Assembly: GCF_039654945.1 (NCBI RefSeq)
Contig: NW_027361827.1
Location: forward strand, 1,550,001 to 1,614,000
Reading direction: 5' to 3'
From: Dendrobates tinctorius
Lineage: Eukaryota
Length of the DNA stretch: 64,000 nucleotides
The notes beneath the pieces are model-generated. The model saw nothing but the letters and a program-made list of their open reading frames with translations. It ran no database searches and was not told where the DNA came from. Made by a program: the position numbers and the translations under genes. Numbering within the stretch: position 1 is the stretch's first letter; the number at the start of each line of letters is the position of its first letter. Positions 1 to 64,000 of this stretch are shown one piece after another.

Positions 1-374
1 ATTTATACCAGCAAATAAAATAATTAAATGCACATTATACATGCGATCATGCTGCAGTGCAGGTACGCCACCTGCCTGCTGAAGTAGATTTTATTTTTCA
101 ATATATATAATATTTAGTATGTAAAATAGGGGGCAGGTTAGTGAGGGATCAGTGACCTGTCATAACCCATCAGTATAAATACCTAATCAGAGCACCACGT
201 GAAGACCCCCCCCCCCCCCCACAGGCCGCCCTGGAGCACGAGCATAACATTAACTGAAAATAAAGATTACACAAAAATCACAAGATAGATTTCAGTATCA
301 TTGTAATCAGTATAACGGCGCCGACCTGACACTGTGTGTCGGTTACTGTGCACAATCCTGCTGGCAGGTTTCGT
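1..374. mobile_element. Right part of a Kolobok/T2-MITE-like element
   Basis: Ends GGCAGGTTTCGT followed by TTAA, like the terminus of 39370-39970. Confidence 0.5.
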
Positions 375-1074
375 TTAACAAGATCGATGCATCCTTAGCT
401 GTCCGTTCTCGCCCAGTGTGATAAGCCATGCATGGCCAGATTGTACCATTGTAACAGCCATTGTGGACTCACATGGGTATGGCAGTGGCACTGGAAAGCT
501 CATTCACGAGCCAGCATGACCACCATCTACATCAGAATTTAGATTAGAACATGTCTTAACGTCTGTAATTATTTAGCAATCCTTAAAAACTGGTAAATCC
601 TGGAAAAATAAACATTAAAACACCTTGAAGCGTTTCTGACGTATCACATGCCCTTAGTCGTAAGCAAAGTTTGTCTATTGCAATCGGATAAATAAATGTT
701 GGGCCTGTGGGTTATCTGATTGCTAGGACCCTCCTTTAAGATCATGTGGTTGTCCATTCTTGGAATTGCAGTAGATTGCAGGGCATTTGATCTCCTGTCC
801 CAGGATTGAAGCGAATTATAGAGGTCAGATACTGAGCGTACATTTATGTCATATAATATTGATACTGTAAATGTGTGCCAACAGCCTCCACGTAACCAAT
901 TCTAAAACCAATTCCAGTTATTCCTGGCTATTCCACAAAGCGATTGTGTGTTTTAGTAGCAGGGTACATGGTTAGGCATTTGGGTATTTTGTACTGAACG
1001 TAAAGATTTATAGTGTTACTTTTATAGGTTTAGTGTTCGAAATGCCATAATAGATGCCATGTCTTAATTTGCAG

Positions 1075-1129
1075 AATGAAAATGTAGAGAATTTCAGATT
1101 GGTAGAAGTTCTTATGAGCAGCAAACAAG
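1075..1129 (+). CDS. DGKQ: DGKQ coding exon (NENVENFRLVEVLMSSKQ)
   Basis: ttgcag acceptor, gtaag donor; resembles human ESFQLVEVAM; phase 0 to 1. Confidence 0.9.
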
Positions 1130-2037
1130 GTAAGAAGCAACATATTTCTCTTCAAAGAGATGATGGACCCAGTTTTTTATGTAAATCTGAACTTTTAGGC
1201 CACATGCACACATTCAGTATTCGGTCAGTATTTGTAAGCCAAAACCAGGAGTGGGTGATAAATGCAGAATGTGTTTCCATTATACTTTTCCTCTGATTTT
1301 TCCTCACATGGTTTTGGCTTACACATACTAATGTTAAATACTGACAGTGTGACGGTGGCCTCAAAGCTAAAGAGCTCATTTATTATACAATATTCGATTT
1401 TATTTATAAACCTATGCAAAAACTGCTGGAGCTGTACCTGAAGCTGACCACACATGATGGAATGCGGTAACTAGTTACCAAAAAATACCATTGAAAGGGA
1501 ACCTGCCATTAGATTTATGCTGCCTGGACCCCGAAAAGGCTGAATCTGACAACATGACTACAGTCAGGTATGTTTCACCCTGAAACATTGTTGTTTCAGA
1601 GAAAACCTACCATAGTTTGCAAAGCCAGACTATAGGCATAGACAAGACTAGTCTATCACAGCTGCTTTTAGCGTTAGTATTATTATGGTGAAACTATGCT
1701 GCAGTGAGATCTAAAATAAAGTGTAATATAGAAGTATTGCCCATATTCAGAAGATGATTATTTCATGCTTTTTGTAGTGATACAAGGACCTCATCTGTTT
1801 TATTAAAGACATTCTATGATCCACAATAACTAATAATAACATAAAAAGGCATGACTGTTACAAAACATGGCATTACAGGGGTCACCCGGTCTAAATGAAT
1901 ACCTGCAGTCACTGCAGACTTGTGAATCTCCCCAGTACATGCACTGTGCGCTTTGAGGATTTGCCGTTTTCTGAGTCAGAACCTTTATTTTTTAGTTAAG
2001 CAGAACAATGATCTTTTTTGTCACTGTGTTTCCTTAG

Positions 2038-2099
2038 TGCAGAGAATGGTTCTGCCAGCTGAAGAGTTAATTCTGGACAGACTTCAAGACATACGGAAG
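2038..2099 (+). CDS. DGKQ: DGKQ coding exon (VQRMVLPAEELILDRLQDIRK)
   Basis: ccttag acceptor, gttagt donor; LDRLQDIR conserved. Confidence 0.93.
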
Positions 2100-2222
2100 G
2101 TTAGTAGTCTTTTCTAATCATGATAATGTCATGACTAAACAATCCGTTAGTAGTGAATTATTCAGAACCAGCAAACTTTCCCTTACAAATCTGGACAATT
2201 TGTGTAACTTTTTTCTTGTTAG

Positions 2223-2373
2223 ACTTCTATCCGGCAAATGAACCAGACCAGATTTTACTTAGAAGAAAACACAAAGCCTGATGTTAAAGTAGAACTCTTG
2301 CTCATTGGCCTACCAGTGTTACTTTCTAATGAGGAGTATAGCAATATATTGAAAGACAGCCTGGAAATAAAGG
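2223..2373 (+). CDS. DGKQ: DGKQ coding exon (TSIRQMNQTRFY...KDSLEIK)
   Basis: tgttag acceptor, gtgag donor; 151 nt open frame; QTRFY and EEYS conserved. Confidence 0.93.
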
Positions 2374-2879
2374 GTGAGCAGAATTTCTTATGGAATGAAA
2401 TGTAAAACTTTCTTGGTCTTCGATTTGGACAGAGAGATCATTGATCGCTTGTTAGAGATAATGACTTTAAAGAGCTCTGTTTGTGCGTTGAGGTCATCTG
2501 ATTTTAATGTGATCCTTTCTAAGGCCCATTAATGCAATCTAAGATGAGAAGAAGGCTGGGATTATAAGCTGACAGATTTCACTATGCTGACATGTACCAT
2601 TGGCTTTCACTGCACATTTAGGGACAAATATTGTATTAGTAAATCTAACGTCACCGGTAGAGGAGAGGTTCGATTCGCATGTTCCGTATCACCGTTCATG
2701 ATACTAATCTGTGACAGTAGAATGGACTAAACCCACTGCTCTTCTTTTGATTACCTGACCATGAGTGACACCACATGTGGGCCATACTGCAGGAATGATG
2801 GTGATCCAGGAAGGCTAATCAAAAGAAGAGCCACAGATGTGCTCAGGTAAGAGGTGGTTCTCACAAGTCCCGTCTAGTG

Positions 2880-3880
2880 GCCAGAGAACTGTAACTTTTT
2901 AAATTTTCCATCCGCATAGATGTGTGAGGGCTTGTTTTTTGCAGGACGAGTTAGATTAGATTTCAATAACACCATTCATTTTGCCATATAACATACTGAA
3001 GCTCAGGAAAAAGTTCCAAGTGTAATAGTGAAAAAAATGCAATTACGCCATCGGTTTTTCGGTTTTATTTTTGCGGCGTTTGTTGCGCAGTAAAGGTGAC
3101 CTGGAAACATGATTGTCCACGTCAGTACCATAGCAGTGATGCTAAACATGCATTGATCTTTTTTTTTTATGCTTGTATCCCCATTCCAAGACCTATAACA
3201 AATTTGTTTTTGCTGGAGTTTAGTGAGGGTTTGCTGTTTGTATAGTGAGTTTACCAATTTCATATTCAAATGATGGTTTGATTACGTATTACATTTTTTT
3301 TTTACTCCTTCCCAACATATGATGTACATTTGCTTTATATGTCGTGTCCCTGTCTTTGATGTGGGTTTTCCTGGCCAGTTGATTGCATTAGCCATCATGT
3401 GCCTGTTAACAGCCACAGGTTGAGCGGTGCTCTACACAGGGCTGTTTAACTTGTTAAATACCGCTATCAAACTGACATCCACATTTAACACATGCCGGTA
3501 AGGGGCCCTGTTGGCACCCATGAAGTGATCACGGGGCACCGATGGGTTGCCATGAAAGTCGAAGGTCTGCTGAAGACCTCTGTGCTTTTCATGACAATTC
3601 TCCTATGAAAGCCAGCCTGTAGCTAGCGTTCACCGGAGACCATGATTTTAGCTATAGGTAGCAGTGATGATGTACTGCTATATATAGTACAAGTAATCAT
3701 CTGATCACAGCTTCAAGTCCCCTAATGGGACTAACAGATACAGTAAATAAACAATGTAAATATATAAAAAAAAATTTGTGTAATTGCACTTTTTTGCAAT
3801 TTCAATGCACTTGGATTTATTTCCCCACTTTACAATACATCACATGATAAAATGAATGGTGTTATTATTCAAAAGTACAA
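2880..3880. mobile_element. Decayed internal fragment of the piggyBac-like non-autonomous family
   Basis: Reverse complement resembles internal sequence near 25700-26700 and 58600-59050 (for example gggcttgttttttgcaggacgagtt). Confidence 0.55.
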
Positions 3881-4155
3881 GTCAGCCTATAGCTGATCTT
3901 TACAGGAGTGCTGACAAAGTAGCAACAGGGGTCTTCTGCAGTCCTGTGGCGGTCAAAGTAACCCATTGGTCCACCTGGGATCGCATTGTGCAGGGCCAGT
4001 GGGATCTCAGGGACTCCTGTTCTTATGACTGTTGGAACATCCAGCAGTCATTCTTTTATCATCTATGCTGTGGATGGATTGCTTCACTTATTTAGTTACA
4101 AACCAACTTTAATATTTAATGTGTATAATTTTGAAATGTCTTGCTTTCTTTACAG

Positions 4156-4194
4156 AAAATGTGGTTACTGTCATTCCAGCTTATGCTCCTCAAG
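4156..4194 (+). CDS. DGKQ: DGKQ 39-nt coding exon (ENVVTVIPAYAPQG)
   Basis: tttacag acceptor, gtaatg donor; phase 1-1; fills the gap equivalent to human TVVSVSHIYSSQG. Confidence 0.85.
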
Positions 4195-4281
4195 GTAATG
4201 TACCGTTTAGAATGTAGCCTTTCCTATGTGAAATTTCTATAGTTGCCTGGCAAGGCATTGTAAAATTTTAAGTGCATAATA

Positions 4282-4466
4282 CAGTGGCATGTAAAAGTTT
4301 GGGCACCCCTGGTGAAAATAACTTATTGTGAACAGTTAAGCAAGATGAAAAATAAATGATCTCTAAAAGGGCTAAAGGTAAAGATGACACATTTCCTTTG
4401 TACTTTAGCAAAAATATATATATTTTTTCCTTTTTGTAATTTTTACAATATATATAAGATGAAAAA

Positions 4467-4512
<46 letters not shown>

Positions 4513-4654
4513 ATTTTTTTTTTGTCTAAAATGCAAAGGAAATGTGTCACCTTTAAATTTGGGCCTGTAAGCGATCATTTCTTCTTCAACTAACTTAACT
4601 GTTCACAATAACCGTATTTTTGACCAGGGGTGCCCAAACTTTTACATGCCACTA
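4282..4654. mobile_element. Tc1-derived MITE consisting of two long TIRs around a (TA)n tract
   Basis: TA-CAGTGGCATGTAAAAGTTTGGGCACCCCTGGT ... ACCAGGGGTGCCCAAACTTTTACATGCCACTA-TA. Confidence 0.88.
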
Positions 4655-4887
4655 TATGTTTTGGCATATTTCCTTGCTTTGTGTCTGAATATACACCTAT
4701 AAAATCACATGGTGCAGTCTTGTAGCAAACAACTAAAGGCTAAAAAGCTGCCAAATAATTTCAGGTAGAAGACCAAAAAGTTTATGAAGCCTATATAATG
4801 CTTTGAACATACTATATATCACATGGCAAAAAGTAACATAGCAGCAAAGGACAGAAGCTACACTTAATGCTAAGTATTTATCAGTAA

Positions 4888-5265
4888 AGCCTCCATCTCA
4901 CATAGCGAGATCGCTGTTGCGTCACCGATTTTGTGACGCAACAGCGATCTTGCTACGTGTGACACACAGCGGCGATTGGGCCCCTGCTGCGATGTCGCTG
5001 ATCGTGCACGAATATCCCAGGCCATTTTTTGATCGCTGGTGTCCCGCTGGCCAGCATGCATCGCTGTGTTTGACAGGGACAACAACGAACGACCTCAATA
5101 CTACAGGTCTGAGAGACCGTTGTATCTTCCGTATCGTTGCTGCGTGGCTGGTGATATCTGACTGTTTGACATCTCACCAGCAACCTCGTAGCGACGCACC
5201 AGCGATCCCTACCAGGTCGCATCGTTGTCGGGATTGCTGGTGCGTCGCCAAGTGTGACGGTACCC
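4888..5265. mobile_element. PIF/Harbinger-like palindromic MITE (ATCGCT/AGCGAT-rich family)
   Basis: Ends GTGTGACGGTACCC-TTA; similar to 6145, 22117 and 37578 copies. Confidence 0.75.
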
Positions 5266-5705
5266 TTAGATATTGGAGTGTTGTTTATCACATGTACAAA
5301 ATGTTATACATGCTCGTAGTTGGAAATAAGTAGATTACATATGCCCAAACTGTCCTTCTCTGCTAGGATGACCCCATTCCAGTATGGAAATACCCTAAAT
5401 TCATTGTCCAGCCCACACAGCTTCACAGCTGCAGAGGCCTCCTAACTGCCATGACAACCCTTTGGCTCTCCCAGATTCACAGGGGGCCATTAAGAGCCAG
5501 TGCATGCACACTGTTACTGCAAGGTGCCAGCTGTGTCTGGCATCTTCCAGGTATGGTGCGGATTCAGAGCCCGAGCCTGCTCTGTACATGGGAATCTGAC
5601 ATTTGACGTATCTGTATGTCACATATCAGGAAGGGGTTAATGAGAAAAGTCAGACGCTGTCCAAATATTTGTAGAATTTTTGACTATTTTATATATTTTT
5701 TCCAG

Positions 5706-5821
5706 GTGCTGTTGTGTTGCAGATCTCCTGTTTTTCTGAGGCGGAGCGAATATTTATGCTAGCAAAAGACACTACTGTTAACAACAAGCAGCTAACGGCT
5801 ACTATAATCCCACATATCAGG
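5706..5821 (+). CDS. DGKQ: DGKQ coding exon (GAVVLQISCFSEAERIFML...IIPHIR)
   Basis: ttccag acceptor, gtacga donor; resembles GAVVLDVACFAEAERLYML. Confidence 0.94.
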
Positions 5822-6144
5822 GTACGAGTCTCTGCGTCGGATAGGGACAATGCTTGTTTATTTGTGACCTCGGTTACTTATTTCCAAAGAGATGAAAATT
5901 GTCTTTAATTAGAGTTAGCTTTTGCAAACCTTAGTAAGCTTAGTTGTCATCTTAATGGCTATTATTTAAAAAAATCATTTTTACGTGATACGTGAACGCT
6001 TGGATCAGCACAGCATTCCAAGTATTTAAATCTTATGGTGTATTGCTGGGCTGTATCTCTGTAAATAGGCTGTTCTGAAAAAATGTTTCCTGTGAAGAGG
6101 AGCATGTAAACCTGTGTCTTGGTAAGACGTTCTGTACAGAGTAA

Positions 6145-6512
6145 AGGGGGTTTTACACTAAGCGATATCGCTAGCAATATCATTAAAACGTCACTGGTTG
6201 TTATATGGGTTTGTGATACTTACCAACGACCGGCTCCCCCGCTGTCCATCGCTGATCGCGCGAGAATGTCCGGCTCCATTTCTCGTCGGGCGCTTCCTGC
6301 TGAGACTTCCTGCTGTGACGACAAGCGACGCGTGGAGGCGGGCGGGAGGACGTTAGGATCGCTGTGTGTGAAAGGTGAGTATCGTCCGCTGCGTCGCTGC
6401 TGCATCGCTGTGAGATCTTTCTGTATGAAAGCTCACTAGCGATCATTTAGCGATGCACCAGCGATCCTGACCGGGTCGGATCGCTGGTGCATCGCTAAAT
6501 GTAAAAGGGCCT
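6145..6512. mobile_element. PIF/Harbinger-like MITE
   Basis: TAA/TTA flanks, TTTTACA..AGCGAT TIRs; internal sequence shared with 22117-22486. Confidence 0.8.
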
Positions 6513-6749
6513 TTAGATTAAGGACATCTCTTTAGAAAATTGTTAAAAAAAAAAAAATTGGGAGCATACTAACCCAACTATTAACCGATAAGGAAACATT
6601 ACTATCACTTGTTTTTGCTGGAGTAGGGAGGTAAAGCTTCTACACCAAGCTTAAATGCTAACATAAAGACTGTAACAGTGATGCCTTCAGGCCCTGTATC
6701 TGTCAGTTACTTTCTGTCCTTCCGTGTGAATGAATAACATACATGAATT

Positions 6750-7201
6750 GTGCCTTGCCACAATTCTGTCTCTGAGCTCCTTAGCCAGTTCCTTTGACCT
6801 CATGATTCACGTTTGGTCTAACATGCACTGTGAGCTGTGAAGTCTTACATAGACAAGTGAGTGCCTTTCCAAATCAAGTCCTATCAGTTTAATTAAACAG
6901 AGCTTGACTCCAATGAAGGAGTAGAACCATCTCAAGGAGGATCACAAGGAAATGGACAGCATGTGACTTCAATAAGAGTGTCTGAGCAAAGGGTCTGAAT
7001 ACTTATGACCATTTCATAGTTCAGTTTTTCTTTTTTAATAAATTTGCAAAAATTTCTACATTTCTGTTTTTTTCAGTCAAGATGGGGTGCAGAGTGTACA
7101 TTAATGAGGAAAAAAATGAACTTTCTTGAATTTACCAAATGGCTGCAATGAAACAAAGAGTGAAAAATGTAAAGGGGTCTGAATACTTTCCGTACCCACT
7201 G
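6750..7201 (-). mobile_element. 5' fragment of a Tc1 element
   Basis: Minus strand begins CAGTGGGTACGGAAAGTATTCAGACCCC; transposase start MRSKELAKELRDRIVARH from 6803. Confidence 0.85.
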
Positions 7202-7203
7202 TA

Positions 7204-8853
7204 CAGTCATATGTTAAAGTTTGGGCACCCCTATTAATGTTAACCTTTTTTCTTTATAACAGTTTTGGTTTTTGCAACAGCTATTTCAGTTTCATATATC
7301 TAATACCTGATGGACTCAGTTATATTTCTGGATTCAAATGAGGTTTATTGTACTAACAGAAAATGTGCAATCTGCATTTTAACAAAATTTGACCAGTGCA
7401 AAAGTATGGGCACCTCAACATAAAAGTGACATTAATATTTTGTAGATCCTCCTTTTGCAAAAATAACAGCCTCTAGTCGCTTCCTGTAGCTATTAATGAG
7501 TTCCTGGATCCTGGATGAAGATATTTGTGACCATTCCTGTTTACAAAACAATTCCAGCTCAGTTAAGTTTGATGGTCGCCGAGCATGGACAGCCCGCTTC
7601 AAATCATCCCACAGATGTTCAGTGATATTCAGGTCTGGGGACTGGGATGGCCATTCCAGAACATTGTAATTGTTCCTCTGCATGAATGCCTGAGTAGATT
7701 TGGAGCGGTGTTTTGGATCATTGTCTTGCTGAAATATCCATCCCCATGCGTAACTTTAACTTCGTCACTGATTCTTGCACATTATTGTCAAGAATCTGCT
7801 GATACTGAGTTGAATCCATGCGACCCTCAACTTTAACAAGATTCCCGGTATCGGCATTGGCCACACAGCCCCAAAGCATGATGGAACCTCCACCAAATTT
7901 TACTGTGGGTAGCAAGTGTTTTTCTTGGAATGCTGTGTTTTTTAGCCTCCATGCATAACGCCTTTTTGTATGACCAAACAACTCAATCTTTGTTTCATCA
8001 GTCCACAGGACCTTCTTCCAAAATGTAACCGGCTTGTCCAAATGTGCTTTTGCATACCTCAGGCGACTCGGTTTGTGGCGTGCTTGCTGAAACGGCTTCT
8101 TTCGCATCACTCTCCCATACAGCTTCTCCTTGTGCAAAGTGCGCTGTATTGTTGACCGATGCACAGTGACACCATCTGCAGCAAGATGATGCTGCAGGTC
8201 TTTGGAGGTGGTCTGTGGATTGTCCTTGACTGTTCTCACCATTCTTCTTCTCTGCCTTTCTGATATTTTTCTTGGCCTGCCACTTCTGGGCTTAACAAGA
8301 ACTGTACCTGTGTTCTTCCATTTCCTTACTATGTTCCTCACAGTGGAAACTTACAGGTTAAATCTCTGAGACAACTTTTTGTATCCTTCCCCTGAAAAGC
8401 TATGTTGAATAATCTTTGTTTTCAGATCATTTGAGAGTTGTTTTGAGGAGCCCATGATGCCACTCTTCATAGGAGAATCAAATAGGAGAACTACTGGCAA
8501 GTGGCCACCTTAAATACCTTTTCTCATGATTTGATACACCTGGCTATGAAGTTCAAAGCTCAATGAGGTTACAAAACCAATTTAGTGCTACAGGAAGTCA
8601 GTAAAAAGTAGTTAGGAGTGTTCAAATCAAGAAAATGATAAGGGTGCCCATACTTTTGCACAGGTCAAATTTTGTTTAAATGCAGATTGCACGTTTTCTG
8701 TTAGTACAATAAACCTCATTTGAATCCAGAAATATAACTGAGTCCATCAGTTATTAGATATATGAAACTGAAATACCTGTTGCAAAAAACAACATTGTTA
8801 TAAAGAAAAAAGGTTAACAATAATAGGGGTGCCCAAACTTTAACATATGACTG
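7204..8853 (-). mobile_element. Full-length Tc1-family DD34E transposon, IR/DR type
   Basis: TA flanks; about 210-bp TIRs starting CAGTCATATGTTAAAGTTTGGGCACCCC, with inner direct repeats. Confidence 0.96.
7432..8455 (-). pseudogene. Tc1 transposase with one premature stop (8351-8353) and one +1 frameshift (near 7745)
   Basis: MGSSKQLSNDLK..., GRPRK, WTDETK, QDNDPKH, SPDLNITE; 34 residues between D2 and E. Confidence 0.93.
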
Positions 8854-10279
8854 TATTTTAGATCAGATTTCCTGTCATTTACGAGAGGCTTCTGCATTAG
8901 GTTTCACTTAACTACTTTCACTTTGTGTATGTAGTTTTTTTCTACTCTACTTCCTTGCTGTTGTAGATTTGACCTTGATAGATGTTATCTGACTTTAGTT
9001 ACATGCATTATACAAAGAATGGTTGCACTCTATCATGCTAAGGCATATCAATGTGGAATATATGTAATTAGAATTGCAATACAGCTTTAGAATTATAGAA
9101 AAAAATATGAGACTCTCAGCATAAAATTTGGCCAAATATTATCTGCCCACCAGATAATATTTGGCCACCAAATTTTAGTGCAACCATTCTTTGTATATTG
9201 TATATGGGGGTAGCTCCTCTTGGTATGCACCTATTCACATTAGTTTGGATGTGCCAGTCAGTTTTTTTTGTCTCTCTTTAGTTACATCCAGTAACACAGT
9301 TTACCACAGGGGGCAGCAGTGTTGTTGAAGTTATTGAATTATTGCAGATTTCTTAGAAGCTAAGTTTTAATGAAACATTTCTCTTTGTGCCCTTCATGCA
9401 AGCTCAAAACCAATATCCAAGAGATCCATAATCCAGCATTTATTACAGGTTTTATCTACTTCTGACATTCATACTTTACATTCAGAGCATATACTGAATG
9501 GAGCTGGCACAGCTTGATGATCATGTAGTGAACACCTAATGTAGTATCATAGTCGTAAAAATAAAGATTTTGAAAGGCTCTCTTCATATCATATTTTTAC
9601 CACACATCAGTGGCGCTATTTGGGCTTCCACTTGAAAAATGGGATGAAGACATATGAATTTGCCAACAGGGCCATAGACTTTGACGAACCAGAGTCGATT
9701 TATGGTCTGACCTAATTTTTGGTTGTGGCTTTTGGAGGCATGCACAGAGCACAGTTGAACTTGCTTTTGTGCCCACTTCAACGGCTGCCATGAACAAAAA
9801 ATTAGGTCAGACAGATCAAAAAGTGTCTCCACTTGTTTTATTAAAGTCAGTGGCCACATTGGCAGATACATCTGTACCGTTTTTCAGGCTTCAGACCGAA
9901 TCCCTGACAGAGCCACTGTCACGTGGCAAAAACGTGGTCCCGGCTTAAAGCTTTTAAACTAGTCCATACGTTTGTGATGCCTGTTATTCCTCCCTATTCT
10001 ATCCTAAACATGGCGCTTGCCCTAATGAGCATTATATTTTATTATTGGAGAGGGGGATATAAGCTAGACCACTCAGCATCATCTTATCTCCTGCAGTAAC
10101 AATTCATTGAGCAGGGCGAAATCCAACATGCCTGATCCGGATTTCCCCTGACTACTGCTGCCAAAAAATAGTTCAGAGACCCACATACACATTAGATAGT
10201 CAGTTGATCCTGATGAAAATATCTAGTTGCATCAAATGTTGTCTGAAGTGTATTGTCAGCTTAAAGAATCTCTCTAGAA

Positions 10280-12298
10280 CAGGGATGTCAGACTCAAATT
10301 CACAGAGGGCCAACATTAAAAACTTGGATAAAGTCGCGGGCCGACCTTGTTATTTATTTAAAAAATATCTACAATTGAAGAAGATTTTTCGTTATCAAAT
10401 ATAAGAATGTACCTTTTAGTATGGAAACAAACTTGAAGGGGTTGTGAGATGCACAAAATACATTTTCATTAATAGATCTTAGAATAACTTAATCACAAAA
10501 GGGGCATACCGGAATAATATGTTATCTAAGAGCAGCAAAAAGCATATGGCTGAATGGCCGAAGTTCAATTTGTAATAACAAAGGGTAAAAAAGACTTTAA
10601 TAAATAGTACAGGTAGTAAAGTATAATGACAACTATAATGCCAACAAAAGTGACCCCAAACACAGTATGATATCCCCACAATGAATTCCTCCAAAGTACC
10701 CGCCACACACATGGTATGATGACCCTATTGCACCCCCCCTCAACCTTCCTGACAAAAAATGGTGGCACCAACACAGTATGATGCCCCAACTGTCATCCCC
10801 ACATAGCATTACACACAGTATATTGGGCCCCATAGTCCTCCATGCAATATAATGGGCCCCACATAGTTCTCCATGCAATATAATGGGCCCCACAGTCTTC
10901 CATGCAATATAATGGGCCCCACATAGTCCTCCATGCAATATAATGGGCCCCACATAGTCCTCTATGCAATATAATGGGCCCCGCATAGTCTTTCATGCAA
11001 TATAATGGGCCCCACATAGTCCTCAATGCAATATAATAGGCCCCACATAGTCCTCCATGCAATATAATGGGCCCCACATAGTCTTTCATGCAATATAATG
11101 GGCCCCACATAGTCCTCCATGCAATATAATGGGCCCTGCATAGTCTTTCATGCAATAGAACAGGCCCCAAATAGTCCTCCATGCAATATAATGGGCTCCA
11201 CATAGTCCTCCATGCAATGTAATGGGCCCCACATAGTCCTCCATGCAATATCATGGGCCCCACATAGTCTTCCATGCAATATCATGAGCCCCACATTGTC
11301 CTCCATGCAATATCATGGGCCCCACATAGTCCTTTATGCAATATAATGGGCCCCACATAGTCCTCCATGCAATATAATGAGACCCACCTAGTCCTCCATG
11401 CAATATAATGGGCTCCACATAGTCCTCCATGCAATATAATGGGACCCACATAGTCCTCTATGCAATATAATGGGCCCCACATAATCCTCCATGCAATATA
11501 ATGGGCCCCACATAGTCCTCCATGCAATATAATGGGCCCTGCATAGTCTTTCATGCAATATAACAGGCCCCAAATAGTCCTCCATGCAATATAATGGGCT
11601 CCACATAGTCCTCCATGCAATGTAATGGGCCCCACATAGTCCTCCATGCAATATCATGGGCCCCACATAGTCTTCCATGCAATATCATGAGCCCCACATT
11701 GTCCTCCATGCAATATCATGGGCCCCACATAGTCCTTTATGCAATATAATGGGCCCCACATAGTCCTCCATGCAATATAATGAGACCCACATAGTCCTCC
11801 ATGCAATATAATGGGCTCCACATAGTCCTCCATGCAATATAATGGGACCCACATAGTCCTCTATGCAATATAATGGGCCCCACATAGTCCTCCATGCAAT
11901 ATAATGGGCCCCACATAATCCTCCATACAGTACAAGGAGCCCGACAGTCGTCCATACAGTACAATTACCCCATATAGTCCTCTGTAAAGTATAATAGTCC
12001 TCACGTTAAAAAAAATAATTAGCCACCTATCCTTGTTTCCCTGCTGCTCAGGTCTCTGCAGCTAGTCCTCTGAAGCTCTGCACTGCTCGGTCCAGCGGGT
12101 GTGAAATAGTGATGTCATTGCTTCCACTGTACTGAGATGTCAGATGCAGAGGAAGAATGATGGAAGGAGGGGACAACTCCCTCTTCCATCATTGCTTGAA
12201 ACTGAATTTGCATCCAGGATGCCGATGCATTTGAAAGTGTGCTGTCCATGTGGCTGGCGAAATATAATCACCCTGTGGGTCAGACTTTGACATGTGTG
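10280..12298. mobile_element. Non-autonomous hAT (Charlie-like) element carrying a minisatellite
   Basis: CAGGGATGTCA...TGACATGTGTG termini; 8-bp TSD CTCTAGAA/CTTTAGAA fits the NTCTAGAN preference. Confidence 0.8.
10800..11990. repeat. 31-bp minisatellite (GGGCCCCACATAGTCCTCCATGCAATATAAT)n, about 37 copies
   Basis: Direct tandem units; 403-bp higher-order duplication. Confidence 0.97.
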
Positions 12299-12786
12299 CT
12301 TTAGAACATATGGTGCAATGACGTAAAAAATAAAGGTTACATTCACTGTTACCTAATCCTGCAGCAATATCTGTTGATTCATTTTGGAATACGGTAGCTT
12401 TTTTTTTTTTTTTTTTTTACAGAGGATGCTCTGCCTACCCAGTGTGCATGGTAGTATGATGAAGCCAGTTTAGTAAAGCAGTCAATGATACATTAGGAAA
12501 TTCTACTCGCCTGGTAAGATTGAAGTGTATATGAGCCGACCATGCAGTTACAAGCAGCTTTTGCCCTGTAGTTTAGGTTTTGTAGTAAATTAGGACAGTT
12601 TTATCTTGTGTCATGCATGAACTTTTCACATCTTTCCTTGAATGGTTTAATGGCTTATACGACAGGACTAAGTGTCAGGTAAGTTCTTCTGGTGGGCGAC
12701 CTTCACTACTGTAGTAAATATATTCCTGATTAGCTTATCTATAATATGTTTTAATTTAACTGTTTCTTTTTTTGTTTGTTTTTTAG

Positions 12787-12938
12787 CATGAAAAATTACC
12801 TCCGACTTCCTGCCCTCTTCTAGTATTTGTCAACCCTAAGAGCGGAGGTCTCAAGGGCCGTGATCTGCTCTGCAGTTTTCGCAAACTGTTGAATCCACAT
12901 CAGGTTTTTGAACTGACAAACGGAGGTCCTCTCCCCGG
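12787..12938 (+). CDS. DGKQ: DGKQ coding exon, start of catalytic domain ([21 protein letters not shown]...GGPLPG)
   Basis: ttttag acceptor, gtatgt donor; DAGKc motif. Confidence 0.97.
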
Positions 12939-13276
12939 GTATGTTGTCTATTTTATATTGAAGGGGTTAAGTAGTGACATTGGCGGCATGTTACAAAGAA
13001 ATGAATTGCCATTTACAAATGGCAGGATAGAGTACAGTCTGCAGGGAATATAGGTTTTGCTTCAACATAAATGTTCCCTTTTCACAAATCTTGTTCACAC
13101 CTTGTGATGCCTTGTAAGTCAGAGCGTTTTCCCCCATTGTAAATGTATGTATAATATAGGAGGAAGAGCCGATCAAGTTCTTTCGGTTTATAATAAAACA
13201 TATGTGTACATTTTTATTTATAGGCTTCATCAAATGCTTACACTAATGCCCAAACTTTGCTGCAACTTTTTCCTTA

Positions 13277-13737
13277 CGTATTTTCCTGCGTATAAGACGA
13301 TGTTGTTGGATGATGGGAGCGGTTGTCTCTTCAGTTGACACCAGTAACCGGGGGTAAAGTTTATACCTCCGATCACAGCTGAGCGCTCCCGCTGTCTTTT
13401 GACAGTGTGGAAACCGCGCCTCTCTGACCGGCGGGGATGATTTCCCTGCCAATCAGAAGCTGTGTTTGACGCGCTGTCATGCACATGGCAGCGAGACAAA
13501 CACCTGGTGTCCGGGCACCTGAATAGTACAGAACTTTACTGTTTGGGTTTGCCCATCTCTACAGAGGACTGCAGTGAAGCGGCGCAGGCCACACTCTCTT
13601 TTTTCCATACCCCGGGCGTTCCCGACGCCTGTAGCTTGCTTCAATAAAAACGATACCCGGCATAAAAGACGACCCCCGACTTTTGAGAAGATTTTCAGGG
13701 GTTAAAAAGTCGTCTAATACGCCAGAAGATAATACGG
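13277..13737. mobile_element. Tc2/pogo-group MITE
   Basis: TA-CGTATTTTCCTGCGTATAAGACGA ... TCGTCTAATACGCCAGAAGATAATACGG-TA. Confidence 0.75.
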
Positions 13738-14111
13738 TAGTTGCCAGATATTTCAGCAGGTTCTGGCACTACTTACTAGAAAATCACTTGTGTCAAGAAT
13801 TTGTGGTTTCTGTTTTCTCAAAAGCTGGTGAAAGCTTCCTACTTGAATAATGGAAAGAACATGATGCAGGTGTCGTAGATGACAGATACAGGAATGTGTA
13901 TGTTGTGTTCCTGTAACTCCGGGAACAGGCAAACGGCTAGTCTGGGGCAGGACTCAAAATTTCCACTTGTCTGAAATAACAAAGTGGTTGTACAAAAGTT
14001 ACACACGTAGACAAACATTCAATTTTATTTCATCAGTTCATTTTGATTAAGTCATTTATAAAGGCCTAAAACAGTCAAAAATGTATAATACAGTATGATG
14101 GCTATATACAT

Positions 14112-14244
14112 NNNNNNNNNNNNNNNNNNNNNNNNNNNNNNNNNNNNNNNNNNNNNNNNNNNNNNNNNNNNNNNNNNNNNNNNNNNNNNNNNNNNNNNNN
14201 NNNNNNNNNNNNNNNNNNNNNNNNNNNNNNNNNNNNNNNNNNNN
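14112..14244. other. Assembly gap (133 N)
   Basis: Run of n. Confidence 0.99.
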
Positions 14245-15212
14245 GAGAGACATTATACTACTGCTGCCTTCTGTCTCCAACATTGTTATTTAATACCTTA
14301 TATTGATTGGATATGCATGGAGCTTTCTAAGCCAAGTTTTATCATTACTAGCTGCTAGAAAGTAGTAAAGAGACATTCCAGTGTAATATATAAATTCTCT
14401 GAAGCTTTCGCTTGCTTGTCACTGTGCAGCAGTAGCCCTTCTGTAAGCCTGCGGGCACGGCCTTCCTGGTATCTGTGTTATGTGTTAGTCTGCAAAGTCT
14501 TTGTCTGTACAAGTCCCCTCTGTATGTTGGTGCCATAGAAATAAAACTTATTATTCAACTTTTGAGTGACATTGGCTTCTGAAAACATTTTTTCTTAAAT
14601 TCCCTATTAGGATCTCCATCAGTTAGGGTCTCTCTAGGGGGCCCTTAGGAATCTGTGCATTGCATAGGTGGCTCATTAATTTAACATTGTGGTGGGGGGG
14701 AAGTCCAGAGAAATTGAGCACTTGTGGTCAGGCTCTCTGGCAGATTACAGCTGATCACAATGACCATTTCTGATCAGTTTATTCACAGGGAATCACTTTA
14801 GGAAACATTGCCTTACTGCCTGTCCAGGAGTACCCTTGTGATCAGAAGAACTTTTATTGGGTTGTTGATCGGAAATTAAATTCCTTCAGACTTCATGGAT
14901 GATTTTAATTGCTATTCTGGCCAGTTGCTGTAATGCATTAAGGGATCCACTAGAAAAGACTTGCTGTTTTTTGTGTCCTAGTTTTGTATGAATGATCACT
15001 TCTACCACTATTTAACTACCAGTACTTTCTTTTATTGTGTTCATTTGCAACGTCAGGACTATTACCAATGAGATATAAGCATTCCTCCATATACGCGTCA
15101 TGTGTTTTAGTGTCTTAGTGAGTACAAGTTGTATACAAGATGTGTAAAAATGTTTCTGTACATAGCCATAATAAGAAACAATAGAATGCACAATAAAGCA
15201 TACAGTATGTTA

Positions 15213-15596
15213 GGACGTTCCCGCGGTCAGTAACTGGCAGCGCTTTGGATGCAGCACATGTCCGCTGTGTCCCAAAGCGCTGCCGGCTATTGAACGTAGG
15301 GATTCTGCATGTGTTCATTGAACCGTGTGGAATCACCGCATCCAATACATTGGACAGGTGAGATTTATCCTGTGGAGACTAGCGTCTCCGCAAGATAAAT
15401 TGACACACTGCGGTCTGGAAAGACGCGCCACATGTCCGTCTCCGCAGGTGATCCGCGGGCATCTGTGCACTCATAGTGGACATGGATTTCATGAAATCCC
15501 CTCCACTATGCTGTAACATCTGGCCGCTGCGGGTTGGACGTTGTGGATGTACGCAGCACCCAACCCGCAGCATTTGCTGACCGTGGGAACATACCC
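15213..15596. mobile_element. PIF/Harbinger-like MITE
   Basis: TTA both sides; GTTCCCGCGGTCAG / CTGACCGTGGGAAC TIRs. Confidence 0.75.
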
Positions 15597-16087
15597 TTAC
15601 TTTTTTATTCCATGACTAAATCGTTTTATTTTGTACCCATGACATTTACTATCCACACAAGTTACTATGTATGTGAAGCTGCTTATTGTCAGCACTCCAT
15701 AGTCCTCTTAAGAACAAAACAGTACAGTGCCGCCACCTATTGTTTTTCCGACTAAGTGTTATGAGTTGCGGTGTTAAAGATTGCATAACTTGATTTTCCT
15801 GGATTATTCCCTGGTGTTAGGGCAATTTATGAATACCAGATACTTATCATTTTGATAGCACCTAGGTTCTTTCTTCAGAAAAGCAAACTGAAACTGATGC
15901 ACACATTTATTTGCTAAATCTCAAAGAATTCTAAGAATCATTTTCAGAAACAGCGATGGGTACCTGGTATGCGGAATGGTATTTCTTGTCTACATACAGA
16001 TATATTAGGCAGTTATGCTGCCACTCAGTGTACAGATTTTTCATAATTGCATGTAGTCGTTTTAGCACAGAAAACATTATCTCATTT

Positions 16088-16389
16088 AGCTGTCTACAAA
16101 TATCTAAAGGGCTGTCACATTGTAGAAGGATCAACTTTATTCTCATTTGCACAAGGAAAGACTAGAAGCAACGGGATGAAACTGAATGGGAAGAGACACA
16201 GATTAGATATTAGAAAAAACTTTTTGACAGAGTGATCAATGAGTGGAACAGGCTGCCACGAGAAGTGGTGAGTTCTCCTTCAATGGAAGTCTTCAAACAG
16301 AGGCTGGACAGACATCTGACTGGGATGATTTAGCGAATCCTGCTTTGAGCAGGGGGTTGGACCAGATGGCCCAGGAGGTCCCTTCCAAC
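16088..16389 (+). mobile_element. CR1 LINE 3' end, 5'-truncated
   Basis: ORF2 C-terminus (VYKYLKG..TRSNGMKL..RKNF, EWNRLP) and ATTCTATGATTCTA tail. Confidence 0.9.
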
Positions 16390-16561
16390 TCTACCATTCT
16401 ATGATTCTAGAACAAGTGTATTTTATTTTGCGTACAAATCAGAATTTTTATGAAAAAAGGTAAAACATTAAAGAGGTAGTTCACCTTTGGGAACACTGCA
16501 TAGTTTGCCCCCTTTTGCACTGTCTATTGCTGGGTGAAACCAAATTGCAAAAATTACTTAA

Positions 16562-17997
16562 CCCCTTAGTGACCGAGCCAATTTTGACCTTAATGACAAG
16601 GCTACATTTTGCATTTCTGAACAGTGTCACTTTGAGGTTTTTTTTCATGACATATTGTGCTTCATGATAGTAGTAAAATGTATTCGATGTGACTTGTGTT
16701 TAATTGTGAAAAAAAATGGAAATTTGGCGGAAAATTTTAAAATGTCTAAATTTTCAAACTTTTAATTCTACTGCCCTTAAATCGGAGAGATACATCACAC
16801 AAAATAGTTTAAAAATAACATTTCTCACATGTTTACTTTACATCAGCACAATTCTGGAAACATACCGTAATTTAGTTGGAAGTTAGAGGAGTTAAGTTGA
16901 CCAGCGATTTCACATTTTTCCAACAAAATTTACAAAACCATTTTTTTTTAGGGACCACCTCACATTTGATATTAATTTGAAGAGTATGTGTGACAAAAAA
17001 TACCCAAAAGTGGCACCATTCTAAAAACTGCACCCCTGAAGGTGCTCAAAACCACATTCAAGAAGTTTATTAATCCTTCAGGTGCTTCACGAGAGCTAAA
17101 GCAATGTGGAAGAAAAAAATGAATATTTCATTTTTTTCACAAAAAATTACTTCAGACCCAAACTTTTTTATTTTCACAAGGAAAAAAATGGAACCCCAAA
17201 TTTGTTCTGCAATTTCTCCTGAATACGCCATACCTTATTTGTGGGGGAAATCTATTGTTTGGGCGCACGGCAGGGCTCAGAAGGGAAGGGGTGCCATTTG
17301 ACGTCTTGAATGTAAAATTTGCTGGAATAATTAGTGGATGCCATGTTGCATTTGGAGAGCCCCTAATGTGCCTAAACAGTTGAAACCCCCCCACAAGTGA
17401 CTCCATGTTGGAAACCACACCCCACAAAGATTTTATCCAGGGGTATAGTAAGCATTTTGAACCCACAGTCCGTCATATTGAATGTCATCATTATTGTTGA
17501 GCACAAGTACTCGCTACTCCAGTTTGCATAACCCTAAACCTAACTCTAAGCCCAACTGCAAAGAATGGAAAAAATATTTATATATTTTATCATTTTTATC
17601 TAACTAAGGGTGTTTTAATTTGATCACTGTGATAGACCCTATTACAGTGATCAAAGGGAACCAAGAGGAAAAATGTCCTATAGTTGCCAGGTACTGGCCA
17701 GCAGATCTGCGCCCACCATTTTTTTCCAGGAAGGTGACGCCGGGCAGGGGACTGATGAGGAGTGGCCGGGGATGGCGGAGGTTGGGAGGGGCATCATTTC
17801 TTTCTCTTCTGACTTGTATCATGTCAGAGGAGAGAGAAACCATTGCAGCAGCAGGCACACTTTTTATGGTGATCGCCGTTATTCACTGAATAACGGCAAT
17901 CATGTGATCGGACACTGGAAAATCCAACTGTGATCATATTTTTTGGGGCTTCAGCTACCCCTTTGCGGCGGAGTTTTACTCAGCGGTCGCTAAGGGG
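16562..17997. mobile_element. piggyBac-like non-autonomous element
   Basis: TTAA-CCCCTTAG ... CTAAGGGG-TTAA. Confidence 0.85.
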
Positions 17998-18386
17998 TTA
18001 AGTTCTAAAAAAAAAAAAAAAAAAAAAACCATTCCCCAGTGGTGAACAACCCCTTTGGTTATGTGCACACATTTAGCATTTACAGCGGATTTTAACAGGA
18101 AAATACACGATTTTGATGATTTTTTTTTTTCCTTTTTTTTTTATCCAATTTATTTCCATGGTGAAAAAAACTGCAAAAACACTGAGAGTTGACAAGCTTT
18201 GAAGATTCTGATTTGCAAGGAAAAAAATAAGCAGCATGTGCTTGAGTTTCAGAAATCTCATTCACTTTGCAGATGCAGTAAAATTGTTTTTTTTCACAGT
18301 AAAAGTGTAATGTGTGAAGAAGACCTTTAAAGGGTTATTTACACAGGTATAGATGTAGTATTACTAGGATTTGCTTTCAGCTTCAT

Positions 18387-18710
18387 GCTAATTATGCAAA
18401 TTGTCTCTTCAGATCTCACACTTTGCACTGACGAGGGGCAGTATCCTGAAACACAGTGTCTGCAAATTGAGATTCTGGCTTGGCTTTTATCATAAGTCAT
18501 GTGACAAGGCTCGTTAAAGGATCGACATTGACTTTTAGGATTGCTACTTCCAATAGGTGGCACTAGAGTTCTAGTCCTCTTCCTCTCTGAAGAGACAATT
18601 TGCATAATTAGCGTATTTCCCAGAGGAGCATTGCGGCTTTAAGTCTCCTCATCTCGACATGCTTAGCATGTCATTCTCCTCAAGGAGAAATGATACTTCT
18701 TGGATATCTT
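18387..18710 (+). mobile_element. Short hammerhead-containing Penelope- or retrozyme-like unit
   Basis: Hammerhead plus perfect 27-bp inverted repeat (18387-18413 / 18586-18612); outer boundaries approximate. Confidence 0.55.
18413..18473 (+). ncRNA. Minimal type I hammerhead ribozyme motif
   Basis: UUUGCA-CUGACGA-GGGG(cagua)UCCU-GAA-ACACAGUGU-C-UGCAAA: stem I, both core boxes, GUC site (cleavage after 18460), palindromic stem III. Confidence 0.8.
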
Positions 18711-19245
18711 TCAGCTTTATGTAACTGGAGCCATGCTGCAGACTTTGCATAGTTTGTAGCTAGGGAGGGTCGGATAATAACTGAAAGGGACATCATGATA
18801 AACCAGCAGTATGGTCCCTTCAAGCCCATGATCAGTGGGGGGGGTCAATGGAGTCAGACCCTCCCTGAACAAGTCTTGGGATATGCTATCTCTTTCTGTG
18901 ATGCAACCTTTGAGCATAATGTTAGCAGTCTGTTAGTTAAAGCTTTGAAGTCATTGTAGTTTTGATTCCAATAGTGTGAAAATTGTGGTTGTGGAGGGTC
19001 GCCATCACTTAGGTATTGTGAGGCCTCCTAGCAATACACTTAAAAGAAAAGAGGAGCATTATAATGACCAATTACCAGAATTTCAAACAGAAGTAACATG
19101 ATCCAAGGTATTGCACTGTTGAACTATAAATGAGTGAATGAATCTTGATTATATAATTAAATGCTTCAAGAATATTTTGAAAAAGAATACTATGCAGCCT
19201 AATCTTCAGTTTGGATAATGACTAAAGTTGTGCTTACCCTTACAG

Positions 19246-19394
19246 ATTTCATGCATTCTCTCAAGTTCCCTATTTCCGAGTACTTGTCTGTGGTGGTGAT
19301 GGTACAGTTGGATGGGTGCTTGGTGCCCTTGAGGAAATTAGGCACAAGTTAGTTTGTACAGAACCTTCTATAGCTGTCCTTCCTCTTGGAACAG
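19246..19394 (+). CDS. DGKQ: DGKQ coding exon with GGDGT ATP-binding motif
   Basis: [17 protein letters not shown]...AVLPLGT; ttacag acceptor, gtaaat donor. Confidence 0.97.
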
Positions 19395-19500
19395 GTAAAT
19401 GGAAGCATTTTTCAGGACTTTTTTTCTCTAGATAAAATGACCTTTATCACAATGTGCATTTTAATGTACAGTATACTGGCCTTTATTGCAATAACTTATT

Positions 19501-19603
19501 ACATCTGTCTGAGATGGTTTAGTGAATCCTGCATTGAGCAGGGGGTTGGACTCTATGACTCTTGAAATCCCTTACAACTCCAACATTCTATAACTCTATG
19601 ATT
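19501..19603 (+). mobile_element. CR1 3' terminal fragment
   Basis: Matches 16310-16389 (GAATCCTGC.TTGAGCAGGGGGTTGGAC, ATTCTAT tail). Confidence 0.85.
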
Positions 19604-20014
19604 AATGTGTAACTGTATGTGTTCAGACACTGTAAATTTGCAGTACTATAAATAAGGATAGAGTTTTCAAATTTCACTTATTGAAATAGGGTGACACTTC
19701 TGAAAGGTATGTAAAATAGCATTGCAGATATTTTACATTGTAAAATATTGTTTAAGTCAATCATGAACAAACTTTAGTGAAGTTTGTTATACTACTATCA
19801 TTCTTGGAATAAAAACCATGGAAAAGATAAAAAAGTAAAACTGTATTTACAAGGCTTTGTTCACCTATTTCAAATTTGTCATTGTTCAAACTTAGATTAA
19901 TGAAAGTGACAAACACAAATCACTACCGTCAGTTTCCTATTGATAGCAATATCCACAGCATGTACCAGAAAAATAATGATGAATATATTGATGGGACTTG
20001 ATTGCTCCATTGTA

Positions 20015-21361
20015 GAACCTCAATTTAAAAAAGTTGGGATGCTGTGTACAATGTAAAGAAAAAAGGATGCAGTAATTTGGAAATCTGTAATAGGCATTTT
20101 TTTCACAGCAGAACATAGAACACCTCAGAAGTTGACATACCTGTTTCAATATCATTTGAAAAAACTAACTCGTTTAGAAATTGATGGCAGTACCCCAGCT
20201 CAAAAAGGTTGGGTTAACAAAAAGTTGGAAACGTAAGTGTTACTAAGAGCTGGAAGGTCAATTTTCACATGACTGTAAAAAGAGCATGTTAGAGAGGCAG
20301 AGTCTCTCAGAAGCAAAGATGGTCAGAGGTTCACTAATTTGTGAACTGCATCTGAAAATTCTGGAACAGAAAAAAATTATCACTGCAGAATTGCAAAGAC
20401 TTTGGGTATCTCACCATCAACAGTACACAACAGCTAAAAATTCAGAGATTCTGGGGAAATACATGTTAGCAAACGACAAGTCCTCGGAAGCACTGCATTA
20501 AAAACAGGCATGAGCAAACTTTGTGTAACCCACAAATGCAAGTTAAAATTCTAACATGCAAAGAAGAAGCCATATCAACAGAATCCAGAAACTCTGCTGT
20601 CAATTTAATATGGACTGAGGCAAAATGGAAAATTATTCTCTGATCAGATTAATCACAATGTGAAATTATTTCTCGAAACCATGTATGCCATGTCCTGCAG
20701 AATCAAGAGGAGAGGAACCATCCATCTTGTTCTCAACACATAGTTCAAAAGCCTGCACATCTTAAAAGGCTCAATCAATGCTGAGCATTACATGAATGTT
20801 TTATAGCAACATATGCTCCATCCAGACAACATCTATTTCAGGGAAGGGGTGGTATATTTCAAGAAGAGTATGCTAAACCATATACAGTATCTATCACAAC
20901 AGCATGGCTTCACAGAAGAAGAGTTCGAGTGATGAAATGGCCACTTGCAGTCCAGACCTTTCATCATCAGATAACATTTAACAGAGTATGAGACAAAAAA
21001 ATCCAGCAAAAACCCAGGACTGTTGAGCAGCTAGAATCCTACATCAGACAAGAATGAGACAACATTCCTATCCTAAAACTCAACAAATTTGCCACCCTAT
21101 TTCCCAGACATTTTCAGACTGCTGTAAGTAGAAGATGATAGACCTAGTTCTCTCCAAACGTTTTGGAGATGTGTCTCTGCCATTAATGTCTAAATGAGTT
21201 AATTTTTTTTTCAAATGAAATGGAAAAATGTCTGACTTACATCTTCTAATCTGTGTTGTATGTTCTGTTGGGAATATGATATGGCTATAAGAGATTTCCA
21301 AGTCATTCCTTCTTGATTTCTACATTTTACACCGTGTCCAAGCTCTGGTAGATTGAGGTTA
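20015..21361 (+). mobile_element. Heavily decayed Tc1 element
   Basis: AACCTCAAT/ATTGAGGTT ends with TA flanks; remnants such as ITTAWLHRRRVRVMKWP and SPDLS. Confidence 0.75.
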
Positions 21362-21568
21362 TAAATCAGTGGGGTCCATCCAGAGGTATCCATCATTTTT
21401 TGGATTTGGCTATGCATTGTGATTTATATTATAAATGTTGGCCACAATGGAAATGTAAATAAAGTGTTCCAGGTAAAATGCTATCTACAGAGCTGCTTTT
21501 TTTAATAAGTGACCTGAAATTTTGATGCATTTGTGTAGAAATTGATAAAGTTGCATATTTTTCCCTAG

Positions 21569-21750
21569 GAAATGATCTAGGGAGAGTTCTTCGATGGGGA
21601 GCTGGCTATACTGGTGAGGATCCATTTTCAATCCTCATATCTGTAGATGAAGCTGAAAATGTCCTCATGGATCGTTGGACCATACTTCTAGATGCTCAGG
21701 AGGTGGTTGATTCAATGGAAAATGGTATATCTGAACCTGAACCACCAAAG
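21569..21750 (+). CDS. DGKQ: DGKQ coding exon (GNDLGRVLRWGAGY...EPEPPK)
   Basis: ccctag acceptor, gtatga donor; LMDRW motif. Confidence 0.97.
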
Positions 21751-22116
21751 GTATGATGGTTGTCTTTTCTATTCATGCTTGATGCTGGCTATAATGCTAA
21801 TGGTATCCTCTCATGACAAAACTAATCTTAGCTGGCCTCTCCTAACATTATTGGTAGAATTAGCGGCTTTATTGCTAGCTTCCTTTTTATCAGACAATTG
21901 ATTTGTTTCTATGCTTAATTGATATTAGGGAGGCAATATTGAGAATAACTGCAGGTTTTAGCAGTTAATCAGATAGTCGCTTCATTAGGCTGATATTTAA
22001 TATTAGAATTGTTTATCAATGTATATTAAGAATTGTGGGCAAGTTTCCACTTACCCAATGACTGCTGGTCAGCTACATCTTTGCCCATCAGCAGTCGTAC
22101 AATAGTACAATATTTA

Positions 22117-22486
22117 AGCCCCCGTTACACATAGCGATATCGCTAACAATATCGCTGTAACGTCACCGATTTTGTGACGTAGCAGTGATATTGCTAGCGA
22201 TATCGCTATGTCTGATACCTCCGACCGGCTCCCCCGCTGATCGCGCAAGAACATCCTGGACCATTTCTAGTCGGGCGCTTCCTGTGGCGCCGACGAGCGA
22301 CGCGTGGACACGGGCGGGAGGACGTCAGGATCGCCGCGTCTGACAGGTAAGTAGCGACCCCCGACCCCTGCTATGTCGCTGGTGAGATCTGCCTGTGTGG
22401 CAGCTCACTAGCGACCATTTAGCGATGCACCAGCGATCCATATCGTTGTCGGGATCGCTGGTGCATCGCTAGGTGTAACGGTACCC
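22117..22486. mobile_element. PIF/Harbinger-like MITE
   Basis: CCGTTACAC..AGCGAT / ATCGCTAGGTGTAACGG; TTA/TAA flanks; same family as 6145. Confidence 0.8.
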
Positions 22487-22865
22487 TAAGTCAGGCTGAC
22501 CATATTTTCCATTTGCACAGAACGACAGGTAATAGATCATTCTGTGTCCATACATTCTGCCAGAAACCATTATTTTTAAACCAGCTTAAAAAATAATTTC
22601 ACCCGATGGACTAGCATTTTGTTTTGCTTGTTCGTTCAGTGAATGGTGACCTGGTTACACTGGACAATTATTGGAAATTAAGCTTTCCTAGGAATAATGT
22701 TCATTATAACTGGACAGTGTTAATGCGCCATAAGAAATTAAGTCCTAATTCGTCTGCTCAGTCAATAAAGACAGTTTTTTTTTCCTTGCGGAATTACAAT
22801 TTTGGATACCACTTTGCAGTGAAAATTATGATTTATTTTTTTTTACCAATGCTTTTATGTTCTAG

Positions 22866-22966
22866 ATTGTGCAAATGAACAACTATTGTGGGATTGGGAT
22901 TGATGCTGAATTAAGCTTAGATTTTCATCATGCCCGTGAAATTGAGCCTGGAAAATTCAATAGCAG
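22866..22966 (+). CDS. DGKQ: DGKQ coding exon ([21 protein letters not shown]...KFNSR)
   Basis: ttctag acceptor, gtaatt donor; start of DAGK accessory domain. Confidence 0.97.
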
Positions 22967-23054
22967 GTAATTTTCTTCTGTGTTTCACACACAGCTTTAT
23001 TTTAGGCGTGTTCTGCCTCTCACTTATACCATACATATGGCATTTATCTTCAAG

Positions 23055-23201
23055 GTTCCACAACAAAGGCGTGTATGTGAAAGCTGGTTTGCAGAAGCTA
23101 AGTCACAATCGAAATTTACATAAAGATCTAAAGCTTCAGGTTGACCAGCAAGAAGTGGAGCTTCCAAATATTGAAGGACTTATCTTCTTAAATATTCCCA
23201 G
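23055..23201 (+). CDS. DGKQ: DGKQ coding exon (FHNKGVYVKAGLQK...LIFLNIPS)
   Basis: cttcaag acceptor, gtagat donor; phase 2-2. Confidence 0.96.
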
Positions 23202-23959
23202 GTAGATAATGTGATAAACCAAAATTGACGCTTATTTCTAGATTAAATGTAAAGTAAAATATCTACGTTTAAATGTTTACATTTATTAGAGGGCTGGCTA
23301 GGACAACCCAACTAATCACAGAGTCCAGAAGCTAAGAGTAAACGGAGCTGGAACTTTGCACATTGGCCATGAAGTGACTGCTCACTGCAAGTCAGCTGTG
23401 AATGAACTGAAAGTAATCGGACCTGTAGTACCTGAAAATGCCCACTACTCTGTGTACAGAGCAATGTTGTTCCAGTTCTGTACATTGTTAACTTGTAACT
23501 GCTGTGGGACCAACTAATAGCTAATCATGGTTTGCTGGCAGACCCCCACTGATCTGGGCAGTCCCTTTAATAACGCTATAGCCTGTCTATTCAGGCAGTT
23601 ATGTCATATGATGCCTACTGGGTCCAAATTATGTCGGGAAATAGCACCTTACAACTTTACAGTTCATGTTCTAGTATGTGAATGCTGGAGCACCAACAGC
23701 TAAACTTACAAGACTTTTACTAGTGTTTAGTCATGTTTCTGTACAAAGATAGGCATCCATTTTTCAGAAGCGCTAGTTTTGACATTCTTATGAATAAGAC
23801 CAGAGTTGTGATTTCAATGTTTCATTCATTTTTTGGAAGGGGGTGAATATGAGAAAGTATTAACAGTTTTGTTTTTTTCATGTGCTTTCGTGGCCAAAAG
23901 TTTTGAGACTCACAGAAATTTTAGTTTTCCCAAAATTAACTGCTTTAATTCTTAAAGTT

Positions 23960-24140
23960 CATAGAATATTAGAGTTGGAAGGGACCTCAAGGGTCCTAGA
24001 GTCCAACCCCCTTCTCAATGCAGTACTCACTAAACCGTCCCCGACGTTTTGTAATGTCTTTTATAAAAAGTGGTGCCCAGAACTGGACACAGTATTCCAT
24101 ATGAGGGCATAATTACTTCCCGATCTAGACTTTATGCTTC
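23960..24140 (-). mobile_element. CR1 fragment
   Basis: CATAGAAT..TAGAGTTGGAAGGGACCTC is the reverse complement of the CR1 tail; GTGCCCAGAACTGGACACAGTATTC encodes EYCVQFW. Confidence 0.75.
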
Positions 24141-24644
24141 TCTTAATATAGAACTCTGTTTGCCTTTTAGTGGTAATTGGCATTAAATCTAGATTATTAT
24201 GGAGGATAATCAGATGAATTACAAAGTCATTTCTTGCCATGAAAATTAACTTATTCACACAAACCCATTCAAAGTGAGTGTTTCAATTGCTGTAAAGTAA
24301 TGTACAGTGGACCCGAGAAAGATCAGTAAGTTCATTGATCGTCTGTTAAAGAGGACACAGAATCTGTTAAACACCATTGACGTTTGCCTAGTAATGACAG
24401 CAAGCAAGTGTTGGCGCTTCTGCACACGCAGTGAGGCAAAGGCTTTTGGAGGCTGGCCTTGTGTTTAGAAGGGCAGCAAAATAAAACCCCACTTCTTTTA
24501 AAGAGAAACAACAAATACAGATTTACATTCTGCAGGAAGTACAGACATTGGACCCCAGAGAACTGGAGTAAAGTTATTTTCTCTGATCAAGTCCCCTTTA
24601 AACAGTTCAGGACATCTAGAGAAATTATTGCACGAAAAGGTGAT

Positions 24645-24903
24645 TCGTGATGAATGAACCTCTGTTAACGTGTTATCCTAGTATCTTGGGCATGCTCGCG
24701 TAATATGTTCAAGACCCTACGGCTGCATGTTTTGCGTCTGTTAGACAGCCACAAAACATGCGAGGATTGCCTAACAATCAGGTAATCCCCGCATCAAATG
24801 GCCGTGAGGACTCGGACATATTATTCGAACATGGCCAAGATACTCGGCTAACACTCGAGCATGTTCGGGTAACACGTTGTCCAAACATGTTGGCTCATCA
24901 CTA
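24645..24903. mobile_element. hAT-type MITE (TAGTGATGAGC family)
   Basis: Ends GCTCATCACTA; TSD AAGGTGAT/AAGGTGAC. Confidence 0.75.
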
Positions 24904-25642
24904 AAGGTGACACCATGAGTCCTGTGACATGCCAACAGTAAACCATTCATGTGTGGGGTTGCTTTTCATCCAAGGGTGGGACTCGCTCACAATTTTGCCT
25001 AAAAGCACTACTTTGAATAAAGAATGGTCACTAAACATCCTCCAAGAGCAACTTTTTCTAGGAGCAATTTGGTAATGAACAATGCATCTTCCAGTATCAT
25101 GGAGACCATGTCACAAGGCAAAAGAGATAACGAAGTGGGTCTGTGATCCAAAATTTTGGATTCATGCCCAGGAAATTTCAGATCTTAATCCCATTGAGAG
25201 CCTGTCATCAGTCCTCAAAAAGCAGGTGGACAAACAAAAGCTCAGAAATTATGATAAATGCCAAGCACTGATTAGACAAGAATGGGTGGGCATCAGTCAG
25301 GATTTGGCTGAGAAGGTGATATCCAGCATGGCATACAAAGGGACAAATCAAAATCACAGCAATAAAAAAGGATTCAAGTTAACACACTCAGAGATGCAAT
25401 GAAAAAAATGTAAGTTACCTAATTTACATAATAGGTGCAGAAAATCTGCAACATCGAAAACTCACCAACTATTGATTTTGTGGGAACATTAGCCTAAAAG
25501 ATCTGAAAACACTCAAGCTGCATACTTTGTGAAAACCAAAATTTGTGGTTCATTCCAGTGTAACAGTTGATAAACTTATTTTTATAAAAGTACTTCCTAA
25601 CCAGAAGCAAGAGTAAAGTCCTAACTATGCTGACGTTATTAA

Positions 25643-28600
25643 CCCCTTAAGGACTGCCAATACGCATTAAAATGGCAGTTGCTAAGGGTACAAATTCCCT
25701 CATTGCCATTTTAAGATGGGGAATAAGGGAATAGCGCCACCGTGCAGGTGTCAGCGGTACATGACCGTTGACACTGCAGTATCGAACCTGGCTGGTTTTG
25801 CGACCGATCGGGGGTTGATTAACCTCTTAAACACGGCTGTCAATCACAACAGCTGTACTTAAGTTGTTGCAAGGATGTCACAAGACTCACTTAATAACCA
25901 TTGGACCCCTGCTTTGAGAATCAAGGGTCCAGATGGTTACCATGGTACCCTTAGGTCATATGATGGCCCCCAGGGTACTGTGGCCTGTAAGCTCCAGCAA
26001 GAAGCACAGTCAGTCTCATACACTGCTGTACACACGAGTACTGCAGTGTATGAGACAAGTGATCAAAATAAAAATTATACATGTCCCAAAGTAGGACTAA
26101 GTAAAAAAAAAAAAAAAAGAAAACATAAAAAAAGTACAAAAAAAATTGCACACAAGTCACTAAAATCCATTTCAACACTCAAAAAGCAGCTTTTAGGACA
26201 AAAAAAGAGTACACATAATTGGTATTGCCGCGTCTGGAGCGATCCGCTGTATAAAACTGACACATCATTTATTCCGGTTAGTGAAAATCGCAAAAAACAA
26301 GCCTTAATACGGCTCATTCTGGAAAAAAAAAAGGTGCATCTCTCTGAATATGATGATGCTAAAATTCATTTTTGTAAAATATTATTTTTAGTCTGTAAAG
26401 AGAAGAGCATAAAAAAAATAACTCTGGGATCGCTGTAATCGTACCGACCAGATGAACTAAACAGTCTTATCAATTTTACCACTCAGTGGATGACGCAAAA
26501 AAATAACTGAATTGCTGATTTTGTTAATTCTGTCTGAAAACTCTGAATAAAAAGCGATCAAAAAATATTATGTACCCCATACGGTACCAAAAAAATCTGC
26601 AACTCGTCCCACCAGAAATAACCCTCATACAGTTCTTTTCGTCAAAAAATAAAAAAGTTATAGCTCTCAGAATATGGTGACAAGAAAACCTCCTTTTCAT
26701 AAACAAGCATTTTTACTGTGTGATAGAAGCAAAACCTAAAAAAAACAATATACCGAACATACTCGAGTATAAGCCGAGATTTTCAGCCCATTTTTTTAGG
26801 CTGAACGTACCCCCTCTCGGCTTATACTCGAGTCATTGTCCCAGGGGGTCGGCGGGGGAGGGGGAGCAGCAGGAGCTGGCGGCTGTCAAATCATACTCAT
26901 CCCCTCCTAGCACGGTCTCTGCACTTCCCTGCTTCTCAGATGGTCTCCAGTGCCAGCAGCTCTTCCTGTGTTCAGCGGTCACGTGGTACCGCTCATTAAA
27001 GTAATGAATATGCACGTGACTCCACTCCCATAGGCGTGGAGTGCATATTCATTACTTAAATGAGCGGTACACGTGACCGCTGAACACAGGAACAAGCTGC
27101 CGGTGCCGGAGACCATCGGAGAAGCAGAGACCGCACCAGGGGGGGGTGGGGAGGACGGGGGAGCTATGCGATATTCACCTGTCCCCATTCCACCACTGGG
27201 CTGTATCTTCCACGTCCCCTGGCTGTGACGTTCAGGTCAGAGGGCACGATGACGTGTTTAGTGCACGCCCTCTACCTGAAGTCACTGCGGAGACCCGGAA
27301 GGCACAGCGGTGTGCGGCGGTGGAACAGGTGAATATCACAAGTGGGGGCCTGAGCCAGCAGTGACACCGGCACCTGGCCCCCATAGCGCACCGGCGTCCC
27401 CACCTGCTCAGGACACTGGCACCTGGCCCCCAGCGACGAGAGGTGAGTGTCATTTTTTATTTATTTTTTTAATCGCAGCAGCATATGGGGCATATAATTC
27501 TAAGGAGCATCTTATGGGGCCATCAATCTTTATAAAGCAGCATATTATTCTATGGAGCATCTTATGGAGCCATCAACTTTTATGGAGCATTATATGGGAC
27601 ATCTTATGGGACCATCATTAACCTTTTATGCAGCATTATATGGGGCATATTCTAATATGGAGCATCTTTTGGGGTCCATCATGAACTTTATGGAGCATTA
27701 TATGGGACGTATTTTGTATAGAGCATCTTATGGGGCCCATCATGAACTGTATGGAGCATTATATGGGGATCCTGATTCAATGTAGATATTCAAAAACATT
27801 TAACCTACTGATGTCTCAATTAATTTTACTTTTATTGGTATCTATTATTTTTTAAATTTAGTAGTAGCTTCTGCATTTCCCACCCTAGGCTTATACTTGA
27901 GTCAAAAAGTTTTCCCATTTTTTGTGGCAAAATTAAGGGCCTCGGCTTATACTCGTATATACGGTAAATCTGGTATCGCTGTAATCGCATGGACCCGAAA
28001 AATCCGCCTTATCACTTATACCACACGGGGAATCAAAAATAAAAAGAACTATTTGTGTACTGCTGTCTATTTGTTCATTCTACCTCACAAAAATCGGGAT
28101 AAGGCTCAGCTCACATTTGTCCTGCGCTCTCCACTGAGCGCTTATTTTGAGGTTTCCATGTAAATTCCCCAAAACCACAATTCAGAAAAACCCAGGACAG
28201 AACCACTCACTTATGAGGCAGATGGAGTAACTTTGGACTGGTCTCTGTTCCTGCTGTGTCCCATCATTTTAGATTTTCTTTTAGCGCACAAGTGTGGACA
28301 ACTACAGATCTTCGCGCGCCTAAAAAGATCGATACCACCGGACAGGTGCCAAACTGAATACAAAGTGTCTCCATCTGCCTCATTATAGTGGGTTATTCCG
28401 TCTGAGGTTTTGTTTAAATTGCAATTTTGTAGGATTTACACAGAAACCCCAACGTTGCTGCTCAGCGTAGAACACAAGATCCAGTCTTATTCTGAAAGCA
28501 ATCAAAAATATTATGTACCCCAAAATGTTACCAATAAAACCCCCTAATTTATCCCCCACAAAAACTGCCCCCATTCAGGTCCATCATTTGTCACGGGAAC

Positions 28601-30818
28601 TATAGGGGGTCACCACTTAACTACTATAACAAAGACTCTGGAAAAGCGAGTCCCATCCCCATAAATAAAATCCAGTAAATTATGCCCTCCCAAATCTAAA
28701 TGCCGCCTTCCTTCTGAGCCCCACTGTGCCTAAACCACAGTAAGCAGCTACATGTTTGGCATTATTGTAACGGAGAGAGCACTTAATTTACGGGTGTGTA
28801 TCGCCAGAAGCACAAGCTGGGCACAGTGTATGGGAGCGCTACAGTATATGGGGGCTCTACACTGTATGGGGATAACTAGACTAGACTGGCAGATTTGCAT
28901 TTCTCCAGAAAACACGCCTTGCTTGGATGTTACAAAATAGTCGCTGCAGCCGTAGATTAATTAATTGAGAGGTGCAGTTTCTACAATGGGGTCACTTTTC
29001 GGTTTTTTTTTTCTGCTGTTCTGGGATCTTCGGGGCTCCGCAAATGTCGCCCGTTAACTATTCTAGCAAAATCTGTGCTCCAGTAGCCAAGCAGCGCTCC
29101 TTCCTTCTCAGCCCTGACATGTTGCCTAACTGTAAGTTCTGACATCATATGGAGCAGCACCGCCTTCAGGAGAAATTGTGCAATAAATTGTGGGGTCTAG
29201 TTTTGCCTATTAACCCTTGTTTACCTGTCAAATTTGCAGCAAATAAAAAAATTACATTTTACCACTAAAATGACAATTTCCACATATAAAATGTTATAAA
29301 ATTCTGTAAGGCACCTATAGGTTCACAATACGCACTACATACACCCCTAGATGAATTCCTTGACTGGTCTAGCTTCCAAAATGGGGTCACGTGTGGGGGG
29401 TTTCTGCTGTTTTCTCTTGTCAGGGGCTCTTCAATGCGACATGGGATTCACAATCTATCCCAGGCAAATAGTGCTTTTTCATTTCCTAGCGCTGCCATGT
29501 GCCCAAGCAGAAGTTTATGACCACATATGGGGTATAGTCGCATTCGGGACAAATTGCACAACAAATTATGGAATCCATTTTCTCTTATTATCCATTGTGA
29601 CACCAGGATCTCTCCAAATGTGACTTGACGCCAACAGACCATTCCATCAAAGTCTGCGTTCCAGAATGTCACTCCTTCCTTTCCGAGCCCTACCGTGTAC
29701 TCAAACACTATTTTTCCTCTACATGGAGTATCAGGAGAAACTGCACAACAAATTTTAGAATTCAATTTCTCCTGTTGCCCTTGTTAAAATAAAACAATTG
29801 GGGCTAAACGTACATTTTTGTGGGTAAAATGTGATATAGTAATTTTTTTTTTTTTTTAATTCTCGCATCTCTACGTTATAAACTTCTGTGGAGCTTCTGG
29901 GGGTTCAAGGTGCTGCTACACATCTAGATACATTCCTTAAGGTGTCTAGTTTCCAAAAATGGGGTCACTTGTGGGGGATTCTACTTTTTAGGCACATAAG
30001 GGGTTCTCCAAATGCGACATGGCGTCCTGTCTCGATTCCAGACATTTTTGCGTTCCAAAAGTCAAACGGTGCTCCTTCCCTTCTGTGCCTTGCAGTGTGC
30101 CCAAATAGTAGTATTCCCCCACATGTGGGCTATCGGTGTACTCAGGAGAAATTGCACAACAATTTTGTAGGTCCATTCTCTCCTGTTATCCTGTTATCCT
30201 TGTCAAACGAACAAATAATATTTTTGTGAAAAAAGTTAAATGTTCATTTTTTTCCTTTCACAAGTTGCTTTAGGTCGTGTGAAGCATCAGAAGGGTTAAT
30301 AAACTTCTTGAAAGTAGTTTTAAGTACTTTGAGGGGTGCCATTTTTAGAATGGTGTCACTTTGGGGTATTTTCTGTCATATAGGTTCCCCAAAGTCACTT
30401 TAAATGTGATGTGGTCCCTAAAAAAAAATGGTTTTGTAAATTTTGTTCGAAAAATGAGATATTGCTGGTCAACTTTTAACCGTTCTAACTTCCTAATTAA
30501 AAAGTGTTTAAAAAATGATGCAGGTGTAAAGTAGACATGTGTGAAATGTTATTTATTAACCATTTTGTTTGACATAGCTCTCTGATTTAAAGGCATAAGA
30601 ATTAAAAGTTTTCAAACTGCTAATTTTTATAAATTCTCGCCAGATTTACAATATTTTGACAATTAAACGCAAGTACAATATGTGATGATAAAACAGTATC
30701 AGTATCACTGGGATCCAGTGAAACGTTCCAGAGTTATTACCACATAAAGTGAACACTGGTCAGATTTCAAAAATTTGGCCTAGTCATTAAGGTCAAAATT
30801 GGCTCCCTCGCTAAGGGG
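25643..30818. mobile_element. Large piggyBac-like non-autonomous element with nested MITEs, inverted relative to 16562
   Basis: TTAA-CCCCTT ... AAGGGG-TTAA; right end is the reverse complement of the 16562 end (GAGCCAATTTTGACCTTAATGAC). Confidence 0.85.
26753..27964. mobile_element. Tc2/pogo-group MITE with internal hairpin and degenerate tandem repeat
   Basis: TA-CCGAACATACTCGAGTATAAGCCGAG ... CTCGGCTTATACTCGTATATACGG-TA. Confidence 0.85.
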
Positions 30819-31292
30819 TTAAACGAAAAACCAAGCAAACAATAGATAACCAAAATATCGCTTCTGCCAATGAGATTGACCAGTTTCCTAGACTTAGAAA
30901 CCGTTTATGGAATCTTAACGAGGGCTCTTGGCTCTCCTGACATGTCTATTCTAGTAATTACATAGAATACCCGTAAAATAACTACTATTTGTAGCTTTTT
31001 TTTCCCAAACTATATGCTGTTCATCTTGTAAATGTTCAGTTGAATTTACAACAGCTTATTACCTTTCTCCTGATCAAAGGGCTATGTGTTTACACATCCT
31101 GGAAATGTGGAACACTGCGCCTGGCAAAGGTTTATGAAAAGATTCCTCTAAATTTTTATGTTATGGGTATAGAATTATTTTCTAGGATTGCGGACAGGTC
31201 CTCTTTAACCCAATACTTGTGCAGCCACTTTTAGTCTCTGATGGTGCAATATTTTTCTTTAATTCCCATGATCTCGGAGAGTCATAACTTTG

Positions 31293-31297
<5 letters not shown>

Positions 31298-31337
<40 letters not shown>
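31298..31337. repeat. (TA)n microsatellite
   Basis: Direct reading. Confidence 0.95.
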
Positions 31338-31341
<4 letters not shown>

Positions 31342-31578
31342 ATAAACTTAACTTTTCTGGATAAGTTGTATATTCTGTGCTACAGAATTTTTTAGCTCTT
31401 TAATATTCTTATGACTCTTCAATTTGCATAAGTGTCACATAAAAATCTGCTCTAGTGCAGCTATCATATCACTAATTATATAATACCTATTGTTACCCAG
31501 AAATAAATGTGAAACCCTTAAAACAATTTCTAAAGAGATTAAGCCAAATTTGAATTTTTTTTTTTTTTTTTTTGTCAG

Positions 31579-31690
31579 TTGGGGTTCAGGAGCTGATTTG
31601 TGGGGCTCTGATAACGATAATCGTTATGGTAAGCCAAGGATAGATGATGGACTGCTTGAAGTTGTTGGTGTAACTGGAGTAGTTCATATG
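31579..31690 (+). CDS. DGKQ: DGKQ coding exon (WGSGADLWG...DDGLLEVVGVTGVVHM)
   Basis: poly-T tgtcag acceptor, gtaagt donor. Confidence 0.97.
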
Positions 31691-31807
31691 GTAAGTCTGT
31701 CAACAGTGCTATTAAGTCACATATTTTTTTTATATTTTAATTATAGCACAAATGTGTGCATTATGGTTCTTCTTGCTGCTTGTCTATCCTAAATTGTGAC
31801 GTAATTA

Positions 31808-32144
31808 GGCCAGGTTCATACTGCGTTAATGCAGTCCGTTCAACGCATAGCGTTGACGGACTGTGATAACGCTATAGCATAACGTGATCGCGTTATGCTA
31901 TATCGCTAGCGCAGATGCTTCATCTGCGCTAGCAGTGACGGACCCTCGGACGCTGCAGACAGCGTCTGTGGGTCCGTCACAGAATGACCTCACATCGCTA
32001 GCGCATGCCGATTATGGCATGCGTTAGCGATGCGCTCGGTAATGGGAGTGAATGGCAGCGTTAACGGATTGAGTTACATCGCGTTATGCCGCGGTGTAAC
32101 GCCATCTGTTAAACGGACTGCATTAACGCAGTATGAACCCAGCC
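31808..32144. mobile_element. PIF/Harbinger-like palindromic MITE
   Basis: TTA TSD; GGTTCATACTGCGTTAATGCAGTCCGTT is perfectly inverted at the other end. Confidence 0.88.
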
Positions 32145-32218
32145 TTACATTGCTATTGGAAGTCAATGACTTTTAACATAATTTTGGCATTTTTTTTTTT
32201 TGCATTTTGTATGGCCAG

Positions 32219-32371
32219 GGCCAAGTTCAAGGAGGACTTCGCTCAGGTATTCGAATTGCCCAGGGTTCCTACTTCCGTGTTACACTTCTAAAACCTATTC
32301 CAGTCCAAGTAGATGGTGAGCCCTGGATTCAGCCACCAGGACAGATTATTATTTCTGCTGCAGGACCAAAG
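32219..32371 (+). CDS. DGKQ: DGKQ coding exon (GQVQGGLRSGIRIAQG...PVQVDGEPW...AGPK)
   Basis: ggccag acceptor, gtaaga donor; 153 nt. Confidence 0.97.
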
Positions 32372-32841
32372 GTAAGACCTTAAAAAAGCAAAAACTGAAC
32401 ACTAAGTCATGGTATATTTCTGATGGACTAAGGGACTGATCCATCATTTGCGGGTGTTTTTTAAAGCCTTTTCTTTTTTTCTTTTATTCTGTATTCACTG
32501 ATGTTTTTGCACCAAATTCATTAAAATGTACACCTCTATATACCAGTGCAATGTGCCCATAACAAAGGAGAATATTATTTAGTGCTTTAGTGTGGCTCAC
32601 TGCTAATCCTACTACCTGCCATGGTAGAAGTTCTGAGTTTGAATTCTGAGGAAAGCAATACTTTATGAAAAGCAAATAATTTATTTACTATATATAAAGG
32701 CATCTAATCCCCGCAGGTTAGAGGAGTAAAAAACAGAACACATCGGCGTCCTGTAAAAGAAAAATGCATTGCCTATTACTGCTGTTCAGCATGTACAAAA
32801 GAAACTTCTGTTCACACAAACTTTTGAGTTGGCCTGATGTA

Positions 32842-34368
32842 CAGTGGGGGAAAAAAGTATTTAGTCAGCCACCAATTGTGCAAGTTCTCCCACTTAAAAA
32901 GATGAGAGAGGCCTGTAATTGACATCATAGGTAGATCACAACTATAAGAGTCAAAATTGAGAAAACAAATCCAGAAAATCACCTTGTCTGATTTGGCAAG
33001 ATTTATTTTGCAAATTATGGTGGAAAATAAGTATTTGGTCATTAACAAAAGTTCTTCTCATTATTGTTATATCCTTTGTTGGCAGTGACAAAGGTCAAAC
33101 GTTTTCTGTAAGTCTTCACAAGGTTGGCACACACAGTTGTTGGTATGTTGGCCCATTCCTCCATGCCATGTAGAACTCCTCTAGAGCAGTGATGTTTTGG
33201 GCCTGTTTTTCAAATCCCTCCAAAGGTTTTCTATGGGGTTGATATCTGGAGACTGACTAGGCCACTCCAGGACCTTCATATGCTTCTTATGAAGCCACTC
33301 CTTTGTAGCCCTGGCAGTGTGCTTGGGATCATTATCATGCTGAAAGACCCATCCAAGTTTCATCTTCAATGGCCCCATTCATTCTTTCATGTACACGGAT
33401 CAGTCATCCTGGGCTCTTTGCAGAGAAGCAGCCCCAAAGCGTGATGTTGCCACCCCCATGCTACACAGTAGGTATGGTGTTCTTTGGATGTAACATTCTG
33501 TCTCCTCAAAACACGAGTTTTGTTTCTACCAAACAGTTCTACTTTGGTTTCATCAGACCATATGACATTCTCCCAGTACTCTTCTGAATAATCCAAGTTC
33601 TTTCTAGCAAACTTGAGACAGACCCAGACATGTATTGGCTTAAGCAGGGGTACACGTCTGGCACTGCAGGATCTGAGTCCTTGGAGGCGTAGTGTGTTAC
33701 TGATGGTAGCCTTTGTTACGGTGGTCCCAGCTCTATGTAGGTCATTCACTAGGTCCCCATGTGTGGTTCTGGGATTTTTGCTCACCGTTCTTGTGAAAAT
33801 TTTGACCCGATGGGGTGAGATCTTGCATGGAGCCCCAGATCGAGGGAGGATTATCAGTGGTCTTCTATGTCTTCCATTTTCTTATTATTTCTCACACAGT
33901 TGATTTCATCACACCAAGCTGCTTGCCTATTGCAGATTCAGTCTTCCCAGCCTGGTACAAGGCTTTTGTTTCTGGTGTCCTTCGACAGCTCTTTGGTCTT
34001 CACCATAGTGGAGTTTGGAGTGTGACTGTTTGAGGTTGTGGACAGGTGTCTTTTATACTGATAACAAGTTCAAACAGGTGCCATTACTACAGGTAATGAG
34101 TGGAGGACAGAGGAGCCTCTTAAAGAAGAAGTTACAGGTCTCTGAGAGCCAGAAATATTGCATGTTTTTTAGGCGACCAAATACTTATTTTCCACCATAA
34201 TTTGCAAAATAAATCTTGCCAAATTGGACAAGATGATTTTCTGGATTTGTTTTCTCATTTTGACTCTCATAGTTGTGGTCTACCTATGATGTCAATTACA
34301 GGCCTCTCCTATTTTTAAGTGGGAGAACTTGCACAATTGGTGGCTGACTAAATACTTTTTCCCCACTG
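32842..34368 (-). mobile_element. Tc1 element with about 200-bp TIRs and a disrupted transposase (about 33058-34006)
   Basis: TA-CAGTGGGGGAAAAAAGTATTTAGTCAGCCACC TIRs; [35 protein letters not shown]. Confidence 0.93.
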
Positions 34369-34785
34369 TACCTATATGAAAAGATAATCAACATACATGT
34401 TTTAATAATGTTGTCAATGAATGTTCTTTTAAAAGAAAGACCCGTTTAGGTTCTACTGCTCTTATCCCTTGGCATTGATTATTAGTGAGCGTGCCAAGTG
34501 CACAGGGAAATGATCTTTTCAGCATCTTTCTCGTTTGGATAATAGAGGGTGTCTGGAATCCTCTCTCTGATATCCAGTAGCATAAGAAGACCGGCACTCA
34601 CTTGTTTGTTTTATGAAGAGCATGGAATAAAATCTACGAAATCTGCAAACTTACACCTGGGTGCTGGTCTTCTCATGTCCTTTGCAATGGGATGTTGCCA
34701 ACCCTAAACACAAGCACCACGGCTTTTGATATCCAGTACATGTAAGTCATCGCATATATCTAATAGATTGTTTGTTTTGTTTTAG

Positions 34786-34890
34786 GTCCATATGCTAAAG
34801 AAATCTAAGCAGAAGCAGAAGAAAACCTCATCGAGCTCCAAAGAATCAAAAGGAGATCCTGTTACTCTCTCCAATGACAATGGAAGCTAA
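34786..34890 (+). CDS. DGKQ: DGKQ terminal coding exon (VHMLKKSKQK...DNGS*)
   Basis: ttttag acceptor; TAA at 34888-34890; VHML.K.KQK conserved. Confidence 0.95.
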   Translation, partial: VHMLKKSKQKQKKTSSSSKESKGDPVTLSNDNGS

Positions 34891-36321
34891 AAGCAAGAGT
34901 GCACACTGGAACTTCTCAGTAAAACACTGCTGTGCAGACCTGAGGCACTAGAGGACCAAGGTCCCATAAAATGCCTTCTGAGGGACCCTGCTACAGAATG
35001 CTACTTCCATAGTATACTTTTCTTGTGATGCAGTCCCTGCAGCTTCCAGTGACCGTTTTAGTAATAAAATAATCAGGGCTGTAGGCTTGTATCCATACCG
35101 TAGTACTGTAGATATTACTCTAGGGTTAACAGGTAGCGTCTGCATGCTACAACATGGCTGTCAGGGTGCATATGTGAACATTTGTGGCTTACACACTGTG
35201 CACTGGGTGATTATTTACTGTTGTGGTTATGCTTGGATGTATCAAGGGTAAATTGTGCTAGTCTCTCCCTTCGGTGATCACAATGTCCAAACACTTGAAC
35301 CAGTAACCAAGTAGGAAGGGAGCCTGAACTGACCATTTAGTGACCCGCCTTATTAAACAGCTTGCAGGTTAACAATTCCCATACATGTTCTGTACTGTAT
35401 TTAAAGCACTGTTTTTAGAACATATATTTGTATTCAGTGGTAATCGTAATATAATGAGTATTTTTTAAATATTTGAGTCACCCCCCAACAAAAAAGCTTT
35501 ATCGGTATTTCCCTATTAGAATTTCGGCTATACGAGGAAAACTTGATTTTGCCAAGGATTATGTGATAGCTAAGACTTAAACAGATTTGAAAAGGAAGTG
35601 GCTTAGAATAAAGTTCCCATTTTTAGTGTGTGATTCTAGGAAGAATTTATTCCTTTCAATGTATTGCCACTGATGAAACATGTGTGATTACTTATTCAGC
35701 AACTGTGGACCATTTAGTAAGCTCTGCGCAATAGATTATTTTTATATTTATTCTAATTTAAACCTAGTGATCAGGTTTTACCAAAGTACCGTTTGTGTGA
35801 CTGTGTTACGTAATTGTGCTGGTAACAATTTAATGTGTGTGTACAACAAAAGTCCATGTGTACGTCTGAGAGGTGTCCTACTAATCCTTCAGTAAGTGGG
35901 GAGTTCTATAGTCTTTGTACTTCTTAGTATGTGGTATTTTGACTATGATTTTATATTAGTTATCTGTTTACTACGTTTGCGGAAGCAAAGATTTTTTTTT
36001 ATATATGTTTATATTGTAAAAATGAGTGGAAGGCTGTATTCATTGTGTTTAGACATGATGCTAGAATATTTTGTACAGAAAATGCTGCAGCAACATAATT
36101 TTACGTTATCCCTTCACTACCTAGGGGGAAATCAAGCCAAAGTTCAGAAGTGGGCATTTCAACCACATGTCTAAAGTACGCAGGCTTTGAACGTCCATTA
36201 TGCAGCTACAAGCATTGATGTTTGGGAAAACAAAGCATTTTGCGTTATTTATCTATTGGCACATAAGCTTCAAATTACTCTTCGTGTACCTATTAAAAAT
36301 AGACACTATATGGAACATTAA

Positions 36322-37131
36322 GGCTGTGTGCCCACGATGCGATTTTTAAGCGTTTTTGCCGCGATTTTCGGCGCAAAAACGTTTACAAATCGTGTACAGA
36401 CCGCCCCCCATGCATTCCTATGGCATTCCACACATGCTGTGCTAATGCTGCGTTTTTTTCCGCGGCGGAATCGCATCGCGGAAAAAATCGCAGCATGATC
36501 TTTCTTTTGTGCGGAATCGCAAAGAATTGCCGCGATTCCGCACCCATAGGAATGCATGAGAATCACTTACTTCCCGCATGTGGCTATGCCCACCATGCAG
36601 GAAGTTAAGCATCTCATGTGCGGTTGGTACCCACGGTGTGGAGGAGAGGAGACTGTCCTCCAGGCCCTGGGTACCATACCCCTGTAAAAAAAAGAATAAA
36701 AAATAAAAAATCGGCAAGGCCCTGTGATGACGTAGTCTTGCGTGACTCTAGCGGTCTCGCGAGATCGCTATAGTAATGCGAGATCAACGTCATCACAGGT
36801 CTCGCAAGGCATCGCTGGGAACGCTGAGGCCCGGGATGGCAGCGCGGGACGTCGGAAGGTAAATATACCCCGATTTTTTTATACTTTTTAACATTCTATC
36901 TTTTACTATTGATGCCGCATAGGCGGCCTCAATAGTAAAAAGCTGCTCACACTTGTCAAACACTATGTTTGACGAGTGTGACCAACCTGTCAATCACTTT
37001 CCAAGCGATGCTTCAAATCGCTTGGAAAGTGCTTGAATATCGCACGCGAAAATCGCGGTAAAAACGCGCGATTTCTGGGAAGGAGTCCGGTTTTTAGTGT
37101 CCGGAATAAAACGCTACGTGGGCACATAGCC
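36322..37131. mobile_element. PIF/Harbinger-like MITE
   Basis: TAA TSD; GGCTGTGTGCCCACG / CGTGGGCACATAGCC. Confidence 0.85.
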
Positions 37132-37328
37132 TAAAAGTATTTCTAGATTAGGATATTGGCCTTTAAATGTCTGCTTAATGTGTAACTGTACTTTTCTGAC
37201 AATGGTTGATGCCTTAGCTCACAAGTTTTGGTCCTTGGGTGTTTTGGTCAATAGAAAGTTTTTTGCTACTTTTTTGAGTGCTTTTCAGTCCAAAATAATG
37301 CCTAATGCTGTGGGACATATTTATTAAC

Positions 37329-38060
37329 TAGTGATGAGCAAGTGTACTCGTTGCTCTGGTTTTCCCGAGCATGCTCGGGTGTCCTCCAAGTATTTGGATT
37401 TCGTTGTCTCAGCTGCATCATGATTTGCGACTTGTAGACAGGCTGAATACATGTGGAGATTCCCTAACAAACAGGCATTCCCCACATGTATTCAAGCTGT
37501 GTAGTAGTCGCAAATCATGCAGCTGAGACAACGAAGTCCAAATACTCGGAGGACACCAGAGCATGCTCGGGAAAACCAACGACAAAAGCGATCTCGCTAC
37601 GTTTGACAGGTAGCAGCAACCAGGCCCCCTGAGATCGCTGGTCGTGTCAGAATGACCTGGACATTTTTTGATCGTTGAGGTCCCACTGGGTAGCATGCAT
37701 CGGTATGTTTGACATCTTACCAATGAATTCGTTAGCGAGTCAGAAGTGAGACACATAGACGTGGATTTGCATCGATTCAAGGTCAGAATCGTCAGAGTAG
37801 CTGCTATGTGACAGGGTCCCAACGACCGCCGACATCGTTACAAAGGTTGCTACGGGTTGCCGTATCGTTGCTGCGTTGTTGGGAAGATCTGACTGTATGG
37901 CATCTCACCAGTGACCACATAGCGACGCAGCAACGATCCCTACCAGGTCGTATCGTTGTCGGGATCGCTGTAGCGTCGCTGAGTGACGGGAGCTTAAATC
38001 TCCGAGCACGCCAAAATACTCAGAGGACACTCAAGCAATGAGTATACTCGCTCATCACTA
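37329..38060. mobile_element. hAT-type MITE containing a partial Harbinger-like MITE (about 37578-37995)
   Basis: TAGTGATGAGC TIR; perfect 8-bp TSD TTATTAAC. Confidence 0.88.
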
Positions 38061-38884
38061 TTATTAACCACTTGTGTCAGAATTTAGAGCCATTGTTGGA
38101 GTGGCTTGAAGCTTGGCCAGCATTTAGACACATTTATGAATATGGCTTTTTAAAAATGTAACATAATTTTTGTGTTATCTTACTCAAGTGACATAAATAT
38201 TCAAGAAAAACCTCTAGACATACTTAATTTGCATAAAGATTGTAATCCCCCATGCAACATTTTCATAAATTTGTCACAAATTAATGTGATTCCAGGAAAA
38301 GGGTATTTTATTTGGAAAAAAAAACACATTTTTGAGCTGATCTTTAGTCTCTCAAGAGAAGCAGAGCGAGGAGCGCCACTGATCAAAACTTCCGACATTT
38401 TTATATATTTCTAAATGGGCAATTACACTTTAAGTTCCGAGGCACTAATGACTTTATAGAAGCACCAAGGCTGAAATTAATAATTCTAAGGCAGGACGTG
38501 TGGTCATCCACGCGTGTAATTCCCATTCTTTAGCCTAGTGTAAGCTGAATGTTGTCAATGATCCAGTTAAATTGTAATGTAAATAAAGAAAATATAATTA
38601 TTTATTGTAAAACAGAATAAAATCATTAGCTCAGTGCTAATTGTTAGAAAATATTTTTGTTTTTGTAAATAAAGAATATATACGGTAATCCATTTACACT
38701 GTGGAATAACTATTTTCTCTGTTTGGTGTACATTTTACAGAAACTTTCTTTTTAGGAGTAATTTGAAGTTATTCCAAACTTATAATTAATGTGAGGTTTG
38801 AGGTGCTAAACTTCTTACAATTATTATTGTCATGTGGAATCCAATGAATGGAGTCATTGTCTTGCATGTGCACTATGACCCTTT

Positions 38885-39252
38885 GGCTGTGTGCACACGC
38901 TGCGGATTTTGCTGCGGTTCCGCAGCGGTTTTGGCAGCTGCGGACCCGCAGCAGTTTCTGCTGCGGTGTACAGTACCATGATTCCCTATGGGAATCAAAA
39001 ACCGCAGTGCAGACGGTGCGGAATTTTCCGCGCGGATTATCTGCGGTTTTCAATCCGCAGAAAGAATTGACATGTCAATTCTTTCTGCGGATTCTCCTGC
39101 GGTTTGCCATCTCCTCTATTGAGGAGATGAAAAACCGCAGGGCAAAACCGCAGAGCAATCCGCAGGTAAAACCGCAGGTCTTTTGACCTGCAGATTTTAC
39201 AAAATCTGCGCGGATGAATCCGCACCCCAATCCGCAGCGTGTGCACACAGCC
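38885..39252. mobile_element. PIF/Harbinger-like MITE rich in CCGCAG/CTGCGG
   Basis: Perfect TIR GGCTGTGTGCACACGCTGCGGATT. Confidence 0.88.
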
Positions 39253-39369
39253 TTATAATGGAGACCCCATTCTCCTAAACAGTAGGGACCCAGCATTTGG
39301 ACACCAAGTGATTATACATTTATCACTTATATTAAAAGGTGGTAAATGTTCATTGGCCAACACCCTTAA

Positions 39370-39970
39370 AGCGAACCTGTCAGCTGTTTTGGATGCTATT
39401 AGATGCAGCCACTGCCTTTCAGGGCTTATCTACAGTATTCTATAATGCTGTAGATAAGCCCCCGGTCCGACCTGCAAGATAAGAAAAATAAGTTTTATTA
39501 TACTCCGGAGCGTCCCGGTCTGATGGGCATCGCAGGTCCTGGTTCGGCGGCTCCCATCTTAATGCTTGCTTCATGGCTCCCCGGTATCATGCTTATACGC
39601 AGGTGTACACCTCTGCCCTGTTGAGGGCAGAGCAGTGTGCAGGCGCCGGGAAAGGTCAGAAAGGCCCAGCACCTGTGCACTGCAGTACTTTGGTCTGCCC
39701 TCAACAGGGCAGAGACGTACGCCTGCGCACAAGTGCGATGCCTGGGAGCCATGAAGCAAACAGGAGGGCGGCGTCGCAAGAAGATGGGAGATGCTGGACC
39801 CGGACCTGCGACACCCATCAGACCAGACCTTCACCCCCCTGGGTGAGTATAACAAAACTTATTTTCCTTATCTTGCAGGTCGGACCGGGGGCTTATCTAC
39901 AACATTATAGAATGCTGTACATAAACCCTGGCCGTTTCTCATAGCGGCCAAATCTGATGACAGGTTCGCT
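39370..39970. mobile_element. Kolobok/T2-MITE-like fold-back element
   Basis: TTAA TSD; AGCGAACCTGTCA TIR; palindromic along almost its whole length. Confidence 0.88.
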
Positions 39971-41327
39971 TTAATCATTTGTCTATTCCAAGAAAAATAG
40001 CTCTTTTAAGCAGAAAAAAAAAATCGACATTTGGGGACTTTTTTTTTCTTAAATGCATGTATTTGCAGCTAAAAGTCATTATTAGACTTGGGTTTCTTTA
40101 AAAAAAAATTCTTGTTACAGGCCTTTTCTTTCTCAGCTGAGAGGAGTTCAGAACAACAGAAAAGCTAGTTCCCAACTTCCCAGACTGTTCTCAGTTAACT
40201 CATTCTGCAGCCAGCAATAGACAGTGCAATACACAGAGGCTATTGAAACAACGGGGCAAACTTTTTAATGAAACCCAATTGCAAAAAATCGTTTTTAGCC
40301 CTAAATATTTGTCTAGAAGTTTAAAAAATGTCCTGAAAGTTAGATATCCCTTTTAATTCATCATAACATTCTTACACAACATAATTTGTCTGTTAAATAT
40401 TTAAAGTGATTGTTGTGACATCAGATACGGTTAAAACAATATTTTTATGGGAAAACCGCGTAAGCTGTAATCCAATATGTTGTGTGTAATGAATATAGCA
40501 CATCATGAACAACGTGACTGACTAGTTGCATTATTTTTATTTTATATATTTTTTATTTTTTCTGTAATAACATTTTTTTTTTCTGTATAAATTGTGATTC
40601 AGAGTTTATTTTTAGGATTAAAATCGAATTAATATATTGTGAAATATGTAGCATAGCTTTAGTGAATACTCTAAGCTGCTGAATTTACCATTTGTAATAA
40701 AAATCTACTAAACAGCATGACAAATTCAAACCTTATATTTATGTAGTAATTTTCACTAGCCTCATCATTCCATTGTGCCTTCACATACCGAAAATTCAGA
40801 TCTGCTGTTGTTGCAGCCGCCTGATATTACTTTGACGACCAGTAACTGTTCAGTGTTTTTAAATCTGTGTATCATTACATTTCATGCAGGCATCCATAGA
40901 TACTTACAAGGAACATAGCTAGGAAAAAAGAATTAAATATGTCTTATATTTGGACTAGCCTGACTAGTTTTCTCATACTAGTAGATGACAACCCCCACCC
41001 CTTACCTACAAAAAGCTGAGGTCTAAGTAGTTCATAGGAATCCCCACTTTTGTGTAACGTTTTCTTAGAGCATCTGTCACTGTAAATTATTTTTGGATAA
41101 ATTACTTTGGAATAAATGTAAAATATATGCATATGTGATGGTTACAGTCTTAACTTGTGATCCTTCTGAAATAAATATTCCTAATGTAGGTCTAATCCAG
41201 TAAGTCTCGTCTACAGACCTCATTTTTCCTGCCAAGCGACTATAAGGAATATGGCTGTCCATGCCTTCACTAAATTAATCTACAAACTCCACCCTATAGA
41301 TTAATTCTCTCACATAAAAACCAATTA

Positions 41328-42173
41328 CCGTATATACTCAAGTATAAGCCGAGACCCCTAATTTTACCACAAAACTTGGAAAACTTATTGACTGGAGTAG
41401 AAGCCGAGGGTGGTGCTGCACAAGGGTTAATGGTGGTCCAAAAAGATGCTCCATAGATAAATACAGACCATATATTGCTGCTGCTGCTATTAAAAAAAAA
41501 TGACATACTCACCTCTCGTCGCTGGGGGCCAGATGCCGGTGTCCTGAGCAGGCAGGGACACCGGCGCGCTATGTGGGCCAGGTGCTGGTGTTGCCGCTTG
41601 CTCAGGCCCCCGGCACTGGCGATATTCACCTGTCCCCGTTCCATCGCCGCACCCCGCTCTGTCTGCCGGGTCTCTGCAGTAACGTTCAGCAGAGAGCGCA
41701 CACTGACTACGTCATCATGCACTCTGACTTGAACGTCACAGTCAGAGGACAGAGCGGTGCGCAGCGGTGGAGCGGGGACAGGTGAATATTGCACTGCTCC
41801 CCGTCCTCCCCCTGTCATACTCACCTACTCCTGGCACACGGTCTCTGCAGCCCCTGCTTCCACGGTCTTGGCGCCACAGCTCTTCCAGGTTTCAGCAGTC
41901 ATGTGATACCGCTCATTAAAGTCATGAATATGCGCATATTCATGACTTTAATGAGCGGTACCACTTGACTGCTGAACGCAGGAAGAGCCGGGGCGCCAAG
42001 ACCATGGGAGAAGCAGGGGCTGCAGAGACCGTGCACCAGGAGGGGGTAAGTATGATCTGACACCAGCGCTCCCCTGCCGACCCCCGGTATATGACTCGAG
42101 TATAAGCCGAGACAAGCACTTTCAGCCTTTAAAAATGGGCTGAAAATCTTGGCTTATACTCAAGTATATACGG
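41328..42173. mobile_element. Tc2/pogo-group MITE, inverted copy of the 26753 family
   Basis: TA-CCGTATATACTCAAGTATAAGCC ... GGCTTATACTCAAGTATATACGG-TA. Confidence 0.88.
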
Positions 42174-42552
42174 TACTCATTTGCACCAGATTAACATCCC
42201 TTGTTTCAGAAAATATAATTTAAGACAGTGGGCAAACTTTAAGCTTGTGGGTCGCAAACAATGTCTGATATCACTCGCCCTTCCTTTTGTCCAGCTCTCC
42301 TCCGTTGTGCCGGTCTTTAATTACATTCTCCATCAATGATGTCACTAATACAGTGCTCAACACTACTGCAGGCAATTACTGATTTCAGCAGCTTGTCTTG
42401 TGTATATCAGCAGAGCTGCTGAGCTCAATGATTGGCTGCAGTGGTCATGTACGCTGTAATCATGACATCACTACTGCTTCCAAAATGGAGAGCTGGCACT
42501 GCATTGAGGGTGGTAAGTGCTTTCTGAGTTTGTTGTTTTGCAAGTGTTTTAA

Positions 42553-43144
42553 AGGAATTTATCAATGAGATCAATGCTCCTAAGCCAAATTGGTATTTAG
42601 GTCATAAAATATGAGAATCACCGATTTCTAGGTTTCATTTTTATCCAGCTTTCTGATATCTGCAGAAAAATCAATATTTATATGTAAATGAGCTGTTCCA
42701 GACTATGGGCCTGACACGTTTCCGCATGATACTCTGCCTCCAGAGCTTATAATGAAGGGGAAGTTACCAGTGTGATGTGAAATGGCTGATCTCACTGCAG
42801 AGCAGTGTGTGATTATACCTGACACATCTGCATTTTCCTCTCATCTTCAGCTTCCAGCTCATAGGTAGACAGTGTTGCAATACAGCAGAGCTGTGAGAGC
42901 TGCAGCAAATGTGTTTTGTCTTCTTACAAATTCAAATTTACTGCACTGTGTTAGTTCATGTCTCACACTGGTAACACAGCCCTTTCTTAAAAATAAGCAC
43001 TAGAGGTAGATTCTCATGCAGATCAGTGTTTGATCCATATTCTTTAATGGCTAATTTACAAGGTATCATTTTATTCAACTTCCTACGACCTAAATGCCCA
43101 TATATAGATGGCTTACAAGGGTTGATCCTACAAAGAGATTCCCT
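42553..43144. mobile_element. Decayed T2-MITE-like fold-back element
   Basis: TTAA-AGGAAT ... ATTCCCT-TTAA; internal inversion TTACCAGTGTGA / TCACACTGGTAA. Confidence 0.55.
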
Positions 43145-43180
43145 TTAATCGTTTGTTTTTAAATGTGAAAAACCCTTTAA

Positions 43181-43444
43181 ATTTATTTATTTTACTCATT
43201 GATATAGCACCATTAATTTCACAGCGCTTTTCACTCATTATTGACACTGTCCCCAATGGGGCTCACAATCTAAATTCCCTGTCAGTACGTCTTTGAAATG
43301 TGGGAGGTGGGAGGAAATTGGAGAACCCGGAGGAAACCCACGCAAACATGGGGAGAACAAACTCCTTGCAGATGTTGTCCTTGGTGGGATTTGAACCCAG
43401 GGGTGCAAGGCTGCAGTGCTAACCATTGAGCCAACTTGCCGCCA
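43181..43444 (-). mobile_element. tRNA-derived V-SINE
   Basis: A box TGGCTCAATGG, B box GGTTCAAATCC, V-domain GCGTGGGTTTCCTCCGGGT, A-rich tail. Confidence 0.85.
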
Positions 43445-44768
43445 ATGTATCCTAATATGGGCCAAAGGGATTTTTTGGGCCCCTTAGACTCCATTACTGG
43501 GATGCAATGACAACCCCATCACGCAATATAATAATGCCTCTGATCTATTGATCAAGAAACATCCTTCTTTATCCTTCTTCCTGCAGTCATTTATTTCCAG
43601 GCAGACTAAACATGTATAGTGGGCCTCCAACCACACCGTTTCACCTCTATACCGGGCTGTGGGTAGAGGATTTACCCACATAGGAGAGAACTTCAGGTGG
43701 GTTACCCAGATCTTGACAACTCTTGCTTTGTTGTATGTATTCTTATGCACAGGTGCTAAAAAAAAGTCACAAGCTACCAAAGTGGAAGTGGCACTGTAAC
43801 TGCGACAACTGCTGTGTTACTAGGAAACCACATGTTAATATACTGTCATGAAAATATCCTTAAGGGGGTTGTTCACTACCTTAGCAGTCCTTTTTTAAAG
43901 ATGTAGTAGTCCCCCTTCTAAATTAAAATAAGATACCAGGTTTCCCATTAAATTGTATTGTCTATGTAGTGGACAACACTTTAAAGCCAGGTGAAGTCTG
44001 AATTAAGAAATGAAAGGGTCCCTATATTGGACACTAATTCTGAACTTTTCCTCCGTTTGCCATACAGTTGGATGCCAGAGGTTGACCCTTTATATTAGTA
44101 GGATAACCGACCGAAAACCCTGAAATAGGTTTGTTCCCATGAAGTCTTGTATGTGACACATCGGGGGTGCAATAGTGGCTCCTTTATTAAGTACCTAACA
44201 TAAACCTCAGTGACCCTTTAGGCCATGTTGCACTTTATTTTGCCTGTCAACTGCAATACATTGTACCAGACACAAACCACTGTAAGGATTTTAGTAGTTT
44301 ATATATTGGGGATTTAGTCTATTTTTTCATGGCAAACTTGATTTGCATTAGCTTGTGTATGAGGCGCAGTGTTCTCCAAGCACCTTAAACCTATCCCGCA
44401 TATATATTTATCTGTTCAGGGTGTTGCATTGGTGGTTGGTCATTATTAATACACTTTAAAGCAATATTGTCGTGTTTTCTAACCAACACTGACTGCTGTA
44501 TAAGCTGGCATACTTCACATACTATAACCCTGCCACTGTGCCATTGTTGTGTTTTATGCTGCCTTCATCTTTTTTTGTGTATATGCACTTACGGGGATCT
44601 GGTAAGCAAACGTGGTTATTAAGTCATGGGCAGGATGCTATGTGTCTCGCAGAGATCTTTACAAAGGGCCCCCTGTTGTCGATGACGATTGGTTCTAATC
44701 AAGGCAGAGCGGTTGTGCCAACAGCGAGGAGAGCATGGCTAATCAGCACTGCAGCCATGTCCGATGAC

Positions 44769-45033
44769 TAGTGAGAGCCGCATTTAGTGTATTTATAATG
44801 TGTTATCCGAGCATGCTCGGGTGCTAACCAAGTGACTTCGGAGTGCTGAAAAAAATATGTTCAAGTCTCCGACGCTGCATATTCCGCAGCTGTTCGACAG
44901 TAACAACAAATGTGGGGATTGCCCACCAAACAAGCACGGGGACTCAAACATAAGATTCGAGCACGCCGAAGTCACTGTTAGACCCCGAGCATGCTCGGAT
45001 AACATCTTGTCGGAGCACGTTCACTCATCACTA
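44769..45033. mobile_element. hAT-type MITE (TAGTGATGAG family), decayed
   Basis: CCGAGCATGCTCGG palindromes at both ends; CTCATCACTA end; TSD not preserved. Confidence 0.65.
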
Positions 45034-47758
45034 GTCAGAATCATCTACCATCTCAACCTGCCAATTTCATTACCTGGGACTTTTGAGCCCTATAGCAACC
45101 TGCATGGGATTTTAATAACCGCATTATTTTGTCAGGTTGCCTTTTTAGTGTATCTCACACGTTTACTTGTGGTTTAAGCTTGAAGATCAACTTCTCTTGG
45201 CGTTACCCGTGTCTACCTTGCTATCCTCTTTGTGTTGAACTATACAAGTTTTTCAATTTTGTTTCTGAAGTGTAAAGTTTTGTATTTAAAAGCGTTCCGC
45301 TTTAGTAGGACTCAAGCAGAAAGACTGTATTTTTTTGCAAGACTGCTTCTATCTATGTACATGTTTTTTGTATTAATTTGCACTGATTTCAGTCCTATAT
45401 TGAGTGTATATCAGATCTATATTAAATATTCCGTGACAAATGCAATTTGTTGTCAGTGTTTAAATCAAGTTTTGGTAACACTATATAAGTCTACAGTACT
45501 TTGACTTATTTCAATAATTAATTTAATGAATTTGAAACAGGTATTTTTGCTGCTAAAATATAAAAGTTTTACCTTCTGTCTTGTTTGGTGTGTATTTCTT
45601 GTGCATGTAATTCTTCCAGATCTGTTTACTATACAATCATTTTCTAAATGGCAAAAGATTATGAAAGACTGACTTGTACTAAAAAATAAAAAAATAGCCT
45701 GTGACCTTTCAGACATCGGTGCTTTTTCAGGTGTAAAAAAAATACCAATTTCAGTCTTTTGTATTTGATTTTCATTAGTGTTTGACCAGTGTCAGTTTTT
45801 ACCATCAGTTTTCCCGTAAGCAACCAAAAACTGATGGGGGTTTCTCAAGCTTCAAACATACATTACAAACTGACCGCACTAGATTATCATTCATGTGCTA
45901 AGTTTTTCACTGACTCCTAGGCATCGATTCATGAAGACGAGGGATTTTCGCGTCAGCCTCGATGAGAGGACATGTAAGATTCACATGTTTCTGATTTATC
46001 AAGATCACACTTCTTAATGAATCAGGAGCCTCTCACAGGAGTCCTCAAATGGAGTAAGATTTTTGGCGTAAGGAACACCATAGCTTGTTATGAATTTGAC
46101 GAGCTGTGGGGTCATGCCCCCATTTTCAGAGAGCTGGTAGAAACTAGGGTTAAAAAAAGTTACAAAATGTTTTCCCAACTTGAAGATTTTTCAAAGCAAG
46201 ATTGCTTTGATGAATTGCGACCATAGACTTGAATTGGTGAGTTTGATCTGGGCTAGTATCAAAAACTGACCTCTTCATTTTTTGGTGACTACTCAGTCCA
46301 CAAAAAACTCTGACATGTGAATAGCCCCTGGGTAAAAAGATCGAACGCATATGTGAAAAACTGGTGTCTGAATGAGGCCCCTCTCTATATATCCTATCCT
46401 ACATATAAAAACACTTGGCATGTTTTCAATATTTTGGGGGGTTTTACATTAAAGAGAACCTGTCATGTTAAAAACCGCTATTAAGCTGCTGATGTGCGAT
46501 TTAATCTGCAGGCTAATAGTGTTGTAAAGCCGTGCAGCTGCCTCAGTGAAAGCGCCGCTGCCGGGAGGAAATTAATTTAAAGTGAACCTGTCATCAGGAT
46601 TTTGCTAAGTAAACTACAGGCATTGCAGGTTGGCGCTTTTACACTGATTAAAATGATACTTGTGTTGAAGAAATCCGGCTTTGCGGCTCTTGTTTTATCT
46701 GTGTTTGCAGCTTTGAGTTAGAGATACTTATGCTCCGGGACGTGCCTGTGGATAGGTCCTTTTTTTTTTTTCTCGGTGCTCTGGCCTCATCGTCATCATT
46801 GTGGACTTAAATGACAACTCACTGAACCTTCATTGACTAGCCTCCTATTTTAAATAATGTGCCTGTGCTTTTGCTCCAACAAAATGGTGGCGGCGCATGC
46901 GCAGTAGCATCTATGGGAAAGCTATGCTCTCAATCTGTATATGTGCTGCCCACTGTGTTCCAAGGACTGCTGTGGGATCGTTGCTATGTTCAGCGGTGAC
47001 TATTTCATCGTCTTGTGTGCGCTCCCACACTGGTGCTTGGAACATAGTGGTCAGCGCATGTGCGCAATTTGAGAGCATCGTTTGCTAATAGATGCTACTG
47101 CGCATATGCTGCTGTGTGTATACAAGCTGTGTAATACTCTCCACTTTTTTGGTTGAAAACAATGAGGAGAGCATCAAATAGGGGAAATAAATTGGGTATA
47201 GTAGTACAAAGCAGTATGTGCTGTAAAAAAAAAAAATCCTAAGAATTTATGAAATGTCTGTTCTATTCCTGATGTAAGGATATGGGCTTTTAGTTGAGAT
47301 GAATCTGTGCTGCACTTTATGTACATGCTCAGTAGTGACCAGTGCTGTGGGGTCTGAGTCATGTAGTCTGGAGTCAGCCTGCTACGTGCCCAAATGACAC
47401 ACCTTCCTCAGGTGCACGGAGGCGTCAGGACGTTCTGCGTAATTTCGTAGGCATAAGTACCGCTGGAAAAAAAGTGAAGCCAGAACAAGTTGAGGTGGTT
47501 TTTGATTGGTTGGCTGAGAGTGCCTTCAGTTCTTTTGCTTGGTCTTCCACCCAGGGCTGTGGAGTCAGAGTCGTGGAGTCGGAGTCAGTGCTCATTTTGG
47601 TGGAGTTGGAGTCGGTATAAAATGGACTGACTCCGACTCCTAAAATACATAAAAAATTGGGTACAGTAGTTCAATGCAGAATATGCTGAATATTTTTTCA
47701 TAGGAATTTGGGAAAGTTATGAAATGTCCTATAAATGACTGTTCTATTCCTGATCTAA

Positions 47759-48284
47759 GGCTACATTCACACACAGCGTTTTTCCTGCGGTTTTTGAGGA
47801 TACGTTTTTCAGTTGCAAAAGCAGATCAGCTTTTTAAAAAACCGCATCACCTGAAAGGTTTTTGAGCTCATAGCTAATGTTTTCAATAGCAAAAGCAGAT
47901 TAGAAATCTGCTCTATCTATATATCCATTTATCCATATCTGTCTATATCATATCTGTACCAAAAAGAATGAAAGCCGGATAGCACACAGACTAACACTCC
48001 TTTTTTTAGCACCAGTCAGGTACACCTCATAGCTGCCCAAAAGGACGCCCAGGACAGGCATTGCTCGTCTTCAGTAACATCAACATCAACTGATAGTTGG
48101 AATAAATAGACTGCATTCATCACCACATCTTCTTAATGTGCAGGCTTTATTTTCAAGTGTAGGGGTGTGCAGTATGAGGTTCTGCAGCAGCTGAGGTGTG
48201 CAGTATGAAATTCTGCGGAACAGCATGAGGTTCTGCCCCCCCCCCAGGTTTGATCCTGGCTACGACCATAGTGTGAATGTAGCC
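47759..48284. mobile_element. PIF/Harbinger-like MITE (nested)
   Basis: GGCTACATTCACAC / GTGTGAATGTAGCC; TAA/TGA flanks. Confidence 0.8.
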
Positions 48285-48341
48285 TGAGGATCTAGGCTTT
48301 ATCTTAGCCGAGATAAGTCATAGTGTGTGTGTATATATACA

Positions 48342-49953
48342 CAGTACAGACCAAAAGTTTGGACGCACCTCAATCAAAGCGTTTTCTTTATTTTCTTGAC
48401 TATGTAAATTGTAGATTCATTCTGAAGGCATCAAAACTATGAATTAACACATGTGGAATTATATAATTAACAAAAAAGTGTGAAACAACTGAAAATACTG
48501 TATGTCTTATATTCTAGGTTCTTCAAAGTAGCCACCTTTTGCTTTGATTTCTGCTTTGCACACTCTTGGCATTCTCTTGATGAGCTTCAAGAGGTAGTCA
48601 CCGGAAATGGTTTTCACTTCACAGGTGTGTCCTGTGGGAAGTGGGTTTCTTGGCTTATAAATGAGGTTGGGACCATCAGTTGTGTTGTGCAGAAGTCTGG
48701 TGGATACACAGGTGATAGTCCTACTGAATAGACTGTTAGAATTTGTATTATGGCAAGAAAAAAGCAGCTGAGTAAAGAAAAACGAGTGGCCATCATTACT
48801 TTAAGAAATGAAGGTTAGTCAGTCCGAAAAATTGGGAAAACTTTGAAAGTGTCCCCAAGTGCATTGGCAAAAACCATCAAGCGCTACAAAGAAACTGGCT
48901 CACATGAGGACCGCCCCAGGAAAGGAAGACCAAGAGTCACCTCTGCTGCGGAGGATAAGTTCATCCTAGTCACCAGCCTCAGAAATTGCAGGTTAACAGC
49001 AGCTCCGAATAGAGACCAGGTCAATGCCACACAGAGTTCTAGCAGCAGACGCATCTCTACAACAACTGTTAAGAGGAGACTTCGTGCAGCAGGCCTTCAT
49101 GGTAAAATAGCTGCTAGGAAACCACTGCTAAGGACAGGCAACAAGCAGAAGAGACTTGTTTGGGCTAGAGAACACAAGGAATGGACATTAGACCAGTGGA
49201 AATCTGTACTTTGGTCTGATGAGTCCAAATTTGAGATCTTTGGTTCCAACCACCATGTCTTTGTGCGACGCAGAAAAGGTAAACGGATGGACTCTACATG
49301 CCTGATTCCCACGGTGAAGCATGGAGGAGGAGGTGTGATGGTGCTTTGCTGGTGACACTGTTGGGGATTTATTCAAAATTGAAGGCATACTGAACCAGCA
49401 TGGCTACCACAGCATCTTGCAGCGGCATGCTATTATACCATCCGGTTTGTGTTTAGTTGGACCATCATTTATTTTTCAACCGGACAATGGCCTCAAACAC
49501 ACCTCCAGGCTGTGTAAGGGCTATTTGACCAAGAAGGAGAGTGATGGGGTGCTACACCAGATGACCTGGCCTCCACAGTCAACAGACCTGAACCCAATCG
49601 AGATGGTTTGGGGTGAGCTGTACCGCAGAGTGAAGGCAAAAGGGCCAACAAGTGCTAAGAATCTCTAGGAACTCCTTCAAGACTGTTGGAAGACCATTTC
49701 TGGTGACTACCACTTGAAGCTCATCAAGAGAATGCCAAGAGTGTGCAAAGCAGTAATCAAAGCAAAAGGTGGCTACTTTGAAGAATCTAGAATATAAGAC
49801 ATATTTTCAGTTGTTTCACACTTTAATTATATAATTCCACATGTGTTAGTTCATTGTTTTGATGCCTTCAGAATGAATCTACAATTTTCATAGTCATGAA
49901 AATAAAGAAAACTCTTTGAATGAGAAGGTGTGTCCAAACTTTGGTCTGTACCG
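48342..49953 (+). mobile_element. Tc1-like DD38E (Intruder-type) transposon
   Basis: CAGTACAGACCAAAAGTTTGGAC TIRs of about 270 bp; 38 residues between D2 (QPDNG) and E (LNPIE). Confidence 0.9.
48750..49797 (+). pseudogene. DD38E transposase, disrupted
   Basis: MARKKQLSKEKR..., TAG at 48816, frameshifting deletion near 49343, further lesions; WSDESK motif. Confidence 0.88.
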
Positions 49954-50554
49954 TATACATGTACATGTATACAGTGTATTACATATTTACAATTTTTATT
50001 AGTTTTTTTCTAAAGTTCTAAAGTTGTATTCCAATAAATAGATATTATGTTCTATCTAAATATCTTGATTATTGGATCATAGAAATGATTAAATGTCTGA
50101 TGTTCACATTGTACTACAATACATTTTTCACTTAAATATAAGCAATATATGTGGGAGTCAGAGTGTTGGAGTCAGAGTTGGTGTAAGGGAAATTGAGGAG
50201 TCGGAGTCGCAGGTTTGGCTTACCGACTCCACAGCCCTGCTTCCACCCGGTCCCCTTCTGAAAGCGCAGATTTTGCTCCTGCGGCCCATGGGCATCTGTC
50301 TTCCACCTCACCCCCTTGCAGTCACTTCTGCTTTTTGGTGACTGCTGGCTGTGGTTCCGTAGTCCATTCACTTAGACCTGGCCAACAATTGGAAGAAATT
50401 GAGTGCACTGATGCCCAATCACTTGTAGTGAAGTCAGTGCACCACCGCAACACATCTCTGATGATGATGAAACGTGTGAAGTGCTGCAGCTTTCTGCTGT
50501 AGTCTGGCAATGAGGGCAGGGTTGAGGATTGAGTGAAACAGAATGCAGAGGATT

Positions 50555-51145
50555 ATTGTTAGTACATTTTTTTAGAGCTCCAGTGATTCCATGGTGCTAT
50601 ATATGAAGAGAGGTTACATACAAAACACACAAATTACAATGAACAAACTAATAGAGACAGGTACAGAGGGGTTCTGATCCTATTCTTGCAGCTTTGCATT
50701 CTACAGAATGGGGAAGCGGATAGTAGGTTCGGGTGCTGCAGCAGCTCTTGTGTTGGTGAGATGGCAGCGAGGCCATTGTAGGTAGTAAGCTGTTCTGAAG
50801 ACATGGGTTTTCAAGACCTGTTTGAAATTTCAGAATGTATGGGATAATCGGACATTTTGGGCCACAAAATTCTACAGGATACTTAGAAGTTTGCAGGCGA
50901 TTTGATAAGGAACGTATGATTGTTGAGGAGAGAAGGATGTCTTGGGAGGACCAGAAATTACAAAGTGGGAGATATCATAAAAGTAGTTCAGAGATATATT
51001 GGGGAGACAGATTATGGACAGCTTCGTAGGTCAGTGTTAGTAGCTTGAAGTGGATACACTATGGAACTGGGAGACAATGAGAGGATTAGCAGAGGGGAGA
51101 AGTGCATTAGTAGGGCAGCAGAGTTAAAGACAGACTGGAGAGGTG
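50555..51145 (-). mobile_element. L2 LINE 3' fragment
   Basis: Minus strand PLQSVFNSAAL resembles L2 ORF2 LQS..NAAARL; L2-like 3' end near 50560-50600. Confidence 0.6.
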
Positions 51146-52161
51146 GGATGATGAGGTTCTAGACCACACATGGAGTCAAGGCCATACGGGTGATATGGGC
51201 AGTTCAGAGGAAAAGGTGGTGGTCATGTTGCCCCAGCTGCACAGCAAAAGAGGGATCAGGGTGCAAAAGCGCTGAGGTCAAAGCCTAGCAGTTAACTTGG
51301 CTTCTACTGGACACCACGGCCGGCCCTTAAAGGGGTTGTCCGGGCTTTTCACATAATCTCAGTACATATCTGGGCTGCAGAATTATGACAATAAGTAATT
51401 TACTTTCTGTCACTAGTTTGCACGGTTTTCTAGATATTCTGAATAGAACGTCCAGGGGGGGGGTGTTATGGCATTGAAATGAGAACTAGTCGTAACCTCC
51501 TACTCTACTCCAAACATGCCCTCTATAGCAACAACCCCACCCTCCATAGCTACAGACCCTCCCCGTCCACATGAAGCAGCCCTCATCACACAGTAACGAA
51601 TTCTCCCCCTCCAGCAGCCTCAGAGCAGACCACCCAGCTGCTCCTCCCCCAGACACACGCTGAACAGTTATCTATGCAAAGTGAAACTAGTGAGGAGTGA
51701 AAATCGTCCTGTATTCTGGGCCACTCCATGATTGCAATACATAACTCATTATCAGTAATTCCTTCCATCACTGTCCAAGGCTGCTGGCAGCAGTGAGAAC
51801 AGACTGTGACAAAGCCTCTGCTGTGTGAATGAGATAGCTCTGTGTCACTGATGTCTTCACACAGCAGCAGATTTGGTGCAGTGTATGTGTGGGCACTGTG
51901 TCTCTAATGACACAAATACTGATGGGAGCAGCCTGTCCAATCAGCAGCTGTAACAGCGTGAAGTGTTGGGGGGGTGTATGTATGTATGTATTGTGCTGCT
52001 TTCACAAATACAGGATCACTGCTGTGTTCTTTCCAATGCTGGAATGATGATAGAGATGAGTGATGGTGCAGTTTACTGCCAGCCAATGAGTGGGTGGTGC
52101 TGGTCACTGGAGCTTGCTGGGAGTTTGGTGGAGCTTCGCACATACACTGCACCAAATCTGC

Positions 52162-53113
52162 AAGACTATATTAAATGCAAACGTACCTGAAGCATTTCTG
52201 AAATACTCCCATGGTGCCTGAAGGGCGAGCGCAGATAAAGGCCGACCAGGTTCGGACAACATCCTGACATTTCAGATCTGACCTCCACACTGTCAAACCA
52301 GCAACCATGGATGAAGGGTGAAACAGGCCAAGACCGATGCATAATCAAGTGGAGCCTATGAGGGAGGGTAGGGCTGCTGTAAGTGTGTACAATAGCCTAG
52401 ATCAATGACGATAAAGACAGATAAAATGGTGTGCATAACCAAGCACGCACGGCAAAAAGTGGGGGTCAGCCACAAACCAATATCAAAAAAGCCTAGAAGC
52501 CAGCGCTGCCTATGTTTAGTACGCAATACATAAAGTTCATATGCATATATTGGTTTCTAACTACTTTAAACCGAGACATTTGGTAAACAATAGATCAATT
52601 CTTTGAGCCATCCGCCACGTCACGGCATTCTCAGATGAGGCAGTCCTACTCTACGTTTTTTTATGTACGCTGTGCCATGTCGGCCTCCCCCATAGGCTCT
52701 ATTTGAATATGCACCTGTGTCTGGTCCTATTTCACCCTTCATCTATGGTTGCTGGTTTGGCAGTGTGGAGGTCAGATCTGAAATGTCCAGATGTCATGTC
52801 CAGACCTCGTCTGCCTCTATCTGCGTTTGCCCTTCTGGCGCCATGGGAGTGATTCAGAAATGCTTCGGGTATGTTTGCATTTAATATTGTCTTTTTTTAA
52901 TACATTTAAAAGGCCGTAATGGCACCGCGTATATAAAAAACAGAGTAGGACTGTCCCATATGAGAATGCTGTGACGTGACGGGGTGGCTCAAAGAATTGA
53001 TCAATTGTTTGCTAAATGTCTCATTTTAAAGTACAGTTAGAAATCAACATGTGCATATGCACTTTATGTATTGTGTGCTGACCATAGGCAGCGCTGGCTT
53101 CTTGGCTTTTTTT
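52162..53113. repeat. Interleaved inverted duplication (A-B-A'-B'), possibly Penelope-derived
   Basis: 52162-52368 pairs with 52683-52893; 52484-52686 pairs with 52911-53113. Confidence 0.85.
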
Positions 53114-53128
53114 TATCATATGTTACAT

Positions 53129-54000
53129 ACCCACAAGGTGGAACTCCACCTTGGACATGATGGAGACTGTGCATACAGCAGAAGGCAATACTGGAGTTTG
53201 AAATGGAGTACGTAGGATTGCTCTGCAAAACAACACCATTTCTCGACCAACGAGTGGTCTTCCATGCTGGACATGTGTGCCGTATTGCGCTTCGCCACCA
53301 AGATGGCCAGCACTGATGACGCATCATCAGCGTTACTATCCCACATCTATGCCTCCTAGAAAAAACAAAGCTTAAGGTAATGATTGATAAAGTGGTGGCA
53401 CAAGTAGAAGACGAGGAGGAACAGGGACCATTCAGAACATTATCAGGCCAGGCATCCACACATCTTTGAGGATGTGTTCCTGTACCAACAGCAGCAAGGT
53501 ACACAAATGTCCAGCCAGGGCTCAGGTTTGGAAGAGGATGAGGAACAATTGTGTTCAGGGCAGGGTGGTACTCAAATCAGCTCACTGGCATCACTGGAGC
53601 ATGGCTGGGGGATACAGATGATAAGACACAGACGCTACACCTCCCACCGAAGACAGCTTGTCGTTGTCTATGGGCAACCTGGTACACATGAGGCAATACA
53701 TGCTGCTCTGCCTGCGCAATGACCACCAAGTTGCACGGCTTGTTACAAGTGCTGATTATTCTGTGGCCAGCCTCCTGGATCCCCACTACAAGCACAACAT
53801 GTCATTCTTATTTCCGCCACTAGAGCAGGATCCTAAAATGTGGGAATTCAAGCACATGCTGGTAGATGCACTACTGACTGCTTCCTTACCTGACATTGGG
53901 GGCTCAGTGGAAGCACAAGCCACAGGAGGAGGAAGTCGCCAGCGCAGCTGGGAAAGGGATGGTTAGCTTGGCAATAATATGCAAAACCTTGCTCAGCATG
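53129..54000 (+). pseudogene. Decayed hAT (Ac/ZBED-like) transposase fragment
   Basis: PTRWNSTL and VASLLDPHYK motifs in different frames, with an acidic linker between them. Confidence 0.8.
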
Positions 54001-54899
54001 TCTCAACATCCAGCACCATCACCTGATAGAGGGTGTTTAGCAGAGTACCCACACAGGATTTTATAGCACAGACACGGTTCCATAGTAGAAAAATTTGTTT
54101 TTACACACAGTACTCCCACAGATACAGGTATAGAGGCAGAGTATAATTTTTCGTTAAGCACACTAATTTCACAAACACAGCTGCAGAATACAGAGCTGCT
54201 TTTAGGCACATTATTTTTTTTAAGGAACAGTACAACTTGTACAGATACAGCAGCTGAGTAAAAAACAAATTTGTTTCAGACACACTACTCACAAAAAGAC
54301 GGCTGCAGAGTTGAGTAACTTTTTTGAAACACTACTCTTCTAGACACAGCAATAGAGCAAAATTATTTTTAGGCCCACAAATGAGAAAGAAAGAGACTGC
54401 TGAAGGGTAGATATTTTTTTTTTTAGACACACTACTAGTTAAAAAGACTATTCAGAGTATACAGATTTTTTTAGACGCACTGCTCAACAAATAACGCTGC
54501 AGAGGACAAGTCAGCTGATGTTAATTGTTTATTTCCCAGACTACTAAAAACATACACGGGGCAAAAAAAATATTTATTTGGCCTAGAAATGGCCACGAAA
54601 TGGCTGATGAAAATTATTTTTTCTCACAAACTAATAGAAAACACACAGTGATCCTGAAACATTATTTCTTTGGCCTACTAATGGCATAGAGATGGCTGAT
54701 GCCAATTTTTTATATCCCAGACTAATAAGAATACAGGTCAGTCTGGAAAAATTCTTTTTGGGGCCTAGAAATGGCAACGAGACCGAGGATGTGATATATT
54801 GATTTGCAAAAGTAGTGCAAAAAAACACAGCAAGCCTGAAAAATTATTTTTGGGGCCTACTAATAGCAATGAGATGATGACACCAATCAATTATTTCTC

Positions 54900-56250
54900 A
54901 GACTACTAGAAAACACACAGCGGCTTAAGGTAATAGTACTCCCACAGGCGGGGAGTGCAGAGTACACACAGCAGCTTAAATGAACAGTACTCCCATAGGC
55001 AGAGGGTGCAGAGTACACACAGAATCTTTCAGCACAGTAGTCTCATACCGAACCAAAAGAAAAAACCCGAATTTATGGTCAACAGTAAGAATATTTAAAA
55101 TAATTAAAATATTAAAACATAAATGAGATTAAAATACCTTTATTATATAATAGTGGTACATACATATAGAAAAGCAATGTGTGCTCAAATTGATTAAAAT
55201 ATATACCTATATAGGTTTAGTAAACAGCATACACAACGGTCCACATATATGAAAAAATGTGTAATTACACCTTCTTTATATTTGCCCTATGGGAAAGTGA
55301 CATAAAATAAAGAGCCAAACCTAATATATCTAGGCTCAAAGGGATGTCTGTGTATTCAAGACAAAAGTACAAAAGTGAAATATAAACCAACAAAGGTGGA
55401 GGGTGCAGAAAACACACAGCAGCTTAAAGCACAGTACTCCAACAGGTGGGGGTGCAGAGTACACAGAAGCTTTTAGCAGAGTACTACCACAGGCGGAGGG
55501 TGCAGAATATACACAGCAGCTTAAAATACAATACCCCCACAGGCAGAGGGTGCAGATTATACACAACAGCTTAAAGGACAGTACTCCCACAGGTGGGGGT
55601 GCAGAGTACATACAGAAGCTTTTAGCAAAGTACTCTCACAGATGGGTTTTCAGAGTACACACAACGGCTTAAAGGACAGTACTCCCACAGGCGAAGGATG
55701 CAGAGTACACACAGTGGCTTAAAGCACAGTACTCCCAGTTTGGGGGTGCAGAGCACACACAGAAGCTTTTAGCAGAGTTGTCCCACAGGTGGAGGGTGCA
55801 GAATTTTACACAGCAGCTTAAAAGCACAGTTCTTCCACAGGTAGGGGGTTCAGAGTATACACAGCAACTTAAAGGACAGTACTCCCACAGGTGTAGGGTG
55901 CAGTGTACACATAATGGCTTAAAGGACTGTACTCCCACAGGTGGGGGGTGCAGAGTATACACAATGGCTTAAAGTACAATACTCCCACAGGTGGAGGGTG
56001 CAGAGTACACACAGCAGCTTTTAGCACAGTACTCTCACAGATGGATTTAAAGGATAGCACCACTACAGGCAGGGGGGTGCAGAGTATACACAGCGGCTTA
56101 TGGATAGTACTCCCACAGGCAGAGCGTGCAAAGTATGCACAGCAGCTTTTAGCACAGTACTCTCACAGACAGGTTTGCAGAGTACACACAGCGACATTTA
56201 CCACAGAAACAGCACATATAGGAGTTGCAGAGTACACACAGCGTTTTTGC
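54900..56250. repeat. About 50-bp minisatellite (CACAGTACTCCCACAGGCGGAGGGTGCAGAGTACACACAGCAGCTTAAAG)n, interrupted at about 55045-55385
   Basis: Direct tandem units; older degenerate units extend back to about 54040. Confidence 0.9.
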
Positions 56251-56859
56251 AGAATGTGCAGTCAGAATCTATCACTCACTCCAGTTGCATCCTTACACTA
56301 ATAAGAGCATAATGGTGGCAGCACTCGTGATCCGGCATTTATACAGGGAGCATCACGTGCCGTGCCGGCCAATCAGAACCATGCCAATACTTGGCATGCC
56401 TGTAGGGCTGAAATTACGGGCAGGCAGACCTGGCAGCTGCCAAGTGTCCCCGCTCCTCCAGGGGCCCCCAAACAGTGGCGTGCAGCTAATAGTGGCACAC
56501 CACGCGGCCACTATGGGGCCCGTAAGTAAGATGGGCGAAGATCCGCCCCTGCATCGCGCATTAAACTTATCGGCATCATAGATGCCGACACAGTTGAAAG
56601 CAGTGATAGAGGAGAGAGCGTCAGATAATGCTCCCTCTCCCATCACTCCCGCTCTGCTTCTGACTCACCATGCTTCAACAGTGGAGCTGATGAGACACTC
56701 TGCAAAAGCCAGTGCAGCGGGGGAATGAGGAATGAGGAGAGTTACATATTGTGTGTATGCATTATTGTGAATGTGGGGGGCTGCATTATACTGTTGTGTG
56801 GAGGGGGCTGAATTATACTGTGTGTGGAGGGGGTTGTATTATACTGTATGTGTGTGTTT

Positions 56860-57365
56860 ATAGAGAAAAAATGGAGTAGCCATAAACCACAAAAAAAATT
56901 TGTAAATTGCATAGAAAATGAATCTTTATTATAATATATTAAAATTTATCAAACATTTATAAATATATACGAGGTAGACTGAAGGAGCAATCCAGAAAAA
57001 ATAGCATGTGAGGAGTCACCATTACAAGTACAGGGTAGGGCAAAAAAACATACGGTAAGTGTAGGTGAGATTACAAACCTCAATGTGCAGAGTCCTACAA
57101 AAATATTGCAATATACCCAGATTATTGTACTAGAACGCTACATAAGGGTGCCCAAGTAGAAAAGTCACCATCTACACATTAACAATTGGAGCATATGCAA
57201 ATAAAGGCCATATAGAATCCCAGGGGATAATACCCATAGTGTCATATATGCTCATTGCCACTTTCCCATGATGTAAATATGAAGAGGGGGACGCCTCGCT
57301 GTTAACCCAGACGCACATTTCGCCACAGCTTTATCAAGGGGAGGTGTCTGTCTGATATCGCAAGC

Positions 57366-57404
<39 letters not shown>

Positions 57405-58000
57405 CATACAAAGTCCCAGGTGCCGGTAATCACAGTGGCGCATGCCGAGTGGGGTCGGGCGGCGTCTGCAGAATGGTCTGCCGCCATCAAAAGGGTCGCG
57501 TGTATTCGTGGTAAACAACCACCCATATGACGTCATTGTAATGCGCGCGACTCATAATAGATGGCCGGAACATAGTGCGCCGATACCGACCGCACTGCGC
57601 ACGCGCACAGGACCGCGCCCATTTTTTTGTGGACCAAAAGCGGGCAGCCATAATAAAAGAGTCTCTCCACAAGTATTTTACTATGGCCCACTAGATGCAT
57701 ATCGTAAATCTAAAGGAACAGGATAACCGCCAATGGCCCAGACCTCAAGGCACAACCAAATACGCCTACTATATACATATTAGTTGAAAATCGAAAGTGT
57801 GGATATTCTCATAATTAGACAATAAGTAGTAAAAATACTGCAACATAACAAATCAAATGGAAATAAATTACAAAAATTTTTTGCAATATCTATATATGAA
57901 CAGTACATTAGCTTGCTTATTATTAACAACCAAATAAAAGAGACATCCTCCCATAATGAGTTTCCATCAATCATATTCAATGGGATATGAAAAAAGGATG
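56860..58000 (-). mobile_element. Penelope-like terminal repeat remnant
   Basis: Minus-strand AATAAA near 56925, degenerate hammerhead at 57306-57341, inverted partial copy at 60958-61102. Confidence 0.5.
57306..57341 (-). ncRNA. Degenerate minimal hammerhead, U3-A8 variant
   Basis: CCCC-UUGAUAA-A-GC(ugug)GC-GAAA-UGUGCG-UC-UGGG. Confidence 0.5.
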
Positions 58001-58009
58001 ATAGTTTTA

Positions 58010-60819
58010 CATAGGGCTCCCTCCGGGCTCCCTCCGTGCTTCCCTGAGCCCCCCACGGCAGCGCAATGTGCAGCGCTGCTGCGGGGGACTCCTTTCCTGC
58101 AGGTCCCCGGATCCAATATGGCGACGGGGACCTCCGGGGGCCTGCAGGAAGCTGGCTTCCTCAGTGCCTGCAAAGCGCAGGCATGAGGAAGCCTGTGCAG
58201 TGCCTGTGACAGATCGCTGATCTGTCACAGTGATCTGTGATGTGACAGATCAGCGATCTGTCACAGGACAGTTATGCCCCCCTGGGACATTGTAATAAAG
58301 TAAAAAAAAAAAAAAAGTGTAAAAATAATTTAAAAAAAAAATCGCTAAACAAATTAAAAAAAATAAATAAATAAATATTCCCCAATAAATTCATTTTTTG
58401 GAAATAAAAAAAAACACAATAAAAGTACACATATTTGGTATCGCCGCGTCCGTAACGACCCGCCCTATAAAACTGTCCCAATAGTTAACCCCTTAAGCGA
58501 ACCCCTTAAAAAATAAAAATAAAAAACGAAGCAAAAAATTATGATTTTATCATCATACCGCCGAACAAAAAGTGCAATAACGCGCAATCAAAAAGACGCA
58601 TATAAATATCCATGGTACCGCTGTCAACGTCATCTGGTCCCGCAAAAAACGAGCCTCCATACAGCATCATCAGCGAAAAAATAAAAAAGTTATAGCTCGC
58701 AGAATAAAGTGATGCAAAAATAATTATTTTTTATATAAAATTGTTTTCATTGCATAAAAGCGCCAAAACATAAAAAAACTACCTAAATGAGGTATCGCTG
58801 TAACCGTACTGACCCAAAGAATAAAACCGCCTTATAAATTTTACCGCACCCGGAACGGCGTAAACGCACCATCCAAAAGAAATTCATGAAACGCTGGTTT
58901 TTGTAAATTCTGCGTCCCAAAAAACGAAATAAAAAGCGATCAAAAAATGTCACATGCCCGAACATGATACCAATAAAAGCGTCAACTCGTCCCGCAAAAA
59001 ATAAGACCTCACATAACTCGGTGGGTCAAAATATGGAAAAATTAGAGCTCTCAATATGTGGTGATGCAAAAACTATTTTTACAATAAAAAGCGTCTTTTA
59101 GCATGCAACAGCCGCCAAGCATAAAAACCGCCATAAATAGTAAATCAAACCCCAAGTTATCACCCCCTTAGTTAGGGAAAAATAATAAAATAAAAAAAAT
59201 GTATTTATTTCCATTTTCCCATTAGGGTTAGGGCTAGGGTTAGGGTTAGAATTGGGGGTTTCCACTATTTGCGCACATCAGGTGCTCTCCAAACGCAACA
59301 TGGCGTCTGATCTCAATTCCAGCCAATTCTGCGTTGAAAAAGTCAAATGGTGCTCCTTCCCTTCCAAGCTCTGCCATGCACCCAAACAGTGTTTTACCCC
59401 CTCATGTGGGGTACCAGCCTACTCAGGACAATTTGCAAAACAACTTTTGGGGTCCTATTTCTCCTGTTGCCCTTAGGAAAATAAAAATTTGGGGGCAAAA
59501 ATATCATTTTTGTGGAAAAAAAATATTTTTTTATTTTCACGCCTGGGCGTTATAAACTTCTGTGAAGCACTTGGGGGTTCAAAGTTCTCACCACACATCT
59601 AGATAAGTTCCTTAGGGGGTCTAGTTTCCAAAATGGTGTCATTTGTGGGGGGTTTCCACTGTTTTGGTACATCAGGGGTTTTCCAATCGCGACATGATGT
59701 TCGATCTCAATTCCAGCCAAAAACGTCAAATGGCGCTGCTTCCCTTCCGAGCTCTGCCATGCGCCCAAATAGTGGTTTACCCCCACATGTGGGGTATCAG
59801 CGTACTCAGGACAAATTGCACAATAACTTTTAGGGTCCTGTTACCCTTGGGAAAATAAAAATTGGGGTGAAAAGATCATTTTTGTGGAAAAAATATGATT
59901 TTTTAATTGTACCGCTGTACGTTATAAACTTCTGTAAAGCCCTTGTGGGTTCAAAGTTCTCACCACATATCTAGATAAGTTCCTTGGGGGGTCTAGTTTC
60001 CAAAATGGGGTCACTTGTAGGGGGTTTCCACTGTTTAGGTACATCAGGGACTCTCCAAACGTGACATGGCGTCCGATCTGAATTCCAGCCAATTTTGCAT
60101 TGAAAAAGTCAAACGGCGCTCCTTCCATTCTGAGCTCTGCCATGCGCCGAAACAGTCGTTCCCCCCCACATATCAGGTATCAGCGTACTCAGGACAAATT
60201 GCAAAATAACTTTTACAGTCCAATTTCTCCTGTTACCCTTGGTAAAATAAAAAAAATTGAACCTGAAGTATTTTTTTTGTGAAAAAAAGTTAGATGTTCA
60301 TTTTTTTTTTTAAATATTCAAAAAAATTCCTGTGACGCACCTAAAGGGTTAATAAACTTCTGGAATGTTGTTTTGAGCACCTTAAGGGATCCTAAAAATA
60401 AAATGGTGTTGTAAAAATGAGAAATCGCTGGTCAACTTTTAACCCTTATAACTTCCTAACAAAAAAAAATTTTGGTTCCAAAATTGTGCTGATGTAAAGT
60501 AAACATGTGGGAAATGTTAGTTATCAAGTTTTTTGTGTGCCGTATCTCTGTGATTTAAGGGCATAAAATTTCAAAGTTGGAAAATTGCGAAATTTTCAAA
60601 ATTTTCGCCAAATTTCCATTTTTCTCACAAATAAACGCAAGTTATTTGAATGAAATTTTACCACTAACATGAAGTACAATATGTCACGAGAAAACAATGT
60701 CAGAATCACCGGGATCCATGGAAGCGTTTCAGAGTTATGACCTCATAAAGGGACAGTGGTCAGAATTGTAAAAATTGGCCCGGGAGTTAACGTGCAAACC
60801 ACCCTTGGTAGTGAAGGGG
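58010..60819. mobile_element. piggyBac-like non-autonomous element, left end missing; internal 370-390 bp tandem units and (TTAGGG)4
   Basis: Ends AAGGGG-TTAA; collinear similarity to 25643-30818; GGGGTTTCCACT recurs near 59255, 59649 and 60021. Confidence 0.85.
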
Positions 60820-61151
60820 TTAATGTCCAGAAAATTGATGTCAAGTTGAAAGGCATGTCCACAGTAGATTCTGCATATTGGCCAACATGCTGTGATAAGA
60901 CTTCCGGGAACAAACTCTCAACCAATGTGAGAAACAGAATTATAAATGTGTGATAACTATGTTGCAGTATTTTTACTACTTATTGTCTAATTATGAGAAT
61001 ATCCACATTTTCGATTTTCAACTAATATGTATATGGTAGGCGTATTTGGTTGCGCCTTGAGGTCTGGGCAGTTGGCGGTTATCCTGTTCCTTTATATTTA
61101 CGCACATGAGCAGCCCACGTAATACAATACGCTAGTCTGAATGAGTCCTTA

Positions 61152-61702
61152 CACTGATAAAGAACCACAGAAAACACCACAACCTGGACAATGCTGATGA
61201 GTTTTTATTAAGAAATTACAAATACATTTTCATGTGTCAGTTTGCATTAATTTCTTTGATTGATTACAAAGGTCTACAAAAATCTTTTCAGGTGCCAAGT
61301 GTTCTTGAATGGATGTAGGGTATCTTGATGGGGCTGAATTCAAAAATCCCATTAGTTTTGCTGCATTTGTTCTAGTTTTTTTTTTTATATAATTCCTCCG
61401 TGAAAATAATGCAATCCCCCAATGTGACTTGTGTGTGATAACAATAGCTTTCGGTCTTTTGACTCTTTATCTGCATCTTAGGTAATGAAATATCCCATAT
61501 ATTTATATTGCATTTCAATTTGTAGGCTCACAATGTTGTAAAAGTGACATTTTGAAGCCAGAATTCTGCTGTAATTAATTCTTAAATATCTCAGGAACAA
61601 GAGCCAACCTTGCAAAACTGAAGTCATATTCCTAATCAGCACCATAAACTTAACATAAAACCTTTCAGACCTCGTTGGCACCAAAATCACTGTATACCAG
61701 TG
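61152..61702. mobile_element. Chapaev3-like non-autonomous DNA element
   Basis: TTA-CACTG ... CAGTG-TTA; subterminal GCTGAATTCAAA / TTCCTAATCAGCACC motifs. Confidence 0.45.
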
Positions 61703-62009
61703 TTATTGCATTTATTTATTAAAAAACAAAATAGAAATTATTATTGATTAAAATAGTGGTTTACAAAACTTTTCTATTCCCCCATTAACACTAAATGTTA
61801 TAAAATAAATTTCAAAGTTGATCTGTTAGTAATACACTCTTTTGGTCACAATAACTTTCCTAAAAAAGTGCCAAAGAAATGATCAAAAAATTAACATATG
61901 CACTGCAATATCAAAACTACCGTACTTGCTACTCGTATGTTTAGTATTTATGAGCTTTCTTTAATCACGTCATGCAAAGACGTGAAGCGTCTAAAAGATG
62001 AGACCTGAC

Positions 62010-62297
62010 TAGTGGTGAGTATGCTCGTTGGTCGGGTTTTCCCGAGCATGCTCGGGTGTCCTCTGAGTATTTTGGCGTGCTTGGAGATTTTGTTTTCGTC
62101 GTCTCAGCTGCATGATTTGCGACTGCTAGACAGCTTGAATACATGTGAAGAATGCCTGTTTGTTAGGGAATTCCCACATGTATTCAGGCTGTCTAGCAGC
62201 CATAAATCATGCGGCTGAGGCAACAGAAACTAAATCTCAGAGCACGCCAAAATACTCGGAGGAAAACCCAAGAAACGAGTATACTCGCTCATCACTA
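62010..62297. mobile_element. hAT-type MITE (TAGTGATGAG family)
   Basis: Perfect 8-bp TSD GACCTGAC; palindromic body; same family as 37329. Confidence 0.9.
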
Positions 62298-62767
62298 GAC
62301 CTGACCATTCTTCAGGCAGCTTCTGCTTGGAAGCCAATCGCTATGGTATACATAACTAAGGAAGAAAAATAGGCAGGCACAAACAAAAAGAGGCTTCAGG
62401 AAAAACACTGTTGGTGTGTGTCTGAAGTGTCTTCTTTTAGCAAAACCTTGTGGGTATGCCGACATCTAAAAGATGCTGAGAGCACTTTCCTTATAGTGGA
62501 CCTCTAAGGTTCATGCTACGTAGCAACATGTGCCACGCGACACTGAAATCGCAATATTGGATGTACCGATTCTCACCGGTGTTCCGTTGCAACCTGCTGG
62601 TGTAGAATTTTCTGTCTCTGGCCACAAGTCACACATGAGATACAGTCAGCTTGGCTGTTTTATTTACCGCAATCACATGTCTAAAATAGTCCCATGGCTG
62701 AAAATTGCTGTCACGTGTTGCCCTAGTCTTAGGGTGTGAAGTCGCTATGGTAAATTCTATGCACACA

Positions 62768-62822
62768 CATGTATAGGCCAGACGAAGCACAGAGCAGAGC
62801 GAAACGGCCGTCGCCTACATGC
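62768..62822 (+). ncRNA. Degenerate minimal hammerhead with a U4A core change
   Basis: UAGGC-CAGACGA-A-GC...GC-GAAA-CGGCCG-UC-GCCUA. Confidence 0.5.
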
Positions 62823-64000
62823 ACCAGCTTCCTCCTGCTGTATTCTAGCTGCCACATTTTTTATACAAAATAAAGAAACAAGATACTCATGGCGAGTGCC
62901 AATTTTTTTTTCTTCCTTATTTTAATGGACTGTCTTTTTTTCATGCTGAGCATCATCTGTTGTCATCTTTGCACAGTGGTCGGTGTCATTTGTTGCACGT
63001 CCGGTTACATTTGTCTCGTTCAGTCGCTTTCACCCGCAAGTTCTGCAACTCTCTCGTTAATCTGAAGCAATCATATTCAGATGAATGGAACCAATTTTCA
63101 ATTGCAGAAACTCCCTCAAGAAAATCTGCAACATGAAATTTCGCCTTTGTACATCTGAATTTGTGGTTTCCGCACCATGTGCGTGACTTTCCTTACACAG
63201 TGCTGCCACAAATGTGCCATTTGGGGTGTACCCTTACCGTAGCTGCATTGCTTTCTGCTAAACGTACAGTTCATGTTTGAAAAACAAGTCACGCTACACA
63301 TTAGCAGTAAAAAACGTGCTCACCTGAAACCAGAACTATAGTACGCCACCTAGACAACACCAACCATGTCTGGCAGCGTACATGAAATCTCAGCCACTTG
63401 CGAACAATAGTCTTTTATCGCCATCACGAAGTAGTTTCACACTGGTACATCTGTTTGGGAAAGTTGCCTAAGTGAGTGGTTTACCTATTTATGGATATCT
63501 TTCCAATAAATGCAATAGCACTAAAGTCAGAAACGTCGCGCTCTTCTCTGATTACATTTGCTCAGTAGTATATATATATATAAAAAACCTCTAGCGGGCT
63601 AATCTTGAACAAGTTGATCGTCATGTTTTTCATTCTCAGCTGCCAATTCTGCTTTTAATCTTTTATAGTCCGTATGAAAAAAGATGATAAATATGCAGGC
63701 TCCGATGCTGCAAATCCCCGCCATTACTAATGTTGCAACTGTTGGAAAAAAAATGCAAGTGATTAAAAAGCAAGCCGATATTTAGTGGTGATAAAACATT
63801 GCAGTACGAGAGCGGAAAGGGATCTTCCCACTGTGACATTCCAATTGACATGCCACTATTGGCATTGCCCACCGCATCTTTTCTGTTAAAAATCGGTCCA
63901 TGATGGCATTAGAGCAAAGAAGACCATATACTCACCTGCCACCCTCCCGCTGTTTGGAAGGATTGTGAAGGCTGAAGCCAATGTGTGATGCTCCCCAGCA

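What the first reader, a model, noticed from the sequence alone, without database searches (positions are those of the whole stretch)
18413..18473. Core-intact hammerhead ribozyme in sense orientation within a DGKQ intron
Seen: CUGACGA and GAAA cores, a GUC cleavage triplet, a 6-bp stem I extended by AUCUCA/UGAGAU, a 4-bp stem II whose closing pair is G-U rather than the usual G-C, and stem III ACAC-A-GUGU that cannot close as a monomer. Established: minimal hammerheads with palindromic stem III occur in Penelope-like elements, newt satellite 2 and non-LTR retrozymes, and cleave as dimers. Inference: the lone copy should be nearly silent in pre-mRNA but could be complemented in trans by transcripts of other family copies, cutting the intron between two catalytic-domain exons. 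This is the best candidate here for an undescribed system.
Basis: partly seen in the sequence, partly recalled or inferred. Interest (0 to 1): 0.75.

Follow-up and report, generated by a model that had tools for sequence, protein, structure and literature searches.

The report
Worn frog retrozyme hammerhead in intron
The hammerhead ribozyme motif is real, but it belongs to one worn, single-unit copy of a hugely abundant frog jumping repeat (a hammerhead "retrozyme") that landed in a DGKQ intron, so it is an ordinary example of a known kind.

Summary
The motif is in the sequence as described: a complete type-I hammerhead at 18413-18473 (+), with the predicted cut at 18460/61. It lies in sense in a roughly 6.3-kb intron between two catalytic-domain exons of DGKQ. 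Rfam Hammerhead_1 aligns over its whole model at 22.1 bits, below the gathering score of 34.

It is not a lone or undescribed system. It sits in a 320-bp insertion (18388-18707) flanked by a 14-bp target duplication. The insertion has a 27-nt inverted piece at its 5' end and about 0.9 of one unit of a tandem family whose unit is about 326 nt.

Contigs from four public runs (at least three frog species labels) pile up over exactly this interval, and tens of thousands of contig pieces match it. Most family copies have C at 18444 and 18447, which gives a GGGG/CCCC helix II. This copy has two G-U pairs there, one from CpG decay, and its catalytic fold is predicted to be disfavoured.

This anatomy matches amphibian non-LTR retrozymes moved by Penelope-like elements, which are already described and common in frog introns. 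The scan has noted the same kind of repeat elsewhere in this genome. Cutting in trans by other copies is untested and looks weak. Interest is low.

The parts
18374..18387 (.). Left target-site duplication, CTTTCAGCTTCATG
   Evidence: Direct repeat D2, 13 of 14 identical to 18708-18721. BLAST extends it to 20 of 24 over 18364-18387 / 18699-18721. It abuts the point where contig depth jumps.
18387..18413 (-). Arm A: a 27-nt inverted piece, the exact reverse complement of 18586-18612. Its outer end abuts the left duplication.
   Evidence: Inverted repeat I1, 27 nt, 100% complementary. Other family copies do not carry this arm upstream of the hammerhead: loose ends before 18410 read a different, shared family sequence (table 7).
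18410..18707 (+). Arm B: the main copy, about 296 nt of a tandem retrozyme unit of about 326 nt. It shares CAGA (18410-18413) with arm A at their junction.
   Evidence: Family contig pieces start at 18408-18413. Tandem joints run from 18707/18708 through about 29 nt to 18412. Depth is 1e5-8e5 here against about 10 in the flanks (tables 2, 5c, 8).
18413..18473 (+). Type-I hammerhead motif with extended helix I. The predicted cut is between 18460 and 18461.
   Evidence: Sequence; Rfam RF00163 at 22.1 bits over the full model; motif scan against simulations.
18435..18447 (+). Helix II and loop 2. U at 18444 and 18447 are changes private to this copy, giving two G-U pairs.
   Evidence: Family contigs read C at 18444 (141,348 of 149,098 depth in X1) and C at 18447 (128,473 of 147,428). 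The proportions are similar in X5, X14 and X15 (table 3). Position 18447 is the C of a CpG.
18586..18612 (+). Source segment of the inverted piece. It lies next to the commonest right-hand end of family copies (18604-18610).
   Evidence: More than 1,000 contigs have loose ends behind 18604-18610, and depth falls about two-fold after 18606 (tables 2, 7).
18708..18721 (.). Right target-site duplication, CTTTCAGCTTTATG
   Evidence: D2. Depth falls from 1.1e5 to 39 across this point.
12811..12939 (+). Upstream DGKQ exon, start of the catalytic domain (approximate bounds)
   Evidence: ORF 12787-13050 matches DAGK_cat profile positions 1-36.
19246..19396 (+). Downstream DGKQ exon with the GGDGT motif of the catalytic domain (approximate bounds)
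   Evidence: ORF 19226-19432 matches DAGK_cat at E 7e-12.

Best explanation
This is one old, non-coding retro-insertion (18388-18707, 320 bp) of a very abundant frog hammerhead repeat, a non-LTR retrozyme or Penelope-derived unit of about 326 nt.

Inferred insertion mechanism: Penelope-like reverse transcriptase/endonuclease machinery copied the repeat's RNA into staggered nicks 14 bp apart. The main cDNA (arm B) was primed on one strand. A second, aborted 27-nt cDNA (arm A) was primed on the other strand from near the family's usual 3' end. The two were joined at a 4-nt microhomology.

In the family, the hammerhead is the processing ribozyme. In multimeric transcripts, neighbouring motifs pair through their palindromic helix III and cut out unit-length RNAs (from the literature).

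At this locus there is a single motif, now weakened by two C-to-U changes in helix II. As part of the DGKQ pre-mRNA it is most likely inert and leaves with the intron. The sense orientation and the position between catalytic-domain exons are accidents of insertion.
For: Shown here:
- The motif is complete and not a chance match.
- A 14-bp duplication (13 of 14 identical) flanks exactly the interval where contig depth rises from about 10 to 1e5-8e5 in four runs.
- 20,049 contig pieces from X1 and 17,324 from X5 were laid on the stretch, at identities from under 90% to over 99%.
- Tandem joints run from 18707/8 through about 29 nt to 18412, giving a unit of about 326 nt (table 5c).
- The family majority has C at 18444 and 18447. 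All variable sites listed inside the hammerhead lie in loops or are G-C/G-U switches (table 3).
- The 27-nt inverted arm is private to this copy.
- The catalytic fold scores -9.9 kcal/mol against an MFE of -14.7, and helix II has a probability of about 0.09.
- In the 241-nt context, a 27-bp hairpin and other pairings dominate (-88.9 kcal/mol, z -7.9).

From the literature:
- Amphibian retrozyme units are about 330-350 nt. Monomers cleave 6-22% per hour in vitro, and dimers cleave far better (PMC7229834).
- Metazoan type-I hammerheads have a 6-bp helix I, a 4-bp helix II and a short palindromic helix III (PMC4209133).
- A Penelope-like element protein cleaves and extends both DNA strands (PMC11167929).
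Against: - All runs were Logan contigs, so depth is not a copy number, and RNA ends at 18460/61 could not be seen.
- No individual family copies could be fetched, so there is no covariation test and no link to a specific autonomous Penelope-like element.
- The main arm ends 96 nt beyond the family's commonest end, so its priming site is atypical.
- Inertness in vivo is inferred, not measured.
Confidence: 0.87

Rival explanations
1. One reading: the intronic monomer is activated in trans. Transcripts of other family copies pair with its palindromic helix III, form a double hammerhead, and cut the DGKQ pre-mRNA between two catalytic-domain exons.
For: - Helix III is a near-palindrome (ACACAGUGU), and double-hammerhead action is established for amphibian motifs (PMC4209133, PMC7229834).
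- The family is very abundant. Pieces of it occur in runs guessed to be RNA (X15) or of unknown kind (X14).
Against: - The helix III self-duplex is only -7.0 kcal/mol. I convert this to a Kd of about 10 uM, which would need millions of partner RNAs per nucleus.
- This copy's helix II has two G-U pairs, and its catalytic fold is 4.8 kcal/mol above the MFE.
- The 27-bp hairpin and pairing of the helix II strand with the downstream pyrimidine run compete with the catalytic fold.
- No reads begin or end at the site, though contigs could not show this.
- In an anole Penelope-like element, no RNA-seq ends were found at the hammerhead site (PMC11167929).
Confidence: 0.04
2. There is weak self-cleavage in cis. 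The monomer cuts a small fraction of DGKQ pre-mRNA on its own, as axolotl monomers do in vitro, which slightly lowers DGKQ output.
For: The core is intact. Axolotl monomers cleave 6-22% in one hour in vitro.
Against: - Helix II is weakened and helix III has a probability of about 0.001.
- Introns last minutes, whereas the in vitro rates are measured per hour.
- The changes in helix II show no sign of selection to keep the motif working.
Confidence: 0.07
3. It is a MITE or foldback DNA transposon with 27-bp terminal inverted repeats that happens to carry a hammerhead.
For: There is a perfect 27-nt inverted repeat with 172 nt between the arms.
Against: - The duplication flanks 18388-18707, not the two repeat arms.
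- Other family copies continue upstream of 18410 with a different shared sequence and lack the left arm.
- Depth over the left arm is 10-30 times lower than over the right arm.
- The family occurs as head-to-tail tandems.
Confidence: 0.02

Closest known systems
Amphibian non-LTR retrozymes (newt satellite 2; axolotl Rtz331/Rtz353; Xenopus families)
   Same: - A non-coding unit of about 326 nt, against 330-350 nt in axolotl and a mean of 316 bp in Amphibia.
- Head-to-tail tandems in other copies.
- A type-I hammerhead with a 6-bp helix I, a 4-bp helix II and a short palindromic helix III that needs a partner.
- Very high copy number.
- A target duplication longer than 4 bp.
- Monomer copies scattered in introns.
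   Different: - This locus holds under one unit with a single motif, so no unit-length RNA can be cut out of it.
- Helix II carries two G-U pairs.
- Circular RNA and cleavage are untested for this frog family.
Penelope-like element insertions (pLTR hammerheads, inverted 5'-truncated copy, variable target duplication)
   Same: An inverted piece at the 5' side, a 14-bp duplication, microhomologies at the junctions, and a hammerhead in the mobilised non-coding sequence.
   Different: There is no RT/GIY-YIG ORF here. The inverted piece is only 27 nt. The main arm ends 96 nt past the family's commonest end, not at a 30-40-bp 'tail'.
Conserved intronic hammerheads of amniotes (Rfam HH9, HH10)
   Same: A type-I hammerhead in sense orientation inside an intron of a protein-coding gene.
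   Different: HH9 and HH10 are single-copy, deeply conserved at their orthologous sites and have a stable helix III. This motif is a repeat copy with decay. Only Hammerhead_1 reached E <= 10 in the Rfam search.

Membership tests
Hammerhead ribozyme, type I (Rfam RF00163) | Conserved core: C3 U4 G5 A6 N7 G8 A9, G12 A13 A14, A15.1-U16.1, H17 | tested here: met
   CUGACGA at 18428-34, GAAA at 18448-51, U at 18459, C at 18460
Hammerhead ribozyme, type I (Rfam RF00163) | Helices I and II flank the core, with helix I open (type I) | tested here: met
   A 6-bp helix I plus a 6-bp extension, and a 4-bp helix II in which 2 of the 4 pairs are G-U
Hammerhead ribozyme, type I (Rfam RF00163) | Covariance-model score at or above Rfam's gathering score (34 bits) | tested here: not met
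   22.1 bits, E 0.0011 on 71 nt, whole model aligned. No hit in the wider searches.
Hammerhead ribozyme, type I (Rfam RF00163) | Site-specific self-cleavage after H17 | not testable with these tools
   Only contigs were available, so no RNA ends could be seen
Metazoan non-LTR retrozyme | A non-coding unit of about 170-400 nt carrying a type-I hammerhead, found as head-to-tail tandems | tested here: met
   This holds for the family: tandem joints give a unit of about 326 nt (table 5c). This locus itself holds about 0.9 unit. The element encodes no family-matched protein; only a chance 54-aa ORF overlaps it.
Metazoan non-LTR retrozyme | High copy number, with the motif conserved across copies | tested here: met
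   17,000-20,000 contig pieces per DNA run. The core is invariant at the 10% level, and the helix II majority is GGGG/CCCC.
Metazoan non-LTR retrozyme | Unit-length linear and circular RNAs are expressed | tested here: inconclusive
   Family pieces and one 'goes back 282' joint occur in X15, but X15 is only guessed to be RNA, and contigs cannot show circles
Penelope-like-element-type insertion | A target-site duplication together with an inverted 5' piece | tested here: met
   14-bp duplication, 13 of 14 identical, and a 27-nt inverted arm
MITE / foldback DNA transposon | Terminal inverted repeats shared by family copies and bounded by the duplication | tested here: not met
   The left arm is absent from other copies, and the duplication lies 95 nt beyond the right arm
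Conserved single-copy intronic hammerhead (HH9/HH10 type) | Single-copy, kept at the orthologous site, with a stable helix III | tested here: not met
   It is a multi-copy repeat. Helix III has a probability of about 0.001. Only Hammerhead_1 reached E <= 10.

The most novel reading that the evidence does not exclude
Abundant retrozyme RNAs might pair through helix III with the thousands of monomer hammerhead copies scattered in sense orientation in frog introns. If so, they would cut host pre-mRNAs in trans, a genome-wide layer of regulation that depends on the repeat's own RNA. The DGKQ copy would be one such target.
Probability: 0.03. Interest if true: 0.75.

Novelty: already known. Interest (0 to 1): 0.12.

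Why it matters
As it stands, this is routine repeat annotation: one more monomer of a hammerhead retrozyme family in a frog intron. Its modest value is as a clean worked example of a Penelope-type two-strand insertion, with a 14-bp duplication, a 27-nt inverted piece and junction microhomologies. It also shows how such motifs decay, here by CpG loss at C11.1. Only if cleavage in trans were demonstrated would intronic copies like this one matter for gene regulation.

Tried and rejected
- Rfam at gathering score on the whole window and at E <= 10 on 301 nt found no hammerhead. Only the 71-nt search did.
- A self-BLAST of 18300-18800 against the window found no second family copy in the 64 kb.
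- The other two core-pattern matches (42821-42850 on the minus strand, 61194-61238 on the plus strand) lack helices I and II and are chance matches.
- The MITE reading was rejected.
- Dimer co-folding of the 61-mer only gave a trivial full-length duplex and was uninformative.
- The search of earlier findings found nothing by place (near) or by sequence.
- No raw-read runs were offered, so cleavage ends, strand and true copy number could not be measured.
- I did not build or fold a family consensus or a 'repaired' hammerhead. Majority letters are only reported as the tool listed them.

Full report
**Observation**

The stretch 18413-18473 (+) reads AUCUCA-CAC-UUUGCA-CUGACGA-GGGG-CAGUA-UCCU-GAAA-CAC-A-GUGUC-UGCAAA-U-UGAGAU. 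It has all the invariant hammerhead core residues. Helix I is 6 bp with a further 6-bp extension beyond a small internal loop. Helix II is 4 bp. Helix III is ACAC/GUGU around a single A.

Helix II has two G-U pairs, not one. Helix III could close as 3 bp plus a triloop, but this costs +1.1 kcal/mol and has a probability of about 0.001.

My scan for the full motif finds this site alone in the window. It finds none in 60 simulated windows at the observed helix lengths, and 0.017 per 64 kb at looser settings.

Rfam Hammerhead_1 aligns over its whole model at 18422-18466 with 22.1 bits and E 0.0011 when 71 nt are searched. This is below the gathering score of 34. The filters of the wider searches missed it.

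**Gene context**

Plus-strand ORFs at 12787-13050 and 19226-19432 match DAGK_cat, and the ORF at 22866-22967 matches DAGK_acc. Two upstream plus-strand ORFs match PF24099, the DGK-theta-specific RBD-like domain, at E 1e-17.

**What surrounds the motif**

A perfect 27-nt inverted repeat (18387-18413 / 18586-18612) abuts the motif. A 14-nt direct repeat, CTTTCAGCTT[C/T]ATG, lies at 18374-18387 and 18708-18721. BLAST extends it to 20 of 24. There is no second copy of the element in the window.

**Family evidence**

All 24 public runs offered are Logan contigs. Runs from several species labels hold 9-27% of the stretch's sampled words.

I laid four runs at 80% likeness or more on 18250-18850. In every run the summed contig depth is about 10 in the flanks and 1e5-8e5 (X1) between about 18388 and 18711. 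The edges coincide with the direct repeat. From X1, 20,049 contig pieces were laid, and 17,324 from X5, at identities from under 90% to over 99%. The tool warns that this depth is not a copy number. The count of distinct pieces still shows a very abundant family, shared by organisms A, B and F.

- **Unit length.** Joints in other copies run from 18707/18708 through about 29 further letters to 18412. The family is therefore tandem, with a unit of about 326 nt.
- **The left arm is private.** Upstream of 18410, other copies carry a shared family sequence rather than the 27-nt arm.
- **Common end of copies.** Many copies end at 18604-18610, and depth rises towards that point, as expected for 5'-truncated retro-copies.
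- **Variation inside the hammerhead.** The only sites listed as variable at the 10% level are 18441 and 18442 (loop 2), 18455 (the helix III centre), and 18444 and 18447.
- **Helix II.** At 18444 and 18447 the family majority is C (95% and 87% in X1, similar in the other runs). The family motif therefore has GGGG/CCCC with the canonical G10.1-C11.1 pair. This copy carries two private C-to-U changes, and 18447 is a CpG site.
- **Other private changes.** They lie at 18492, 18521, 18613 and 18680, which puts this copy roughly 2-3% from the family majority.

**Reading of the anatomy (inference)**

The insertion spans 18388-18707 between 14-bp duplications. Arm B (18410-18707, +) is about 0.9 of a unit. 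Arm A (18387-18413, -) is an inverted copy of the 27 nt next to the family's commonest 3' end.

The arms overlap in CAGA (18410-13). With the family's A at 18613, arm A would also share ATG with the duplication. The family sequence that follows 18707 shares TCAG with the target.

This pattern matches insertion by a Penelope-like element. The purified anole PLE protein cleaves and extends both strands of its target (PMC11167929). Earlier notes of this scan describe the same kind of insertion elsewhere in this frog genome.

Arm B runs through the cleavage site. Its template was therefore an uncleaved multimer or a circle, not a self-cleaved linear monomer.

**Function**

In amphibian retrozymes the hammerhead processes multimeric transcripts into unit-length RNAs. 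It acts as a double hammerhead: monomers cleave 6-22% per hour in vitro and dimers much better (PMC7229834; PMC4209133).

Here a single motif remains, and several things count against activity.
- The catalytic fold scores -9.9 kcal/mol against an MFE of -14.7 kcal/mol, and helix II has a probability of about 0.09.
- In the 241-nt context, the 27-bp hairpin and pairing of the helix II strand with a downstream pyrimidine run dominate (-88.9 kcal/mol, z -7.9).
- The helix III self-duplex that a trans partner would need is -7.0 kcal/mol. I convert this to a Kd of about 10 uM.

It is also untestable with contigs.

**Comparison and novelty**

The unit length, motif architecture, abundance, tandem organisation and insertion scars all match non-LTR retrozymes, the non-autonomous derivatives of Penelope-like elements. 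In X. tropicalis, 43.9% of such elements overlap introns, and monomers are spread evenly along chromosomes (bioRxiv 10.64898/2026.07.22.740005).

The scan has already noted sense-strand intronic copies in other genes of this genome, RIN2 and BCAT2. The finding is real but ordinary.

The N run at 14112-14244 was not touched.

Noticed in passing
window 18387-18413 / 18586-18612: The perfect 27-bp inverted repeat would form a long double-stranded hairpin in the DGKQ pre-mRNA (241-nt fold -88.9 kcal/mol, z -7.9). It is a by-product of the insertion. I speculate it could be a substrate for RNA editing or other dsRNA-binding factors.
   Followed up: partly
window 18453-18462 (tables 7 and 8): Several contigs from X14, X15 and X5 begin to match the family only at 18453-18462, within a few bases of the predicted cut at 18460/61. 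Such 5'-truncated copies would be expected if self-cleaved RNAs were sometimes reverse-transcribed. There are too few cases, and only contigs, to judge.
   Followed up: no
window 18604-18610: More than 1,000 family contigs stop matching here and continue into unrelated A/T-rich sequence, and depth peaks just before this point. This suggests an even more abundant short form, or a preferred 3' end, of the family.
   Followed up: partly
window 18313-18386 and 18718-18842: Organism B (run X5) has single contigs about 95-98% identical to both unique flanks. They end at about 18385 and start at about 18718, at the edges of the insertion. No empty-site joint was among those listed. The insertion is probably shared by the two species, but this was not shown.
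   Followed up: partly
window 18250-18291: This segment has a contig depth of 365-625 against about 10 next to it, so it is part of another, moderately repeated element.
   Followed up: no
window 17999-18152: An A22 run (18007-18028) and a T-rich run (18116-18143) face each other about 90 nt apart. They are possibly tails of two opposed retro-copies.
   Followed up: no
window 17619-17655 and 17870-17902: Two short, near-perfect palindromes (17-nt and 16-nt arms, 94% complementary, 3-nt and 1-nt spacers) lie upstream in the same intron.
   Followed up: no
window 14112-14244: A run of 133 N in the same intron. It was left as it is.
   Followed up: no
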